Assembly: GCA_047601445.1 (NCBI GenBank)
Contig: JASGJH010000001.1
Span: 6,688,001-6,752,000 of the forward strand
DNA from: Myxococcales bacterium
GTDB taxonomy: Bacteria; Myxococcota_A; Polyangia; Polyangiales; DASUME01
Length of the DNA: 64,000 nt
Reading direction: 5' to 3'
Shown here piece after piece: positions 1 through 64,000 of the stretch. Position numbers and translations under genes: made by a program. Under the pieces are notes generated by a model. The model saw nothing but the letters and a program-made list of their open reading frames with translations. It made no database searches and was not told the origin of the DNA. The stretch's first letter is position 1; every line of letters begins with the position of its first letter.

Positions 1-451
1 ACTCGCGCCCGCTCGAGTTGCTCAGAAGTTGCTGTACGGTCACCGCCGCGCTCGCGCCGCCCTGCCACTCGCTGATGTACTTGGAAGCCGGGTCGTGGAT
101 GCTCAAGCGTCCCTGATCTTGCGCGATGCCCACGAGCGTACTGGTGAACGACTTGGTGGCGGAGAACACCACTTGCTCGCTCTCCGCCGTCCAGCCGTCC
201 CAGTACCACTCGGCCACGATGCGTCCCTTGCGCGTGACCACCAGGCAGTGCGAGTCGTTGCCGTCAGCGGTCTTGGCGAGCTCGTCGAGCGCTGCGGAGT
301 CGAAACCGAGTGCTGCGGGCTCCGCCGTGGCCCAATCCGGATTCGGGTAGATCACGCTGTGATCGTCCAGCAGGTTGCTCGATTCTTGGGAATCGGAGGC
401 GCAGGCGGGACCAAGCGCGACGGCGAGCAGGAGAGGGGCAAGCTGCTTCAT
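1..451 (-). CDS. Serine hydrolase, beta-lactamase/AmpC-like family, lipoprotein (partial; runs off the window start)
   Basis: Not in the ORF track. Manual translation from ATG 451: MKQLAPLLLAVALGPACASD...HCLVVTRKGRIVAEWYW...VFSATKSFTSTLVGIAQDQGRLSIHDPASKYI. Has the SxxK motif and a lipobox-like PAC. Confidence 0.85.
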   Translation of the reverse strand, partial: MKQLAPLLLAVALGPACASDSQESSNLLDDHSVIYPNPDWATAEPAALGFDSAALDELAKTADGNDSHCLVVTRKGRIVAEWYWDGWTAESEQVVFSATKSFTSTLVGIAQDQGRLSIHDPASKYISEWQGGASAAVTVQQLLSNSSGRE

Positions 452-519
452 GGGAACCCTGTGCGAAGGAAGAGGAAGAGGGGACAGGGCTCGCATAACA
501 CGGAGGGGTAGGCGCGGAA

Positions 520-690
520 TAGGGGAGAGACGGGGAGAGAGCGAGCGGGGAGAGCGAGCACGTGCACGTGCACGACGACGAGCAAGCGCACGACGACGAG
601 CAAGCGCACGACGACGAGCAGGCGCACGACGATCCTCGTCCCCGTCTCACGCCACGCTCACGTGCACCTTCGTGCTCGTGCTGGGCTGTT
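520..690. repeat. Intergenic tandem and inverted repeat element
   Basis: 18-mer GCACGACGACGAGCAAGC at 570, 588 and 606 (variant), partial at 624. GAGACGGGGA (526-535) is inverted at 639-648; GAGCACG (556-562) is inverted at 671-677. Confidence 0.8.
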
Positions 691-696
691 CCAGCC

Positions 697-1632
697 CTAC
701 CGCTTTCTCCACGGATAAAACGGTAAGCCCACTGCTCTCGCCTGTTTCATCTGCTCCGGCGAATCCAGCACGACGACCTCGAAGGGCCGCGCGAACTCTC
801 CGCCTACGTCCCAGATCTTCGCGCTGATCTCTGGCAAGTGCTTGCGGAAGGCGGGTTCGATGCGCAGGGCGACGCTCGGGTTGGGGCGTCCCTGGCCGCG
901 CTCGGCTTGCACCACGCAGGCCCACTCGACCTCGGGATACTCTCGCAGCACCGCCGTGAAGGCGTCGAACAGCTCCTCCGACGGCGTCTCCTCGAGTATT
1001 TCCATGGTGGCAGTGGGCGGCGCGCCGAAGGTCGCCGACACGCTCTGCAGGTCTGGATCCGGCGTGACCGACGACGGCTTGAGCGAGCTGCGCGGCGGCT
1101 CCACCGGCATCTCGTAGGTTTCGCGGCCACCGAGGCCGGGCGCTGGCGGCCGCACGCTGACGCGCTTCACGGAGAGTCCGTCGGGCGTGGGACGCGAGCG
1201 CGAGACCACCGAGAGTCCTTCGAAAGAAGGGGGACGTGTGCTGGGCAGCGTGGAGAGCAACTCCATCTCGCCCTGGTCGAGCTCGAGCACGTGATCGGCC
1301 GCGATGTCCACCACCAGCATGCTCGCGTGGGTGAACTTGGCGTAGCGCAGCGCATCAGGCAGCGACACCAGGCAACTCGGTACGCGCCCGTCGTGCTCAA
1401 TCCACGCGTAGCGCGCGGCGGCGTCCTCGAGCTGACGCTCGGAGCTGAACAGACACAGGGCGGTGATGCCCTGGGAGTTGGTGAGTGCGCGCAGGGAGGC
1501 CGGGTCCGTAGGCCAGGTGGCCGCCCAAAGCTCCGCCCCGCGCAGAGCCGTCAGCACCTTGGGGCGGTGCGAGGGGTCGCGCGCGGCCGCAACCAGCGCA
1601 TGAAGCAGCGCGAGGGACGCTTCGTGACTCAC
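697..1632 (-). CDS. SseB-family protein (SseB N-domain, Pro/Ser linker, SseB C-like domain)
   Basis: 311 aa. N-terminal LCLFSSERQL...LVVDIA pattern and C-terminal AVLREYPEVEWACVVQ resemble SseB domains. Confidence 0.6.
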   Translation of the reverse strand: MSHEASLALLHALVAAARDPSHRPKVLTALRGAELWAATWPTDPASLRALTNSQGITALCLFSSERQLEDAAARYAWIEHDGRVPSCLVSLPDALRYAKFTHASMLVVDIAADHVLELDQGEMELLSTLPSTRPPSFEGLSVVSRSRPTPDGLSVKRVSVRPPAPGLGGRETYEMPVEPPRSSLKPSSVTPDPDLQSVSATFGAPPTATMEILEETPSEELFDAFTAVLREYPEVEWACVVQAERGQGRPNPSVALRIEPAFRKHLPEISAKIWDVGGEFARPFEVVVLDSPEQMKQARAVGLPFYPWRKR

Positions 1633-1744
1633 GAGCGGATTGAATCACCGAGCCGACGCGAAATGCAAATTGCCGTTTTGAGTCAGGCACATAACGCATT
1701 TACGAAACATCGAAATGGGCCTTGTAAAGGTTCGCCTGACAACA

Positions 1745-1920
1745 CGGTTCAGGGGCCTGCCTTCGGTGCGGCGCCTCACGGGGCCGACCTGCTTCGGAGC
1801 GACAAGGGCGCCCCATGTCGTGCACAAATCATGACGCGAGGGGCTTCCAAGGGGGCCTGTCTCACCGAACATACGCGGCGTATCGATACTCCGGCGTCCT
1901 TTTACTGAGCCCCGTTTTTT
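1745..1920 (+). ncRNA. Candidate structured non-coding RNA, family unassigned
   Basis: Nested complementarity: 1746-1752 with 1905-1911, 1762-1768 with 1863-1869, plus inner GCCCC/GGGGC and GTCGTG/CATGAC stems. A T6 run follows at 1915-1920. Intergenic. Confidence 0.3.
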
Positions 1921-2104
1921 AGCTGCTGAATCACCTGGTCCTCGAATCCCTTGCCCTGCCGCATGGCCTCCGCGGGATCGCCGAAGCGCAGCAAACCCGC
2001 GCCACGCGCGCTCTGCAGCCCGAGCCCGCGCCCAACTTTTCTCTCATTCACCCCAGCGTCGTCCCTAACAAACTCCCGGGTGCCGTCTCTACCGCGCAAC
2101 CCCA

Positions 2105-3569
2105 ATGCGCCGCCTCGCTGTCTCGCTCCTCCTCCTCGCCGCCTGTGACTCCTCTTCTTCTGGCCCTGAACCGCCGCCGTTCGGCAGTCCGCAGTACGAC
2201 CGGGTGCGTGAGACCATCGAATCCGCCGCCCGACGTCTGCACCGATGTCGATGGGGACGGCCAGTACGCGAGCTGCCGGCTAACCACACCGCCCGTGGTG
2301 GACTGCGACGACATGGACGCCGAGCGCAAGGCTGGGCTCGTCGAAGTCTGCAATGGCATCGACGACGACTGCAACGGTGTGGTGGACGACGGCGCGGGCG
2401 CACCCGCCTGTGCTCTGAGCTGCGCCATGCCTGCCAGTGGTTGCGAGAGCCTCACCAAGCTTGTGGCCGGCGACAACCATGCCTGCGCGCTCACCGAACA
2501 AGGCCGAGTGGTGTGCTGGGGCAGCACCGGTGCGCTCGCCACGAGTCCGATGGCGGTGGACCGCACGTGGACGTACGTGCCCGGCATCGAGGGCGCCAAG
2601 GACATCGACGCCGAGGGCAGCCGCACCTGCGTGCGCAAGGGCACGCAGGCCATCTGCTGGGACGCCACCCTGCTCATCCCCACCGCGTTCGAGATCGGAG
2701 CGGAGTTGCCCATCGCCCTCACGCGCCAGGCCCTGTGCGTGCGCGAGCGAGGCACCGTTTGTTGGCGATTCGACGAGGGCCCCGCTGAGCCCAGCGCGGA
2801 CAGCGTAGCCACCAGCTACTTCGAAGTGCCCGATACCATCGCTGCCGGTGCATCCCTCGTCTGCGGCCTCAACACCACCAACGGCCTCGAATGCGTGGAC
2901 ACGTCCAAGGATCCGGCGGAGTGGCAGTCCACGCGGACTTCCACTGCCGACGTGATTTCGGTGGGCCAGCGCATCTGTGCGATCGAGAAGAACCCAGCTG
3001 GCGTGCGCTGCTGGGACGCCAACGGCGTGCCGACCATTCCCGGCACTGCGGACGTGGTGGAAATCGCCTCCGGTTCTGGCATCGAGTGCGGGCGCACCTC
3101 CGCCGGCAAGGCCTGGTGTTGGACGGGCCCCGATCCAGTCGAGACCACCATGTTCAAGCAGATCGCCACCGGTAAGGGCTTCGGTTGCGGCATCACCAGC
3201 GCGGGCGACGTGCAGTGCTGGGGCTCCTTGGCGGGCAATCCCGTGGCCCAGGCCGAGGTCTACCAGAAGGGCCCCGTGCTCCACGCGGGCGGTGCTCCGC
3301 TCGGCAAGTGCGACACCGCGGCCGACCTCAAGGTGCTGTGGACCAAGCCACTCACGGCCAACCTCGACACTTGCTCCGACCAGTGCGGCGGCTCCACCAG
3401 CGCCACCTGCGAGCAGCAGTGTCTGGTGCAAGCGCGCAGCCTCACCGCCGACTGCGCGGCTTGCTTCGCCACCTACGGCCGCTGCGAGGGCGATGAGGCC
3501 ACTTGCCAGGCCGCGCTCGAGGCCTGCGCGGGCTTCGACGCCAATCACTACACCTCGAGGACGATGTGA
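2105..3569 (+). CDS. Lipoprotein with a putative metal-binding motif (DCDD...EVCNGIDDDCNG) and RCC1-like repeats; +1 frameshift near 2170-2225
   Basis: The signal peptide MRRLAVSLLLLAAC is in the 2105 frame, while the body (HACALTEQGRVVCWGS, GFGCGITSAGDVQCWG) is in the 2145 frame. The total span is 3n+1. Confidence 0.75.
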
Positions 3570-4363
3570 TGAACAAGTTGGTCAAACTCTGGTTCTTGGC
3601 GGCCGCCTTGTGTGCGGCTTGCGGCGGCGACGAAGCGCCGAGCTGCTACGGGAACCCGGACCCCAGCTGCTACAGCGAAGGCATCATGTGCGAAGACGAC
3701 AGCCAGTGCCGCAGCGGCTACTGCGCGCTTCCGCACTTGCCCTACGAAGCGGACCAGGACGCCAAGCTGTGCCGGGAACGGCCCGCCTGTGAGCTCGACG
3801 GCTGCGAGAGGTGCGCGCTGCTCGGTGAGCTCGGGCGCACCGATGGCCCCATGGATCAACCCGTGTGCGTGGACGCGTGCTTCGGCGACCAGGTCTCTTG
3901 CAGCGTATGCGGCTGTCCTCAGCTCGCCATCTGCGATGCTGCCACCGACCGCTGCATGGCGCGCCCCGACTGGCTCGCTCAGGGCTCGGGTTGCACCAAG
4001 GACACCGACTGTGAGAGCGGCTACTGTCGCCCGAACAACGCACCCGACGCGCCCGCCCCGCGTGTGTGCGCGACCCCGAACGAGACCTCCTGCAACTGGA
4101 CCAACAGCCCCTGTTTCGGCGGGAGCTGCTGGGATTCGGTGGCCTATACGGGCCCGGTGTGCCGCGCGTCCTGCGAGAGCCAGGCCGACTGCACGAGCAG
4201 CACCGGAGCTTCCTTCGCCTGCGTGGCTACCGAGGACGGCAAGGGCTTCGAGTGTCGCCTGAGCTGCAGCTCCAATAACTGTGGAGGAATCACCGGGGGC
4301 CCCGGTCGCTGCGATACGGGCACGCTCAAAGAGGGCGGCTCCACCATGCTGTGTCCCTTCTGA
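3569..4363 (+). CDS. Cys-rich lipoprotein
   Basis: ATG overlaps the upstream stop (TGATG). Signal MNKLVKLWFLAAALCAAC; many CxxDxxCxSGxC motifs. Confidence 0.8.
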   Translation: MNKLVKLWFLAAALCAACGGDEAPSCYGNPDPSCYSEGIMCEDDSQCRSGYCALPHLPYEADQDAKLCRERPACELDGCERCALLGELGRTDGPMDQPVCVDACFGDQVSCSVCGCPQLAICDAATDRCMARPDWLAQGSGCTKDTDCESGYCRPNNAPDAPAPRVCATPNETSCNWTNSPCFGGSCWDSVAYTGPVCRASCESQADCTSSTGASFACVATEDGKGFECRLSCSSNNCGGITGGPGRCDTGTLKEGGSTMLCPF

Positions 4364-4428
4364 CTCACCCGAGTAGAGAGGCGCTGAACTGCTAGTATCG
4401 CGCCGCGCCTGCCGCCGGGGGACGAACC

Positions 4429-5109
4429 GTGAACCAAGCCACATACGCCTGCCTGTTGCTGGGGCTCTCGGCCTGCACGTTCAACCTCGATGTGAACACG
4501 GTGAACAATGGTCCGGTGCTGGGCGCGGGCGATGCCAAAGTCGATGCGGCTCCGGAGCATGAGCAAGACGCTTCGATGGTGCCGCTGCGGCACCCCGCCT
4601 GCCAAACAACCCTTCCCACGCCACTGCCCGCGCCGCCCGCCGTGCGTTCCGACGCCACCGGCCGCCCGGCCTTCGACCTGTGGCGCGCCCTCGACTGCCG
4701 CTCGCTCACGGATTATCCGCAATGTTCTCCCACCAACATGGTGGGTACGGCCAGCTGGCGCTGCGATGCCTGCCTGCTGGGCGACAGCGACGCCGGGGTC
4801 TGCTCGAGCGCCGATGGCGCCTGCGAGCTCCTCACCACGCGCGATGGCGAGTGCCAGGCCTGTGCGCCCGTGGCCGCCAAGCGGCGTGCCTGTTGTCTCG
4901 GCCTGCCCGGGTTCGACTGCCGCGAATGGCCATACGTCTCCGATAGCCAGCGCGGCGAAGCCTGCGCGCGCCACGAGGACTGCGAGCCAGGTCTGATGTG
5001 CAAGCAAGCCGAGGGCGAGCTTATCGCGCGCTGCGCGTGCCCCGAAGAGACGCTGTTCAAGCTCGAAGGGGCCGGCTGCAACCTGCCGCGTGGGAGTGAG
5101 GGAACATGA
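4429..5109 (+). CDS. Cys-rich lipoprotein, paralogous to a domain repeated in the next gene
   Basis: Lipobox LSAC; FDLWRALDC...ACCLGLPGFDCREWPY...CARHEDCEPGLMC. Confidence 0.8.
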   Translation: MNQATYACLLLGLSACTFNLDVNTVNNGPVLGAGDAKVDAAPEHEQDASMVPLRHPACQTTLPTPLPAPPAVRSDATGRPAFDLWRALDCRSLTDYPQCSPTNMVGTASWRCDACLLGDSDAGVCSSADGACELLTTRDGECQACAPVAAKRRACCLGLPGFDCREWPYVSDSQRGEACARHEDCEPGLMCKQAEGELIARCACPEETLFKLEGAGCNLPRGSEGT

Positions 5110-8100
5110 TGGGGCAGGGGCTTCGGCATGTTGCCTGCGTGATGGTGCTGCTCGCGGGCTGCTTTCGGGCCGAGAGTCCACCTCAAGACAACGCGATCGA
5201 CCATGATGACACCTCGCATCCGGATGGAGGCCACGAGCCGCCACCCGCTCCGCGCATTCACGCCTCGTGTCAGCAAGCACTGCCCCAGGAACTCCCGGAC
5301 GAGCCCGCGCAGACCCAGCCCGACGGCTGGAATCAGCTCCCTTGCGATCAAGCGCCCAAGCCCATCTCGTGTAGCGTGGATCGAGATCTGCCCCGGCGGC
5401 GGCACTTGTCTCTTGCTCAACGGCTATTCGGGCGTGTGCGCTCCCGACGCACCAGGCAGCGTGCCGTTCACCTATCGCGCCGGCGGTTGCCATCAGCCCG
5501 TGTCACCGGAATGGAAGAGTGCGGTGTGCTGCGCGGGGCTTGTCGGCGCGGACTGCACCAGCGCGCCCTATGACAAGCTGCGCAAGCCCGGCGAGACCTG
5601 CTCGCACCACGCGGACTGCGAGGGCGGACTCGTGTGCAAGCCCGATGCACTCGGCTTCGGCCTGTGCGTGTGCCCGCACGTGGAGCCCCAGCAGCTCAGC
5701 GAGCTTCCCGATTGTCGCCAGACCTGGTTCGGCGGTCAGGAGCCCACGCCTGCCATGGCGCCCGGCTCGTGCAAACCCGCTGGGGCGCCGGGTTGGTCCG
5801 TGGAGTCGCTGCCCGCGGGCATGGGCAATCAGCTGCTCGCGGCAGTCACCTACTCGGGCGACACCTGGCTCGTCACGCGGCGAGAGGAGAACCAGATCCG
5901 TGTCACGTACGGCCACGACCAGCAGTGGTACTCGCGTGATGTGGGCACCTACGACGTAAAAGCGCTCGACGCGGCCGTCATCGGTAACGGCTTGTACATC
6001 GCGTTGATCGCGGACGGGCAGCTCATTTACGTGGCGGCCACGGGCGTCGACAGCTGGAGTACCCGTGTGCTCTCGGAGCCCGAGCAGCAGCTCGCACCCA
6101 TGGTGAAGATCATCGCCGGCTCGGAGCAGCGTCCTGTGGTGCTCGCCGCGGAGCAGGATGCGGAAAGCGACTTCTCGAGCGTGTTCGCGCTGGTGCAGAA
6201 GGTGGGCGCGGGCGCCCCGACGTGGGACAAGATTCCCGAGATTGCCTCGGTGAAAGATCTGGTGTCCTTCGATGCCCGTGGTGGCGCGGCGCGCTTGCAC
6301 ACGTTGGTGGAGGCGAATCACGAGATCAAGCACCGACTCAGCGTGAACAGCGTCAGCATCGACGGCAGCGCCGGGGGCTCCACCTATGCGGGCTACGGGG
6401 CGGGCTTCATCAAGGAGTCGTGGGACACCCTGTATTGGCTTTCGGTGAGCCAGAGCCAGAATGGTAACGCACAGATCGTGCTCGATTTGTTGGAGGGCGG
6501 AGACTCGGTGCGCCGCCCGATTTACACCAATCCCACCAACTACCCGAACGCGCTCTCCACGCCGCATGGTGCCAGCACCACCGAAGGCAAGCTCTACACG
6601 GCGTTCCGCGGTCCCGTGGATCCCTTGCGTGCGGGCATCTTCTTGCTCGAGGGCAACACCGAGCAGGCCAGCGTGACGCGCCTGATCGACGAGCCCTTCG
6701 AGCCGCTCCTGGTGGTGAACAAGCCCTGGCAGGCAGAGGAAGAGCCCCACGTGTTCTACGAGGCGCGCCGATCGAGCACCGACGACCCGAGCGTGCTCGT
6801 CTCCGACATTCGCCACCTGTTCAAGGGCAGCTGCCGCTACGAACGCAATGGCCAGTGCGCTGCGGCCATCCAGGGCGACCTGCCACCCAATCCCACGCTC
6901 ACCATGATCCACGACCGCCCGCTGTTCGATCAGTGGCGCGATCTGGACTGCGGCAAGGTCGCGGACTACCCGCTGTGCGGGGTAGGGCACTTCGACGACT
7001 CCATCAGCTTCAACTGCGACGTGTGTCTGACCCCGGTGGACGCGACCGAAGGCGTGTGCACGCCCTTCTCGCACTTCTCCACCTGCCTGGACAGCGTGCT
7101 CTCCATGAGCGATGGCCTGTGCGGCGCTTGCGCCCCCTTCGAGGCCAAGGCGCGCGCTTGCTGTGCGGGGCTTGCAGGCTTCGATTGCAAGGCTTGGCCG
7201 TACCACCACGAAGCCAAGCGCGGGCAGGACTGCGCGACCCACGAGGACTGCGAGCCCGGGCTCATCTGCCGCACCGTGAGTCCTTTCCTGGCGCGCTGCA
7301 CGTGCCCCGAGGAAGACGGCAGCGGTTTCGGTTCGCCCTACTGCGCCGAGCTCGCCAAGGAGGATGGCAAGTGTCGACCTGCCAAGTTGGCGGGCTACGT
7401 ATACGAGGAGCTGCCCTCGCCGCCGGGGCAGTTCGTGGCGGGCTCGCCCGCCGCCAGCGTCGACAAGGTCTACGTGTACGTGGGACCGAGCGCCCAGCTC
7501 TTCACGCGTGAGAGCGGTGCCTGGACCGCGCGCGACATGCAGCACACCATCTCCGACGGAACCCTCGCGGTGGACTCCCAGGGCCGACTCCACATCGTGT
7601 CGACCAACGGCTACTGGGTAAGCTACGAGCGCCTCGACCCGGATGGCACGCTGCAAGCTCGCGCGTTGGTCAGCGTCGACCTCGACAACATCCCGGACAC
7701 GGACTGGCGTCACCCGGTGATCGCCCTGCGCGACGATGATACCCCCGTGGTGCTCATCAAGGACGACGTGACGAACAGCGTGCGCGTGCTGCTATCGGCG
7801 GGCGATCCCATTGGGGACGACTGGCTCACCGGTGAGCTCTTCGTGGCCGCGAAGTATGTGGAGAATCTGGCGGCTCACGTGGACGCTGAGGGCGACCTCT
7901 ACACTTTCGTGAGCGAGGTGCACGGCGAGACCACGCTGATCCGACTCAGCGGCGAGCAGCTCCAGACCGCCACCTTGGGTAGCGTCGACGTGGGCGCCGC
8001 GGTGAGTGATGAAGCCGGCATCGAGGAGTGGGTGAGCCTGAGCGTGCAGGATGATGCCGTGAGCCTGCACGAGATCTTCGAGAACGATGCCACGCGCCTC

Positions 8101-8397
8101 ATCGACATCCCAGCGAGCGACATGTGGACTCCGCCACGCGCACTGAGGCGCCCCAACGGCGACCTCGTACTCAGCTATCAGAGCATCATCGACGATGAGG
8201 GCATCATGCTCTACGAGGAGACCGCGAGCGGCAAGAAGAAGCGCGAGCTACTCGACCAATCCTTCCGCAACGCCATGCTCACGGACCCTGCGGGCAAGCT
8301 GCACTTCATCGTGGATATGGGCATGTTCCCGTCGAGTCAGTTGTTCGAGGATTTGGGGGTGAGGCACTATTACGAGGGGAGTTGTCCAGCGCCGTGA
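5106..8397 (+). CDS. Large lipoprotein with two units of Cys-rich module plus beta-propeller-like region; +1 frameshift at ~5381
   Basis: Signal MMGQGLRHVACVMVLLAGC starts at 5106 (ATGA overlap). The frame switches at GTG GAT C GAG ATC TGC into the 5203..8397 ORF. Confidence 0.75.
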
Positions 8398-8429
8398 GGG
8401 ATTGGATGGGTTCGTCGTGGCGGATGGTT

Positions 8430-8835
8430 GGAGAGGGATCGTCGCCGTCGCCGTCGCCGTCAACCGCTGGCGCTGTCAACCGCTGCGCTGTCAACCGCTG
8501 GCGCTGTCAGCATGCCCTCGCGGGATCGACGAAGCGAGGCGAACCGACCAAGCAACGAACGCGATGGAGCACTGATAGACGTCGAGCTTTTGGAAACTGA
8601 GCATTGCCTTCATATCGGCCGCGAGGTCTGGGAGTTGCTCCGCGACGCGTCATCAACTCCAGCTCCACCCCGGCACCAAGTACCCCAAGCCCCACCTCGC
8701 CGTTGACAGCGCAGCGGTTGACAGCGCAGCGGTTGACAGCGCAGCGGTTGACAGCGCAGCGGTTGACAGCGCAGCGGTTGACGTGGTCAGCGCAGGCGGT
8801 CGACGGCGACGGCGACGGCGACGATCCCCCTCTCC
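8430..8835. mobile_element. Palindromic MITE/REP-like element with inverted repeat arms
   Basis: GGGATCGTCGCCGTCGCCGTCGCCGTC (8435-8461) is perfectly inverted at 8802-8828. Inner arrays: about 3x GTCAACCGCTG(G)CGCT versus 5x GTTGACAGCGCAGCG (8702-8776). Mobility is inferred. Confidence 0.6.
8491..8604 (-). pseudogene. Truncated four-helix-bundle protein (23S rRNA IVP/Avd-like family)
   Basis: Manual translation MLSFQKLDVYQCSIAFVAWSVRLASSIPRGHADSASG*, with GAAGG just upstream. The F.KLDVY...PRG start is typical of this family; the reading frame runs into the repeat arm after GHAD. Confidence 0.75.
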
Positions 8836-8926
8836 CCCAACCCCCAACCGGGATCCCCACCCCTTCTTCCCACCACCCCCCCGACAATTCCTGCATCCTT
8901 CTCCTCTCTCACCCGTCTGGATCCCC

Positions 8927-11900
8927 ATGCTCCGCCTGCTCCACCGTCTTGGTGACCTGTCTCGCATTCAGCGCCGTGCGCGTTTCACCCCTGCGTTCTT
9001 GGTGCTCCTCCTGGGAGTGAGCGCTTGCGCCTCGAACGCCGTTCCCAACGGGCTTCCCGTGTCCAAACCCGATGACCCGGGTGCTCCTGCCAAGCTGGAG
9101 TGGGCCGAGGCCGATCACACGGGGGCTCTACCACCTCATCTCACCGGCACCGACGGTGAGGGACTGGCCCTGGTGTCGGTGAACGCGCAAGTCATCGTGC
9201 AGCCGCCGCTGGCCTTCACCGAGCTCCACCTGCGCTTCCGCAACCCGGAGCCGCGCCGCCGCGAAGGTAACTTCGAGATCACGCTGCCGCCCAGTGCCGC
9301 GCTCTCGCGTTTTGCCATGCGTGTGAACGAGACGTGGATGGAAGGCGAAGTCGTGGAGCGCCAGAAGGCCCGCGCCACTTACGAGGACTTCTTGCACCGC
9401 AGGCAGGACCCGGCGTTGCTCGAGCATGCGGCGGGCAATCAGTTCAGCGCGCGCGTGTTCCCCATCGAGGCCAATCAAGACAAGGAGATCATCCTCTCCT
9501 ACAGCGAAGAGCTGAGCGCTCAACAAATCTATCGCCTGTATCTCGCCGGGCTGCCCACGCTCGAGGAGCTCAAGGTGCGCGCCCTGGCCAGCGACGGTGA
9601 GCACACGCTCGAGCTAGCCCACAGCGCCGTGCGCGGTGACGTGGTGCTCACGGGTGGACGCGGCGCGGGCTCCGCCGATCTCGCCATGCACGCGGGCGAT
9701 CTGTTTTTGGCGCGACTCACGCCCAAGCTCGACACCAAGCCCGATCAGCTCAAGTCCCTCACCGTGTTGTTCGACACCAGCGCCTCGAGTGCGCTCGGTT
9801 TCGACGCGCGCGCCGAGCGCGTGGCGCGGCTGGTGGAGCGGCTCAGTGCAAGCACCAAGGAAGACTTCACAGTGAAGGTCTTCGCCTTCGACAACACGCT
9901 GGTGCCCGTTTACGCAGGCCCCGCCTCTGGTCTCGTCGACGAGGGCTTGCCCGCACTGCAAAAGCGCAGGGCGCTCGGTGCATCCAACCTGCAGGGCGCG
10001 CTCACGGCGCTTGCGACGCAGCCTTCGAGCGATCGCCTGTTGTTGGTGAGCGACGCGGTGGCCACCGTGGGTGACACCGAACCCGAGAAGCTCGGCGAGG
10101 CCGTGAAAAAGCTCGGTGCCCAGGGCCTTGCACGTCTCGACGTGATGCTCACGGGCGGCATCTACGACCAGACCCTCGCTGCGAGCCTCGCGAGTGCGCT
10201 GCGCGGGCATCCGGGTGTGGTGCTGCAAGACGATGGTGATCTCGATGCCGCCGGCGCGGCCCTCATGAAGCGGCCGGTGGCCGATGTGGCGATCCAAGTG
10301 GAGCACGCTTCCTGGTGGTGGCCCCGCCGTGTGCCCTCGATGTTGCCCGGTCAGAGCGTGACGGTGATCGCCAACGTGAAGGGCCAAGACATCCCCGCCT
10401 TCCACGTGGGGCAGACTCCGCCCGTGCGTCTCGACCCCCTGGAGGTGTCCGAGCCCCTGCTCAAGCGCGCCTGGGCGCGCGCCAAGCTCAGTGAACTCGA
10501 GGAAAAGCTGGCCAAGCTCGCCCCCGACGACCTCGCGCAGCGTGGCAACCTGGAGGCCGAGCTCGTGTCTCTTTCGATGCGCCAGCGCGTGCTCTCGAGC
10601 CGCACGGCGCTGCTGGTGCTCGAGACCGAGCAAGACTACGCGCGCTTCAATATCGACCGTACGGCCCTGAGCGATATCCTCACCGTGGGCCCGAGCGGTA
10701 TTCAGTTACTCGACGGTCGCTCGCGCGGCACGCAGGTGGCGAGCGCTCCGGTCCCGGCCAGCAATCCGGTGCGTCGCGAGGTCGCAGCGCCCGAGGGCGC
10801 CATGAGCAAGCAAGCCGAGGCGCCGGCGCCCAACAACAGGATGGCCCCCGAAGCCCAAGCGGCTGCCGACGCGCTGCTACAAGGCGCACTGCAAGCCAAC
10901 GGGGAGTCCGCCGAAGACGTGCTCGCCCCTTCGTCCGCCGCTGCACCCGAACCGGCTGCCCCCCCTCCGCCCATGGCTCAACCCATCACGGAGCGCGAAC
11001 GCGAGATGCTCGACCGCGCCTCCCGCAACGTGCGTGCCGATCGTGCGCCTGGTGCTGGTGAAGGCCGCCTCGACGACCTCCTCAACCGCAGTCTCGGCGG
11101 AGGCAGCGTGGGTGCGGGCATGGGGCCGGCCGCTGCTCCACGCGCTGCCAGGCCAAGTCACGGCGCCCTCGCCGAGGGGAGCAGCATCAGCGAAGAGCGC
11201 GCCATCCGCGGTAGGGTCACCATGGCGAGGCCCGTGTTTCGCTCGATTGGCGAGCTCGAAACGGAGGTCGTCGAGCGCGAGTTCAGGAAGCGCTTGCGCG
11301 CGCTGCAAATCTGTTACGAGCAGCAGCTGCGTCGGGACCCCAGCTTGGCCGGCATGGTGATCTTTGCCTTCCAGGTGAGCACCGATGGCATCGTGGACAA
11401 GGTCATGGTCGACCGTGCCGACGTGGACCAGAGCGTGGTCACGTGCACCTTGGACACGGTCAAGCGCTTCCGCTTTCAGCAGCCCATGAAGGGCAGCAGC
11501 AGCTTCCGTGTCGTGCTCTCCTACGCCCCCGTCGTCGAACAAGGTGTGCTGGTCGCACAGGAACAGGTTCGCGAACCAGAGCATCCCCCGGTGCTCACGC
11601 TCGCCGACGCGCTCGAAGGCCCGCTGCTCTCCGTGCTCAACTCCATCGCCGCGCGCAACCTCCAGGGCGCCCTCGCGCAAGCCTGGCGCTATCGCGCCGA
11701 AGAGCCCGGCAGCGTGCTCGCGCTGCTCGCGCTCGGCGAAGCCCTCGAGGCCAACAACGACCCGATCGGTGCCGCACGCGCCTTCGGCTCCATCATCGAC
11801 CTGTTCCCCTCGCGCGCCGACATGCGCCGCACCGCCGGCAACTACCTCGAAGAGCTGACCGGTCAGGAAGCCCTCGCGCTCGCCCTCGACAGCTACAAGA

Positions 11901-12595
11901 AGGCCCGCGAGCAGCGCCCCGACCATCCCAACTCGCATCGGTTCTACGCGTTCGCCCTGGTCAAGGCCGGCCGCCCTGCCGAAGCCTTTCAGGTGCTGCG
12001 CGAGGGCTTCACGCGCGGCTACGCGCCCGGCCGCTTCGAGGGCGCTGCGACCATCCTGAAGGAGGATATGACCGCCGTCGCCAGCGCCTGGCTCGCCCAC
12101 GACCCGAGCGCCAAGGCCACCATCGACGAGGCCCTGAGCTCGCTCATGCTCAGCCGCGACACCACACCCAGCCTGCGCTTCGTGCTCTCCTGGGAGACCG
12201 ACGCCAACGACGTCGACTTCCACATCTACGATGGCCAAGGCGGCCACGCCTTCCATGCCAGTCGCGAGCTCCCGAGCGGCGGCCACCTGCTCGCCGACGT
12301 GCGCGACGGCTACGGCCCCGAGCGCTTCCTCATCGAGCAACCCCGCGCCTTCCCGTACCAACTCATGGTCCACTACTACAGCCGCGGTCCCATGGGCGTG
12401 GGCATGGGTAAGCTCGAGGCGGTCTACCACGACGGCAAGGGACACCTCAGCTTCGAGGAGCGCCCCTTCGTGATCATGAAGGACCGCGCGAGCGTGGACC
12501 TTGGCAAGGTGGGCAGAGAGGCCGCGCTCTTCAAGGCACCGAGTGCCAAGGCGCCGATTACCAAGGAGAAGGCCGCGGGCGACACGAGCGGCTGA
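8927..12595 (+). CDS. VIT-domain protein with vWA-like, AgmX/PglI (TonB-C-like), TPR-like and DUF2135/YfaP-like domains
   Basis: VIT: AFTELHLRFRNPEPRRREGNFEITLP...KARATYEDFLHRRQDPALLE. AgmX-like: LQICYEQQLRRDPSLAG. YfaP-like: LRFVLSWETDANDVDFH...DGYGPE. The ORF-track start at 8783 lies inside the repeat, so ATG 8927 is preferred. Confidence 0.85.
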   Translation: MLRLLHRLGDLSRIQRRARFTPAFLVLLLGVSACASNAVPNGLPVSKPDDPGAPAKLEWAEADHTGALPPHLTGTDGEGLALVSVNAQVIVQPPLAFTELHLRFRNPEPRRREGNFEITLPPSAALSRFAMRVNETWMEGEVVERQKARATYEDFLHRRQDPALLEHAAGNQFSARVFPIEANQDKEIILSYSEELSAQQIYRLYLAGLPTLEELKVRALASDGEHTLELAHSAVRGDVVLTGGRGAGSADLAMHAGDLFLARLTPKLDTKPDQLKSLTVLFDTSASSALGFDARAERVARLVERLSASTKEDFTVKVFAFDNTLVPVYAGPASGLVDEGLPALQKRRALGASNLQGALTALATQPSSDRLLLVSDAVATVGDTEPEKLGEAVKKLGAQGLARLDVMLTGGIYDQTLAASLASALRGHPGVVLQDDGDLDAAGAALMKRPVADVAIQVEHASWWWPRRVPSMLPGQSVTVIANVKGQDIPAFHVGQTPPVRLDPLEVSEPLLKRAWARAKLSELEEKLAKLAPDDLAQRGNLEAELVSLSMRQRVLSSRTALLVLETEQDYARFNIDRTALSDILTVGPSGIQLLDGRSRGTQVASAPVPASNPVRREVAAPEGAMSKQAEAPAPNNRMAPEAQAAADALLQGALQANGESAEDVLAPSSAAAPEPAAPPPPMAQPITEREREMLDRASRNVRADRAPGAGEGRLDDLLNRSLGGGSVGAGMGPAAAPRAARPSHGALAEGSSISEERAIRGRVTMARPVFRSIGELETEVVEREFRKRLRALQICYEQQLRRDPSLAGMVIFAFQVSTDGIVDKVMVDRADVDQSVVTCTLDTVKRFRFQQPMKGSSSFRVVLSYAPVVEQGVLVAQEQVREPEHPPVLTLADALEGPLLSVLNSIAARNLQGALAQAWRYRAEEPGSVLALLALGEALEANNDPIGAARAFGSIIDLFPSRADMRRTAGNYLEELTGQEALALALDSYKKAREQRPDHPNSHRFYAFALVKAGRPAEAFQVLREGFTRGYAPGRFEGAATILKEDMTAVASAWLAHDPSAKATIDEALSSLMLSRDTTPSLRFVLSWETDANDVDFHIYDGQGGHAFHASRELPSGGHLLADVRDGYGPERFLIEQPRAFPYQLMVHYYSRGPMGVGMGKLEAVYHDGKGHLSFEERPFVIMKDRASVDLGKVGREAALFKAPSAKAPITKEKAAGDTSG

Positions 12596-12643
12596 CCTCT
12601 CGAGAATGCTCGAGGATTTCGCGGGGAGTTGAGGCACCCGCTT

Positions 12644-12667
12644 CGATCTTACCTGTCACGTAATCGA
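12644..12667. promoter_or_regulatory. Putative operator palindrome TTAC-N7-GTAA
   Basis: CGATCTTACCTGTCACGTAATCGA lies about 60 bp upstream of the hydrolase-regulator operon. Confidence 0.4.
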
Positions 12668-12727
12668 GGGCGCCGCCCGATCCAGACATGCTGCTCTCCA
12701 GACGCATTGGCGCAAAGGAGGCGAGAC

Positions 12728-13624
12728 ATGTCCGGCGATCTGGAGGCGTTCTTGGCAGCACCCGTAAGGCGCGTGGAGATAGGCACGACGTTGGCCTATC
12801 GAAAGTTCGGGCAGGGACCGGCCGTGGTGTTGGTGCATGGCTGGCCCCTCAACGGTGCGACCTACCGAGGTCTGGTACGCGTGTTGTCCCCGCACATGAC
12901 CTGCTACGTGCCGGATCTGCCTGGCTCAGGCGAGTCGCCCTGGGATCCACGTACGCGCGAGGTGTTTGCCGATTGGGGAGCGCTGTTGGTGCGCTTCGTC
13001 GATGCGTTGCGGCTGGATGACGTGGCCTTGATTGGACACGACTCGGGTGGTGCTATCGCGCGCGTGGCTGCCGCGGCTTTGGGGGAGCGCGTGCGCTTGC
13101 TCGGCTTGATCGCCACGGAGGTCACGAACTACGTGCCGCCGCTCGTGCGCTTCTACCAGGCGCTCACTCGCCTGCCCGGGGCCGTACACCTGATGAACGC
13201 GCTGATGAAGCAGCGCTGGTACCGGCGCTCGCGCCTCGGCTTCGGCGACTGCTTCGCGAATGTGGATCACATCGACGGCGAGTTTCACCGTGCCTGCGTC
13301 GAGCCCAACCTGAGAGAGCCCAAGGGGGCGGCGCTCACGTTGGCCCATGTGGACCTGAGCCTGAGCATGCGCCTCGCCCAGTTGCATGCGCGCATTCAAG
13401 CGCCCGTGGTCACGGTGTGGGGAGACCAGGACGTGTTCTTCCCCATCGCCCGCGCCCGTGCGATGCAGCGGGAGTTCCCGCGCCCGCTCGCGCTCCACGT
13501 GTTGCCCGGCCAGAAGCTGCTGGTGCATGACGAGCGCCCCGACCTCGTGGGGCAGGTGCTGATCCCCCACTTGCAGCGCGTGAACGAGACCGCGGCCCTG
13601 ATCTCGGCGCGCGGCGAGGCATAA
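12728..13624 (+). CDS. Alpha/beta fold hydrolase (epoxide hydrolase/dehalogenase-like)
   Basis: VVLVHGWP, PDLPGSGES, GHDSGG nucleophile elbow; AAGGAGG RBS before ATG 12728. Confidence 0.9.
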   Translation: MSGDLEAFLAAPVRRVEIGTTLAYRKFGQGPAVVLVHGWPLNGATYRGLVRVLSPHMTCYVPDLPGSGESPWDPRTREVFADWGALLVRFVDALRLDDVALIGHDSGGAIARVAAAALGERVRLLGLIATEVTNYVPPLVRFYQALTRLPGAVHLMNALMKQRWYRRSRLGFGDCFANVDHIDGEFHRACVEPNLREPKGAALTLAHVDLSLSMRLAQLHARIQAPVVTVWGDQDVFFPIARARAMQREFPRPLALHVLPGQKLLVHDERPDLVGQVLIPHLQRVNETAALISARGEA

Positions 13625-13631
13625 TCGGGCC

Positions 13632-14441
13632 ATGGGTGAAGGCAAGCTGTTCACGGTGCTGCTGAAGCACTACCGCAGGAGCCGCGGCTTGAGTCAGCTC
13701 GACCTGGCGAGCGCGGCCGAGATCTCCGCGCGCCACTTGAGCTTTCTCGAGACCGGGCGGGCCAAGCCCAGCCGCGACATGGTGCTTAGGCTCGCTGGCA
13801 CGCTGGGGTTGGGACTGCGCGACGTGAACGGCCTGCTCGTGGCCGCGGGGCACCCGGAAAAGTACGCGGAAACTGCGCTGGAGCAGGTGAGCCCGCCCAT
13901 CCGCGCCGCGCTCGAGCGCATGCTCTCGGCCCAAGAACCCTTTCCCTTGATCGTCTTCGACGGCCACTACGAGGTCCGCATGATGAACGCGGCAGCGCGC
14001 CGCCTGCTGCGCTTCGCCATGCCGACCTGGGATCCGCACACGCCGCTCAACATTCTCAGACTGTGCTTCGATCCCCAGCTCGGCCGGTCGATGATCGAGA
14101 ACTGGGAGAGCGTCGCGCGGCACCTGCTCCAGCGGCTCGCCCGCGATCACCTGCTGACCGGGCGCGAATCCTTGGGCCTGCTGTTGAGCCAGATGCTGGC
14201 CTATCCCGACGTCCCGCAGGACTTCCGCACGATCGATCCGAACGCCAATGTGGATCCCGTGTTCGATCTGCATTTTCGTGTTCACGGCGCGAGCATGCGC
14301 TTTCTCACCACGCTCACCTCCTTCGACATGCCGCGTCACGTATTGCTGGATGAGCTCCGCATCGAGAGCTACTTCCCGCTCGACGAGGAGACGCGGCAGC
14401 TCTGCGAGCAGCTCGCGCGGATGGAGGACGGCCGGGCCTAG
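13632..14441 (+). CDS. XRE-family HTH regulator with MmyB-like ligand-binding domain
   Basis: LSQLDLASAAEISARHLSFLETGRAKPSR; C-terminal LDELRIESYFPLDE. Confidence 0.9.
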   Translation: MGEGKLFTVLLKHYRRSRGLSQLDLASAAEISARHLSFLETGRAKPSRDMVLRLAGTLGLGLRDVNGLLVAAGHPEKYAETALEQVSPPIRAALERMLSAQEPFPLIVFDGHYEVRMMNAAARRLLRFAMPTWDPHTPLNILRLCFDPQLGRSMIENWESVARHLLQRLARDHLLTGRESLGLLLSQMLAYPDVPQDFRTIDPNANVDPVFDLHFRVHGASMRFLTTLTSFDMPRHVLLDELRIESYFPLDEETRQLCEQLARMEDGRA

Positions 14442-14536
14442 ACAAAGGCAAGCCGAAGGTCGCGAGTTCTGCGCTGTCACCGGCCGGGACTTCGATGGCA
14501 TTGACCCCCAACCAGGCGATCGGTTAGTCGTGGGCG

Positions 14537-15814
14537 GTGCAAGGCTCCTTTCGCGCGCTCTCAAACCTGCCTCTACGTCGGCTGCGTGGAGTCTCCGCGG
14601 CCGCGGCCCTCTCGCTTGCTGCCTGCGGCCCGTCATCGGACGGCGCGACCCACGGCGGCATCGACGCGGCGGTTGGACCTGGGCATCACCAAGCGGACGC
14701 CAGCATGGACGATGAGCCGCAGCCGACCTCCGATGCCGGGCGCGACGCGGGCCACCACGCAAGCGGCTCAGGCGACGCCAGCACGGACGCGGCTACCCCT
14801 GAAGACTATCCGCCCCTCGTCGACTGCGGATTCAAGGACTGGAGCACGCCCTTCACCTGGACACCCACCAGCGTGACGTTGAAGAGCTACACGACCGCCC
14901 CCAACGATGCGTACGAGTCCTATATCGGCTCGCCCGACGTCCACGACAACGGTGCGGTCTGGGACATGTTCTACGCGATGAGCGACGCCAAGGGCGTCGG
15001 CAGAATCGGGCACGCCACCTCCCAGGACCGAGGGGTCACCTGGAAACGCGACGCGGTGCGCATGGACCCCTACGGCAACACCTACGCCTCCGCATTCCTC
15101 GACACGCCGTCGGCCCTCTACGAAGGCGGCGCGCTCAGCCTCTACGTGTTCGCCAACTCCATGCTCAAGACGCCGGGCGGGCGCATCGGCTATTCAGTCC
15201 GCAAAGACGAAGCGTGGACCTATCCGTTCGCCGACGCCGTGTTGAGCGCCGGCGCCGAGACCGCCTGGGACGGCCTCTGGGTCGAATCTCCCGAGGTGAA
15301 GCGCATCGGCAAGAGCTACTTCATGTGGTTCACCGGCATCGATAGCCAGTGGATTGTGGGACACGGTGTGGCCACCTCCGAAGACGGAGTGCACTGGAAA
15401 AAACACGAGCAGAATCCCGTGGTGCGCGCCTCCGACGACCCTGCTCGCTTCGACTCTTTTCTGCCCGGCGGAACCAGCGTGGTTCAGACACCGAGCGGCG
15501 CCTTCCTGATGTTCTACGCCTGCGGCTCACGCTACCAGGCAGCCTTTCCGCCGCTGGTCGGCAACCTGTGCCTCTCCATCTCTGCGCCTGGCGATGGCAA
15601 GACCTTCCACAAGTACCCATCGGATGCAGCGCCCACGCCGATGATCCCCAGCTCGTACTTCGCGGGACTCAACCAAGACGGCGTGACCATCATCAACGGC
15701 CCCATCAATCCCAGCGTCATCGCCGACCGCGAACAGGGCGTGCTCAAGATCTACTACGAGAACCAGTCGAGCTTTCTGGGGTTGCTCACGCTGCCCATCT
15801 GCAAGGGGATGTAG
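14537..15814 (+). CDS. Lipoprotein with a five-bladed beta-propeller glycoside-hydrolase-like domain (GH32/43/130-like fold)
   Basis: Lipobox LAAC; repeated IGHATSQDRGVTWKR and GVATSEDGVHWKKHEQNPV blades; WDGLWVESPEV. Confidence 0.7.
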   Translation: MQGSFRALSNLPLRRLRGVSAAAALSLAACGPSSDGATHGGIDAAVGPGHHQADASMDDEPQPTSDAGRDAGHHASGSGDASTDAATPEDYPPLVDCGFKDWSTPFTWTPTSVTLKSYTTAPNDAYESYIGSPDVHDNGAVWDMFYAMSDAKGVGRIGHATSQDRGVTWKRDAVRMDPYGNTYASAFLDTPSALYEGGALSLYVFANSMLKTPGGRIGYSVRKDEAWTYPFADAVLSAGAETAWDGLWVESPEVKRIGKSYFMWFTGIDSQWIVGHGVATSEDGVHWKKHEQNPVVRASDDPARFDSFLPGGTSVVQTPSGAFLMFYACGSRYQAAFPPLVGNLCLSISAPGDGKTFHKYPSDAAPTPMIPSSYFAGLNQDGVTIINGPINPSVIADREQGVLKIYYENQSSFLGLLTLPICKGM

Positions 15815-15901
15815 CGGTCACACTCTGTCTGGGACTTCAACGCGATCTTCCACGGTGTGGGACCTACCTGCTCCAAGCCCTCGGTGTTATCTCTTCTGGG
15901 C

Positions 15902-16741
15902 ATGGCCGACCTCGTCCCTCCACCCATCACGCTTTCCGCGGAACTCGAGGAAGCTTTCGCCAAACGCGGTGCGCTGGCATCGGTGAGAGCGTTTCTCGCG
16001 CGTGCGCCGCGACCATCTGTCTACGCCAAGAGCGAGCGCGTATCGCGGGCTCCCCTCCAGCGCTGGAGCGTCACCAGGGCGCTGGGGTTTTCGGTTGCCG
16101 AGCCGGTGTTGGGACTCTTGGTGAGCAAGCTGGGCGGCACGCCATACCTGGAGCGTGACGATCGGGATTGGGGCGCGTTTCGCTTTCTCGGTCAGTTCAA
16201 CTTGGCCGAGCTGCCCGTCATTGCGCTTCCAGAGAACTTGCGCACGGGTCTCCTCGCCGTGGACTGCGTGGGTGACAATGGCTTCGTCGGATACCGGACC
16301 CGCTGGTATCCGGCCCCCTCCACCGAAAGGGCCATGGCGTCGGCCAAGGTACCTTGCGTGGGCACCTGGGAGACGCGTCTTCATTTTCGCGCCGGTTGGT
16401 CGCTCCCTGGGGGCTCCGACTGGGATGCGGCCTTGCCCGATCCAAAGGACCGTGAGCTATGGGAGCTCTGGAATGAGTTCACTCCGCCCAGCTATCTCGA
16501 GGATGATTGCGACCACCGCCTGTTCGGACACCGCAGCGCAGGACTCGACGAGCACTATGGCTTCGAGCCAGCCGCGGGTCGCTCCAGCGACATTCGTGAG
16601 TACGAGATGTTGCTGCGCATCTCCTTCGACAACCCCGCGGGTTTTCACTTCGGCAGCAACGTCCTGTACGTGATCATTCACCGCGACGATTTGGCCGAAG
16701 GCAAGCTCGAGCGTGCTGTGGTCACTGGTGCGAACGCCTGA
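15902..16741 (+). CDS. DUF1963 (YwqG-like) protein
   Basis: SKLGGTPY, FLGQFNLAELP, LLRISFD...FGSNVLYVIIHRDDLAEGKLERA. Confidence 0.75.
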   Translation: MADLVPPPITLSAELEEAFAKRGALASVRAFLARAPRPSVYAKSERVSRAPLQRWSVTRALGFSVAEPVLGLLVSKLGGTPYLERDDRDWGAFRFLGQFNLAELPVIALPENLRTGLLAVDCVGDNGFVGYRTRWYPAPSTERAMASAKVPCVGTWETRLHFRAGWSLPGGSDWDAALPDPKDRELWELWNEFTPPSYLEDDCDHRLFGHRSAGLDEHYGFEPAAGRSSDIREYEMLLRISFDNPAGFHFGSNVLYVIIHRDDLAEGKLERAVVTGANA

Positions 16742-16753
16742 GCTCCGTGCTCC

Positions 16754-16776
16754 GGACTGAGCGCGACTCTTAGTCC
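16754..16776. terminator. Hairpin between convergent genes
   Basis: GGACTGAG/CTTAGTCC 8-bp stem (one G-U pair); no U-tract. Confidence 0.35.
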
Positions 16777-17106
16777 TCAGGGCACTTTCTTCAGGGGCGC
16801 CATCTTCTTCTCCACAGCCGACTTCGCCGCGGCAGCTGCCGCTTCGTACTCGTTCCCCACCTCACAGGCCGGGTCGGTGGAATCACAGGGCTTGGCTGCC
16901 GCATCCCCTGCGGGTGCAGCGCTCGGCGCGGCTTGTGGCGCAGGCTCTGCCGGGGCGGGCGTGGGCGCGGGCTCCACAGGTGGAGGCACGGGCGCAGGTT
17001 GCGATGCAGGCAGCTCGGGCTGTTCCTTGGTACACGCTGCCAGCGAGTTCACCAGGGCGAGACAGACGGCCAGGGCGAGCACATGGAGGAGGTCTGTGGC
17101 CTTCAT
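16777..17106 (-). CDS. Small Pro/Ala-rich lipoprotein
   Basis: MKATDLLHVLALAVCLALVNSLAAC lipobox. Confidence 0.7.
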   Translation of the reverse strand: MKATDLLHVLALAVCLALVNSLAACTKEQPELPASQPAPVPPPVEPAPTPAPAEPAPQAAPSAAPAGDAAAKPCDSTDPACEVGNEYEAAAAAAKSAVEKKMAPLKKVP

Positions 17107-17240
17107 GGGAGGCATTTTCCTCCACCTGGCCGGACCCAGCAAGAGCTTCGGGCATCACGGGGTTAACTCGCAAAATCAGCGCGTTGGGCAGTTCAAAATC
17201 GCGCGCAAGCCCTGTAGTGTTCGCATTTTTGGGGCCCAGG

Positions 17241-18323
17241 ATGACCACTCGCTTTCGCCATCGCGGCTTGTCGACTTGCTTCGTGCTGCTTTGGGCCGCC
17301 TGTGGTGATGAGCCTCAGGGGGCAGGCGGCTCTGCGGCGAATCGGTTCGAACCGATCGCGAGCGCCCGTTGTGAGCGCCTGATCGAGTGCGGAGATACGT
17401 CACGGCCCGCGGACGTCTGCGAGCGCGCCTCGGGGGGAGTCTTCTGCGCGGGCCTGCCGCAGAACGCCAGTCAGGGCGACATCGAGCGTTGTGCGACCGC
17501 CATCCGAGGGCAGAGCTGCAATCTGATGGATCGCGTGGCCTGGCCGCCCGGCTGCGAGGTGATCAGCAATGGTCTGACCGAATCCACCAGTGTGAGCCCA
17601 GGCGACCCGTGCTCCGTGCACGGTACCTGTGGTGCCGGGCTCGTGTGCGAAGGAGCGCAGGAGGCTTGTCTCGGTTCCTGTGTGGCCCCGCCCAGCGAGG
17701 GACAGGCGTGCAACGACTCCGAGCCCTGCGCGTACGGTACCGTCTGCACGCGCGACCACATCTGTGAAGTTCCGCGACCCAGCGGATCGGTTTGTCGGAC
17801 CGACAACGACTGCGAGCACGACTGCGTCGCCGGTGTCTGTGAGAGCCGCGAGACGCTCCTCGGTCGCGCCTGTTTTGAAGTGGAAGGACAATGCGGAGAC
17901 CAGTTGCGTTGTGCCGCTGGAAAGTGCAGCCCGTTCGCAGCGCTCGATGAGGCTTGCGAGGACACAACCGACTGCGCCGTCGGATCCGCCTGCGTGGATG
18001 GCCGTTGCGCCCTCTCCAGCGACTGCGGTGCAGGCGCGGAAGGGGAAGCTTGTGTGTGGCACGACCAGTGCGCGAAGGGCTTGCGCTGCCACGGCGACGC
18101 GCGGCGTTGCGTGCGACCGGTCTCGCTTCACGGACCGTGCCTCTTCGACGCGTTCGACTGCATCGATGGCTCTACATGCACGAACTTCACTGTGACTTCG
18201 CCGGGCACATGCGAGCCGATCCCTATGCCGGGTGCCGCCGGAGATCCGTGCACGAACTTTTGGGAGTGCAAGTCGTGGCTTTGCTCCGAGGGCAAGTGTC
18301 AGCCGCCCAATCAGTGTGAGTGA
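17241..18323 (+). CDS. Cys-rich repeat lipoprotein (Dickkopf-like Cys repeats)
   Basis: LWAAC lipobox; repeated GxxC...CxxGLxC motifs; similar architecture to 55296-56438. Confidence 0.75.
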   Translation: MTTRFRHRGLSTCFVLLWAACGDEPQGAGGSAANRFEPIASARCERLIECGDTSRPADVCERASGGVFCAGLPQNASQGDIERCATAIRGQSCNLMDRVAWPPGCEVISNGLTESTSVSPGDPCSVHGTCGAGLVCEGAQEACLGSCVAPPSEGQACNDSEPCAYGTVCTRDHICEVPRPSGSVCRTDNDCEHDCVAGVCESRETLLGRACFEVEGQCGDQLRCAAGKCSPFAALDEACEDTTDCAVGSACVDGRCALSSDCGAGAEGEACVWHDQCAKGLRCHGDARRCVRPVSLHGPCLFDAFDCIDGSTCTNFTVTSPGTCEPIPMPGAAGDPCTNFWECKSWLCSEGKCQPPNQCE

Positions 18324-18411
18324 TTCCCCGCGTCGGTTCGCCGCGTCCTGGTGCTCGCGCGCTACAAGGCTGCGCCGTGAATTCCGGGTGCTCCTGGGAC
18401 CCGCTAGAGCC

Positions 18412-19218
18412 ATGATGTCGGCGAGGGTGCCTTTGGAGCCACAGAGAAATCTCCGCGTGCAAAGTCCAAAGGGGTCGCTGCTCCTCCTCGTGTTGCTCAC
18501 ATCGTGCGCCAAGCCTCCGCCTCCAAGCGCGCCTGTGCCGGAGCCCGAGCCTGAGCCGATGCCGATGGCCATACGAAAGCCGCAGCCCCAGCCTTCATGG
18601 GGCTTGTCAGGCGTGCCGTCGTTCAGGTCTCTGCCCGATCTTCCGGTCGCGCTGGCAGGCTATGCCGACCAGGTCGCCAGCATCGAGGTCGCGTGCGAGC
18701 GCCCTACGGGCACCACCTTGGCCGAGATCAACACGTGGATGCAGCAGCGCTTCATCCCTTGGCTGCGAGACAAGTCCTCCGCCGTGATGCGCATGGAGCG
18801 CGAGCTGACCGCCGTGCACAACGTACACGCACGTCCGATCATCGCAGCCTTGATCGGCCACATGCACGAGGACGTAGCCGACGACCTGCTCTCCGTGCCC
18901 GTTCCCAGCGAACTCATCGAAGACGCCGAGCTCACCGCGGTCTTTCGACAGTCCCTCATCGACAAGGCCATGCCCAGCCTGCAAAAGGCGAAGCTCGAGT
19001 ACACCGCCTGCACGCCCGAGACGCACAGCACGTCCGCCGAACGCGAAGCGTGGGGCCGCTACTGCAAAGTGCGCGTGGAGGTCCTGGATCGCGTGCTCGC
19101 CGAAGCCGTGGCCCCGCCATCGCCAAAGCCCACGATCTTCGGGATGGAAGAACGCTATGGCATCCGGGGCGTCTGGACTCCGCCGCCGGATGCGGGCGTT
19201 GGAGCGTCGGGTAAGTGA
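18412..19218 (+). CDS. Hypothetical lipoprotein, helical
   Basis: LLLLVLLTSC lipobox and Pro-rich linker; start uncertain. Confidence 0.6.
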   Translation: MMSARVPLEPQRNLRVQSPKGSLLLLVLLTSCAKPPPPSAPVPEPEPEPMPMAIRKPQPQPSWGLSGVPSFRSLPDLPVALAGYADQVASIEVACERPTGTTLAEINTWMQQRFIPWLRDKSSAVMRMERELTAVHNVHARPIIAALIGHMHEDVADDLLSVPVPSELIEDAELTAVFRQSLIDKAMPSLQKAKLEYTACTPETHSTSAEREAWGRYCKVRVEVLDRVLAEAVAPPSPKPTIFGMEERYGIRGVWTPPPDAGVGASGK

Positions 19219-19261
19219 TGGTGCAGCGCGCTCGAAGGAGCGGTGGAGGCTAGGCGAGAGC

Positions 19262-19906
19262 TTACTCCGGGTCGCGCACGAGCGGCATCGCCGGCTTGCC
19301 CATCAGATGCTTCGTCGGCTTCGGCAGCGCGACACCCGAACTGCTCGGCTTCTCTGGTGCCACGCCTGCATCGCCCGACCCGCAGTCATGACAAGGAGCG
19401 GCAGGCTCCACCGCGGGCTCTCCCATCATCTCCACCACCTCGTTCGGAATCAGCACCGCGCCCGCATCCGTGACCTGCGCCGCACCCGACCCATCACCCG
19501 TGTTCCCATGCTCCGTGACCGCCACCAGCGCGCCCGTCGTCTGCTCGGGCACTGCTTCGCTCTCACAACCCACCACACTCAACATCGCCGCAGCCAACAC
19601 CGCAGCCGCAGAACGCGACCGCAGCGAACGCCGCGCCATCTCCGCATGCGTCACCGGCGTACCATCGGCCTCGAAGAAACCCCGCACACACACCTCACCG
19701 GGGCGAGCCTTGGTGAGCAACTCACGGGCCGCATCCGGCGCCATCGCCGACACATCGTGCACCTCATGATCACAACGCGCGCAGTGACGCCGCTGCGCAT
19801 CGCCCGTCATCGCCCCCCAGTTCTCCTGACAAGGACTCGGGATGTGCACCTGCAACACAGGCACGCGCCGCTTGGTGGAGGAGGGCTTCGAGGACGGGAC
19901 GCTCAT
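19262..19906 (-). CDS. Hypothetical protein with N-terminal PC..W..M...RHCxxC motif and a hydrophobic segment
   Basis: IPSPCQENWGAMTGDAQRRHCARCDHEVHDVSAM...VCVR; start 19906 or 19990. Confidence 0.7.
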   Translation of the reverse strand: MSVPSSKPSSTKRRVPVLQVHIPSPCQENWGAMTGDAQRRHCARCDHEVHDVSAMAPDAARELLTKARPGEVCVRGFFEADGTPVTHAEMARRSLRSRSAAAVLAAAMLSVVGCESEAVPEQTTGALVAVTEHGNTGDGSGAAQVTDAGAVLIPNEVVEMMGEPAVEPAAPCHDCGSGDAGVAPEKPSSSGVALPKPTKHLMGKPAMPLVRDPE

Positions 19907-20131
19907 GATGAGGATGCAAACGCGCGAGAGGGGCAAAGGTTCTAAGCGAGTGAGGGTGAGGCGCGGGGAGGGGGCAAGGGCGACGGTCATGGCGACCTCC
20001 CGCTCCGCGGCCCGGGCGTTCTAGAATTGGTCCAACCATCATGAAGGGGCCCATCTCGGACTCCCTACGGGCGGGCTTCAAGAGCCCAAATTGCCGTTTA
20101 AAAGCGGCGGAGTACCCCCGTTGGCCCGGGC

Positions 20132-20159
20132 TTGACTTGGAGGCGAACACGGCTATCTT
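20132..20159 (+). promoter_or_regulatory. Sigma70-type promoter of tRNA-Phe
   Basis: TTGACT-N16-TATCTT, 22 bp upstream of the tRNA. Confidence 0.6.
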
Positions 20160-20181
20160 GCCGCCCTCGTTACGGACCGAA

Positions 20182-20257
20182 GCCCAGATAGCTCAGTCGG
20201 TAGAGCAGAGGATTGAAAATCCTCGTGTCGGCAGTTCGATTCTGTCTCTGGGCACCA
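20182..20257 (+). tRNA. tRNA-Phe (GAA)
   Basis: 76-nt cloverleaf GCCCAGATAGCTCAGTCGGTAGAGC...GAGGATTGAAAATCCTC...GTTCGATT...TCTGGGCACCA with encoded CCA. Confidence 0.98.
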
Positions 20258-20259
20258 TG

Positions 20260-20286
20260 AAAATCCCGCCTCTGGCGGGATTTTTT
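20260..20286 (+). terminator. Intrinsic terminator
   Basis: AAAATCCCGCC-TCT-GGCGGGATTTTTT. Confidence 0.9.
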
Positions 20287-20443
20287 CGCTTAACGGCTCG
20301 TCCAGGGAGTCCTTACAAGCCTTGGAAGTTTGCCGCGAGAGAAGGCGCGGAAGCGGTGAGTTGGCCGCCAAGCCGCTGTGAAAGGCCCATGTTGCACACG
20401 CTGTGCAACATAACTTCTTGAAGCAACGGAGTGCTCTTCGCGC

Positions 20444-21000
20444 TTAGAGGTGCTCGCCGATCCAGGCTCTGAGCTCCAAGTACGCGTCGTTCAGCGACAC
20501 CTGTGGACCCAAAGACATCGGACCGATGGCCGCGTAGGCGGCGCGAATGTCGGACCATCGCGAACTGTCGTCGTGCGCGAACGCGGGATGCGTTGCGCTC
20601 GGCATCTCTTTAATCTGCTTCTTGCTCCGGAGGTCTTCGGCCACGGCTTTGAGGCCCTCGTAGCCCTCCAGCGGTGCCGGCGTTGAGAACGCGCGCACCA
20701 CGCGACGGGCGTCCTCGAAGTGCCTAGTCAGCTGGCTCCAGCGTGCTTGGCATCTCGAGCAGGGTCACAGCAGGATGGACGCACCGAACACACGAATCTG
20801 CCCGGCCTCTGCCGGCATCTCGAGAGCCAAACGAGCGTTGGCGATTCGGCAGGTGCTGGTGAGCTCGCTGAAGTGCCGCGCACGCGCTGTGAGAGCTGCG
20901 TTCTTCCAGTTCCAAACGGGCGCGAGAATCCTCACGTGTCCTGGCTCGATCTTTAGATCGAGATCTTCGGAGAACCGCTCGGTGAGTTGAACCCTTGGCG
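20444..21000 (-). pseudogene. Decayed AbiEii-family nucleotidyltransferase toxin
   Basis: QLTERFSEDLDLKIEPG motif, then an in-frame stop at ~20765, then TRHFEDARRVV...ELRAWIGEHL. The N-terminal GGT motif is not intact. Confidence 0.7.
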
Positions 21001-21113
21001 GGGCGTCTTTCCGAGCACACAGGCGAGTCACTGAGCTGCACGCGTTGAGTCGGCAATTTCCGTGCGCTTCTTGCCGGCATCTCCTGCGTGTCAACGGAAC
21101 GGGAACTCCGGAC

Positions 21114-23411
21114 TTACTCGAGGTCGACGGGGATGGGGGTCGGTGACCAAGAGCGACCAATTCCCAGTTCTCCGGACAGGTTCGACCCCCAGCACCAGAG
21201 CGTGGAATTGCTTCGCAGGCCGCATGCATGCCTGCTGCCGAGGGAAATGCTTTTCCAGACACCTGCCGACCCCGAACCGTCGTTGATCAAGAGGGGGGCC
21301 TGGCTGGTCACCTCGTCGAGGTTAGAACTGGCGAGAACACCGGTACGATTGTGGTTGTGGCCCCAGCAGTACAGCCCGCTGCCGAGTATGCCGCAAGCCA
21401 CGTCGTTGCTTTGGTCGACGTCACGCCAGGCAGCGGCGGGATGTGCGAGTTGGGTCTCAGCTGCGTCATTGCCCCAGGTGCGCAGCGCCCCAGCGTTGAT
21501 CCCAAGATGATCTACGAAGCTGTTGCTAGACATCGCGATGTCTGTCCATCCTACGTGGGCACCCTTGCGGGTTGGCGTGTTGTTGCCGAGACCCCAGCAC
21601 CAAAGTTCGCCGCCGGGTGTGGTGATCGCGCATGCGGCATTCTGGCCGAGGTTCATGTCGGCCCATAGGCCTGGGTACGTCTTCCACTGATCGGGCGGCT
21701 GCACGCCGTAGCCGCCGTCAAAATTGTATCCGGTGCAGGCGAGCACGCCGTCTCGGATGCCGCATCGAGTGACGTCGTCCCAATCATCTCCTGAAAATTC
21801 GCCGTAGGAGGGGGCCGCGATGGCGACACGTGTCCATTGACCTTGCTGATCGCCGTCCCAGTATGGATCGATCGCGAGCTCGCCTGGCGGGCCGCCCCAG
21901 CGCATCGGGCTTCCATCGAATATTCCGGTGGCGAAGCCTGACGGCCCCACTGCAACCTGCGTCCAGGCCGCTCCGATGTTCGCCATCTGATATGGGATCG
22001 CTAGTCGTTGCTTTTGGCTGTGCCATGGGCCCCAGCAGTACACTTGCCCTCGACGGATTCCGCAGGTGCTCCGCGTGCCTACGGCGACTTGCTGCCAGCC
22101 GTCGGTCGTCACCTGTTTCGGCTCGGTAACTAGGCCCGGTGCGAGAGCGGGGACGAGGCCGCGAGCGTTACTTCCCCAGCACAGCAGTTGGCCGTTGCGG
22201 ATGCCACAGGCGGCGTTTTCCCCGCGCGCCACCTGGGTCCATTCGGATTCGTCGCCTACCCGGAAGACACCATCTCCCAGGATGCTCGATTGGAAGCCTG
22301 CTTTTGGCTCCGCGCCGGCCTCGCCGAAGTCGTTTGAGCCCCAGCACCAGAGGCTACCGTCGCTGCGGATGGCACAGTCATCGGCGATCTCTACCCAATC
22401 GCTCCTCGTGCCCACCTGGCGCGGCGTGCCTACGTAGTCTGTGTTCCGGTCGTCGACGTCCCAGAAGGGGCTGCCCCAGCAGAAGAGGTGTCCATCCTCG
22501 ACAACGCCGCAGGTGCGCGAGGACTGCACGCCCAGCGCCACCCACTTCATGTCTGTGACGCGCTTCCAGGCAAAGTCGTACTGGCGGCCGAGGTCTCTGT
22601 CGTACGGGGTAAGGTTTCCCCTCCCGAGTTCTCCGCCGTAATTGGTCCCCCAACAGTAGAGGGCGCCAGCGGCCTCAATGGCGCATGCGTGTGAGTCGTC
22701 TACGGCGACACGTGTAAATCGCATGTCGGTCCACGACGTGGGGCCCGATGTGCCGAAAGCCTCCTTGTACTGAGGTCCCCAGCATCGCAATGTGCCGGCC
22801 GTCGTGTCGCCATGGAGTGCACAGGTCCCGAATCCCCCTGTTGCGACGGAGTGCCATTGCTGATCGGAGGAGTCCGAATCGCCGAGAGCATAGAGTGTCG
22901 GAGTCGCGAGGCGTTCCTGAGCGTAGAGTTGGCCGAAGGGGAGGAACCCGTTGTTGTAGCCCCAGCAGTAGAGACCGCCCTCGCGCGTGCCGCAGGTATG
23001 GAAGTCGCCGACGGCCACGCTGTCCCAGCCAGTGTCCTGCCCAACTCTCGTCGGAGGGAAGTTGACGACCGAATCGGAGAGAAACCCGAGGCCTAGCTGC
23101 CCATACTCGTTGGAGCCCCAGCAAAAGAGCTCTCCGCCTGTCCGAATTGCGCACGCATGAACGTCTCCCACGCTGAGCTGAGTGACTTCAGTGGAGGCGC
23201 CGGCATCTTCGACGTCAGTCGAACTATCGAGGGGGAGCGAGGCGTCGCTCGGCTCATCGTCAAGATCATCGGGTTCGCCCGCGGCATCTCCAGCGGATGC
23301 GTCGAAGCACTCTGAGGCGCTGGGAGAGCCACCTTCGCTATCGTCGGCGGAGCTGTCGCGACATCCGGAGAGGGCCAACGTAAGCAGCAGAAAGAATGAA
23401 AGAAGTCGCAT
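21114..23411 (-). CDS. RCC1/BLIP-II repeat lipoprotein
   Basis: Lipobox LSGC; many HxCxI..G.L.CWG.N..GQLG repeats. Confidence 0.9.
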   Translation of the reverse strand: MRLLSFFLLLTLALSGCRDSSADDSEGGSPSASECFDASAGDAAGEPDDLDDEPSDASLPLDSSTDVEDAGASTEVTQLSVGDVHACAIRTGGELFCWGSNEYGQLGLGFLSDSVVNFPPTRVGQDTGWDSVAVGDFHTCGTREGGLYCWGYNNGFLPFGQLYAQERLATPTLYALGDSDSSDQQWHSVATGGFGTCALHGDTTAGTLRCWGPQYKEAFGTSGPTSWTDMRFTRVAVDDSHACAIEAAGALYCWGTNYGGELGRGNLTPYDRDLGRQYDFAWKRVTDMKWVALGVQSSRTCGVVEDGHLFCWGSPFWDVDDRNTDYVGTPRQVGTRSDWVEIADDCAIRSDGSLWCWGSNDFGEAGAEPKAGFQSSILGDGVFRVGDESEWTQVARGENAACGIRNGQLLCWGSNARGLVPALAPGLVTEPKQVTTDGWQQVAVGTRSTCGIRRGQVYCWGPWHSQKQRLAIPYQMANIGAAWTQVAVGPSGFATGIFDGSPMRWGGPPGELAIDPYWDGDQQGQWTRVAIAAPSYGEFSGDDWDDVTRCGIRDGVLACTGYNFDGGYGVQPPDQWKTYPGLWADMNLGQNAACAITTPGGELWCWGLGNNTPTRKGAHVGWTDIAMSSNSFVDHLGINAGALRTWGNDAAETQLAHPAAAWRDVDQSNDVACGILGSGLYCWGHNHNRTGVLASSNLDEVTSQAPLLINDGSGSAGVWKSISLGSRHACGLRSNSTLWCWGSNLSGELGIGRSWSPTPIPVDLE

Positions 23412-23692
23412 GCTTGATCTCGCCGTTCGTGGTCGATGAGGTGGAGACTAGGAAGGCCGGCTCCGTGTCGTCCTACGGACCAGGGTCAATGTTGAGGGAA
23501 CACTGCGTCCGAAACGTTCGACGCCGAAGGTGCTTGTTCGCCGGGCTCTGCGACCACGCCCGTGGCGTGCCAGGGGCTTGTCCATGCGCCCGCGTTTCTC
23601 TGTATCGGACACCGCCGCGAGAAGTTGCGCGAGTGATGTCGTTCTCTCAAAGTCAGGTTACTCTGACCTCGGTCCACGCCTCAATCCACTGA

Positions 23693-23736
23693 CAATTGCG
23701 CGAAAGTCCGGTCGTCCCGCTTCATCAGCGCGATCG
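23693..23736 (-). mobile_element. IS3 orfA fragment (inverted)
   Basis: 43/44 identical to 30492-30535 in reverse complement. Confidence 0.85.
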
Positions 23737-23899
23737 CGTGACTCATCACTTGGCTTCCTGTTGAGGCTGATGGGGTGAGCGAAGCCTCGCAGCCGCTCCC
23801 GATAGTGGGGCCGCTGTGGCCAAGGCCACGCGCTCGGTGCTCCAGCATTCACCCCTTAGGTGCCCCTCCGGCTAGGTACTATCCGCGTAAGGCACGAAC

Positions 23900-23985
23900 T
23901 GAGTTCCCCCGGTTCCGTTGACACGCACGAGAGACCCATGCGTGTTCAGAAGCAGCAGCGCTACACCGATGAGTTTAAGGGCAGA
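23900..23985 (+). mobile_element. IS3 left-end remnant (IRL plus first codons of orfA)
   Basis: TGAGTTCCCCCGGTTCCGTTGACACGC...ATGCGTGTTCAGAAGCAGCAGCGCTACAC nearly matches 30404-30489. Confidence 0.9.
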
Positions 23986-24325
23986 CGTGACGAGGCGGAC
24001 CAACGACGTGGATGGAGTCATTGCGCTCGGCATTGGCGCCGGTACGCATTGTGTTCAGCGCCCAAACCCCCAGGTTCTCCACCGGCCCCTTCTTCTTATT
24101 CAGGATGTGCGCGGCGTGCGCCGCGAAGTAGGCGGCAATCAGAGGGCGGCGCGATCCACTGCTCGGGAATCTGGCGCCAAAAGGCGTCGTTGCTTCCTCG
24201 CAGGGCAGCAAGGAGATCCTCCGGCTCATCGTACGCATCGACCTGGACAATCTCGGACAGCATGTGGAGGTCAACCTCGTGCTCGGCTGTTCAAGCAAAG
24301 CATGGTCTACACCCGCTGGATGGTG

Positions 24326-25015
24326 CTATCGGTCGATGTCCGCCCTGGCCAACGCAGAGCACCGACCGCGCGCGGCTCCCTTACGCACCTGCTCGGATCG
24401 GAAGAAGCCCTCGAGCGCGTCATCGAAATCGTCTGACGCTAACAGCTGGTCGAATTCGCGCGCCAGGTATGCACGAAGCTCCACCGGGCACGCTTCGACC
24501 TCGGTCAGCACCTCGGGCCGGCCATCCATGATGGCGATCACGTCCTCGATGTCTGCGCTCGCAAGGTAGTCGCCTCGGCCACGTCCCTTAAAGGCTTCCA
24601 TCTTGGTGGCCAGGAAGTACGGGGCGGCGATGACCCGGACGCGCACTCCTTCTCCGAGGTCGTGCCATTCGCCAGTGGCGATCGCAGCATCGTACCAGCG
24701 ATTCGAGAAGCCCAGGACGTCCACGCTCGTTGGCATGATGTCGACGGTCACGCCGTCCACGATCCAGCGGCAGATTGGAGCATCGTCGCTCATGTCCTGC
24801 TTGAAGCCCGCCCGACGCAGGTCGGTACTCAGGTCGCGGAGATACTCGAGCCGCGTCCGACGCACGATTACGTCCACATCATCCGTGGGCCTGACACCAC
24901 CCGCGGTGCGGTCCGTCAAGAGCAGCTCGACGGTGGCCCCTCCAACGAAGACGACCTGATCCAACAAGGGACCGAGGCGACGCGCGACCAGGCGCAGGTT
25001 GTCGCGCACCTTCAT
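24326..25015 (-). CDS. Nucleotidyltransferase (AbiEii-like superfamily), putative toxin
   Basis: VFVGGAT...RPTDDVDVIV, VDIMP, FLATKMEAFKGRG...SADIEDVI; 4-bp overlap with the upstream gene. Confidence 0.8.
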   Translation of the reverse strand: MKVRDNLRLVARRLGPLLDQVVFVGGATVELLLTDRTAGGVRPTDDVDVIVRRTRLEYLRDLSTDLRRAGFKQDMSDDAPICRWIVDGVTVDIMPTSVDVLGFSNRWYDAAIATGEWHDLGEGVRVRVIAAPYFLATKMEAFKGRGRGDYLASADIEDVIAIMDGRPEVLTEVEACPVELRAYLAREFDQLLASDDFDDALEGFFRSEQVRKGAARGRCSALARADIDR

Positions 25016-25527
25016 GCTGCCAGCCGTTGTCGGAGAAGAGTTTCCGCCAACTTGCGCTCGCGTGCGCGTCCAATGCGCAGCGCATCGACGAGTGCCAAGA
25101 GTTCATAGAGCTTGGGATCCTCTCGGGCCGCGCGGGGCGCCGAAGGATAGAGCGGCTCGATGGATTCACCACGGACGCTGCCCTCCTCGTCCGCCCAGAC
25201 TGGAGCGAGGTCGTCTGAGCTCGACACGATCTTGCCCGCGAGCACAGGCGCCGCGTGAGAGGTCGGCACCCCACGCGCGACGCCCGCCCGTACAGGCGCG
25301 TACGCGTACCGTGCGCCGTGCAGAACGAACTCCTCGAGCGCCGCCCGAATGGGGCGACGTTCGGATCGATTGTAGAGGCCCGAGTGGGCTGCACGCCCGA
25401 GTGCGGCATGAACCTCCGACGGACTCATGTAGAGCGACTTCGCCAGCGAGGCATAGCTCCACGGCGCTTTGCCTACGGCAGCGAGCTTGAGGAGCACGAG
25501 GAGGTCTTGGGGCTTGAGCGTGGCCAT
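25012..25527 (-). CDS. HTH-containing partner protein (putative antitoxin/regulator)
   Basis: LKPQDLLVLLKL...WSYASLAKSLYMSPSEVHAALGR HTH; C-terminal LYELLALVDALRIGRARE. Confidence 0.8.
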   Translation of the reverse strand: MATLKPQDLLVLLKLAAVGKAPWSYASLAKSLYMSPSEVHAALGRAAHSGLYNRSERRPIRAALEEFVLHGARYAYAPVRAGVARGVPTSHAAPVLAGKIVSSSDDLAPVWADEEGSVRGESIEPLYPSAPRAAREDPKLYELLALVDALRIGRARERKLAETLLRQRLAA

Positions 25528-25531
25528 TTGC

Positions 25532-25543
25532 TATTCGCGAATA
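25532..25543. promoter_or_regulatory. Perfect 12-bp palindrome, putative autoregulatory operator
   Basis: TATTCGCGAATA lies 4 bp upstream of the ATG at 25527 and next to a TATTCT -10-like box on the minus strand. Confidence 0.55.
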
Positions 25544-25773
25544 AAGAATACTGTGGTGAATGCCGATTTACTAGCGCTACCGAACTTGATGATGTCAAGT
25601 GGTTGAAATAACTCGGCTTTGATGCGGTGTGGGGTACTCGAGGCTGGACGCTACCTCGTGCAGTCGTGGAGCCGGAGCAGACAAGTATCCGGTCCCGGGT
25701 AACCGTCCGTAAGTCCTCGCTGGTGCTCGTCTTTGCGAGCCGAGCAACCTGGATAGTCAGACTTCTTGGACGA

Positions 25774-25998
25774 TCAGTCGTCGTCTTCAGGCGGCCAATC
25801 GGTTGGCCGGATCTGGTCGGCATGTGCTGCCGAAACAAAGACATCGTCGATCGAGGACAGGTCTTCGGCGGCAACCCGGACCCAATAGCCGTCGATGGGC
25901 GGTCGCGAGACGCGACGTCGAACAGTTCCCTTGAACTCGGTCGGCATGCCGCGAAAGCAGCAGACCCCATCGCCTGGTTTGAAGCTTCGGTCGCTCAT
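25774..25998 (-). CDS. Small hypothetical protein (possible SH3-like barrel)
   Basis: 74 aa MSDRSFKPGDGV...GTV...YWVRV; GAGG upstream. Confidence 0.4.
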   Translation of the reverse strand: MSDRSFKPGDGVCCFRGMPTEFKGTVRRRVSRPPIDGYWVRVAAEDLSSIDDVFVSAAHADQIRPTDWPPEDDD

Positions 25999-26506
25999 CT
26001 TGCATTGACCTCGTGAGGCAGCGGAATCGGTTGCTGCCTGCTCGCCGTACGAGCTGCAGTCCGCCAGTAGGCGTCAGGCTCAACGCTAGCAAGCCTTGCG
26101 CTGTCGATAGGGCTGTAGCAGCTGGCAGCTACGGTGCCGCGTTCTAGCGGAGCCGTAGCGATTTTTTCTGCCGAGCACCACACCGCGCAGACACGCTCGA
26201 TGTGCTGTCGTCGAGTGGGAGTCCCCGAATCGCCAGGCCATCTCGGAAAGCGGGCTTCCGCAACTCGGCAGACACGGTCGGCCTCATCGAGCTTCGCTTG
26301 AAGAGCGTTTGTCGATGGCGCAACGAAGTTCGCCGCTGCAGGGCTGACGGCAACCGAGATCTTGGTCCACCTCCCCAGAACCACTCGGGGTGAACCCCCG
26401 CAACGACGCATGACGACTCGCGCCGAGGCGATGTAGGGTGCGCCCCGCGGCTCCCCCAGCGTATCTGCGCGTACAAGCGGCGCGCGTGGAGTCGTGGGGA
26501 GAACCG

Positions 26507-28891
26507 ATGGGCGTGCGATGTCGCAGGAGTGTTGGGGTCGGGATCGTGGCGGGCACATTGGCCGTGATGAGCGGCTGTGCGGTCGAGGTGGGGAGCGAGG
26601 ACGAGCTCGAGGTGAATGGGATCTCGCAGCCCTTCGCGGTGACGGACTGGATGGTGGCGAGCAACGCCTCGCTCCTGCGCTGGGCGCAAACGAGCGCCGG
26701 TGGGGTCAAGGTGTGCCTGCAGGGTACGGGGTTCACCGCCGCCAACACGGCCGACTACCAGAATGCCGCCAAGGCTGCGATCGTGGCCTGGGTCGACGGC
26801 ATCAGGCCGATCTCCAAGGCTTCGTTGATCACGGCCGCGAACGTGTCTTTCTCCTGCAACAATCCCCAGGTCACTCTCAACTGGGACATCAACAACACGG
26901 ACAGCGCGACCGGCCAGCCCGGTTGGATCGAGCTCGGCGGTCAGGGCTCGGGCGTGCTCTTGCACGAGTTCGGCCACGTCTTTGGCCTCGATGACACCTA
27001 CCTCAACAACGTGCTGACCTGCAAGGAGGCGCACGAGAGCTCGGTGATGTGCCACGGCAGCCAGTTGTCCGCGCTCGCAGCCGACGACATCGATGGCATC
27101 CAGCGCGCCTTCTGCACGGTCTACCCGGCGCAGTGCAAGGCGCGCTGGAACGCGAGCATCAGCTTCTGTTCGGGCACCGGCAAGCAACTGCGTACGGGCG
27201 AGTTCACCGGAGATGGGCGTACCGACCTGTTGTGCCACGACACCGTCGCGGGCACCCGGCAGGTGCTCTGGGCCGACAAGAACGACCAGTTCCCCAGCGT
27301 GAGCTGGAACGACACCTACGTGTGGTGCCAGGCCCCGAAGACTCTGCAGCTCGGTGACTACAACGGCGATGGGCGTACGGACTATCTCTGTCACGATGGC
27401 ACCACCGGCAACGACTCGATCACGTACACGAACCAGTGGGGCTATTACCTGACGCCCACGGCCTTCACGCTCACGAACTGCTCGGGCAACGGCCGCTACT
27501 TGGCCGACGTGGGCGACTTCAACGGCGACGGGCGCACGGACCTGCTGTGCCGCTGGTCGGACGGAACGGTCCTCACGCAGCAGGCCACGACGAACGGCAC
27601 CTTCACCGGCGTGAGCTGGGTTGGAACTTGGGCCGCCTTGTGCTCCAGCAGCGGACGGCTGCTCGCGGGCGACGTGAACCGTGACGGTCGCGACGACCTC
27701 GTGTGCAAGGAGACGACCTCGGGGACCCTGCGCGTCGGGCTCGCCTCGTCCACGGGCACCTTCTCCAGCATCAGCTCCACTGCGACGCTGAGCTTTTGCA
27801 CGCAGCCGAGCAGCGTGATGGCCCTCGCCGATTTCGACGGTGACGGCCGCGACGACTTCTACTGCCGCGACATCCACGACAACTACGGCGGACCGGCCAC
27901 CACCGGCGGTCACTGGATCGCGCTCGCCCAGTCGGACGCGACCTTCAAGGGCATTTCCCGCTACTGGACGAGCTTCAACGACGCCACCACCACGCAAGTG
28001 GCGCTCGGCGACTTCGATCGCAACGGCGGCACCGACCTCGCCTTCACCACGAGCGCCGGCGCACTCTCGGTCGACTACACCGAGCTGCGCTTCAGCCAGG
28101 TTGCGTCCGGTGAATCGCACAGCTGTGCGCTCAACGCCAACGGCCAGGCCCGCTGCTGGGGTGATAACGAGCTATTGACCCTCGAAGTGCCGCGCGGAGG
28201 CCGCTACTCGGCCCTGGTGCTGGGCGCGGACTTCTCCTGCGGGCTGCGCAGCTCCGACTCGAAGCCCGCGTGTTGGGGCAATGGTCCCACCGCCAGCGTG
28301 GCGCCTGCCACGGCGTTCACGAAGCTGAGCGCGGCCGCGTTCCACGTCTGCGGCATCAAGGCGTCGGACAGCTCCATCGCCTGCTGGGCGGGTAGCAATG
28401 CCCCGCCCCAGGGCATGGCGCCGGCCTCGGTGGCGGGCACGTTCACGGCCGTCGCCGCGGGCGGCGCGCACTCCTGCGGGATCACCGGTGGCAACGCCAA
28501 GTGTTGGGGTCTCAACGACAAGGGCCAGGCGCCAGCCTCGGTGACCGGACCCTTCCAGATGATCGCGGCTGGCGACCAGTTCACCTGCGCGCGCAAGACC
28601 GACAAAATCCAGTGCTGGGGCAACAACACCTCCGGTCAGGCCCCCGCGAGCGTCACCGGCTCGTTCCTCCATCTCACGGCGGGTTCGGCCCACGCTTGCG
28701 CTCAGCGCCAGGACGGCACCGTCCAGTGCTGGGGCGCCAACAGCGTGGGGCAGACGACCGTCCCCAGCGACAAGTTCGTCGCGAACCAGGTCTACGCGCG
28801 CGGCGAGCACACATGCGGCATCCTGGCCAGTGACCAGAGCCTCAAGTGCTGGGGCAACAACACGGACGGCGAGTCCACTCCCGCGCGTTGA
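26507..28891 (+). CDS. Lipoprotein: zinc metallopeptidase (metzincin-like), FG-GAP/VCBS repeats and RCC1-like repeats
   Basis: HEFGHVFGLDD with SVM Met-turn; repeated GDFNGDGRTDLLC; repeated HSC...CWG.N. Confidence 0.85.
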   Translation: MGVRCRRSVGVGIVAGTLAVMSGCAVEVGSEDELEVNGISQPFAVTDWMVASNASLLRWAQTSAGGVKVCLQGTGFTAANTADYQNAAKAAIVAWVDGIRPISKASLITAANVSFSCNNPQVTLNWDINNTDSATGQPGWIELGGQGSGVLLHEFGHVFGLDDTYLNNVLTCKEAHESSVMCHGSQLSALAADDIDGIQRAFCTVYPAQCKARWNASISFCSGTGKQLRTGEFTGDGRTDLLCHDTVAGTRQVLWADKNDQFPSVSWNDTYVWCQAPKTLQLGDYNGDGRTDYLCHDGTTGNDSITYTNQWGYYLTPTAFTLTNCSGNGRYLADVGDFNGDGRTDLLCRWSDGTVLTQQATTNGTFTGVSWVGTWAALCSSSGRLLAGDVNRDGRDDLVCKETTSGTLRVGLASSTGTFSSISSTATLSFCTQPSSVMALADFDGDGRDDFYCRDIHDNYGGPATTGGHWIALAQSDATFKGISRYWTSFNDATTTQVALGDFDRNGGTDLAFTTSAGALSVDYTELRFSQVASGESHSCALNANGQARCWGDNELLTLEVPRGGRYSALVLGADFSCGLRSSDSKPACWGNGPTASVAPATAFTKLSAAAFHVCGIKASDSSIACWAGSNAPPQGMAPASVAGTFTAVAAGGAHSCGITGGNAKCWGLNDKGQAPASVTGPFQMIAAGDQFTCARKTDKIQCWGNNTSGQAPASVTGSFLHLTAGSAHACAQRQDGTVQCWGANSVGQTTVPSDKFVANQVYARGEHTCGILASDQSLKCWGNNTDGESTPAR

Positions 28892-28990
28892 GCGAGCGGC
28901 GACACGCGTGAGGCCAGGGGGTGCACTCTCTGCGGGTGAGGCCAAGCACCGCCTTCCGACGATGCAGCCACCGTCCTCACGCCCCTCTCC

Positions 28991-30208
28991 TCACTCAACT
29001 CCATAGACCACGTACACCTGATCCTCCAAATTCATCGCGACGTCGATCTTCCCATCGTCGTCGTAGTCACCCGCTGTGAGATCTACTGGCGTACTCGGCA
29101 AGCAAACGCTCGCCGTCTGCTTGATGTCAGACGCCCCGTTGGCTCGACCGATCTTCACCCAGTACCTGTCGTCTGAATCGCTTTCTCCGGGGCCAAAGCT
29201 GTAGCTCACGCCGATGAGCTCGAGCTTTCCGTCGTGATTGGCGTCGTCGGCGTAGGTGCCGAGGAAATCGCCAAGGCTGTCGCCTCCAGCGAGCGTAAAG
29301 GTGCGGTCGGCACCGGCCAGGTATATCCAGCCATCGATCAGCACGTCGCTGCGCCCGTCCTGATTTACGTCGACGAGCTGCAGGCTTCCGTCGGAATGGA
29401 CGGCGGAGTCGAGTGGGTAGATTCCCGATTCGGTCCAGCCGTTCTTGTCGCCGTAGGCGATGTACGGTCCGTCGGACGCAGCGCCGTCTTTGCGGCTTCC
29501 GATCATGTCTTCGAAGCCGTCGCCGTCGAGGTCGGCCAGCTCGAGGTCGTCGTACTCGTATTCGAGCCTCTGCGCGCGTTGGCGGACGAATGTGCCGTCG
29601 CGGCTCCCGGCATAGTAGAACAGGCTAGAGCAGGGCGCGTCGCAGTGGGCGTCGTCGTCGATGCGCAGGATGAGATCCGGTAGGTCGTCGCCGTTGTAGT
29701 CAAAGAGCTGGATGCCCTGCACGGATTCGGACTCCACGAGTGTGACGGATTCGAGGAACCCAGCGGGTGACCCCAATGAGATGAGGACCGACTTCTCCTC
29801 GTAGGTGCCGTCGGAGGTCACGAAGTCGAGCGAGCCATCCCGGTTGAAATCTCCAGTTAACGCCCTCCTTCCAAACAACCCACGAGTCGCGGTGGCGCAG
29901 TTCTCATCCCCCGCCGCGCAGCGCGGGGTTCTGACCGCATCGAGTCCGGTGTTGGGCGCTCCCCGGAAGAAATCCCGGCCCACTGCGAGGTCATCCACGC
30001 CGTCCTGTTCAGTGTCGTCCGTGTACATCGCCTCGAAGGTGGCGAGTTCTGGCAGCCACTGTTCTCTCAATCCGAGCTCTGCAGGTGGTTGGCATGGCGG
30101 CGGCTCACTGACGCCCGCGTCCGCCGAGAGAGCTTGAGAAGGGGCATCACCCCCGCAAGCAAGAACACAGCTCAGACAACAACCCGCGATAGTCTTCCCG
30201 ATGTGCAT
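28991..30208 (-). CDS. FG-GAP/VCBS repeat lipoprotein
   Basis: VLAC lipobox; GDFNRDGSLDF, DYNGDDLPDL, DLDGDGFEDM, GDYDDDGKIDV. The ORF-track extension to 30532 runs into the IS. Confidence 0.85.
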   Translation of the reverse strand: MHIGKTIAGCCLSCVLACGGDAPSQALSADAGVSEPPPCQPPAELGLREQWLPELATFEAMYTDDTEQDGVDDLAVGRDFFRGAPNTGLDAVRTPRCAAGDENCATATRGLFGRRALTGDFNRDGSLDFVTSDGTYEEKSVLISLGSPAGFLESVTLVESESVQGIQLFDYNGDDLPDLILRIDDDAHCDAPCSSLFYYAGSRDGTFVRQRAQRLEYEYDDLELADLDGDGFEDMIGSRKDGAASDGPYIAYGDKNGWTESGIYPLDSAVHSDGSLQLVDVNQDGRSDVLIDGWIYLAGADRTFTLAGGDSLGDFLGTYADDANHDGKLELIGVSYSFGPGESDSDDRYWVKIGRANGASDIKQTASVCLPSTPVDLTAGDYDDDGKIDVAMNLEDQVYVVYGVE

Positions 30209-30442
30209 CGTGCCTCCGGCTGCTCTATCGGCAGGTGCGACCACAGGTTGCGTGTTTTTTTTTAGATCGTGCAACCTAGTAGGGGGGCACCTTCGGGGTG
30301 AGTTTGAGAAGGGGGCTTCATCGGACACCGTCGACGAGCGCACGCAAAAAATGTGTTTGGGTTGATGGATGGAAGGGGCGAGGAATTGGTTGAGCTCGCC
30401 TGGTGAAGTTCCCCCGGTTCCGTTGACACGCAGGAGAGACCC

Positions 30443-30781
30443 ATGCGTGTTCAGAAGCAGCAGCGCTACACAGATGAGTTCAAGGCAGAGACGATCGCGC
30501 TGATGAAGCGAGACGACCGGACTTTCGCGCAATTGGCCGCGGATTTGGGGATAAACAAGTGGACCCTGCGGGAGTGGTACAACAGGGACCAGATGGCCAA
30601 GAAGAGCAAGCGAAAGCCGGGAGCACCTGTAGCTCCGGCTCCCTCTCAGGAGACGGCAGAGGAGAAGGCTGCGCGGCTGGAGCGTGAGAACGAGCGGCTG
30701 CGCAAGAAGGTCGAAACCCTCGAGATGGACCGCGAAATCCTAAAAAAAGCGGCAGCCTTCTTCGCGAAGGAAAGCGAATGA
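30443..30781 (+). CDS. IS3 transposase OrfA
   Basis: RYTDEFK...HTH...LEMDREILKKAAAFF; A7G slippery site at 30742-30749 whose -1 frame is open into OrfB. Confidence 0.95.
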   Translation: MRVQKQQRYTDEFKAETIALMKRDDRTFAQLAADLGINKWTLREWYNRDQMAKKSKRKPGAPVAPAPSQETAEEKAARLERENERLRKKVETLEMDREILKKAAAFFAKESE

Positions 30782-31653
30782 GGTTCGCCTTCATCCACGC
30801 GGAGAAGGCGAACTTCCCGGTGTCAGCGCTGTGCCGGAACCTGCAGGTGACCCGGCAGGGGTACTACGCGTTCGCGAGTCGCCCGCCGAGTCCCCGTGCG
30901 GACCAGGACCGGGCCCTCTTGGAACGGGTCGGCCAGGTGCACGCGGAGAGCCGCAACGCCTACGGAAGTCCGCGAGTTCGAAAGGAACTCCGACGTCGTG
31001 GCATTCGGGTCGGCAAACGCCGGGTGGAGCGCGCCATGCGGAGCTTGGGGCTCTGCGCCCGGCCTCGTCGCCGGTTCCGTGTGACCACCGCTGCAAATCC
31101 GCGGCATCCAGTCGAGCCTAACGTGCTCAACCGCGAGTTCCGCGCCGAACGTCCCAATCAGCGCTGGGTGACGGACATCTCGTACGTCTGGACCGACGAG
31201 GGCTGGTGCTACCTCGCTGTCATCATCGACCTGTTTTCCAGGACCGTCGTGGGCTGGGCGCTGGACGCCATGCTCTCGACCCAGCTGCCCCTCGCAGCGC
31301 TGGACATGGCGCTTCGGCGCCGTCGTCCCGACGCAGCAGGCCTGCTCCACCATTCTGACCGGGGCTGCCAGTACACGAGTCAGGAATACCGCTCTGAGCT
31401 CGCCCAGCGTGGGCTCTCGGTCAGCATGAGCCGCAAAGGCAACTGCTGGGATAACGCGGTCGCCGAGAGCTTCTTTTCAACCATCAAGGCCGAGCTAATT
31501 CATGGTCGACGTTGGGCCGGGCGCCTTGAGCTTCGGTCGGCGGTCTTCGAGTACATCGAGGTCTTCTACAATCGGCGGAGGCTTCATTCGTCACTGGGGT
31601 ATCGAACCCCAGCCGAGTTCGAGAAGGACTACACTGCGGCTCAGGCCGCCTAA
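30778..31653 (+). CDS. IS3 transposase OrfB (DDE)
   Basis: WVTDISY, HHSDRGCQY, GNCWDNAVAESFF; ATGA overlap with orfA. Confidence 0.97.
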   Translation: MRFAFIHAEKANFPVSALCRNLQVTRQGYYAFASRPPSPRADQDRALLERVGQVHAESRNAYGSPRVRKELRRRGIRVGKRRVERAMRSLGLCARPRRRFRVTTAANPRHPVEPNVLNREFRAERPNQRWVTDISYVWTDEGWCYLAVIIDLFSRTVVGWALDAMLSTQLPLAALDMALRRRRPDAAGLLHHSDRGCQYTSQEYRSELAQRGLSVSMSRKGNCWDNAVAESFFSTIKAELIHGRRWAGRLELRSAVFEYIEVFYNRRRLHSSLGYRTPAEFEKDYTAAQAA

Positions 31654-32175
31654 GCAGGTGTCAACGGATTCGAGGGAAGCTCACTGGCGCAGCACCGGAA
31701 CAGATGCCTTGACCTCCTTCGACGTCTATCTGGACTACAGCGCCATCGTGCCCGCCGGTACTCCGTGCGCCTCGGCGCTGCTCCACGCAGGAGAGCCGGT
31801 TCCTGCGTCCGCCGAAGCGCTCCACCGAATCACGACCAAGGCCAGCACCCAGAGCCTGGGTGTGCAGGATATCGGCATCCGCGAGGGAGAGAAGATCCCG
31901 GTCACGGTGGTCACCCGCGATGTCGCGGGCAACCCGAGCGTGGCATCCGAGGTGGTGTGCGTGGAGCGTCTAGCCGCCACGGGCAAGGGCAAATCGAAGC
32001 GCGAGGATTCCTTCGACGACTGCGTGGTGCACCCAGGTCGCCCGGAAGGCGCATTGGGTGTGTGGGCGCTCGCGTTCGTGCTGTTCGCGTCGTGGCGAGG
32101 CTGGCGTCGGTTGGGGTTGCGGAAGAGCTCCTGAGCCCGAGGTCAGGGCTCCCGATGTCGATTACACGGCCGACG

Positions 32176-32823
32176 TCACCGCGCCGATCGCCGCATCACC
32201 ACGCCCATGATCAAATCGCCCAACACCTCCGAGGCGACCGGGACATACGCCGCTGGCAAGGCCTTGAGCTCGGCTACGTAGCGCGCTGGCAATCCTTGCT
32301 CGGTGGCGCCTTCGACGAGCAGATCCACATAGCGTCTGGATGGAGTTGCGGGCGTTCCGCGCGACAAGCGCAGCAGGGTTTGCGCCTGCACGGGCTCGCC
32401 GCCCGCGGTCTGCACGGGCACGTTGACCCAGACGTACTCGGGGCCTTCGGACTCCTTGACCCGATTGAGATCCTCCGTGGACACGCGATGCAACACGCCG
32501 TGCGCTTGCTTGCCTTGGGCTTTCACCAGATAGGCGAAGGCCGGCTCGAGGAGGTTGATGCCTGGTCCCAGATAGACGACCTCGTGGTCTGCGAGGACGC
32601 CCGCTTCGCTCGCCGCCGGCAAGACGCCGCGCACGTTGTACAGGTAGCGGCTCGACATGTTGCTGCCGTAGGCGAAGTACCAAACCTCGGCCGCCGCCAG
32701 CTGCGCCGGGCGATCACCCGGTACGGGCAGGTGCACGAGATGTTGGATGCGAAGGTGCAAAGCTAGTAACGCTACGACCAGTAGCGCGAACACGACTGCC
32801 GCCGTCCTGCGTAAGAGCTTCAT
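32176..32823 (-). CDS. Gamma-glutamylcyclotransferase-like protein with N-terminal membrane anchor
   Basis: YFAYGSNM, HGVLHRV...ESEG, PSRRYVDLLVEGATEQGLP. Confidence 0.85.
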   Translation of the reverse strand: MKLLRRTAAVVFALLVVALLALHLRIQHLVHLPVPGDRPAQLAAAEVWYFAYGSNMSSRYLYNVRGVLPAASEAGVLADHEVVYLGPGINLLEPAFAYLVKAQGKQAHGVLHRVSTEDLNRVKESEGPEYVWVNVPVQTAGGEPVQAQTLLRLSRGTPATPSRRYVDLLVEGATEQGLPARYVAELKALPAAYVPVASEVLGDLIMGVVMRRSAR

Positions 32824-32877
32824 GGCGTATCGTACGGTACGAGAACGCGAACCTTCGCTCAATCCCCCTCAGCCACC

Positions 32878-34167
32878 ATGCGCGTGGGGGGCCCCTGGCC
32901 GCACCCCCTCTGCCTGACTACCATGGGCACCGCGATGCCCAGCATGTCCATGGAGACCGAGGACGGAACCAGTTACGCCGTGACGGGTGGCGACAGAGTT
33001 GCGGACACGATCCGGCAGCTCGATGCGGACGCCAATAGCTTCGCCATTCTCAGCCGGGGCGACGCGGAGTACCTGCAAGCTGCGCGGTACCCCGACGGGT
33101 CCTGGAGCTTGGAATACCGCGACGGTTCGGCACAAGCGCACTTCGCGGCCATCGATCGCGACCTGGGCGTCGAACGCATCGCCGAGGCGTTCTCTGCGTA
33201 CGCGACGCAGGGCGACTTCAAGGCTCGCTTCGCCTGGCAGGTCTTTTCCGCGGACTTCTTTGATGAAGAACCCCGTCGTGCGCCACTCACCGAGGCCGAG
33301 CAGACGCAGGCCCGCATGCTCACCGCGCTGTATGGGCTCGAGTTCCCCAACAGTCTGCTGCAGTTCCACGCCTTCATCAGCGGACCCGATCGCGAGCTCT
33401 GGGAGGAGGCGCGTAGTGCGCTGGGCCTTTCGGTCACGGGCCCCTTGGATGTGTTGAAGCGCGTCGAGGATGGCGACGAAGTGAAACCTCTGGCGGACAT
33501 CCTGCTGCACTGGCGATTCTACCGCGACCCGCCCGAGTTCTTTTCCACGCTACACGGCGATGTGGACGGACTGCACTGGGGGCTGCTGCTCGACTGCCCC
33601 GAGCAGGGCTTCCGCGGCGCCGCTTCCTACTACAACAACGACGGCGATCTCATCCGGATCTACGGAGGCCTCTTCGATGCCGTCTTCCAGCGCGCAGGCG
33701 ATATCGTCTCCGAGCTGGATGAGCGCATCGAGGATGACCCGCAGGAGGAGGACTACTACCGAGCGGGCGCCAAGAAGATTGTGGCGTTCACACGGGCGCT
33801 GCGTGCCTTCGTGGTGGAGCGACGGATCCCGCTCTGGGAATCGAGCGCGCGGCGGGTGACCTCGGTGACCGGGCTGGGCGCGGTTCTGCCGGCTGACGCA
33901 AAGTCCGTGGTGTCAGAGGCGGGCGACTCGACGGCTGCGCGCGTGGAGGCTCTCTTGAAGGCCTGCAAACAAGGGCGTCCGGGTGGGGCTCTGCTGCTGG
34001 GCCGAGAACTATGGCATTTTGGCGGCGATACGCGGAGCGAGGACGCTTATCAGCTGTTGCGGGCGGCCTATGCGGCGTTGGGGCGCGATGTCCTTATCCG
34101 TGTGCTCGATGCGCACTACCAGGGACGGGATCGGAAGAGTGTAGACCTCTTGGGCAAGGGGGCGTGA
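32878..34167 (+). CDS. HPF1/DUF2228-like ADP-ribosylation-associated protein with an extra N-terminal domain (start may be 32923 or 32935)
   Basis: LGLSVTGPLDVL...LHWRFYRDPPEFFS...LHWG..LD.P and C-terminal LLLGRELWHFG...LLRAAYAALGR...LDAH match recalled HPF1 motifs. Confidence 0.8.
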   Translation: MRVGGPWPHPLCLTTMGTAMPSMSMETEDGTSYAVTGGDRVADTIRQLDADANSFAILSRGDAEYLQAARYPDGSWSLEYRDGSAQAHFAAIDRDLGVERIAEAFSAYATQGDFKARFAWQVFSADFFDEEPRRAPLTEAEQTQARMLTALYGLEFPNSLLQFHAFISGPDRELWEEARSALGLSVTGPLDVLKRVEDGDEVKPLADILLHWRFYRDPPEFFSTLHGDVDGLHWGLLLDCPEQGFRGAASYYNNDGDLIRIYGGLFDAVFQRAGDIVSELDERIEDDPQEEDYYRAGAKKIVAFTRALRAFVVERRIPLWESSARRVTSVTGLGAVLPADAKSVVSEAGDSTAARVEALLKACKQGRPGGALLLGRELWHFGGDTRSEDAYQLLRAAYAALGRDVLIRVLDAHYQGRDRKSVDLLGKGA

Positions 34168-34200
34168 CGGGGAACGACTCGCGCGGTACCCTCCGAATCC

Positions 34201-34737
34201 ATGAGTACCCTCCTCCCGCGAGCACTACCTCACCTGGCGCTCGGTGCCGTCGCTCTCGTGGCGGCGTGTGGCGGAGATGACGACGCGCCCAAAGCCATCG
34301 TCGACCTTCAGCTGCAAGGGGTCATCGAGCAACCTGGAGCCCGCAGTGACCACGTCGTCACGATCAGCTTCCATCGTCAGGGCGTGATGGCGAAGCGCTC
34401 CTTCTCTTTCTGGATCGAGCTGCTCGCCGAGCTGCCGGAGCCCATCGAGTTCGCGAGTGTGGGAGCGCTGGCCTCCGAGTCGGCGCGCGACCAGTTCTCG
34501 CCCGGAGACTCCGAGCGGGAGAACGTCATGGGCGGCCGACTCGAGCTGGCAGCGTGCCCGGGAGGGACGGAGTGCACCAGCGTGTTCTCGAGCGTCGTGA
34601 CGTCGAGCGCTCCCGTGCCCGCACGGGTTCCGCTGGACTTGCTGGGTAGCGCCAATATCGCGGGCGAACTGGACTGGGAAAAGTTCCAGGTCGAGCTCGT
34701 GACCGCGCCTACTTCGCCGGAGGCGCCTTCGCCGTAG
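34201..34737 (+). CDS. Hypothetical lipoprotein
   Basis: LVAACGGDDD lipobox. Confidence 0.7.
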   Translation: MSTLLPRALPHLALGAVALVAACGGDDDAPKAIVDLQLQGVIEQPGARSDHVVTISFHRQGVMAKRSFSFWIELLAELPEPIEFASVGALASESARDQFSPGDSERENVMGGRLELAACPGGTECTSVFSSVVTSSAPVPARVPLDLLGSANIAGELDWEKFQVELVTAPTSPEAPSP

Positions 34738-34852
34738 ACGGCGGCGCAGCCGGATCGAAGTTCGGATCGCCCGCCGGCGTCTTGGACCCATTCGCCGGCA
34801 GCTCGGATCTTCGCGGTGGGCAAGTCTATCGCTCACCCCAGGCACACGTCGG

Positions 34853-37048
34853 CTAGCGCATGGTGCGTAGGCGTCCGTGAGAAGAGGCTGCGACCGCACG
34901 AAGGCGGTAGTCTTCACACGGCAAACCGAGACCGCGGCCGAGGTTATCAGCGGCAGCTCGCAACGTGGCCGCGGCTTGTAGTTCTCCATGTGCCTCGAGC
35001 CAGTGGGCGAAGGCACGACGGACCCGAACCACAGTCGGCAGCGCGCCGATGGCGAGCGTCTGCTCGAGCGCCTGCTCGAAGCACTTCCGAGTGACTTCGG
35101 CGCGGTCGCAGGCGGAGGCGCACAGCGCGAGATAGAGCGCCACGGGACCGAGGTAGACGCCCGCGGCGTACAGCGCGAGATGCTGTCCCTCGAATGGCAA
35201 GAGCCGCTCGAATACTTCGTGGGCAACGTGTTGCTCGCCCAGGGTCGCGCTGACCTCTCCAGCAACGGCCAGGTAGGCACGCTGCGGGCCGCCGCTGGCA
35301 AGCACTGGAAAGCCCGCTTGGGCAAAGTGACGAAGGACTCGTCTCGCGTCTTCGCCGCGCCCCTGGCGTGACCATACGAGGCTCCAGAACAAGCGATAGT
35401 CCGGAGGGACCTGCTCCAGCTCGCGCTCGGCCATGTCAGGGTAGCCCACGCCTTGGTGGGCGAAATACAGCAGCCGGCGGACCTCATCGTGGAGTTGTGC
35501 CGCTGGGTCGACATGGCCCCCCAACGCGGCCGCTTGTTTGGAGAGCTCGAGCGCATGCTCGACCCGGCCCGCCATGGCGTTGTCTGCGGCTTCGGCCGCA
35601 CGGCCCAGGTAGCGGTGTACAACACTCGGCGCACTTGCGTGGAGGGCCAGGTACTCCGCACGGTCACGCATGGCCAGCGGAAGATCGCCAAGCTCAACGG
35701 CATGGGCGGTACGCGAAAGCAGCGCATCGAGGAGGGATTCGCGATCTCCCGTGGCCCGGCTTTCGACCACCAACTCGTCCATCACGGCGTGAAGCTCGCG
35801 AGGATGGGCGAATTCCAACAACACCAGGTGACGAAGCCGCAAGACGGCTTTGATGCAAGACGCGTCACCGGTACGCCGCGCGCGTTCCAAGGCCGCCGCG
35901 GTCGCGAGAGCCCGGTCGTTCGGGTGGCTGTCCTGGTTCGCGAGTGCCGATGCCGCTTGAGTGAGTGCGACGACGGTCTCGTCGTCTTGCGGTAGCGCGC
36001 GAAGTTCCGCGCACAGGCGACGCTGGGTCGCGTGCTGAAACAGCGGCACGCGGTCCGCGATGAACGTGTTCATGATGGCGCGTGCGGCACGCCTAGCGTC
36101 CGATTGCCACCTCGCCACCTGGAGTGCGCGCTCGAAGCGCGCAACTGCGGTCGTCAGCTCGCCTGCCCAATACCAAGCATGTGCGGCGCACTCCAGGAGC
36201 TCGTACTGTTGCGCTGGATCAGCAGCGTCCACTTCGGAAATCTCGACCGCTCGATCCCACATGCGCGCGGCATCCTCATGGGATTGCGCTGTGGACGCAG
36301 CGTCGGCGGCGCGACGCAGGGATGAGACTGCCCGTTGCCGAGCGGAAGACGAACCCGACTTTGCATAGTGATCCGCGAGCTCCTGGACTGCACGACCATC
36401 GAACCGGCGTCGCTCGAGAAGCTCGCCAGCTCGTTGATGCCACCCGGCACGACGGGCACTCGGAATGGAAGCGTAGAGGGTGGCGCGCAAGTTTTCGTCG
36501 ACGAACTCGAAGTGGCCAACGCGTGACGACTCCTCGATCAACCCTTCTTGAAGCGCGCACTCGAGCTCGCTGAGGACGATGTCTTCGGAGCACTCCAGGA
36601 GCCCCGCCAGGAGAGGTGTCGAAAATCGCCGACCGAGTAGGGCCGCGGGCAGGAGGACTGCGCGGGAGTCCCTTCCACTTGCGGGAACCTTGGGGAAGTC
36701 CTCGGGCAGCGGAGGCGGGACCTCGGCGGGCTTGGGCGCCACGCCTGGACGAATGAGTGGGGCCGTGAACCGAAACCCGCGCTGGCGCACCGTGACGATC
36801 AGGGTCTGCTCATCGTCCTCGAGTGCCTTGCGAGCCAGCATCACAGCCTGCGCGATGGCTGCGTCGCTGACCACGCAGCCATCCCAGACGCGATCGATGA
36901 GGACGTGCTTCGAAACGACCTTGTCGTGCAGGCCAATGAGCGCAGAAATCAACCTGAGCGGAAGCGTTTGGACCGGCACGACCGCATCGCCCCGACGCAG
37001 CTCGAGTAATTCGTCGTCAAGGGAGAACTCACCGAAACGATGGATCAT
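34853..37048 (-). CDS. Transcriptional regulator: OmpR/CadC-type winged helix plus helical/TPR region
   Basis: HRFGEFSLD...VVSKHVLIDRVW...IVTVRQRGFRF, then AALLGRRF...ELADHY and TPR-like helices. Confidence 0.85.
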   Translation of the reverse strand: MIHRFGEFSLDDELLELRRGDAVVPVQTLPLRLISALIGLHDKVVSKHVLIDRVWDGCVVSDAAIAQAVMLARKALEDDEQTLIVTVRQRGFRFTAPLIRPGVAPKPAEVPPPLPEDFPKVPASGRDSRAVLLPAALLGRRFSTPLLAGLLECSEDIVLSELECALQEGLIEESSRVGHFEFVDENLRATLYASIPSARRAGWHQRAGELLERRRFDGRAVQELADHYAKSGSSSARQRAVSSLRRAADAASTAQSHEDAARMWDRAVEISEVDAADPAQQYELLECAAHAWYWAGELTTAVARFERALQVARWQSDARRAARAIMNTFIADRVPLFQHATQRRLCAELRALPQDDETVVALTQAASALANQDSHPNDRALATAAALERARRTGDASCIKAVLRLRHLVLLEFAHPRELHAVMDELVVESRATGDRESLLDALLSRTAHAVELGDLPLAMRDRAEYLALHASAPSVVHRYLGRAAEAADNAMAGRVEHALELSKQAAALGGHVDPAAQLHDEVRRLLYFAHQGVGYPDMAERELEQVPPDYRLFWSLVWSRQGRGEDARRVLRHFAQAGFPVLASGGPQRAYLAVAGEVSATLGEQHVAHEVFERLLPFEGQHLALYAAGVYLGPVALYLALCASACDRAEVTRKCFEQALEQTLAIGALPTVVRVRRAFAHWLEAHGELQAAATLRAAADNLGRGLGLPCEDYRLRAVAASSHGRLRTMR

Positions 37049-37278
37049 GAGAGCTCGGGACGAGGGCCTGCCCGAGCTCTAGCAGGTTCCGCGACGAGTC
37101 CCCCCAGGGGTTAATCCCAAACGGCTACCCCGTGGGGGAAGAGTTCGAGACCTCATGAAGAGCTCAGGTTCGCCTCAAGCATGGGCGTGTGCGGTCGCTA
37201 GACCTCTTCTCATGGAGCGTCGTCAGGAGGCGTGTCCGTACGCCATCGAGTCCTGTCCCCGAAAGGAATGCCACGAAC

Positions 37279-38643
37279 ATGTCTCAACGAAACCTTGGTA
37301 TCGGCCGTCCTCTATCGCTTGGCTTCGTGCGCCGCGCCACACGAAGCTTCGTTCAGGGCGGTGCCCTGATCGCGGTCGCTTGCGCTGCCGGCAGCGTGGA
37401 AGCGCAGTCCATTGCGTCCTACGTGACGTACGACTCCAGACTGGACGAAGCGCCAGCCGCCTTCGCGACGATCGAGTTCAAGACCTGCAGCACGGCGTAC
37501 GCTGGCATGGACGGCAGGGTCTACCTCGAGATCAACGGCAACGCTGACGAGCCCATCGACCTGGACAACCCCGGCGACGATCGCGAAGCCGGCGCCATAG
37601 ACGAGTACGCCTTCCCCTTCCCCGGGGGGCGTATCGGCAGCCTGAAGAGCTTCACCATCGTCAACCCCACCATGGACGGCTGGTGCATCGAGGACATCAA
37701 GATCAGCGTACGTGGCGAAGTCATCTGGGAGTACGACTCTCACAAGCCGCTGCAAGGGGACTCCTTATTCGCGGGGCCGGGCGGGCTCGCGTACGACGGC
37801 AGCGGCCCCATCGTCCTCGACGAGACCGCGGTCACCTTCACGGACGAAAAGAAGTCCCAGTACTTCCCCGCCGTCCCCGCAGGTCAGTACTGCGCACCGG
37901 GAATGCCTTGCGTTACGCTTGCTCAACCCCTGCCAGCGCATACGGTCACAGGCTACGCGGGCCTGCCGCTGCGTCGGAGCGAGCGTTGGAAGTACGTCGA
38001 GTCGTACTACGTCGATGGCCATCGCACGTTTGCCCCCTGCACTCTGCCAACGCTCGTTACCAGGGAGGACTTCAACACGCAGTTCAAGAGCGCTACGGGT
38101 TCCCACATCTCGCAAGACTCAAAGCTGTATTGGGGCAGTGGAAAATCCACCGTCACCCTCACTACCCCGGGCTCCGATCCCGTGTATAAGGCGCGCGCAA
38201 CCCTGTCGTACGACGCACCTCTCGACGACGTGGGCGTGAGCGCGACGACCTATATTCACCCGCGCTGCGGGCTGGTCGACGGGGCGTTGAGCCTGAGTTT
38301 TGAGATGAGCGACGTCGAGATCGGCACAACCGACGTGAACTTCCTCAATCTCTTGGTGGGCGCGTTCGGCGAGGCGATCAATAAGGGGGTGTCCTTCCCC
38401 ACGATCGCCCCTCCGACGTCAGCACCCAGCGTCGTGCCGGGCTGCGCCAAGTTCAGCACCAATGCCACCACGGGCGACCTGCAGATGGCCTGGCCCAAGA
38501 CGTACAAGCTCAGCTCGTTCAAGCTCACAGCGCAGCAGATAAAGGACATCACGACCGAGTACACGGGGGTCACCGGCGACACGCTGGTTTCTCTTCCGAC
38601 GAACCCGCTGTGCATTCGACCTTCGACGATCGCGGTTCCCTGA
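37279..38643 (+). CDS. Secreted PLAT/LH2-domain protein
   Basis: KTCSTAYAGMDGRVYLEING...LDNPGDDREAGAIDEY...DGWCIEDIKI; signal peptide ending VEA. Confidence 0.7.
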   Translation: MSQRNLGIGRPLSLGFVRRATRSFVQGGALIAVACAAGSVEAQSIASYVTYDSRLDEAPAAFATIEFKTCSTAYAGMDGRVYLEINGNADEPIDLDNPGDDREAGAIDEYAFPFPGGRIGSLKSFTIVNPTMDGWCIEDIKISVRGEVIWEYDSHKPLQGDSLFAGPGGLAYDGSGPIVLDETAVTFTDEKKSQYFPAVPAGQYCAPGMPCVTLAQPLPAHTVTGYAGLPLRRSERWKYVESYYVDGHRTFAPCTLPTLVTREDFNTQFKSATGSHISQDSKLYWGSGKSTVTLTTPGSDPVYKARATLSYDAPLDDVGVSATTYIHPRCGLVDGALSLSFEMSDVEIGTTDVNFLNLLVGAFGEAINKGVSFPTIAPPTSAPSVVPGCAKFSTNATTGDLQMAWPKTYKLSSFKLTAQQIKDITTEYTGVTGDTLVSLPTNPLCIRPSTIAVP

Positions 38644-38759
38644 GCGGAAGATTCAGTCGAGTCGAGTCGCGGAGCGACGTGGATGAAAACATCGCGGCCA
38701 GCCTCCCCCCAATGCCACCACTCGCGCCGCCGGTTGCGGCCACCCGATAGGAGATCGCC

Positions 38760-40089
38760 ATGCGTGTGTGTTCGTCGTTCCTTACTTTTTGCCAGCACAA
38801 ACGAGCGGCCTTTTTCCTGCTTGCCCTTGGGCTACTCGAGCTGGGCGCCAGCGACACGGTACAGGCGCAAGCAGACTACCAGCGTCCCCTCCTCGCGCGC
38901 TACAAACCCGACCGATCGCTCGATCCCACGTTTGGCAGCTACGGCCGTACCCTGCCCAACCCGACCGCACAGCTTGAGACCATCACGGCCGGCGCGCGAG
39001 CTCCGGGCGACAAGATCGTGGTGGCCGGCTACACGTACGGGTCGGCAAACTCGGGAAGTCGGGTCATGTTCGTCGCCAGGTATTTGGCGAATGGATCACC
39101 AGATGGTTCTTTCGGCCTCTGGGGATGGCGGGTTGTCGACTTCGGCAGCTCGACCGACGAAGTGATCAATGACGTGCACTGCGATTCGGAGGGGAGGATC
39201 ACGGTTGTCGGAAGCGCGTCGGTGGATGGCCAGCATCAAATCGCGGTCGCTCGAATGCTTCCGGACGGAAGTTTGGACCCCACGTTCGACGTAGACGGTA
39301 AGGTTCTGACCGATTTTCGCTCGAGCCTGAACGAGTACGGCGATACCGTGGAGGTGACTGCGCAAAGCGGAGATCGTGGTGGCAGGCAGGGCCGAACTAC
39401 CGGGGAGCGGGTCGACATCCGTGGACCACGAGCTGGCCATCGTGCGCTACCTGCCGAACGGCGAGCTGGACACCTCGTTCGATGACGACGGCAAGGTGCT
39501 GGTGGACTTGGGTGGTGTCGACGACGAGCCGCTGGCCGCGCGCGCGCTGCCCGTCGCCAGCGGCAAAATTGTCGTCGCCGGTACCGTAGGCGAACGCATC
39601 TTCGCCTTCCGGTTGCAGAAGGACGGTATGCGCGACTTGGCCTTTGGCTACTTGGGTGCGGCCTACATCGACATCCCCGACATGCGCGCCAAGGCTTGGG
39701 ACGCACGCGTTGACTCTCAAGGTAGAATCGTGCTTGCCGGAAGGGCCACAGTGAAAGGCAGCGGTTACGCACTATACCTGCTCGCACGCCTAACCGCGGG
39801 TGGTAGCAAAGACTCCTCCTTTGCAGGCGGTGGTGCCACGTACTTCGACTTTGGCTCGGAGGGGCAGCTTCTCACCAGTCTGAGTCTGGACGGTCAGGGA
39901 GATCTGATCTGCTCGGGCGGGTTCGGGCCACAAATGCTAGCGGCCCGCTTCAGTGCAAATGGCGCGCACAAGATGAGCGTGGCGAAGTGGCTTTCCCTCG
40001 CAAACTTCGAGGTTCCGGCGTTCGCTTTCGGCGACAGCGAAGGCCGGATCGTATTGGTCGGATATGCGACGAAACTCGACGGCTTTTAG
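38760..40089 (+). CDS. Delta-60 repeat beta-propeller protein; +1 frameshift at ~39362-39372
   Basis: Repeats ARY.PDGSLDPTF...G.V..DF occur in both 38760..39485 and 39376..40089; the junction reads CAA AGC G GAG ATC GTG GTG GCA. Confidence 0.8.
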
Positions 40090-40137
40090 CCGAGAGGTGC
40101 ACCCTGACGACCTTGTGGCTCACCAACATCCCGCTCG

Positions 40138-41793
40138 CTACTGCACGCCCACCGGCGGCGACACGTACGGCGGCAGCACGGCCGTCCAGCTCAACTTCCG
40201 GATCCCAACCGCATCCAAGTGAGGCGCCTCGATCCGCCAGTGTACCCCGATCCCGGGCGGCAACCCGTGCACTCCGAAGCGCATCACCGAGTACACGAGC
40301 TGCCCATCCGCGAGCTGATCGACGTCGAAGAACATGGCCATGCCCTGCGCGAGCGTCTCGGTCTCACGCACCTGCGCGGGATCGACGGCCACCACGCGAC
40401 CGAACTGCACACTACCCAGCAGCCATGCCGTGATATTCGAGAGGTTGGGGGCATCGCCCACGCTTTGAAGCTTCGCAGCATCCGAGCTGATTCCGCTCAC
40501 GAGCAAGCGTCCATCGACGCCGGCGCGCAGCATCAGGGGGACGAACGCTTCGGGGAGTGCCAGTTCGCGCTCGATGACGGGCTGAGCGTCGCCCGCGAGG
40601 ATGAGTCCGAGCACGCGCGCGGGGGGGGCGGGTTCGCTCTCGCTGGGCGCCTCCTGTGGCTCGACTTCAGGCTGTGGTGCTCCCAAGCCGATCGCTTCTT
40701 TGGCTCGCTCGATGGGGCTGCGGATGGAGTCGACGAGCTTGTCGGCTCGTCCGGCCAGTCGCGCGAGGCTGCGTCCTTGCAGGACCCATAGGCGCTGCGT
40801 GTCTGCGCGATCGGCCAGCAACGCGATCGAGGCACGCGCCGTGTGCTCGGGGGGAAGGGCGAAGGTCCAAGCCAGTCGCGGCGGGGCGCCTGTCATGTCG
40901 AAGAACCAGAGTTGGTTGCCTTCGCGTTCGAGCACCGCAGCGCGGGTGTCGCCTTCGAGGGCGGCGAGGGACCATGGAGTTCCCGCAGGGAGCGCGACGC
41001 GCGCTGATTCGCGCGGGGAGAGCGGGTCGCTTACGTCGAGCACCACGAGCTCGCGCTGCGTGAGGAGCCACAGCTGTCGACGTGAGTGCGCGGCCACGAG
41101 GTCGACCGGGACGCCACTCAATGGCAGGGACACCGACGTGAGCTGAACTGGATGCTCGGCTGCTCCCGCGTGAACGACCGCGAGGGCGTAGCGGCCGTCG
41201 TGTTCCGCGGCATGGGCCTGCACGGCATAGATGAGTCCGCCATCGGGCGAGAACACGTGTTTTCGCACGCGCGTGAGCGGGAGGTCTTGGGGTTCTTCGA
41301 AGAGGCGTTTGGCTTCCGAACTCATGCGCAGGAAGCGCAGCTTGTTGCCGCTCACGTCGCTCACCACCACGTAGCTCGCAAAATGGATCGGCTGTGCCGC
41401 GTGGCCGCGCGCGGTCTGCACCTCGAGCGTGTGCTTCGCCCGCGGCGGAAGCCCCCGGGGAACGCGCACCAAGAGGCCATTCTCGAGGTAGCCCTCGATG
41501 GGCAACGGTCGGCCGCCGACTCGAACCTGCGCATCGGAGCGCGCGAGCCCTGTGCCCAATACCGCGACCCACTCGCCCGGGGTGAACACTCGATCGCCGA
41601 GTTCGGTCGAGAGCGGGCCCGACGCTGGCAGCGGCAAGGCGCCGAGATCCACGGCTTGCTCGATCTGCGGAGGCACGTCGAGCGACACGGGGCTTGCGAC
41701 CCGACGCAGCGATGCGCCACCGCACCCGGTCGCGAGCACCAGGAAGACGAGGAGCCGAGGGGTGAAGCGGAGCACCCAGGCATGGATCGACAT
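40138..41793 (-). CDS. Lipoprotein with an IPT/TIG-like domain and beta-propeller-like region
   Basis: LATGC lipobox; PGEWVAVLGTGL...VRVGG...LLVRVP; VFSPDGGLIY. Confidence 0.65.
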   Translation of the reverse strand: MSIHAWVLRFTPRLLVFLVLATGCGGASLRRVASPVSLDVPPQIEQAVDLGALPLPASGPLSTELGDRVFTPGEWVAVLGTGLARSDAQVRVGGRPLPIEGYLENGLLVRVPRGLPPRAKHTLEVQTARGHAAQPIHFASYVVVSDVSGNKLRFLRMSSEAKRLFEEPQDLPLTRVRKHVFSPDGGLIYAVQAHAAEHDGRYALAVVHAGAAEHPVQLTSVSLPLSGVPVDLVAAHSRRQLWLLTQRELVVLDVSDPLSPRESARVALPAGTPWSLAALEGDTRAAVLEREGNQLWFFDMTGAPPRLAWTFALPPEHTARASIALLADRADTQRLWVLQGRSLARLAGRADKLVDSIRSPIERAKEAIGLGAPQPEVEPQEAPSESEPAPPARVLGLILAGDAQPVIERELALPEAFVPLMLRAGVDGRLLVSGISSDAAKLQSVGDAPNLSNITAWLLGSVQFGRVVAVDPAQVRETETLAQGMAMFFDVDQLADGQLVYSVMRFGVHGLPPGIGVHWRIEAPHLDAVGIRKLSWTAVLPPYVSPPVGVQ

Positions 41794-41935
41794 GGACGCC
41801 TAGCGTACCTTGGTCCGCGTGCCGCGCGTCATTGCCCGCAGTCTTGCGATGCCAACTTCCGGAGAAAGCGCGCGGATTACGCGGGAATGCATGCGCGACG
41901 TCGGCGTAGGGTGCGACCAGGCTACGCTGGCGAGC

Positions 41936-43942
41936 ATGGGTCGAAAGCTGGTCGCCATCGCTGCCACATTGTGCGCTAGTGGCTGTATGGACCTCAGCTT
42001 CGGCCCCTCGAGCGGACCGTCAGAGCCGGAGGTGCTTTGGGTCATGGTCGGAGCCGAGATCGAGCTTCACCTGAGCGACTGCAGCTCGGACGAAGACGAA
42101 GGACTCGTCCATTGTGTTTCCGCCCGCATCGACGAGCTGAAGTCGGTGGAGGTTGAGGAGGCGTTCGAGATTCTGGCGAGCAAGAGCGCCGACGGCGAAG
42201 CCCTGATCTCGCTGCGCGCCAAGCAGGAGGGCCACGCTTCTCTCAAGTACAGCTATCGCGACGGTAACGGTCTGGAGCGGCGCGGGCATGTGCTGCTCGA
42301 GGCCGCTGTTCCGCAGCGGGTCAGTGCCAGCGTCTACTGCGAGAGCGGCCGATCGGAGTTCGCGGATGCCATCGTGCTCGGTGCTGGTACGGAGCTCGAC
42401 GTGTTTGTGGAGGCGAACGCGGCGAACGGCAGGAATCTCGAGACGGGTACGCTTGCGTTGTTCGACTTCGGCGTCTTCGAGCAACTGGAGGGAACAGGAT
42501 CCCACGTCAAGCTGCGCGCTCCGCTCGGCACGGGGAGCTATCCTTGGCGGAACGTGCTTCAAGAGCAGGTCGACGTGCAGGTCGTCGACCAGTTCGGTGT
42601 CGCCTTCCGTGCCTGGCAAATGGACGGGCAGCTGACGCAGCTGCTGCTGGATTTAGCCGACGATCCATCCGGAAAGACGTTGTGCACCACGCCGGCCGAT
42701 GCCGTGGTCTACGTCAAGGTGGAGAGTGGTGATTGCCAGCTTGCGACCAACGGGGCCCGCTTGGCCGGCGTGGTTCCGCTGGCCTTGCCCACGTACAACG
42801 GATCGAGGCTGCAAGTACTGGGGACTGGCGAGTGTGTCGTGAGCGCGCAGACCTCGGGGGTGGAGCCCGTCACGCTCACTCTCTCGCCGCGCGCAGTGGA
42901 CGAAGTCTTGCCCGAAGGTGAGACCATCAGTACGAGCCCAGTGCCGCTCATGCTTCTTCCTGCGCTTCCCGAGATAAAGTGTTTTGAAGGGCGCTTGGAC
43001 GGGAAGTGCGAGACGCCCGACACGCCGGCGTTCGACGACGATTGCAGTGCAGGCACGGGCGTCCAGATGGTGATGAGCGACACGCGCGGGCCCGTGGTGG
43101 CAGAGCCTGTGGGAGCGGGTCTCGTCACCTCGGTATCGGTTGGAGCTTTCGTGGGGCTCGAGCGCTCCAAGTTGTCGCGGTCTCCCATGGGGATTGGATC
43201 CACAGTCACTTCACCGGTCACCGCCAGCGTAGAGGTCGGCGAGTGCGCGGCGGATGCGCCCACCATACGCATCGCCCACGTGACCCTCGAAGGCGCGGGC
43301 ACGGGACAGCTCGAGTTTCGCGCCAGCAATCTGGAAATGCCCGGTCATGTTGGCTTCGAACTCCGGGAAGTGGCCGCGTGCGGCATCGAGACCAGCTTCG
43401 AATACGACAAGTTCAGCGACCTCGCCGCGCCAGTGTTCGCGGGTTCGAGCCTCTCGTTCAGTGCCCAGTGCCAGGACGCCGCGGGCAATGCGCTGCGCGG
43501 AGAGCCACCACTGGAGCTGACGAGTGATCAGGCCGAGAGCCGAGCTCGCCTTGGAGCCGACGGGAAGCTGTTCGTCGGAGATGGTCCAGGTCACCTCCAG
43601 CTGAAGTCCATGATTGGCGTGGGAGGACAAGAACTCGAAGTCGTCGAGGCCGACGCCGCGAGCACGCTTTCGGCCACCATGAGAACCATCCCAACACCTT
43701 CAGGCGACGCCATGCTCGTCAAGGTCTCGGCGTTCGATCAGGCAGGCCGCATGATCCAGGGCGCTGGCCACGTTCCTGTGACGGCGGAGCTCGTCGCAGA
43801 GCCTGGGAGCTGGCTCTTCGATCTCAATGGGACGTACGGCCACGCGATCGCGGTGCGCCCGGTGGGCAACCAGCCGGCGACGCTGACGCTCACTCTGGGC
43901 GAGGCACGCACTCAGCTCGATTTGCCGCCGCCGTCCCCCTGA
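41936..43942 (+). CDS. Large beta-rich hypothetical lipoprotein (Ig-like repeats suspected)
   Basis: MGRKLVAIAATLCASGC lipobox; long ORF with coding-like codon use. Confidence 0.7.
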   Translation: MGRKLVAIAATLCASGCMDLSFGPSSGPSEPEVLWVMVGAEIELHLSDCSSDEDEGLVHCVSARIDELKSVEVEEAFEILASKSADGEALISLRAKQEGHASLKYSYRDGNGLERRGHVLLEAAVPQRVSASVYCESGRSEFADAIVLGAGTELDVFVEANAANGRNLETGTLALFDFGVFEQLEGTGSHVKLRAPLGTGSYPWRNVLQEQVDVQVVDQFGVAFRAWQMDGQLTQLLLDLADDPSGKTLCTTPADAVVYVKVESGDCQLATNGARLAGVVPLALPTYNGSRLQVLGTGECVVSAQTSGVEPVTLTLSPRAVDEVLPEGETISTSPVPLMLLPALPEIKCFEGRLDGKCETPDTPAFDDDCSAGTGVQMVMSDTRGPVVAEPVGAGLVTSVSVGAFVGLERSKLSRSPMGIGSTVTSPVTASVEVGECAADAPTIRIAHVTLEGAGTGQLEFRASNLEMPGHVGFELREVAACGIETSFEYDKFSDLAAPVFAGSSLSFSAQCQDAAGNALRGEPPLELTSDQAESRARLGADGKLFVGDGPGHLQLKSMIGVGGQELEVVEADAASTLSATMRTIPTPSGDAMLVKVSAFDQAGRMIQGAGHVPVTAELVAEPGSWLFDLNGTYGHAIAVRPVGNQPATLTLTLGEARTQLDLPPPSP

Positions 43943-43948
43943 CACCCA

Positions 43949-44929
43949 TCAGCACATGCCGTGTGCCTTCGCCCAGTGAAAGGCGCGCGAAATCGTGTCC
44001 TCCAGGCTGACCTGTGGCGTGTAACCGATGGCCTCTGAACGCGCGCCACTGAGGTGCTGCCCGGCCGACATCACCGCGATGGCGCTGTCGGAGACCACGG
44101 GGAGCGGGCCTCCGAATCGGTAGCGCAGCTTCTGCACGCCCCCCAGCACGCGAGCTGCGGCGAGCGGTGCGGCGGTGGGCGCTTTGACTCCAGCGACGCG
44201 TGCGATGAGCGCCGTCAGCTCGTCCATGTTCGTGTTGCTGCCCGTGAGCAGATAGCGCGCGCCCGGCGTGCCGTGCACGAGCGACATCACGAGGCCGCGA
44301 CCCGCGTCGCCCGCGTACACCACGTTGCGCTCGCCGCGCACGTACTTCTTGAGCTCACCGCGGGCGATGCCCGTGATCAACTGCCCAGTCGTGGAGCCTG
44401 TGTCGTGCTCGCCGAAGGTCATGGCGGGGATGCCGATCACCACGGGCAGGCCTGCCTTGGCCTTCTGCAACGCCTGCTCGTCCATCGCCCACTTCACTTG
44501 CAGATAGGGGTTCTTGCTCGCGGGCTCGTGGGCGTAGCGCTCCGTGCCGTCGGCGGGCTGGCCATCGTCGCGTCGGGGGAGGGCGATCGCGCCACCCAGA
44601 TACACGAGGCGCGGCACCTTCGCGCTCTCAGCCGCGTCGTACACGTTGCGATTGAGCGCCAGCGCCGTTGCCACCTCGTCCTGCCAGGGCCTCGGCGCAC
44701 CGGGGTAGTAAGCCGCAGCGTGGATCAGGCCATCGAGCCCCATGAGCGCCTGTTCCAGGGCGGCTCGATCGTTCAGGTCGGCCTGACGCCCCGTGAAGCG
44801 CAGGTCTTCCAGGCGCTTGAGCGAGGCGGGATTGCGATAGACGACGACCAGCTCATGCCCTGCGGACAGCACCGCTTCGGCGGTGTGCCGTCCCAGCATC
44901 CCGGTGGCGCCGAGCACAGCTACGCGCAT
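43949..44929 (-). CDS. NAD-dependent epimerase/dehydratase (HpnA/dihydroflavonol reductase-like)
   Basis: VLGATGMLG, HAAA, YLQVK (YxxxK). Confidence 0.9.
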   Translation of the reverse strand: MRVAVLGATGMLGRHTAEAVLSAGHELVVVYRNPASLKRLEDLRFTGRQADLNDRAALEQALMGLDGLIHAAAYYPGAPRPWQDEVATALALNRNVYDAAESAKVPRLVYLGGAIALPRRDDGQPADGTERYAHEPASKNPYLQVKWAMDEQALQKAKAGLPVVIGIPAMTFGEHDTGSTTGQLITGIARGELKKYVRGERNVVYAGDAGRGLVMSLVHGTPGARYLLTGSNTNMDELTALIARVAGVKAPTAAPLAAARVLGGVQKLRYRFGGPLPVVSDSAIAVMSAGQHLSGARSEAIGYTPQVSLEDTISRAFHWAKAHGMC

Positions 44930-44993
44930 GTCAGCCTCTCCTTTGCATGAAACTCAGGGAGGCTAGTCGTTCGATCGTCGATCTCAAGCAGGC

Positions 44994-46607
44994 TCAGCGC
45001 CCCATGCGCGGTCCGGCACCCAGGCGCTCCTCCAGCAGCCTCTCCAGCGTGTCGCGATGTTCACAGGCCGCGAGCGCCACCGAGCGCGCGACGCGTCCCG
45101 AGCGCACCAGGCTCGCCAGGGAACGTGCCATCGGCACCATGCCCTCGTCGCCGCCGGTCTCGAGCTGGGTGGCCACCATGTGCGTCCGACCGTCACGAAT
45201 CTGCGACGCGATCGCGTGCGTCACCGTCAGGATCTCGACTGCCGGCAGGCGTCCGCCGCCGTTGGCTTGCACGAGTTGCTGCGCGACGATGTGGCGCAGG
45301 CTCGCGGCCAGCTCGTGGCGCACATGGGACTTTTCGCTTTCGGGGAAGCCATCGATCAGGCGATCGATGGCCATCACTGCGCTGCCGCTGTGAATGGTCG
45401 ACAGCACAAGGTGACCTGTCTGCGCGGCCGTCAGCGTCATGCGAATCGTCTCGGGGTCCCGCATCTCGCCGACCAGGAGCACGTCGGGATTCTCGCGCAG
45501 GGCTGCGCGCAACCCGCTCGCAAAGCCATCCACGTGCTCCCCTACTTCGCGCTGATGGATGATCGAGCGGCGCGGCCGGTAGATGTACTCGACGGGGTCT
45601 TCGAGCGTGACGATGTGGACGGCGCGGGTGCGGTTGATGTGCTCCAGGAGGGCTGCCAGGGTGGTGGACTTGCCCGAGCCCGTGGCGCCCGTGAACAGCA
45701 ACAGGCCCGTGCGTTGCTCCACCAACTGCGTGAGAGAAGCCGGCAGATGCAGGTCGGCCAGGCTGGGGATGTCGGCCACGATCGGGCGCAGTGCAATCGC
45801 CAATCCACCATCGTGACGGAAGGCATTGGCACGAAAGCGCACCCGTTCGCCGAGCGCGTCCGTGTGATGCAGCGCGAAGTCCACACTGCCCGTGTCCTCG
45901 AAGATGCGCTTCCGCTGGTGGCCAAGCTGCGACACGACGTAGGTCTCGATGCCGTCGCTCGTGATGGGCGCTGCCTCCTCGCACGGGACCAGCGTGCCAT
46001 CCACACGCAGCAAGGGGGCATGCCCGCTCGACACGATGACGTCGGAGGCGCGCCGGACGACCGCCTCTTCGAGGATGGCGTCGAGGGGGCCGATGTCGAA
46101 GGTTCTCGCAGTCTGTGCAGCAGCGGGATGGGCTGGCTCTTCGATCGGGAGGGCAGTCCTCGGTTCTGCGACCGGTGCTTCCTTCCTGGGCCGCGTGTGG
46201 GGAGGCTGAGGGTGGGGAGGCTGAGGGTGGGGAGACTGAGGGTGGGGAGACTGAGGGTGGGGCGCGGCGACCGAGGTCTCGCCGACCTTGTGCGCAGGAC
46301 CGGGCAGGAGGCGTGTCAGCGTGAACGCCAAGCTGTCATTCTGCGCGCGCGCGTGCACCGCGTAGGTTCCATAGGCGGAGGAGCGATAGGCGGCTTCCAC
46401 CGCTCCCAACTCGCGCAGTGCTGCTCGCTCGTCGGCGCTCAATAGATCATTGAGCACGTGTTCCATCATGTCCTGCGAGAGTGCGGGCATCGTGAGCGGT
46501 AGTCGCGCTCCCGAGAGCAGCAGCGCCGGCACTTCACCCAGGGCCAGCACCAGCCCCTCGGCGCGCTTCATGTCGACAATCCCCAGCAGGGTCTCGATCA
46601 CTCTCAT
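44994..46607 (-). CDS. pilT: PilT/PilU-family type IV pilus ATPase with an extra N-terminal domain
   Basis: GATGSGKST, TLEDPVEY, LRENPDVLLVGEMRD, TGHLVLSTIH. A paralogue, not necessarily the main retraction ATPase. Confidence 0.9.
   Translation of the reverse strand: MRVIETLLGIVDMKRAEGLVLALGEVPALLLSGARLPLTMPALSQDMMEHVLNDLLSADERAALRELGAVEAAYRSSAYGTYAVHARAQNDSLAFTLTRLLPGPAHKVGETSVAAPHPQSPHPQSPHPQPPHPQPPHTRPRKEAPVAEPRTALPIEEPAHPAAAQTARTFDIGPLDAILEEAVVRRASDVIVSSGHAPLLRVDGTLVPCEEAAPITSDGIETYVVSQLGHQRKRIFEDTGSVDFALHHTDALGERVRFRANAFRHDGGLAIALRPIVADIPSLADLHLPASLTQLVEQRTGLLLFTGATGSGKSTTLAALLEHINRTRAVHIVTLEDPVEYIYRPRRSIIHQREVGEHVDGFASGLRAALRENPDVLLVGEMRDPETIRMTLTAAQTGHLVLSTIHSGSAVMAIDRLIDGFPESEKSHVRHELAASLRHIVAQQLVQANGGGRLPAVEILTVTHAIASQIRDGRTHMVATQLETGGDEGMVPMARSLASLVRSGRVARSVALAACEHRDTLERLLEERLGAGPRMGR
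46198..46262 (-). repeat. 15-bp coding tandem repeat (PHPQS/PHPQP x4) in the PilT linker
   Basis: Repeated CTGAGGGTGGGGAG(A/G) units. Confidence 0.85.
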
Positions 46608-46820
46608 GGGATTTTGGCAGAGCAAGAAGCGCGCCCGTGGGCGTTCCTCGCTGAATTCTCGGGTTTTTGCCTGCGAGGCTGCTCCGCGCGCTGTCAAAAC
46701 GGCGTACGAGCGAGGGCCTCCACGTCAGTTTGTCGCGTCCGCCGGCCGCGACCAGGGGGAGCTGCGTGCTTACAGCCAAGTAGGTTCTCGCCGGGAATTC
46801 GAGCTAGCATTGGGAACCGA

Positions 46821-47429
46821 ATGCCCGACGACCGCCCCATTCTCGACCATCTGAGTGAGGGCGGGCCGCAGGTGACGGCGGTGAGAGGCACGCTGATCGT
46901 GTCTTCACTGCAAACCCTCCAGATGATGGGGCTCTACGAGCGCTATCTGATGAACTTGCCCGCGCCCGTGCACGATGATGTGCTGTTTGCCGTCGCCAAC
47001 AGCTGGCTTCCCGTGCAGGTGGCGATGGCGCACTACGGAGCGTGCGATGAGCTGGGGCTGTCAGAGCAGCAGCACACGCAGATCGGCGAGGCCGTCTCGC
47101 AGCGCATCATGGGGACCTTCCTGGGGACCCTGTTGCGGTCGGGGCGCGCGATGGGGGCAGCTCCCTCGCCCTGGATCGCCTTGAAGCAGTACGGACGCAT
47201 TTGTGATCGCCTGCTGCTGGGTGGAAGGCATCAAGTGTACGAGCTCGCCGGCAAGGACGCGGTCATCGATACGCGCGGTGTGCCCATGTTCCGATACCAG
47301 TACTTCCGCACGGCGACCGTGGGCATCGCACGCGGCGCAGCGGGCATGTTCGCCAAGACCATCTATGCGCGAGAGCTGGCGCGGACGCCGGACCGTGAGC
47401 AGATTCGAGTGTCGCTGCGCTGGGTTTGA
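46821..47429 (+). CDS. Myxobacterial hypothetical protein (possibly DUF2378/V4R-like)
   Basis: VRGTLIVSSLQTL...SWLPVQVAMAHYGACD...LRWV. Confidence 0.65.
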   Translation: MPDDRPILDHLSEGGPQVTAVRGTLIVSSLQTLQMMGLYERYLMNLPAPVHDDVLFAVANSWLPVQVAMAHYGACDELGLSEQQHTQIGEAVSQRIMGTFLGTLLRSGRAMGAAPSPWIALKQYGRICDRLLLGGRHQVYELAGKDAVIDTRGVPMFRYQYFRTATVGIARGAAGMFAKTIYARELARTPDREQIRVSLRWV

Positions 47430-47455
47430 GAAGGCTGCCGCCGCAACAAGGCTGG

Positions 47456-48650
47456 CTAGAACGACCCGATCAAGAAGGAGCTCAGTGCGACCCGCGAGAG
47501 GTTGGGATCGGTGCCCCACCAATAGGTGAAGTTGGGGCCCGCGCCGAGGCCCCAGCTCTCCGTGAGATGGACGACCAGGGGCATGGCGATCCCAAAGCTG
47601 AGGGCCGTGGACCTGAAATCGGTCTGGGTCGACGAGTAGGAGTCGTAGTCGTAGGGGACGTGATAGTTGTTGTGGACCCAAGCGACGCCGAGCGCAGGCC
47701 ACAGCCAGAGGCCCACGTTGGCTCCGACCCGGGCTTCGTAGATCGCGTGCACGCTGCCACCCATGACGAGGGATTGCCGATTAAATCCGTAGCCCAGCGC
47801 TTCGTCTTGGCGCGACACGAGCAAGCTGGCTCCGATCGCGAATCGCTCGGCGATGAAATAGGCGAAGCCAGGCGTGAGCCCGAGGTTCCAGTGCCGCGAG
47901 TACCCGCTTGGCGAGTCGAGCCCGATGGTGACGCCGCCAGTCAGCATCCTTCGCCCGCGCGAGGTGAGCTTCGTTGTCTTCTTCTGTCGTGACACCTGCT
48001 CGGCGACGTCGTCGGCCCCGAACGATGCGGCGGTGGGCGCTCCACTCCCCGACACGAGCCGCAAGGCGCGGATCGCTGCAAGTTCGAGCTCAGCGGCTCG
48101 ACGCCGCTTTCGAACCGAATGAATCTTGATGGACCCGTAGATCGTGGCAGCCGTCGCGAGGATACCGGCCGCAAGGAGGGTCGCACCGATCCGACGCTCT
48201 CGTGCACCTTCCGAGGGCGAATAGGCGGGGTCATCGGGATAGTCTTTGTAGGTGTTCCCGTCCTCGACCAAGAGCGCGCCGATGGGCAGCAAGAATCGCG
48301 AGAGCAGGAATCCCCAGGCCCACCGAGAGACCGGGCAGCACCAATGAATTCCCGTCCAGCTCACGGGTGAGGGCCTCTTCGCGTTGGTCGAGTTGGCTCG
48401 CAGCGCGCGCGACTTCCACGGGGGAGGGGGCGGAAGGCGGCACGGATACCGCACTCGGAGGAGTGGATTCAAGGGCCGTTGAAGTGGATTCAAGGGCCGT
48501 TGAAGTGGATTCAGCGACCGGTGGAGCGGCTTCAGGGGCCAGAGGAGCCGATTCAGGGGCTGGAGGAGCGTCTTCCTGTGCAAGGGCGGAGCTGGGCAAG
48601 CCGAGCGAGACCACACAGGCGACGGACAGAATCGTACGGAAGAACGCCAA
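47456..48650 (-). CDS. Secreted/membrane protein with a C-terminal beta-barrel-like region; +1 frameshift at ~48290
   Basis: Signal MAFFRTILSVACVVSLGLPSSALA is in the 48231..48650 frame and switches at ATT C TTG CTG CCC into the 47456 frame, which ends in Phe. 21-bp repeat encoding ESTSTAL. Confidence 0.7.
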
Positions 48651-48845
48651 GGAGCACCGTCTAAGGCTGGAGACTCGGCACGCCTATCACAGCCCTGATA
48701 GCAGGCCAAACTCGAGCAGGGGTGACGACGCGCGGCTGTCGAAGGAACGGCCAGGGGTGATGCCCGCGACGAGTCTTGACCCATCGGTACCCACTATGCG
48801 CGGATGCGGCTTCAAAGCGCTTCCTTTGCTGGGGGACCCTACCTT

Positions 48846-50126
48846 ATGAGCCGACTCACTCGTACCGTCGCGGCCGCCGCCGCAACCCTTCTCGCCGCCG
48901 CTAGCAGCGGTGCCTGTGGCGACGGCGACGACCACGCTGCGCAGGGCGAGCTCGATGGTTCGGTTCGTCATGCTGATGCGTCGAATGACGGTGGCGGTCA
49001 CCCAGCGACCGACAATTCGGAGCCCGAAGCGGGCCCACTGTGGCACTTGAACGACGCGCTACGCGGCGGCGACCTGGGGGAGCCGGCACAGAGCAATCTC
49101 TTTTACTCGCCGCTGAGCATCGGCACTGCACTCGGCATGGTCTACGCGGGCGCCGCTGGGGACACCGAGCTGGAGCTGCACACCTTGCTCGCTCCCGGGA
49201 GGACGTTCGACGAGTTCCACGCGGATCTGGGTCAGCTTTTCTCCACGCTCGTCAGCATGGAGCCTGGTGGCAACACACTGCAGATTGCCAATGCGATCTT
49301 TCCTCGGCCAGGCTTCGAGCTCGAGCCGGCCTACCAACAGACGCTGGCGGACCGCTACCGCGCCGCGATCATGGTGACCGACTTTGCGAGCCCCGAGGCC
49401 GCGTCCATGATCAACAAGTGGACGTCGGAGCAGACCGGTGGACACATCCCGAAGCTGTTCGAAGAGGGGCAGCTGGACGCGACGACGGTGTGTGCGCTCG
49501 TCAATGCCATCTACTTCAAGGCCACGTGGAAGACCTCCTTCGACACGGCCAACACCGGCAACCAATCGTTCACTCTCGAGAGTGGTGAGAAGGTGACGGT
49601 GTCCATGATGCACGGCGAGGGGATGCCCGCGCGCATGGGCGAGATTGGCAGAGCGCAGGTGCTCGAACTGCCCTACCAGGGAGATGACCTGCGCTTCGTG
49701 GCCATCCTGCCGGGTTACGGGCAAACGGTCGCGGACCTCGAGAGCGACCTCGCGACGGAGGACGTAAGCACGGCCCTGAAGGCCACGCGCAACGTCCATG
49801 CGAAAGTGGCCATGCCTCGCTTCACCATGCGCAGCCGACTCGACTTGATTCCACCGCTGCGCAAGCTCGGGGTCACGACCCTCTTCGAGCCTGGCGCCAA
49901 TCTCACGCGCATGAGCGCCTCCACGGACATGTTCATCGACGTGGTGGTGCACGAAGCCTGGGTCGCGGTGGACGAAAACGGCACAGAGGCCGCCGCAGCC
50001 ACGGGCGCCGCCGGGCAAGAGTTCAGCGACCCTAGCATCACGTTGAACAGCCCCTTCCTGTTCTTGATCCGCGATGCCAAGAGTGGAGCCATTCTGTTCG
50101 AAGGTCGCGTGATGGACCCGCGTTAG
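48846..50126 (+). CDS. Serpin (serine protease inhibitor), lipoprotein
   Basis: NLFYSPLSIGTALGMVYAGAAG, LVNAIYFKATW, VLELPY, VDENGTEAAAAT hinge, NSPFLFLIRD...ILFEGRVMDP. Confidence 0.95.
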   Translation: MSRLTRTVAAAAATLLAAASSGACGDGDDHAAQGELDGSVRHADASNDGGGHPATDNSEPEAGPLWHLNDALRGGDLGEPAQSNLFYSPLSIGTALGMVYAGAAGDTELELHTLLAPGRTFDEFHADLGQLFSTLVSMEPGGNTLQIANAIFPRPGFELEPAYQQTLADRYRAAIMVTDFASPEAASMINKWTSEQTGGHIPKLFEEGQLDATTVCALVNAIYFKATWKTSFDTANTGNQSFTLESGEKVTVSMMHGEGMPARMGEIGRAQVLELPYQGDDLRFVAILPGYGQTVADLESDLATEDVSTALKATRNVHAKVAMPRFTMRSRLDLIPPLRKLGVTTLFEPGANLTRMSASTDMFIDVVVHEAWVAVDENGTEAAAATGAAGQEFSDPSITLNSPFLFLIRDAKSGAILFEGRVMDPR

Positions 50127-50193
50127 GCCTCAGGGATCCTCAAACGGCTCCAAACTTTCACCGGAACGCCACAGGCCCACTGCATAAGGGCTC

Positions 50194-52212
50194 ATGGTGC
50201 GCCAGCTCGTCGTATCGCCATCGCGGTTTGCTTCGATCCTTCCTCGCCTTGGACTCCTGTGCGCCTTGCTGCTCGCGGCGACGGGATGTGACGGTGATTC
50301 CAAGATTTCGCCTGGCGCGGCGCCTCCTCCTGCGGATGCCGGTACGTCGGGAACGAAGTTCTATGAGGTCGAGCTCGATGGTCGCATGGCCGTGCTCGAG
50401 CTCGTGCCCAACGAGGGCGTTCTCGCGAAGGACTACCGCGAGTACATGGCGACGTCCGACGGCCTCGAAGAGATGCCGACGCCGGGGAACCGGACTGCGT
50501 GCATGTTCCGTGGAGGTGCGGCCTGGGCCGACGGCGCGGACAGCACGGGGCCACGCTGGAGCGCGCTGAATACCTGCGCTGGTTTCCAGGGATTGATCGC
50601 CCTCGACGGTGAGACCTTCATTCTTGCGCCTGGTGGTGCGGACAACGAGGTCTTGGTCTCTCGCTTGAGTGAAGGGGCCAACGCACCGGTCACCCGCGCC
50701 CGGATCCGCCTGATCGAGCGTGCGCACGGCACCGTGCAAGGGCTGACCGCGGCGCTGGTCACGCCGACCCGATATCTGGAGCTCGTGGTGGTGAGCGATG
50801 CGGCTCGCTTCGAAGCACTCGGTATGGATGCGATGACGGACGCGGTGCAGATCGCGAACTTGACCGATGCCATCTATCGGAACGGGACGATATCGCCTGC
50901 GGTCGCCATCGTCGTCACGGCCAACGTCGTGATTCCCGGTGGTACGGACCCCTGGACCGTCCCGCCCTCGGGGGACGTGGACCCATCGGTGGTGCTGACG
51001 AACTTCTCGGGCTGGGCACGTACCCATCTGCTCAAGGGCGACGAGCATTTCCTGCTCACACAGCGTGAACTGACGGATGCGACGGTCGGGCTCACCTACG
51101 TGAGTGCGGCATGCAAGACCTTCAAGCAAGGCATGGTGCAAGCTACGTTTCCGCAAGCGATCACTGCGACGACGCTCGCGCACGAGCTGGGACACAGCCT
51201 TGGCATGTCGCACGATGGCAGTTCAGCATCCTGCCCCTCGGGTCCCTGGATCATGGCTCCGAACGTGTCGACGCCACCCGCGACGACCTGGTCTGCGTGC
51301 AGCGGGACGGCGCTCGCGAGCTATGTAGCTTCGCTCGGGTCGCCTGGATGCCTCGATAACGTCCCCGTCCCGGACACCACAGCGCCGACCTGTGGTGATG
51401 GCTTCCGTGATCCTGGCGAGCACTGTGACTGCGGCAGCAACGACTGCACCGGCTTCGACCCCTGCTGCAACGGGCTCACCTGCCAGCTCGTCGCGGGCGC
51501 CAGTTGCAGTCAGCTGGATGGTTGCTGCAACAACTGCCAGGTCGCGCCACAAGGCACCACCTGTGAGGCCGCGACGGTGTGCTCGCCGGCAGCGGTCTGT
51601 TCGGGCACCAGCTCGGCCTGTCCGAAACCCGCACCGTTTGCCAACGGCAGCGCCTGCGCCGTCGCTGGATTCACGGATGGCGTTTGCTTCCAGGGCCAGT
51701 GCGAGAGCCTCGGCCAGCAATGTGACGACGTACGTCCTGGCTCCGTTCCTTGCGGGACCGGGTGCGACGCTCTCCCCTGCCGAGATGCGACCTACGGGTG
51801 CGTCGACTGGCTAGTGGAGGCTCAGGACGGCACGCGCTGCGGCAGCGGTCGCCAGTGCGACCAGGGGAGCTGCGTACTCACCTCCACGCTTGCGTTGTGT
51901 GCCCACGACCTGCCCACGAACGCGTGCGGCGGCTGCTCCAGCTTGGCCGTCGCCCCCGGCACCGCCTGCAACACCTGCGGCGTGATGAACTGCGTCTCGC
52001 CGAGCGAAGTGAGGTGCAGTGTCGCCAACGCGAGTGCGTGTCCGAACCCCAACGCCAGCCCCGTGCCAGTGGGCTCTACCAGTCACCTGCTGCTGGTCGC
52101 CTTGGCGTTGCTGGCGATGGGAGGACTGGGCTTGTCCCGCGAGTTCGCCATCACACGCCTGGAAAAACTCCGAGGCGCGCGGGCTCGCGTATACAATCGC
52201 GCCCATGAGTAG
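50194..52212 (+). CDS. ADAM-like protein: M12B pro-domain, reprolysin metalloprotease, disintegrin, Cys-rich region and C-terminal TM
   Basis: RYLELVVVSD, HELGHSLGMSHD, WIMAP Met-turn, CGDGFRDPGEHCDCG...CC...CQL...C...CCNNCQ. Confidence 0.9.
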   Translation: MVRQLVVSPSRFASILPRLGLLCALLLAATGCDGDSKISPGAAPPPADAGTSGTKFYEVELDGRMAVLELVPNEGVLAKDYREYMATSDGLEEMPTPGNRTACMFRGGAAWADGADSTGPRWSALNTCAGFQGLIALDGETFILAPGGADNEVLVSRLSEGANAPVTRARIRLIERAHGTVQGLTAALVTPTRYLELVVVSDAARFEALGMDAMTDAVQIANLTDAIYRNGTISPAVAIVVTANVVIPGGTDPWTVPPSGDVDPSVVLTNFSGWARTHLLKGDEHFLLTQRELTDATVGLTYVSAACKTFKQGMVQATFPQAITATTLAHELGHSLGMSHDGSSASCPSGPWIMAPNVSTPPATTWSACSGTALASYVASLGSPGCLDNVPVPDTTAPTCGDGFRDPGEHCDCGSNDCTGFDPCCNGLTCQLVAGASCSQLDGCCNNCQVAPQGTTCEAATVCSPAAVCSGTSSACPKPAPFANGSACAVAGFTDGVCFQGQCESLGQQCDDVRPGSVPCGTGCDALPCRDATYGCVDWLVEAQDGTRCGSGRQCDQGSCVLTSTLALCAHDLPTNACGGCSSLAVAPGTACNTCGVMNCVSPSEVRCSVANASACPNPNASPVPVGSTSHLLLVALALLAMGGLGLSREFAITRLEKLRGARARVYNRAHE

Positions 52213-52618
52213 TACCCATGCCGACGAGCCGCTGCACCCGAACGTCGCGGCCTACTGGCGCTTGATCGAGGCCTTCAATCGCAACGACCTGGAGACCGTG
52301 GGCGCGGTGCTCGACCCGGACATCGTTTACACCATCCCGGGCCAAAGTGCGGTCGCTGCCCGCACACGTGGAATCACCGCTCACTTGGAAGCGCTGCGAC
52401 GCACCCGTGAGCGAAGCGGCAATACACTCAAACTGGAACCGAAGACCGTGGTGGCGGGCGGTGACCGAGTGTTCGTGTTCGGACGCATTTCCGCCGAGCG
52501 CAACGGTGTGCACTTCGAGAGCGACCACTATGTGGTCTTTCGATTTGCGAACGGTCGCATCGTGGAAGGCATCACACTACCTGTCGATCAGTACGCCTTC
52601 GACGCGTTTTGGGCCTGA
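52205..52618 (+). CDS. SnoaL/NTF2-like protein
   Basis: LIEAFNRNDLETV...DPDIVYTIPG...VFRFANGRIVE...DAFW; overlaps the ADAM stop. Confidence 0.9.
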   Translation: MSSTHADEPLHPNVAAYWRLIEAFNRNDLETVGAVLDPDIVYTIPGQSAVAARTRGITAHLEALRRTRERSGNTLKLEPKTVVAGGDRVFVFGRISAERNGVHFESDHYVVFRFANGRIVEGITLPVDQYAFDAFWA

Positions 52619-52737
52619 GTAGGATTTCGTTGTGCCGCATGGAGTGGCTTTGTACGATCCCCTTCGAGCTTGATGCCGCGTTTGCGCCTTTCTACGAGTG
52701 AGAGAGCACGAGCAGCGGTCACAGCGGAGCGAAAGCT

Positions 52738-53205
52738 ATGTCGTACACGTCTTGCGTTCTTCCGGGGCTAGTCACCATCCGTTGGGGAGAAACCCCCGAC
52801 CCGATCGATGTCCACGCCTATGCCGGTGAGCTCGCGCGAGCGCGCCAACAGCAAGGCAAGCCACCGATTGCGATGTTCATCATGCCGGTCGACAGCGGCG
52901 CGCCCTCGGAGGAATTCCGCAAGGCCCAGGCTGGCATGTTGCCGTCGATCATGGCGAACATCGACTACGCGGTGGCGGTGTTCGAGGGCACCGGCTTTAC
53001 CTCGAGCCTGAAGCGCAGCGCCCTGGTGGCCATTCTCTTCCTCTCTGGCAAACGTCACGCGGTTCACGTTCGGTCGACCGTCGAGGAAGCGCTGGTCCGC
53101 GATCCGCCAAAACCGCTCTCCTTCGACGGATCGAAGGCCATCGCCGAGCTCAGTCGTCGGGGCATCCTCACGAAGGATGTCAGCCTCGCTTCGCACGGGG
53201 TCTGA
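52738..53205 (+). CDS. Hypothetical protein (STAS/SEC14-like, myxobacterial)
   Basis: APSEEFRK...AVAVFEGTGFTSSLKRSAL...STVEEAL pattern. Confidence 0.55.
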   Translation: MSYTSCVLPGLVTIRWGETPDPIDVHAYAGELARARQQQGKPPIAMFIMPVDSGAPSEEFRKAQAGMLPSIMANIDYAVAVFEGTGFTSSLKRSALVAILFLSGKRHAVHVRSTVEEALVRDPPKPLSFDGSKAIAELSRRGILTKDVSLASHGV

Positions 53206-53217
53206 CCCGCCTCGGCC

Positions 53218-55089
53218 CTAGCGCTTGGCGGCATCCACGGACGCGAAGAACTGCGCGAGCGTCTGAACGCGTCGCACCAGGGTCGGCGGAGCCTCGCTCG
53301 GATCGACCACCGCGTCGATGAGCACCGGGCCGTCGCTTTGCAGCGCCTCGGTGAGCGCACGCCGGAACTCGGACACGCTGGTCGCGCGCACGCCCCGGGC
53401 GCCCATCGCGCAGGCCATGGCCGCGCAATCGATGGGCACATTGTACAGCGCCACGCCCAGGTCCTTGCCCTTCATGAGCTTGTCACCGTGGTGCACCATG
53501 CCGTGGCCGCCGTTGTTCAGGACGACCCACACGATGGGCAGGCGTTGCTCCACCGCGGTGTGGACCTCCCACCCGGTCATCGCGAAGGCACCATCGCCGA
53601 CCAGTGCCACCGCTCTGCGCTTGGGCGCCGCCATGGCCGCGCCGACCACGCCTGCGACCGCGCTGCCCATGCAGGAGAGGCCCAGGTCGATGAAATAGGT
53701 GTCGGGCTTGCGAGCCTCGAAGTAGTGGGTGCCCCACAGAATGCTGTTGCCGTTGTCGACGAAGAGCATCGTGTCGTCGCTCATGGCGTCGCGTAGCTCC
53801 TTCATCACGGCCTGCGCGCGCAGTGGGCTCTGTTCGTGGGCGACTGGGGTGGCCACCGTGCGGAGATCGGGCGCTTCGAGGCGGTGCCAGTTCTCTTCCA
53901 CCGGCGCACGCTCGGACAACGCGAGCCCCGCCGTGAGCTCGTGCAGCGTGGCGCGTGCGTCACCCACCACGGCGACGTCGACTGGATAGTTCTTGCCGAT
54001 CGATCCGGCGTCGATGTCGATATGGATGCACACGGTGTCCGGATGCAGCTTCAGCGTCCAGGCGTTGGTGACGAACTCGTTCATGCTCGAGCCCACGATC
54101 ACCAGCGCATCGGCGGCGCCGGAGGCGAGCAGCTCCTCCACCTTGCCTTGGCCCCCAAAGCCCAGCACGCCCAGGGAGAGCGGGTGGTTCTCGGGGAATG
54201 CCCCCTTGCCTTTCGGAGAGGTCGCTACCGGTGCGCCGAGTGTGCACGCAAGCTGCATAAGCTCGTCGAACGCCTTGGAGCAGGAGACACCGTAGCCCGC
54301 CAGAATGCAGGGTCGCGTCGACGTCGACAGCGCGGATACGGCATCCGCCACGGCCTGGGTATCCACGGGCCTCGCGTCCATCGAGCGATACTCCGCGGGC
54401 TTGAGCGGCTCGTACTTGATGGGCCGTGAGATGATGTCGGCCGGCATGCTCAGATGCACGGGCCCGTGCCGTCCCGAGAAGGCAGTGCGGATCGCGAGCC
54501 TCAGAATGTCCGGGCCGCGTCCCGCCTCGGGCAAGCTCGCCGAGAGCTTGGTCACAGGTCGAAACATCTCGACGACATCGATGCCGTGGATGGAGCTCTC
54601 CTGGATCGCTCCCTTGCCATAGACGAAGCGCGCGACCTGTCCCGTGAGCATCAGCACAGGAAGCGACTCCGTGTACGCGCTCGCGATACCCGTGAGGGCG
54701 TTGGTCGCACCTGGTCCGCTCGTAGCGCAGCACACCGCGAGAGTCCGCGTGATGCGCGCGTGGGCCGCGGCCATGAACGCGGCACCTGCTTCATGCTTGG
54801 CGAGCACGAAGCGGATGGTCTTGCGTGCATGCATCGCCTCGAAGAGGCCAGTGAGCGGCCCGCCGGGAACACCGAAGATCGCGGTAACCCCCTCGGCCTC
54901 CAGGATGTCGAGGAATGCATTGGCGACCGTGGTCTCCACCGCGGGCGCGCGCCTGCGCTGCGGAATGACGCCAGTACGGCGGCCGCGTGTGAGCGACTCG
55001 CGATCGTTGGCCGGAGTTTGGGTCGCGAACTTGCTCAGGCCATGGGGGGCCGTGAGCTCGTCGTGTGAGCGCGTCTTGGGTACTGCCAT
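53218..55089 (-). CDS. Thiamine pyrophosphate-binding enzyme (acetolactate synthase large-subunit-like)
   Basis: IFGVPGG, KHEAGAAFMA, TSGPGATN, GDGAF...LNNGG ThDP motif. Confidence 0.92.
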   Translation of the reverse strand: MAVPKTRSHDELTAPHGLSKFATQTPANDRESLTRGRRTGVIPQRRRAPAVETTVANAFLDILEAEGVTAIFGVPGGPLTGLFEAMHARKTIRFVLAKHEAGAAFMAAAHARITRTLAVCCATSGPGATNALTGIASAYTESLPVLMLTGQVARFVYGKGAIQESSIHGIDVVEMFRPVTKLSASLPEAGRGPDILRLAIRTAFSGRHGPVHLSMPADIISRPIKYEPLKPAEYRSMDARPVDTQAVADAVSALSTSTRPCILAGYGVSCSKAFDELMQLACTLGAPVATSPKGKGAFPENHPLSLGVLGFGGQGKVEELLASGAADALVIVGSSMNEFVTNAWTLKLHPDTVCIHIDIDAGSIGKNYPVDVAVVGDARATLHELTAGLALSERAPVEENWHRLEAPDLRTVATPVAHEQSPLRAQAVMKELRDAMSDDTMLFVDNGNSILWGTHYFEARKPDTYFIDLGLSCMGSAVAGVVGAAMAAPKRRAVALVGDGAFAMTGWEVHTAVEQRLPIVWVVLNNGGHGMVHHGDKLMKGKDLGVALYNVPIDCAAMACAMGARGVRATSVSEFRRALTEALQSDGPVLIDAVVDPSEAPPTLVRRVQTLAQFFASVDAAKR

Positions 55090-55295
55090 AGGGGGTGCGA
55101 GGTGCAGCCACGCGGCGAACGGCTCGCGACGGTGCGTAAATGATCCTCGCTATGCAGTTGAGCAAACATTGTCCCTGCGTCGCAAGGCGCAAAATTGGTT
55201 GCAACGCCTGCGTACACCGCTTGTTTCCCATGCGCTGCTACGCACGGCGTCGCCCAGCTACATGGCCCCAGACGGGACCGAGCCAATGTGAGCAG

Positions 55296-56438
55296 TCAAT
55301 TCGTGCAGACGGGAACTTCGACGGGCACACACACGCCGCCTTCGCAACGACGGCTCTCGCACTCCGGGGTGGCGCGGCAAGACTCGCCCGCGCTCAACGG
55401 GGGCGTGCAAAGGAACCTTTCATTGCAGAAGAGCCCCGGTTCGCACCGCTGTTGGCCGTTGCAACTTTGACCGTTTCCGACTCGCTCGACTGCTGCGCAC
55501 GTCCGCGTCGCCTCGTCGCAGCGTAGGTCCTTCGTCACGTCGCAGACATGGAACGTGCCGTCGTCGGCGATGCTGAACTCGCCGTCGGTGACGCAAGTTT
55601 CGCCCTCGGTGCGCAGCGTCACCGCCACGCACGTTCTGCCCGCTCCCGCGCCCGCGCCTGCGCCCGCTCCCGTGCACAGCGCTCCGCGGACGCAGCGGTC
55701 GGTGTCGTTGCACGGTTGGCCCGCGGCGACCGGCAGTCGACAGGTGCCGTCCGGATGGCAGTAGGCGTCTTCTTCGCAAACATGGCCCGCGACGGCGCAG
55801 GATTCGCCCACCGTGACCGTTCGAGCTACCACGCAGACGCTCTGGAGGTCCTTGCCGCGGAGGCACGCGACGAACGCCTCGCCTGATTGCTCACAGCCGA
55901 CGCTCTCGACACAGGGCCCCCCGAGCTTGGCTGGAGCGGGCGCCGCACCGCACTGGCCACACGACGCGCGCGAGCCGCCCTCGCAGTTACGGGAGCTGCA
56001 CTCTTGGTGCGACGCACAGGACGCGCCCTGGGCCAACGTCCCGACCAGCGCGAGGCCGCAGATGACGTCGGACTCGCATGAGCTGATGGCTGCCAAACAG
56101 CGCTCGGCCGCCTTCGGCTCGATCTTCGTGTGCCCGCGCGCAACGAGGGTTTGGAGCTCATCGTCCTCGTCGATGTAGTCCGCGCAGCCATCGGCCAGGC
56201 CAATGCCCACGCTGGAAGGGCCGACGGCATGGATCTGATCGGAGCACCTCGCGACGTACTCGCAGACCGCGCTATTGCGAGCCGCGATGAACTCCTTGGG
56301 GGTCATGTCTCCGGACGAACCGCCGTTCGAGCAACTCGCGAGGCCGAGGAGGGTCAGCGGAAGAAGGGAGGGGGCGAGCCTGGACGGGCGGAAGGAGCTT
56401 GAACGGTCGGGGGCCGCGGGGGCCGAGAACATGAGCAT
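55296..56438 (-). CDS. Cys-rich repeat lipoprotein (Dickkopf-like Cys repeats)
   Basis: LGLASC lipobox; repeated GxxC...C motifs; start uncertain. Confidence 0.75.
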   Translation of the reverse strand: MLMFSAPAAPDRSSSFRPSRLAPSLLPLTLLGLASCSNGGSSGDMTPKEFIAARNSAVCEYVARCSDQIHAVGPSSVGIGLADGCADYIDEDDELQTLVARGHTKIEPKAAERCLAAISSCESDVICGLALVGTLAQGASCASHQECSSRNCEGGSRASCGQCGAAPAPAKLGGPCVESVGCEQSGEAFVACLRGKDLQSVCVVARTVTVGESCAVAGHVCEEDAYCHPDGTCRLPVAAGQPCNDTDRCVRGALCTGAGAGAGAGAGRTCVAVTLRTEGETCVTDGEFSIADDGTFHVCDVTKDLRCDEATRTCAAVERVGNGQSCNGQQRCEPGLFCNERFLCTPPLSAGESCRATPECESRRCEGGVCVPVEVPVCTN

Positions 56439-56631
56439 GCCGCAGGCAAAGCAACCGTTGTGCCGAAGGTTGAGGCGCCAAATCGGGGCCCGGCGGCCCT
56501 CGGGTGGCATGTCGTTCACAAATTGGCGTGAGCCGCAGGCACGCTGGGCCATTCAGGCCCGTCCGTGCCCCTCGGTTCACGGGTCCAGTTGTCTGCGGGC
56601 CCGAAGGGCTCCGGGTCGAGCGGGGCCTACC

Positions 56632-57813
56632 TCAGCGTACGCACGTCGGTCCACGGGGCCTGCCGACCCGAGGTCTACGGCGCCAGGCCACGGTCGCCGC
56701 GAGGGCCGCCAGGATGAACACGCCCGGCGTTGGTGGCATCGACCTACGCGTCGCGATGCTGCAGCCATCGTCAGCCGAGCCCTGGCTTGGCTCGAAGTCG
56801 ACGGATCCATGGGCTGCGCCGCCGTCAGCCTTGCCTTCGTCACTATCTTCGGCTCCGGCATCCTCCTCGGCTTCGTTCTGGTCGTCCGTGTCGTCCGCCA
56901 TTCCGCTCGCGCCCGAGTCTGCGGTCTTTCCAGCGTCGCTCGCCGATCCCGCGTCGACATGGCTTCCTGCATCACGATCAGTCCCCGTTGACCCTCCGCT
57001 GGATCCGCGCGGCACGTACTGGTCGATGAAGTCGAGGTATGGGTCCACGCGTTGGTAGTGCGAGGCCATTCGACAGCGGCTCGCGTCGCCGGTCTCGTCG
57101 CTATAGGAGTCCGTTCCGATGATGGTCCAGACGCCGTTGACCTCCGCGAGCACCGGGCCGCCCGAATCCCCGACGCAGGCATGTTGCACGGTGTCGCCTA
57201 CCGTGATCGTGTCGGTGGGATCGAGCTTGGCCGAGAGTTCGTCTGCCCTGTACTTGGTCACCGCAAAGGTCGTGTCCCGGTCGTGCGTCTTTCCGTAGCC
57301 GACGATGCTGACGTTGCCGAGAACCGCGGCGGTTGGCTTGGTGCGGAGGATAGGGAGCGCTGTCACGTTCTTGAGGCTGTCTTGCAGGATCACCAGACCG
57401 ATGTCGTAGTATCCATTGCTGGTCACGTACTCGGGATGCAGGTGGACGGCCTTGGCCATGTGAAGTTGAGCTTTGACGCTCGACTGGCTGGGATCGATCG
57501 GTGTGCCGAGAGCTTTCCCGTCGTCGCCGAGATAGGCCGCGTTGTACTCGTGGTTCGAGTCCAAGCAGTGAGCCGCCGTGAGCAGGACGTTCGGCGCCAC
57601 CACCTCGGCCGTGCAGGAGCCGAGCGTTCCCACCGGATCGGAGGAATCCCATGAGAGCAGCAGGACTACGTTCGGATCACCTCGATCCCGCGTTCCGCCA
57701 GCGAGCTCCAGCGATGTCGCATTCACGTTCTCGTCGGGACCGGAGTCGCAAGCGAGGGGGAGTGCCAAGAGAGGCACGAGCAGGGCAAGCTGGGGTCGGT
57801 TTCTGATGCGCAT
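56632..57813 (-). CDS. S1 (trypsin-fold) serine protease with MYXO-CTERM-like tail
   Basis: LTAAHC, YDIGL, GDSGGP triad; lipobox LPLAC; DDGCSI...ILAALAATVAWRRR. Confidence 0.9.
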   Translation of the reverse strand: MRIRNRPQLALLVPLLALPLACDSGPDENVNATSLELAGGTRDRGDPNVVLLLSWDSSDPVGTLGSCTAEVVAPNVLLTAAHCLDSNHEYNAAYLGDDGKALGTPIDPSQSSVKAQLHMAKAVHLHPEYVTSNGYYDIGLVILQDSLKNVTALPILRTKPTAAVLGNVSIVGYGKTHDRDTTFAVTKYRADELSAKLDPTDTITVGDTVQHACVGDSGGPVLAEVNGVWTIIGTDSYSDETGDASRCRMASHYQRVDPYLDFIDQYVPRGSSGGSTGTDRDAGSHVDAGSASDAGKTADSGASGMADDTDDQNEAEEDAGAEDSDEGKADGGAAHGSVDFEPSQGSADDGCSIATRRSMPPTPGVFILAALAATVAWRRRPRVGRPRGPTCVR

Positions 57814-57885
57814 TTGTGCCGTCTCCTTTGGGGGCCACTGCCGCGGTTGCTCCGCGGGGCTGCAGATGAACAGAACGAACGCCTC

Positions 57886-59031
57886 CTAGAGAATCGGCGG
57901 CTCGCACGCGACCTTGACGCGGACCGTGCGCTGGCTGCTCGCGGCGAGGTCTTCGCAGGCCTTGCCGAGTACCGTCACGGTGCGACCATCCATGCTCAGG
58001 CTGAAGCCGTTGGGATCGTCGAGCTTCAGGGTGGTCTGGTCGAGGGTGACCGCTACATAGCTGCGTGAATTGGGCGCTTTGTCGAGCCTGACGGCGCATG
58101 ACGTGGCCTTGCCCAAGATGCCCTCGAGGGCCTGCTGGAGCGACTGCTGGTTCTCCACGGCAATGTGCTCGGTGGAACCGGTGTCGCCGGCCGCGGCCAT
58201 CATGTCCATCGCGGGCTTCAGGTCCGCCTGCGTGTTGTAGCCAATCACGTAGGTGTGCGTGCCTTGCGCGGCGAGCTGTTCGATCTGCTTGACGGTGTTC
58301 TCCAGATCGGGCGCATCGGAGGCGGCGACATCGGCGCAGTTGGGGGCGCCGTCCGTGACCAGCAGCACGTAGCGAGGCGTGACCATCGCGTCTGGATCAC
58401 TCGAGGTCGATCCCAGTACCTTGCCTGCTTCTGCGAGGGTTGCGCTGGTGGGAGTTCCGCCAAATGGGCTCATCTTGCTGAGGGCCGCGTCGATGGCGGC
58501 AGCCTGGTGGAGCCCGACGGGCACCTCGAGCGTACCGGCGTCGCAGGAAACGGAGTTGCTTTGAGAGGAGCAACTCACGGAGTTGCCCACGCGGACGCAG
58601 TTCTGGGTCGGGTCCTCGATTCCTGGGAAGACCATCAGACCGAACTTCGCGCGCGCATCCAGGTTCGCCGTGACCTCGGTGACCGCCGCGACGGACGGGT
58701 CCCAGCGGTTGACATCGAGGGTCTTCATGCTGCCGGATCGGTCGAGTACGATCAGCATCTCCGGGATCACGCCCTGGCTTCGCAGGATCTGCTCTTCGCA
58801 GATGCCGCCTACGTTCTGGCCTCCGCCATCGCCCGGCCCAGTTCCGTCGCCGTCGCCGTCACCCGCGCCTTGGTCATCGCCGTCGCCGTCGCCATCCGTG
58901 CGGATCGGATCGTCGTCGGTGGTCGTGTCGCCAGTCGGGGAAGGGGCTGCCGTCCTCGTTGGGTCCGGCTCAGCAGCACAAGACGCTGCCTCCAGGATGC
59001 TCCACCAGTACAGGACTTTCAAAACTCGCAC
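57886..59031 (-). CDS. vWA-domain lipoprotein
   Basis: MIDAS LIVLDRSGSM, GGTPT, LLVTDGAPNC; GDGDGD linker; start inferred at GTG 59031. Confidence 0.85.
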   Translation of the reverse strand: MRVLKVLYWWSILEAASCAAEPDPTRTAAPSPTGDTTTDDDPIRTDGDGDGDDQGAGDGDGDGTGPGDGGGQNVGGICEEQILRSQGVIPEMLIVLDRSGSMKTLDVNRWDPSVAAVTEVTANLDARAKFGLMVFPGIEDPTQNCVRVGNSVSCSSQSNSVSCDAGTLEVPVGLHQAAAIDAALSKMSPFGGTPTSATLAEAGKVLGSTSSDPDAMVTPRYVLLVTDGAPNCADVAASDAPDLENTVKQIEQLAAQGTHTYVIGYNTQADLKPAMDMMAAAGDTGSTEHIAVENQQSLQQALEGILGKATSCAVRLDKAPNSRSYVAVTLDQTTLKLDDPNGFSLSMDGRTVTVLGKACEDLAASSQRTVRVKVACEPPIL

Positions 59032-59203
59032 CCTCGCAGGCGAGTGACGGCCTGCGATGCCGTGTCGACGGATCCATGGCGTAATGGCCCAGCGGGCGCG
59101 CGTCGGTGACGACATATCCCTCCTCCTTCTTGGCTCTGACTCGTGTCCCGCAGATGCGGAACGAAATATTGGAAGCCCGTGACGGCCGTCGATGGCCCGC
59201 GGT

Positions 59204-60838
59204 TCAGCGCGCGGGCAGCACGCTCGCCAGCGAGAGGCGAACACCGGCGAGTTCGATCGTCGACCAGCTCGCTCGTGGCTCGGGGATATCCACGAAGCTC
59301 TCGCTGCTGTGATCCAGTCGGGTGCGACTTGCTTCGAGCTCTGCGAGCAGCGCGCCGTGGGCATCGAAGACCCGCAAGGGCTCACGTGCTCCATTCGGCG
59401 CTTCGCGCTTGGTCAGCCCAGCCCAGCGAGCTTGATGATCGGCGTAGATGATCAAACGGACCCAGGCGCTGTCGACGCTCGATGGCTCATTGCTCTTGAC
59501 GATGAGCGGCGTCGTGTTCACCGAGAGCGCGCGATCGGCCAGCGCGGCATAGTTGTAGTCGCTGATCCACTGCGGTTCGCAGTAGCCCATGAAGTCCTTC
59601 ACATCCGGAGGGATCAGCTCCTGGCTGCGCGAATCCCAGCCCCAACTCCCGATGTCGCCACCGGGGTAGGGGTACTTCCGGTCGGGCCCCGCGGCGCCGC
59701 CACAGGGCGCATGCGGACGACCGTGGGCGTGCCCGATCTCGTGTACCGCGCTCGAGTAGGTGGACTCGCCGCCGAAGCCGAGACTCAAGCCGACTTGGTC
59801 GCCGGTGGAGGCTGTGATGTTCAGCGGCGCGAGCCCAGACACGCAACCGCCCGTGCAGAAGTCGCTCCTGCGGCGCGCGGGGGCCACCAGTCCAAGGTAG
59901 TAAACGTCGTCTTCGACGTCGTCGTTTTGGCGTTGCCTGGTGATCGCTGCGAGCAGCTCGGACCAGCCTTGACCCGACGAGGTCACGGCGTAGTTCCAGG
60001 ACATCATGGGAGCCAAGCTGACGTCGACCTTGGGCACGGGGTAGTGAGCCAAGAATGCCGAGCGCAGCCCGTCGACCAGCGTCGCGCTCGTGTCGGGCAC
60101 GAAGTTGCCGACGCGGACTGGCACGAGGACCAAGCGCAGGGTGCCGATCTCCGTGGCATCGAGCGGCTCTGAGCCGCTGCTCGGCGTCCGCGCGCGCAGG
60201 TTCGGCTTGCGCTTGGGATCGCACTTCACTTCCACCACGGATGCGGAGATCTCCGTGTTGGTTCCCAATGCCGCGGCGGGCACACTGAAGTTGAAGGTGC
60301 TCTCGAGGTCGCTTTCCACCGAAGCTGACCGCGGCGTCAGCTTGGCTTCGAGCATGGTCATCTCACTGCCGTTGGTGAGCGTGAGGATGCCGAGCACCTC
60401 ATGGGGCGCGTAGCCTGTGAGTGGCTTGATGAACAGGCGGACCAGCGCCTGCTTGTTCTGCACCACGGGGGCCGGTCGATCGGTGACCCATTCTTCTTCG
60501 GCGAAAAGCGGGATCTTGACGGCCTGGTAGAGCGACAGTTCGGTGATGCTCAGGGTCTCCACCAGCGATTCATTGCCCGCGCTACACGGTCCGGGAGGAA
60601 GCGCAGCATCGACGCCTGCGTCGCGCGGCGCCGTGTGGCCGGCATCCCTGGCATGCGACGATGCGTCTCGTGGCGAGTCATCGTCGCCACCATCATCGTG
60701 ATCTCGGCTTCCTCCGTCGAGCTCGTCTTCCGAGCTGGGCCCCGAGTCGAACACGGACGCTGGTTGCGTATCCGTGCGCGTGGGTACGTCTCCGGCACAA
60801 GCCGCGAGTAGCACTGCGAGAGAAGGGGTGAGCCGCAT
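59204..60838 (-). CDS. Zinc metallopeptidase lipoprotein (M66-like)
   Basis: HEIGHAHGRPHAPCG, DRKYPY...IGSWGWD, KDFMGYC. Confidence 0.8.
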   Translation of the reverse strand: MRLTPSLAVLLAACAGDVPTRTDTQPASVFDSGPSSEDELDGGSRDHDDGGDDDSPRDASSHARDAGHTAPRDAGVDAALPPGPCSAGNESLVETLSITELSLYQAVKIPLFAEEEWVTDRPAPVVQNKQALVRLFIKPLTGYAPHEVLGILTLTNGSEMTMLEAKLTPRSASVESDLESTFNFSVPAAALGTNTEISASVVEVKCDPKRKPNLRARTPSSGSEPLDATEIGTLRLVLVPVRVGNFVPDTSATLVDGLRSAFLAHYPVPKVDVSLAPMMSWNYAVTSSGQGWSELLAAITRQRQNDDVEDDVYYLGLVAPARRRSDFCTGGCVSGLAPLNITASTGDQVGLSLGFGGESTYSSAVHEIGHAHGRPHAPCGGAAGPDRKYPYPGGDIGSWGWDSRSQELIPPDVKDFMGYCEPQWISDYNYAALADRALSVNTTPLIVKSNEPSSVDSAWVRLIIYADHQARWAGLTKREAPNGAREPLRVFDAHGALLAELEASRTRLDHSSESFVDIPEPRASWSTIELAGVRLSLASVLPAR

Positions 60839-60984
60839 GGGAAGCATACCTTGGATGAGGCGCCCGCGGACGAGCGCATACGGCACGGCATTCCGAGCGA
60901 CTGGCGCTCGGGCGTTGAGTAAGGTTCAAACGTCTTGTCGAGTCGTGTCTGTGGTCTGCTGTCGCGCTGTCGCGCCTTCAGACG

Positions 60985-61530
60985 TCAGGGCAAGCTCTGC
61001 GTCGCAATCTGAAAGGTGTCCGGGCAAGTGGTCACGTTGGCCGTGAGGCTCGCGCGAGCGCTTTGACCCATGTAGTGAAGCGGGCCGTCTGGGTCGGCCT
61101 GATCGCGCACTTCAACCACGTACTCGAGGTCCATGCCGGGACATAAACTCCGGCTCTCAGTGGTTGGACCGTCCTGCCACGCAACGCGGTACGGAGGGTT
61201 CCCGCCGCGCGCGACCACGTCGATGGTCAGGCAGCCTTGATCGCAGCCGCCGACCACGACGAACATGAATTCAAGCCTTGCGGGCGGCGTGTCGACGGGC
61301 GCCATGCCCATGAAATCGCTCGCAGCATCGTTGTCAGCATCCGCATCGGCATCGCCAAGATTGCTATCGCCAAGGGCGGCATCCGCTTTGACTTCTGCGT
61401 CCACGCGCGCGTCGTGATGGACCGGAAAGTCACCTTGCTCGTCGTACCCCAGGTCCAGTGGATGGGCCTGCGGACACCCCGACATCGGCACGAAGCCGGC
61501 GAAGACCAGCATCGACGCGCGAGACGTCAT
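60985..61530 (-). CDS. Hypothetical lipoprotein
   Basis: PMSGC lipobox-like; DA-rich linker; ARGGNPPYRVAWQDG Ig-like motif. Confidence 0.6.
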   Translation of the reverse strand: MTSRASMLVFAGFVPMSGCPQAHPLDLGYDEQGDFPVHHDARVDAEVKADAALGDSNLGDADADADNDAASDFMGMAPVDTPPARLEFMFVVVGGCDQGCLTIDVVARGGNPPYRVAWQDGPTTESRSLCPGMDLEYVVEVRDQADPDGPLHYMGQSARASLTANVTTCPDTFQIATQSLP

Positions 61531-61554
61531 TCGTGTTATGGCAAGGACGACCGA

Positions 61555-62580
61555 ATGCATGACGCCCCTCTATGCTCGGACGGCCACGGTTCCATCCCAG
61601 GAATCGCCCGCTGTCGGTCTTTTCTTTTCATCCCGTGGGCGCGGCTATTCGTTGGCTTGGTTTTCAGCTTCTCTGCAGCCGTCGCGCAGGCCTCATCGAG
61701 CGCCGCGACGATTCGCTGGTCTGCGCCCGCGGGCTGTCCGGTGGAGGCCGAGATTCGGCGCGGCGTGGAAGAACTTCTGCGTGCGCGCTCGACGGACCCC
61801 GAAGGGCACGACGGCGTGGTTGCGGAAAAATCCGTTGGTGTCGTGGCCACGGTCGCGCGCTCGAGCGACGGCACGTTCGAGGCGCACTTGACGCTCTCTT
61901 CGGGTGACGGCAACGACGAACGTCATTTCTCGGGCGAAACCTGCCGCAGCGTCGCGAATGCCGTGATGCTGATCAGCGCCCTCGCCATCGATGCGACGCA
62001 GGTTGCACAGAGTGTTCTCCCAACGGCGCCTTCCCCGCAGAGTTCTCCAGCACCCGCGGACGACTTGCACGCCACCGTGGCAGCTCGTGCAGCGGGGGAT
62101 GTCGGCTCGCTTCCTGACTGGACCGCCGGACTCGGCTTGAGCGTGAGCGTCGAGGGCATGCGCGGGTGGCTCGAAGCCGAGCTCACCACGTGGCTGCCGC
62201 GCACGGCCCTCCATCGGACTCGCCCCGACGATCAGGGAGGAGAGATTGGCCTGGTCAGCGCCGGCCTGCGTCTCTGTCCTGTCGTCTTGAACGGCCGGTC
62301 CTTCGCGTTCGGCCCCAGCGTCAGCGGCGAGCTGGGCGCGATGTACGGCCGCGGCATGGGGCTAGCGCATCCGCGTACAGCGCACGGGCTCTGGGGAGCC
62401 GCTGCGGTCGGTCTCGCGCTGCGCACCCGTTCGCGCAGGGGAGCATTCGTGCAGTTCTCCCTGGATGGACTCGTGGCGCTGCGGCGGCCGAGCTTCGCCA
62501 TCAACCATGGGTCCGTCATCTTTCAGAGCCAGCGTTTTGGCGGGCGGGTCTCTATCGGCGCGGGTTGGAGGTTTCCTTGA
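61555..62580 (+). CDS. Hypothetical exported protein upstream of the ECF sigma factor
   Basis: WSAPAGCP...ERHFSGETC..VANAVMLISALAID, followed by a beta-barrel-like C-terminus; start uncertain. Confidence 0.65.
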   Translation: MHDAPLCSDGHGSIPGIARCRSFLFIPWARLFVGLVFSFSAAVAQASSSAATIRWSAPAGCPVEAEIRRGVEELLRARSTDPEGHDGVVAEKSVGVVATVARSSDGTFEAHLTLSSGDGNDERHFSGETCRSVANAVMLISALAIDATQVAQSVLPTAPSPQSSPAPADDLHATVAARAAGDVGSLPDWTAGLGLSVSVEGMRGWLEAELTTWLPRTALHRTRPDDQGGEIGLVSAGLRLCPVVLNGRSFAFGPSVSGELGAMYGRGMGLAHPRTAHGLWGAAAVGLALRTRSRRGAFVQFSLDGLVALRRPSFAINHGSVIFQSQRFGGRVSIGAGWRFP

Positions 62581-62612
62581 ACGGATTTTGGAACTTCCGG
62601 CATAGAGGGAGG

Positions 62613-63209
62613 GTGCACACCCGCTCTCTCTCGATTCCTTGGCCGAACGGACGCGACCCGCAGGGCGGGCCGCGCGCGGAGAGCTTGGACCGAGACGTGA
62701 GGGACCTGCCGAGCGTCGAGCAAATCTACTCGGACTACGCGGGGTTCGTGTGGCGAGTGCTGCGTGGTATGGGAATCGCGGAGGATGTCATCCAGGACGC
62801 CGTGCAGGATGTGTTCGTGGTGGTCCAGCGACGCCTGTCCGAGTTCGATCATCGCTACTCCGTGAAGACCTGGCTCTTCGAGATCGCCTATCGAGTCGCG
62901 TGCAGCTCACGGCGCAGCCGCCACCGAACGCGGCTTCACGAACCGACCAGTGAGCTCCTGCAGACCCCGGCGCCGAGCCCTCAAGAGGCGACCGAGCGCT
63001 TGCAGAGCTCGCGCCTCCTCACGGAACTCCTCGATACGATGGACGATGAGCGACGCGTCGTGCTGGTGCTTTCGGACATCGAGGGCTTGAGTGCCAAGGA
63101 GATCTCCGAGCTCACCCAGGTCAACATCAACACCGTGTATTCGCGGCTGCGGCGCGCCCGAGAGGAACTGAGTCGGGCCCTCGCCGCGCGCGGCTGGAGG
63201 CGTTCATGA
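62613..63209 (+). CDS. ECF RNA polymerase sigma factor
   Basis: YAGFVWRVLR...DAVQDVFVVV...TWLFEIA; EGLSAKEISEL...NTVYSRLRRAR. Confidence 0.92.
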   Translation: MHTRSLSIPWPNGRDPQGGPRAESLDRDVRDLPSVEQIYSDYAGFVWRVLRGMGIAEDVIQDAVQDVFVVVQRRLSEFDHRYSVKTWLFEIAYRVACSSRRSRHRTRLHEPTSELLQTPAPSPQEATERLQSSRLLTELLDTMDDERRVVLVLSDIEGLSAKEISELTQVNINTVYSRLRRAREELSRALAARGWRRS

Positions 63210-64000
63210 CCCCTGAACGGCATGGGCTGTCCGAGGAGGCCGCGGCGCTCCTCGAAGCCGCTCGCGAGGAGTATTCGCCACAGGCCCACGAGCTGGCGAA
63301 CGTGCAAGCCGCCCTGAAGGCCAAGTTTGCGCACGCAGCGGTCTCACGCCGGAGCGCGTGGTGGCGGGAGATCGTGCGACACACCGTGCATGCGGCCTCC
63401 TGGCAGTGGATGGCGGCAACCGCTCTGGCATCCGGCCTCGTGGTCGGCGCGGCGACCATCGGTCCGCTTGCCCGCAAACCCTCGACGGGCAGCGACGAGG
63501 TGGCGCTGCCTGTCCACGCTGCAAGGCACGCCGCAAAGCCAGGCCGGCGGCCGCCGAAGGATGCGCTCGGCCAAGCTTCCGCGGGAGAGACGAACGGGCT
63601 TCCTGCGCAAGACCCCTCGAACGCACGCGAGTCACCGGCGTTGCTGCGCGAAGCGCCACCCGGCGCGGTCTCCACGCGCAGCGTCGAGCGCACAACGAAG
63701 CCCGCATCGACGAAAATCGCCTCACGTACGGGGGATGCGAACGAGCCGTCTCAGGTTACCCATAGCCTGGAGCAGGAGACCGCTCTACTGCGACGCGCAC
63801 GCGAACGCTTAGCGTCAGGCGCGCCAGGAGAGGCCCTGGAGCTCCTGGATTTGCACGCGGCGCGGTTCTCCCAGGGCACGCTGCGGCAGGAGCGACTCTT
63901 CTTGCGCGTGCTCGCGCTTTGCGCCCTCGAGCGAACGGCGGACGCACGTACGGCGGCCGGGCAGCTCTCCTTGCCCGCGGGCTCGCCGTATCGTCAGCGT
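63206..64000 (+). CDS. Putative anti-sigma factor (TM plus C-terminal TPR-like region); partial
   Basis: ATGA overlap with the sigma gene; MTPERHGLSEEAAALLEAAR...TM...SLEQETALLRRARERL...ALELLDLHAARF...ERLFLRVLALC. No stop in the window. Confidence 0.8.
   Translation, partial: MTPERHGLSEEAAALLEAAREEYSPQAHELANVQAALKAKFAHAAVSRRSAWWREIVRHTVHAASWQWMAATALASGLVVGAATIGPLARKPSTGSDEVALPVHAARHAAKPGRRPPKDALGQASAGETNGLPAQDPSNARESPALLREAPPGAVSTRSVERTTKPASTKIASRTGDANEPSQVTHSLEQETALLRRARERLASGAPGEALELLDLHAARFSQGTLRQERLFLRVLALCALERTADARTAAGQLSLPAGSPYRQR

Follow-up and report, generated by a model that had tools for sequence, protein, structure and literature searches.

Proteases of the ADAM and ADAMTS families, which work at the cell surface and in the matrix, are regarded as eukaryotic. 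An ADAM-like open reading frame in a 64,000-nucleotide stretch of a Myxococcales genome (referred to below, at its full length, as the window) raises the question of whether a bacterium encodes such an enzyme as a gene of its own, how much of the ADAM architecture its product holds, and by what route the gene came to be there. A sequence-only reading of the DNA had described a 'complete ADAM-type' protein and had offered two origins for it, horizontal transfer or a bacterial ADAM lineage that may shed surface proteins.

The gene and its genomic setting

We confirmed that the ADAM-like gene, which lies in a soil-type myxobacterium, is real and intact. The motifs quoted in the sequence-only reading (CMFRG, SALNTCAGFQGLI, ETFILAP, YLELVVVSD, TVGLTYV, HELGHSLGMSHD, WSACS, CLDNVP, CGDG, GEHCDCG, CCNNCQ, CSGTSSACP, GVCFQGQC and DGTRCGSGRQCDQGSCV) were all found in the translation of the open reading frame, the product of which is designated P0001 and the genome G000. 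The genome consists of one contig of 9,502,601 bp, in which the gene is present as a single copy. Its codon use is like that of its neighbours, as had been claimed, with a GC3 of 0.77 (0.76–0.85 nearby) and an RSCU correlation with 20 other genes of the window of 0.937 (those genes' own range being 0.717–0.984). Elsewhere the genome has six MYXO-CTERM matches above cut-off; the cited portion of PMC11980579 describes this tag as universal in Myxococcota.

Table 1. Positions in the window of the ADAM-like gene, the features of its product and the two adjacent genes
Feature	Residues	Positions	Strand	Basis and details
Upstream serpin, lipoprotein-like N-terminus		48804..50126	+	Pfam Serpin, 311.3 bits; 67 nt before the ADAM-like gene
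ADAM-like open reading frame	1–672	50194..52212	+	672-aa product
Signal peptide with lipobox LLAATG-C32	1–32	50194..50289	+	Sequence pattern match only; Asp at +2
M12B prodomain	~50–189	50341..50760	+	Pfam, model; two Cys (C103, C128)
Reprolysin/adamalysin catalytic domain	190–393	50761..51372	+	Pfam, model; four Cys (307, 347, 369, 386)
Zinc-binding motif HELGHSLGMSHD	330–341	51181..51216	+	Sequence; HExxHxxGxxHD type
Met-turn methionine (CPSGPWIMAP)	354	51253..51255	+	Invariant alignment column
Disintegrin-like domain	400–478	51391..51627	+	Pfam, alignment; 15 Cys; loop CEAATVCSPAAVCSG
Compact ADAM-type Cys-rich domain (predicted)	479–565	51628..51888	+	hhalign, predicted fold; 11 Cys
8-Cys module, where the ADAM EGF domain would stand	566–620	51889..52053	+	Cys pattern
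C-terminal hydrophobic helix HLLLVALALLAMGGLGL	631–647	52084..52134	+	Sequence; modelled helix 630–644
Basic tail and stop codon	648–672	52135..52212	+	Sequence; 7 Arg/Lys in 25 aa
Downstream SnoaL-like gene		52205..52618	+	Pfam SnoaL_2, 59 bits

The adjacency of the upstream serpin gene recurs at one of 19 related loci and at none of six in a second check; since it is not conserved, the context offers no functional clue. The window also holds genes for a T2SSE-family ATPase, a trypsin-like protease, a VWA protein and an M66-like protease. Downstream, the probable ATG of the SnoaL-like gene, placed at position 52205 from the sequence, overlaps the stop codon end of the ADAM-like gene by 8 nt. 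The SnoaL-like gene is 90% identical in the congener G007, and synteny ends at its start. The ADAM-like gene was found in none of nine congeners (MAGs, 72–99% complete); this absence, together with the synteny break at the gene, identifies it as accessory in the genus, a status compatible both with intra-phylum transfer and with loss.

Other origins considered for the locus were a chimeric assembly, contamination with eukaryotic DNA, and recent acquisition from an animal host of the kind proposed for fragilysin. The nearest large ESM Atlas clusters are all 100% eukaryotic, the closest named proteins are fish and newt ADAM28 and ADAM9, and the genome has a CheckM-type contamination of 5.43%. 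These origins are nevertheless contradicted by the single 9.5-Mb contig, the uninterrupted frame, the native codon use and the bacterial lipobox pattern, by the overlap of the stop codon with a gene conserved in G007, and by homologues that sit on contigs of Myxococcota as long as 357 kb. In addition, identity to animal ADAMs is just 26–30%, the metazoan clade excludes the bacterial sequences at a support of 100, and P0001 scores 11.2 bits on the fragilysin equivalog model (NCBIfam TIGR03935), far under the cut-off of 190.7. We give explanations of this kind almost no weight.

Domain architecture of the product

The best reading of P0001 is that of a predicted zymogen of an adamalysin/ADAM-type zinc endopeptidase of family M12B (MEROPS). 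From its N-terminus it comprises a putative lipoprotein signal, an M12B propeptide, a reprolysin domain, a disintegrin-like domain, a compact Cys-rich domain, an 8-Cys module, a hydrophobic helix and a basic tail. The earlier description was right about the core order (propeptide, M12B catalytic domain, disintegrin-like domain, Cys-rich domain and, putatively, a C-terminal membrane helix), but 'complete' went too far: the protein is without a cysteine switch, an EGF domain and an ADAM_CR domain of the PF08516 type, its Cys-rich domain is compact and close in size to the ADAMTS D* region, and it stands outside the metazoan ADAM group in trees. The Pfam check divided along the same line, with Pep_M12B_propep (PF01562; residues 52–107, 27.2 bits against a cut-off of 23.7), Reprolysin (PF01421; 193–391, 88.1 bits against 20.8, model positions 1–200 of 200) and Disintegrin (PF00200; 406–478, 49.3 bits against 35.1, model positions 1–74 of 75) scoring above their cut-offs, and ADAM_CR (PF08516) giving no match at E≤1.

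Across the catalytic, disintegrin-like and Cys-rich domains (M, D and C) as one unit, the best matches in both sequence and Foldseek searches are P-III snake venom metalloproteases (SVMPs), namely VAP1, catrocollastatin/VAP2B and K-like. A phmmer search of the PDB aligned catrocollastatin to residues 190–514 (E 1.5e-42) and the K-like enzyme to residues 193–563, and Foldseek gave an E-value of 2.1e-26 over 432 columns. The AlphaFold model has a mean pLDDT of 82.1 (averages over 10 residues are mostly about 90 or higher in the span 50–570), and its residues 192–567 superpose on the M/D/C unit of VAP2 with a Z-score of 25.1 over 348 residues; in the ESM Atlas model, 480–500 residues align to ADAM28, ADAM8 and ADAM22 at a TM-score of 0.55. 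Profile–profile alignment of 40 bacterial with 19 metazoan ADAM sequences (hhalign) returned a probability of 100% and an E-value of 1.5e-89 over 511 columns, spanning residues 50–566 of P0001.

The lipobox reported earlier is present, as LLAATG-C32, after a basic n-region and a hydrophobic core, all by pattern match only; P0003 and P0004, the closest relatives, likewise have a lipobox-like Cys, and 21 of the 40 members of the bacterial clade described below match a simple lipobox pattern. The prodomain is modelled with a pLDDT mostly above 85, and residues 42–393 of the prodomain and catalytic model superpose on the ADAM17 zymogen (9o54_A) with a Z-score of 27.8 and an rmsd of 3.7 Å over 311 residues. 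A cysteine switch (xCGV) was sought in the P0001 prodomain and is absent, as had been noted: the chain is free of Cys between C128 and C307, including residues 129–192. Seven of the 40 clade members have one Cys in the corresponding region, which in four of those seven reads xCGV.

The modelled catalytic domain matches ADAM8 (4dd8_C; Z 26.5, rmsd 1.9 Å, 191 of 201 residues aligned) and acutolysin-C (Z 25.1, rmsd 2.1 Å). Alignments with eukaryotic ADAMs show little or no variation at H330, E331, H334, H340 and D341, and the site of three His and a Glu is intact in 39 of the 40 clade members. The remaining one, P0014, is catalytically dead and reads HELGVVLGLPVD. The existence of such a member, and the presence of the dead ADAM22 among the structural matches, would suit a view of P0001 as an adhesion molecule or receptor with no proteolytic role, the disintegrin/Cys-rich arm of which serves purely for binding. 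We consider this very unlikely, given that P0001 keeps all five of the residues named above and the Met-turn M354, and that its modelled catalytic fold superposes on active enzymes at 1.9–2.1 Å.

That the region after the catalytic domain scores as a disintegrin was borne out by the Pfam result, and it is contiguous with the D domain of catrocollastatin in alignment (model pLDDT ~83–97). Neither RGD nor xCD occurs in the disintegrin loop of P0001, which reads CEAATVCSPAAVCSG, in agreement with the earlier claim that RGD and ECD are missing. The acidic xCD..E residues of the loop have been lost in the P0001 subclade, so that its disintegrin/Cys-rich arm may differ in behaviour from that of ADAMs.

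The earlier assignment of an ADAM-like Cys-rich region was upheld by profile–profile alignment and predicted fold, despite the ADAM_CR null. The hhalign alignment extends to residue 566 of P0001, which corresponds to the end of the metazoan C domain, and ADAMTS_CR_2 matches residues 501–561 at 19.7 bits, under its cut-off of 27.3. Modelled alone (pLDDT 91.3) and compared with 48,161 PDB representatives, the region matched 14 chains at Z≥2, of which 11 are M12B Cys-rich domains; the best are K-like SVMP (Z 8.5), ADAMTS1 D* (Z 8.1) and ADAM22 (Z 6.1). In the ADAMTS1 comparison (model residues 20–89 against 477–551, rmsd 2.6 Å) the P0001 'hand' is about the size of D*. It is without the long insertions of metazoan ADAMs, such that ~94 residues align to 155 of ADAM22, and shares with those proteins the end segment GT.CG.G..C..G.CV. 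By alignment and model, the region is predicted to be a compact variant of the ADAM-type Cys-rich domain.

The eight Cys of the following module (569, 578, 581, 592, 595, 600, 608 and 616) are conserved in P0003 and P0004. Neither EGF-like nor any other Pfam family matched it at E≤1, and residues 585–628, within and after it, have a pLDDT below 50. The 'VP-led C-terminal hydrophobic tail' noted earlier corresponds to the 17-residue stretch that follows SPVPVG and precedes the 25-residue basic tail; by the positive-inside rule, the latter is probably cytoplasmic. Were P0001 to carry both an N-terminal lipid anchor and a C-terminal helix, the ectodomain may face the periplasm from the inner membrane, rather than lie at the cell surface.

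A different role for the helix, as a cleavable sorting signal that leads to surface delivery or release of an enzyme digesting the proteins of prey microbes or protists during predation, strikes us as possible but doubtful. The cited portion of PMC11980579 describes the MYXO-CTERM tag as cut by myxosortase for surface display via the type II secretion system (T2SS). By a crude rule, 25 of the 40 clade members end in a hydrophobic stretch followed by Arg/Lys, and four of the 40 match the MYXO-CTERM model; P0003 ends in RRRR after a hydrophobic stretch and P0004 has no anchor at all. The T2SSE-family ATPase, trypsin-like protease, VWA protein and M66-like protease of the window would also fit such a role. 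Against it, MYXO-CTERM (TIGR03901) gave no match at E≤10 on the last 73 residues of P0001, where the top C-terminal tag match is JDVT-CTERM (12.3 bits against a cut-off of 27). The last Cys, 15 residues before the helix, is probably disulfide-bonded, because the module has eight Cys; the 25-residue tail exceeds the usual short Arg cluster; and the N-terminal lipobox would still hold the prodomain.

A lineage of Myxococcota and its relatives

A search of 1.84 billion representatives gave 2930 matches at E≤1e-3, and about 40 of the best 150 representatives (at 50% identity) fall in one bacterial clade. In GTDB species genomes, 19 of 46 candidate stretches were confirmed, all in MAGs, which are labelled Myxococcota, Myxococcales, Polyangiaceae, Archangiaceae, Myxococcaceae or Microvenator, or have broad or odd labels. 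These 19 loci fall in the bacterial clade as well. Neither search found a homologue in a bacterial phylum other than Myxococcota. Of 401 genomes sampled from the phylum, 7 (G000 among them) have a near-full-length match.

In a FastTree phylogeny the bacterial rows form one 59-row clade (support 87) and the metazoan rows another (100). With IQ-TREE (LG+C20), a branch with an SH-aLRT of 89 sets the 33 bacterial rows apart, these rows and seven of protist type make up a group of 40 (92), and 19 metazoan rows group at 100; P0001 is excluded from the metazoan ADAMs at that same support. The trees are unrooted and bacterial monophyly is moderately supported (87 and 89, neither starred). Unnamed metagenome proteins were labelled bacterial or protist from their amino-acid composition, their end signals and the named rows with which they cluster, 20 rows having been looked up by name. 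Named neighbours in the trees are Rhizamoeba, a cercozoan and Ploeotia, and midpoint rooting nests the bacteria inside protist sequences.

Members of the clade are ~30% identical to each other, and their repertoire includes the CGV cysteine switch (4 of 40), TSP1 and EGF domains and the one catalytically dead protein. ADAM_CR matches 18 of 19 metazoan sequences and none of the 40 bacterial or 27 protist-type sequences; TSP1_ADAMTS matches six bacterial, four protist-type and no metazoan sequences. The sister proteins P0004 and P0005 carry TSP1_ADAMTS repeats, and none was found on P0001 in the Pfam search. From these searches and trees, the gene appears as a member of a diversified, previously undescribed branch of predicted prodomain-M-D-C proteins, restricted to Myxococcota, and is not a one-off.

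The ADAM-like proteins of protists (from environmental data and EukProt, with Rhizamoeba saxonica, Cercozoa sp. M6MM, Ploeotia vitrea and Nonionella stella among the sources) have the same domain order, are the nearest branches in both trees and, in some members, have TSP1 repeats after the Cys-rich domain. They differ in having eukaryotic signal peptides and, in some, WW or teneurin-type EGF domains, in having neither a lipobox nor a MYXO-CTERM-like tail, and in a majority consensus that includes the CGV cysteine switch, which P0001 is without.

Metazoan ADAMs (such as ADAM8, 9, 22 and 28, and the ADAM17 zymogen) share with P0001 the prodomain and catalytic folds, the zinc site, the disintegrin-like domain and, putatively for P0001, one C-terminal membrane helix that is followed by a short tail. 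P0001 is without their cysteine switch, the xCD loop residues and the EGF-like domain, and begins with a pattern-matched lipobox instead of a plain signal peptide. P-III SVMPs, despite Z-scores of ~25 over ~350 residues, are secreted animal venom enzymes without a membrane anchor of the kind predicted for P0001; according to the cited part of Takeda 2016 (PMC4885070), their Ch subdomain is longer, with a long V-loop (group A), and ADAMTS proteins are without a true disintegrin-like domain. P0001 has such a domain and a putative membrane helix, and no TSP1 repeat. Fragilysin (BFT) of Bacteroides fragilis is likewise a bacterial metzincin, adamalysin-like in its catalytic domain and latent without a cysteine switch, for which the proposal of an ADAM xenolog, in the cited part of PMC9848320, covers the catalytic domain only; P0001 has in addition the ADAM-type prodomain and the D and C domains.

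The nearer relatives of the bacterial clade are thus the ADAM-like proteins of protists, not the metazoan ADAMs. The clade's uneven distribution and its position beside protist sequences point to inter-domain transfer; the compact Cys-rich domain and frequent TSP1 repeats that it shares with the protist proteins, and not with metazoan ADAMs, suggest that this transfer was old. Both halves of the earlier proposal therefore hold, there being a diversified Myxococcota lineage as well as signs of transfer between domains. As to direction, we favour passage from a eukaryote to a myxobacterium, with subsequent spread and loss within the phylum.

The opposite polarity, in which the ADAM family originated in the myxobacterial line or was carried by it at an early stage, eukaryotes received it from there, and the window gene descends from the donor lineage and is not a xenolog, would account for the depth and full repertoire of the clade, and an unrooted tree with the bacteria on one side of a branch equally fits a root inside the bacteria. 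Cys-rich repeats matching the Disintegrin model in its C-terminal half number from tens to over 100 in genomes of the same order, so that related Cys-rich modules are abundant in these bacteria. We judge this polarity unlikely, in view of the few genomes of the phylum with near-full-length matches (and no congener), the lack of matches in other bacterial phyla, the midpoint rooting, and the occurrence of ADAM-like proteins in Metazoa, Amoebozoa, Rhizaria and Euglenozoa and in a cluster labelled mostly Chlorophyta.

Proposed mode of action and meaning

Taken as a whole, the explanation that we prefer is that of a genuine Myxococcota gene for a membrane-tethered, extracytoplasmic M12B zymogen that belongs to an old lineage transferred between domains, to which we assign a probability of about 0.72. 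The lipoprotein signal would export the protein and some 20 disulfides would form outside the cytoplasm. The prodomain, with no cysteine switch, would cover the active-site cleft until cut away, leaving a catalytic domain, its HExxHxxGxxHD site and Met-turn intact, followed by a presumably rigid arm of disintegrin-like and compact Cys-rich domains. In ADAMs and P-III snake venom enzymes, the D/C arm puts a substrate-binding surface opposite the active site. The mature M-D-C ectodomain would stay tethered by the C-terminal helix with its short basic cytoplasmic tail or, alternatively, be passed to the cell surface, as predicted for MYXO-CTERM-tagged relatives, and might cut extracytoplasmic or extracellular protein substrates chosen via the D/C arm.

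A much broader view, to which we accord a low probability, is that Myxococcota hold an old and diversified ADAM/ADAMTS-like toolkit, the members of which serve the social, multicellular or predatory life of these bacteria by acting as sheddases or matrix proteases, and that the family may have entered eukaryotes from this phylum. If true, the toolkit would comprise forms that bear the cysteine switch, TSP1 or EGF domains as well as catalytically dead forms, many of them with MYXO-CTERM-type sorting tails.

For the single gene our claim is modest, in that it adds one more member to a lineage. The one bacterial ADAM relative discussed in the literature drawn on here is fragilysin, by its catalytic domain only; the present analysis indicates that the whole prodomain-M-D-C unit exists, with predicted bacterial anchoring devices, in a phylum of bacteria that are known to behave multicellularly and as predators. 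The lineage would allow the function of the disintegrin/Cys-rich arm to be studied in a genetically tractable setting, its natural variants with and without a cysteine switch would be useful for studies of latency, and its sequences provide a data set for dating and orienting the inter-domain transfer of a major animal protease family.

Domain architecture and predicted fold

The sequence-only reading had proposed that this stretch encodes a protein of complete ADAM type (disintegrin and metalloprotease). The open reading frame is present, and the translation of the resulting 672-residue protein (P0001) contains every motif that had been quoted for it. A Pfam scan supported the order of propeptide, reprolysin catalytic (M) and disintegrin-like (D) domains, with Pep_M12B_propep, Reprolysin and Disintegrin all scoring above their cut-offs; over the Cys-rich (C) domain the ADAMTS_CR_2 match stayed below its cut-off (see table). 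The word 'complete' did not survive: ADAM_CR (PF08516), also expected, had no match in P0001, and the protein differs from metazoan ADAMs in having no cysteine switch, no long ADAM_CR and no EGF domain and in lying outside their clade. In an NCBIfam scan of P0001 no model rose above its cut-off; the fragilysin model gave 11.2 bits (cut-off 190.7).

Features of the ADAM-like protein P0001 (residue numbers) and of genes around it (nucleotide positions in the window), with Pfam scores
Feature	Position	Strand	Score (cut-off)	Remark
ADAM-like gene	50194..52212	+		P0001, 672 aa
Pep_M12B_propep	52-107		27.2 bits (gathering, 23.7)	
Reprolysin	193-391		88.1 bits (20.8)	200/200 model positions
Zinc site	330-341			HELGHSLGMSHD, intact
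Met-turn	M354			intact
Disintegrin	406-478		49.3 bits (35.1)	model positions 1-74 of 75
ADAMTS_CR_2	501-561		19.7 bits (27.3)	below cut-off
8-Cys module	566-620			no Pfam match
Hydrophobic stretch	631-647			17 residues
Unnamed ORF	47456-48784	-		442 aa, no Pfam match
Serpin	48804-50126	+	311 bits	440 aa
SnoaL-like gene	52205-52618	+		probable ATG at 52205
Three extracellular-type genes	56632-60886	-		consecutive

P0001 contains 42 cysteines: one in the signal peptide, the lipobox Cys32, and 40 others distributed between the prodomain (2), the catalytic domain (4), the D plus C domains (26) and a tail module (8). None lies between C128 and C307, and there is therefore no cysteine switch; the disintegrin loop reads CEAATVCSPAAVCSG, without RGD or ECD. 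Both absences had been noted before. Most relatives of P0001 keep a CRxxxxxCDxxExC loop, and in a phmmer alignment against PDB sequences the ECDPAEHC of catrocollastatin is paired with VCSPAAVC of P0001. Acidic residues of the disintegrin loop help to bind calcium in snake venom metalloproteinases (SVMPs). If that role holds, the calcium site may have disappeared from P0001 and the two relatives nearest to it.

Following the Cys-rich domain is the 8-Cys module, which is shared with the metagenomic relatives P0003 and P0004 and is poorly modelled; the protein ends with the hydrophobic stretch and a 25-residue tail containing seven Arg/Lys. We considered and rejected the presence of a MYXO-CTERM sorting tag (TIGR03901), as the last 73 residues match neither it nor any other sorting tag (the best score was 12.3 bits for JDVT-CTERM, cut-off 27).

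A phmmer comparison of P0001 with PDB sequences returned 66 distinct sequences at E<=0.001, led by P-III SVMPs (catrocollastatin 2dw0, 1.5e-42, query residues 190-514; K-like 3k7n, residues 193-563) and followed by ADAM22 (7e-27). When a profile of 40 bacterial relatives was aligned with one of 19 metazoan ADAMs, the match had a probability of 100% and an E value of 1.5e-89 over 511 aligned columns, extending from residue 50 of P0001, in the prodomain, to residue 566 at the end of the Cys-rich domain. Two long insertions in the metazoan Cys-rich domain are absent from the bacterial proteins.

An AlphaFold2 model of full-length P0001 (input alignment of 88 rows) has a mean pLDDT of 82.1 and a pTM of 0.61, with an average pLDDT of about 90 or more in most 10-residue blocks between residues 50 and 570 and low confidence at residues 1-9, 33-48, 585-628 and 645-672. 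Foldseek placed VAP1 first (E 2.1e-26, 432 columns), and chains of the ADAM17 zymogen aligned over 590-612 columns. With VIA-align, the ADAM17 prodomain plus metalloproteinase (9o54_A) superimposed on residues 42-393 (Z 27.8, rmsd 3.7 Å, 311 residues) and the ADAM8 catalytic domain on 191 residues (Z 26.5, rmsd 1.9 Å). The M/D/C domains of VAP2 matched model residues 192-567 with Z 25.1 over 348 residues and an rmsd of 15 Å; the single domains agree and their mutual orientation differs. A model of the exact P0001 sequence in the ESM Atlas (pTM 0.54) aligned 480-500 residues with ADAM28, ADAM8 and ADAM22 clusters at a TM of 0.55.

A separate model of the Cys-rich region (residues 479-572, pLDDT 91.3) was compared, without a Foldseek step, with 48,161 PDB representatives. 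Just 14 chains had Z>=2, of which 11 are M12B Cys-rich domains. They include a K-like SVMP (Z 8.5, 86 residues onto a 122-residue stretch), the ADAMTS1 D* domain (Z 8.1, rmsd 2.6 Å, model 20-89 against chain 477-551) and ADAM22 (Z 6.1, 91 residues onto a 155-residue stretch), with further matches to ADAMTS13, ADAMTS5, ADAM17 and ADAM10. Passages of Takeda 2016 (PMC4885070) describe a Cys-rich domain with a long V-loop in SVMPs and most ADAMs, and a short V-loop form in ADAM10/17 and in the D* and CA domains of ADAMTS proteins. From the size of the domain and its sub-threshold ADAMTS_CR_2 match, we infer that the Cys-rich domain of P0001 is of the short V-loop kind.

Genomes of the same order (G010, G021, G022, G031 and others) each contain from tens to 138 matches to the C-terminal half of the Disintegrin model (positions ~45-75), arranged as tandem units of ~32 residues within long ORFs (for example G021:C20:455996-458519). 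These units appear to be a Cys-rich repeat of myxobacteria, similar to a part of the disintegrin domain. The possibility that the Cys-rich part of P0001 is merely such a repeat was rejected, because the repeats cover only that half of the model; the match of P0001 extends over positions 1-74, and its sequence can be aligned with SVMP D domains. The disintegrin assignment made from sequence alone stood.

Relatives, phylogeny and distribution

A word-indexed search, with candidates capped at 8000, identified only three close relatives among those scored, all metagenomic: P0004 (56% identity, with TSP1_ADAMTS), P0003 (54%, named 'disintegrin and metalloproteinase domain-containing protein 9' by JGI) and P0005 (37%, with TSP1 repeats). 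Eukaryotic ADAMs followed at 26-30% identity. An exhaustive HMMER search of 1.84 billion representatives gave 2930 proteins at E<=1e-3 and 267 at E<=1e-30, and the best 150 of the 2930 were considered here. A scan of 185,579 GTDB species genomes yielded at least 46 candidate stretches, a lower bound because a single peptide pattern was used; 19 of the 46 were confirmed, all in metagenome-assembled genomes. Most confirmed loci are labelled Myxococcota, Myxococcales, Polyangiaceae, Archangiaceae, Myxococcaceae, Microvenator or Deltaproteobacteria, and four have broad or odd labels.

Trees were built from the stretch matching P0001 186-570, dropping 15 of 155 proteins for partial coverage and two of the 19 GTDB loci (L021, no phmmer match; L030, too short). 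Both trees are unrooted and contain several long branches; labels of unnamed rows rest on amino-acid composition, end signals and co-clustering. In the FastTree analysis (157 rows), a 59-row clade with support of 100 includes the sponge Ephydatia and the soft coral Xenia, protist-type rows form a grade, and another 59-row clade (support 87) holds all 17 GTDB loci together with bacterial rows typed by composition. The IQ-TREE analysis used 80 rows drawn from the 157, namely 33 bacterial, 28 protist-type and 19 metazoan ones (LG+C20+F+G4, PMSF, quick search). Here a single branch (SH-aLRT 89) separates the bacterial rows from all others, the metazoan rows group at 100, and P0001 groups with P0003 and P0004 at 98. 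A 40-row group (92) unites the bacterial clade with seven protist-type rows, among them Rhizamoeba saxonica, Cercozoa sp. M6MM and Ploeotia vitrea.

The domain content of the proteins is in line with the trees. ADAM_CR is found in 18 of 19 metazoan proteins and in none of the 40 bacterial or 27 protist-type proteins; ADAMTS_CR_2 scores in 10/40 bacterial, 2/27 protist-type and 0/19 metazoan proteins, and TSP1_ADAMTS in 6/40, 4/27 and 0/19, respectively. The protist-type proteins P0015, P0028 and P0030 end with a WW domain, which scores in two of the 27 scanned.

Within the bacterial clade, Reprolysin scores in all 40 members profiled, Disintegrin in 38 and the propeptide in 15, and the zinc site of three His plus Glu is intact in 39. 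The zinc site of P0014 (locus L028) reads HELGVVLGLPVD; this protein is probably catalytically dead, a bacterial ADAM-like counterpart of the inactive ADAMs of animals. Most members, like P0001, have no cysteine in the prodomain stretch corresponding to residues 129-192. Seven have one, and in four of these (P0027, P0082, P0087 and P0135) it lies in a canonical xCGV cysteine-switch motif, as in animal ADAMs. A hydrophobic stretch followed by Arg/Lys terminates 25 of the 40 by a crude rule that, judged by eye, includes one doubtful match and misses about five; four members score for MYXO-CTERM. In P0004, P0005, P0012, P0013 and P0073 the Cys-rich domain is followed by two or three thrombospondin type 1 repeats, a layout like that of ADAMTS proteins; calcium-binding EGF domains occur in one clade member.

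In an even sample of 401 genomes from the phylum (the two best candidates per genome being scored), 17 matched at E<=1e-20, and seven, including the genome studied here, had matches spanning the catalytic, D and C parts. None of nine genomes of the same genus (72-99% complete) had a Disintegrin match. The gene is accessory and patchy, given these counts and the point at which synteny stops in the closest congener (G007). Five genomes sharing one family code (G205, G126, G180, G244 and G406) contain ORFs of 665-765 residues in which the ADAM-like profile is matched only over its prodomain and catalytic part (model positions ~63-387); they are bacterial M12B proteins with other C-terminal regions.

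Genomic setting of the ADAM-like gene

The window represents positions 6,688,001-6,752,000 of a single contig of 9,502,601 bp (98.68% complete), in which there is exactly one Disintegrin and one Reprolysin match. The GC content is 0.660. Codon use of the gene had been described as like that of its neighbours, and this is what we found: GC3 is 0.77 (0.76-0.85 in neighbours), and its RSCU correlation with the other 20 window genes pooled is 0.937, a value inside the span of 0.717-0.984 seen for those genes. The stop codon overlaps the probable start of the SnoaL-like gene by 8 nt.

In G007, which lacks the ADAM-like gene, the SnoaL-like gene (90% identical), the following ORF (ORF155) and a TPP enzyme are conserved at 80-90% identity, and synteny ends exactly at the junction of the ADAM-like 3' end and the SnoaL-like gene. 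Only this right flank is conserved; the left flank differs, and the G007 counterpart of its T2SSE ATPase (61% identical) lies on another contig. The gene therefore sits at a synteny break relative to G007. The window neighbours are ordinary bacterial genes (an epimerase, a T2SSE-family ATPase, a TPP enzyme, a trypsin-like protease, a VWA protein and an M66-like protease), and the genome contains six MYXO-CTERM matches above cut-off, a tag called universal in Myxococcota in the available text of PMC11980579. A chimeric origin, which the sequence-only reading had raised, or a contaminant one is very unlikely given the single contig, the native GC3 and RSCU, the stop-codon overlap, the neighbours conserved in G007, the ordinary bacterial surroundings and the MYXO-CTERM proteins of the genome.

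A promoter and terminator scan gave no promoter-like site and one terminator-like site, within the SnoaL gene, with no excess over shuffled sequence. On the same strand, 67 nt upstream of the ADAM-like gene, is a serpin gene whose product has a lipoprotein-like N-terminus (…LLAAASSGAC) and an inhibitory-type hinge (GTEAAAAT). Coupling to a serpin was rejected because it is not conserved: of 19 related loci one (L024) has a serpin near the homologue, and none of six further loci, which overlap that set, has one. Across these loci the ADAM-like gene has no conserved gene context. The three extracellular-type genes further downstream encode a trypsin-like S1 protease, a VWA-domain protein and a protein with a short match to an M66-peptidase-like zinc site. 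The unnamed 442-residue ORF contains a proline-rich repeat of PLNPLQR type near its N-terminus and an aromatic C-terminal end; its codon-usage correlation (0.717) is the lowest in the window, and it may be mis-called or foreign.

Predicted mode of action and significance

By computation, both the sequence and the predicted fold of P0001 are those of an activatable M12B zymogen carrying a D/C arm. It would be exported and lipid-modified at Cys32, and its disulfides would form outside the cytoplasm. The prodomain could keep the enzyme latent without a thiol-zinc bond; the prodomains of ADAM10 and ADAM17 likewise inhibit independently of a cysteine switch. Activation would require a cut somewhere upstream of residue ~190, expected at about residues 165-190, to give a membrane-tethered endopeptidase whose D/C arm would pick its substrates. 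Selection of substrates by this arm has been proposed for ADAMs and SVMPs in passages of Takeda 2016 (PMC4885070).

The ectodomain may face the periplasm from the inner membrane or may lie at the cell surface. P0001 has an Asp at +2; in E. coli this residue signals retention in the inner membrane, a rule that may not hold in myxobacteria. Proteins with a MYXO-CTERM tag, and hence those relatives of P0001 that carry one, are predicted to be surface-displayed, according to the available text of PMC11980579.

P0001 is, as judged from its sequence and modelled fold, a member of M12B and of the pro-M-D-C lineage, is predicted to work like an ADAM, and is best filed with the protist-type ADAM-like proteins. 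We found no description of bacterial pro-M-D-C ADAM-like proteins in the open PMC and bioRxiv literature. The sole trace is the word 'disintegrin' in a list, within the available text of PMC8436480, of Pfam families unique to Minicystis rosea. In the available text of PMC9848320, the catalytic domain of fragilysin is proposed to be a xenolog and is the only bacterial ADAM relative discussed, and the words 'bacteria' and 'prokaryot' are absent from the available text of the Takeda structural review (PMC4885070). Such proteins are already flagged by domain databases and by JGI automatic naming.

Candidate roles for P0001 include predation, the processing of matrix or surface proteins, and interaction with protists. 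We regard the finding as of moderate interest, with the bacterial lineage more interesting than this single gene.
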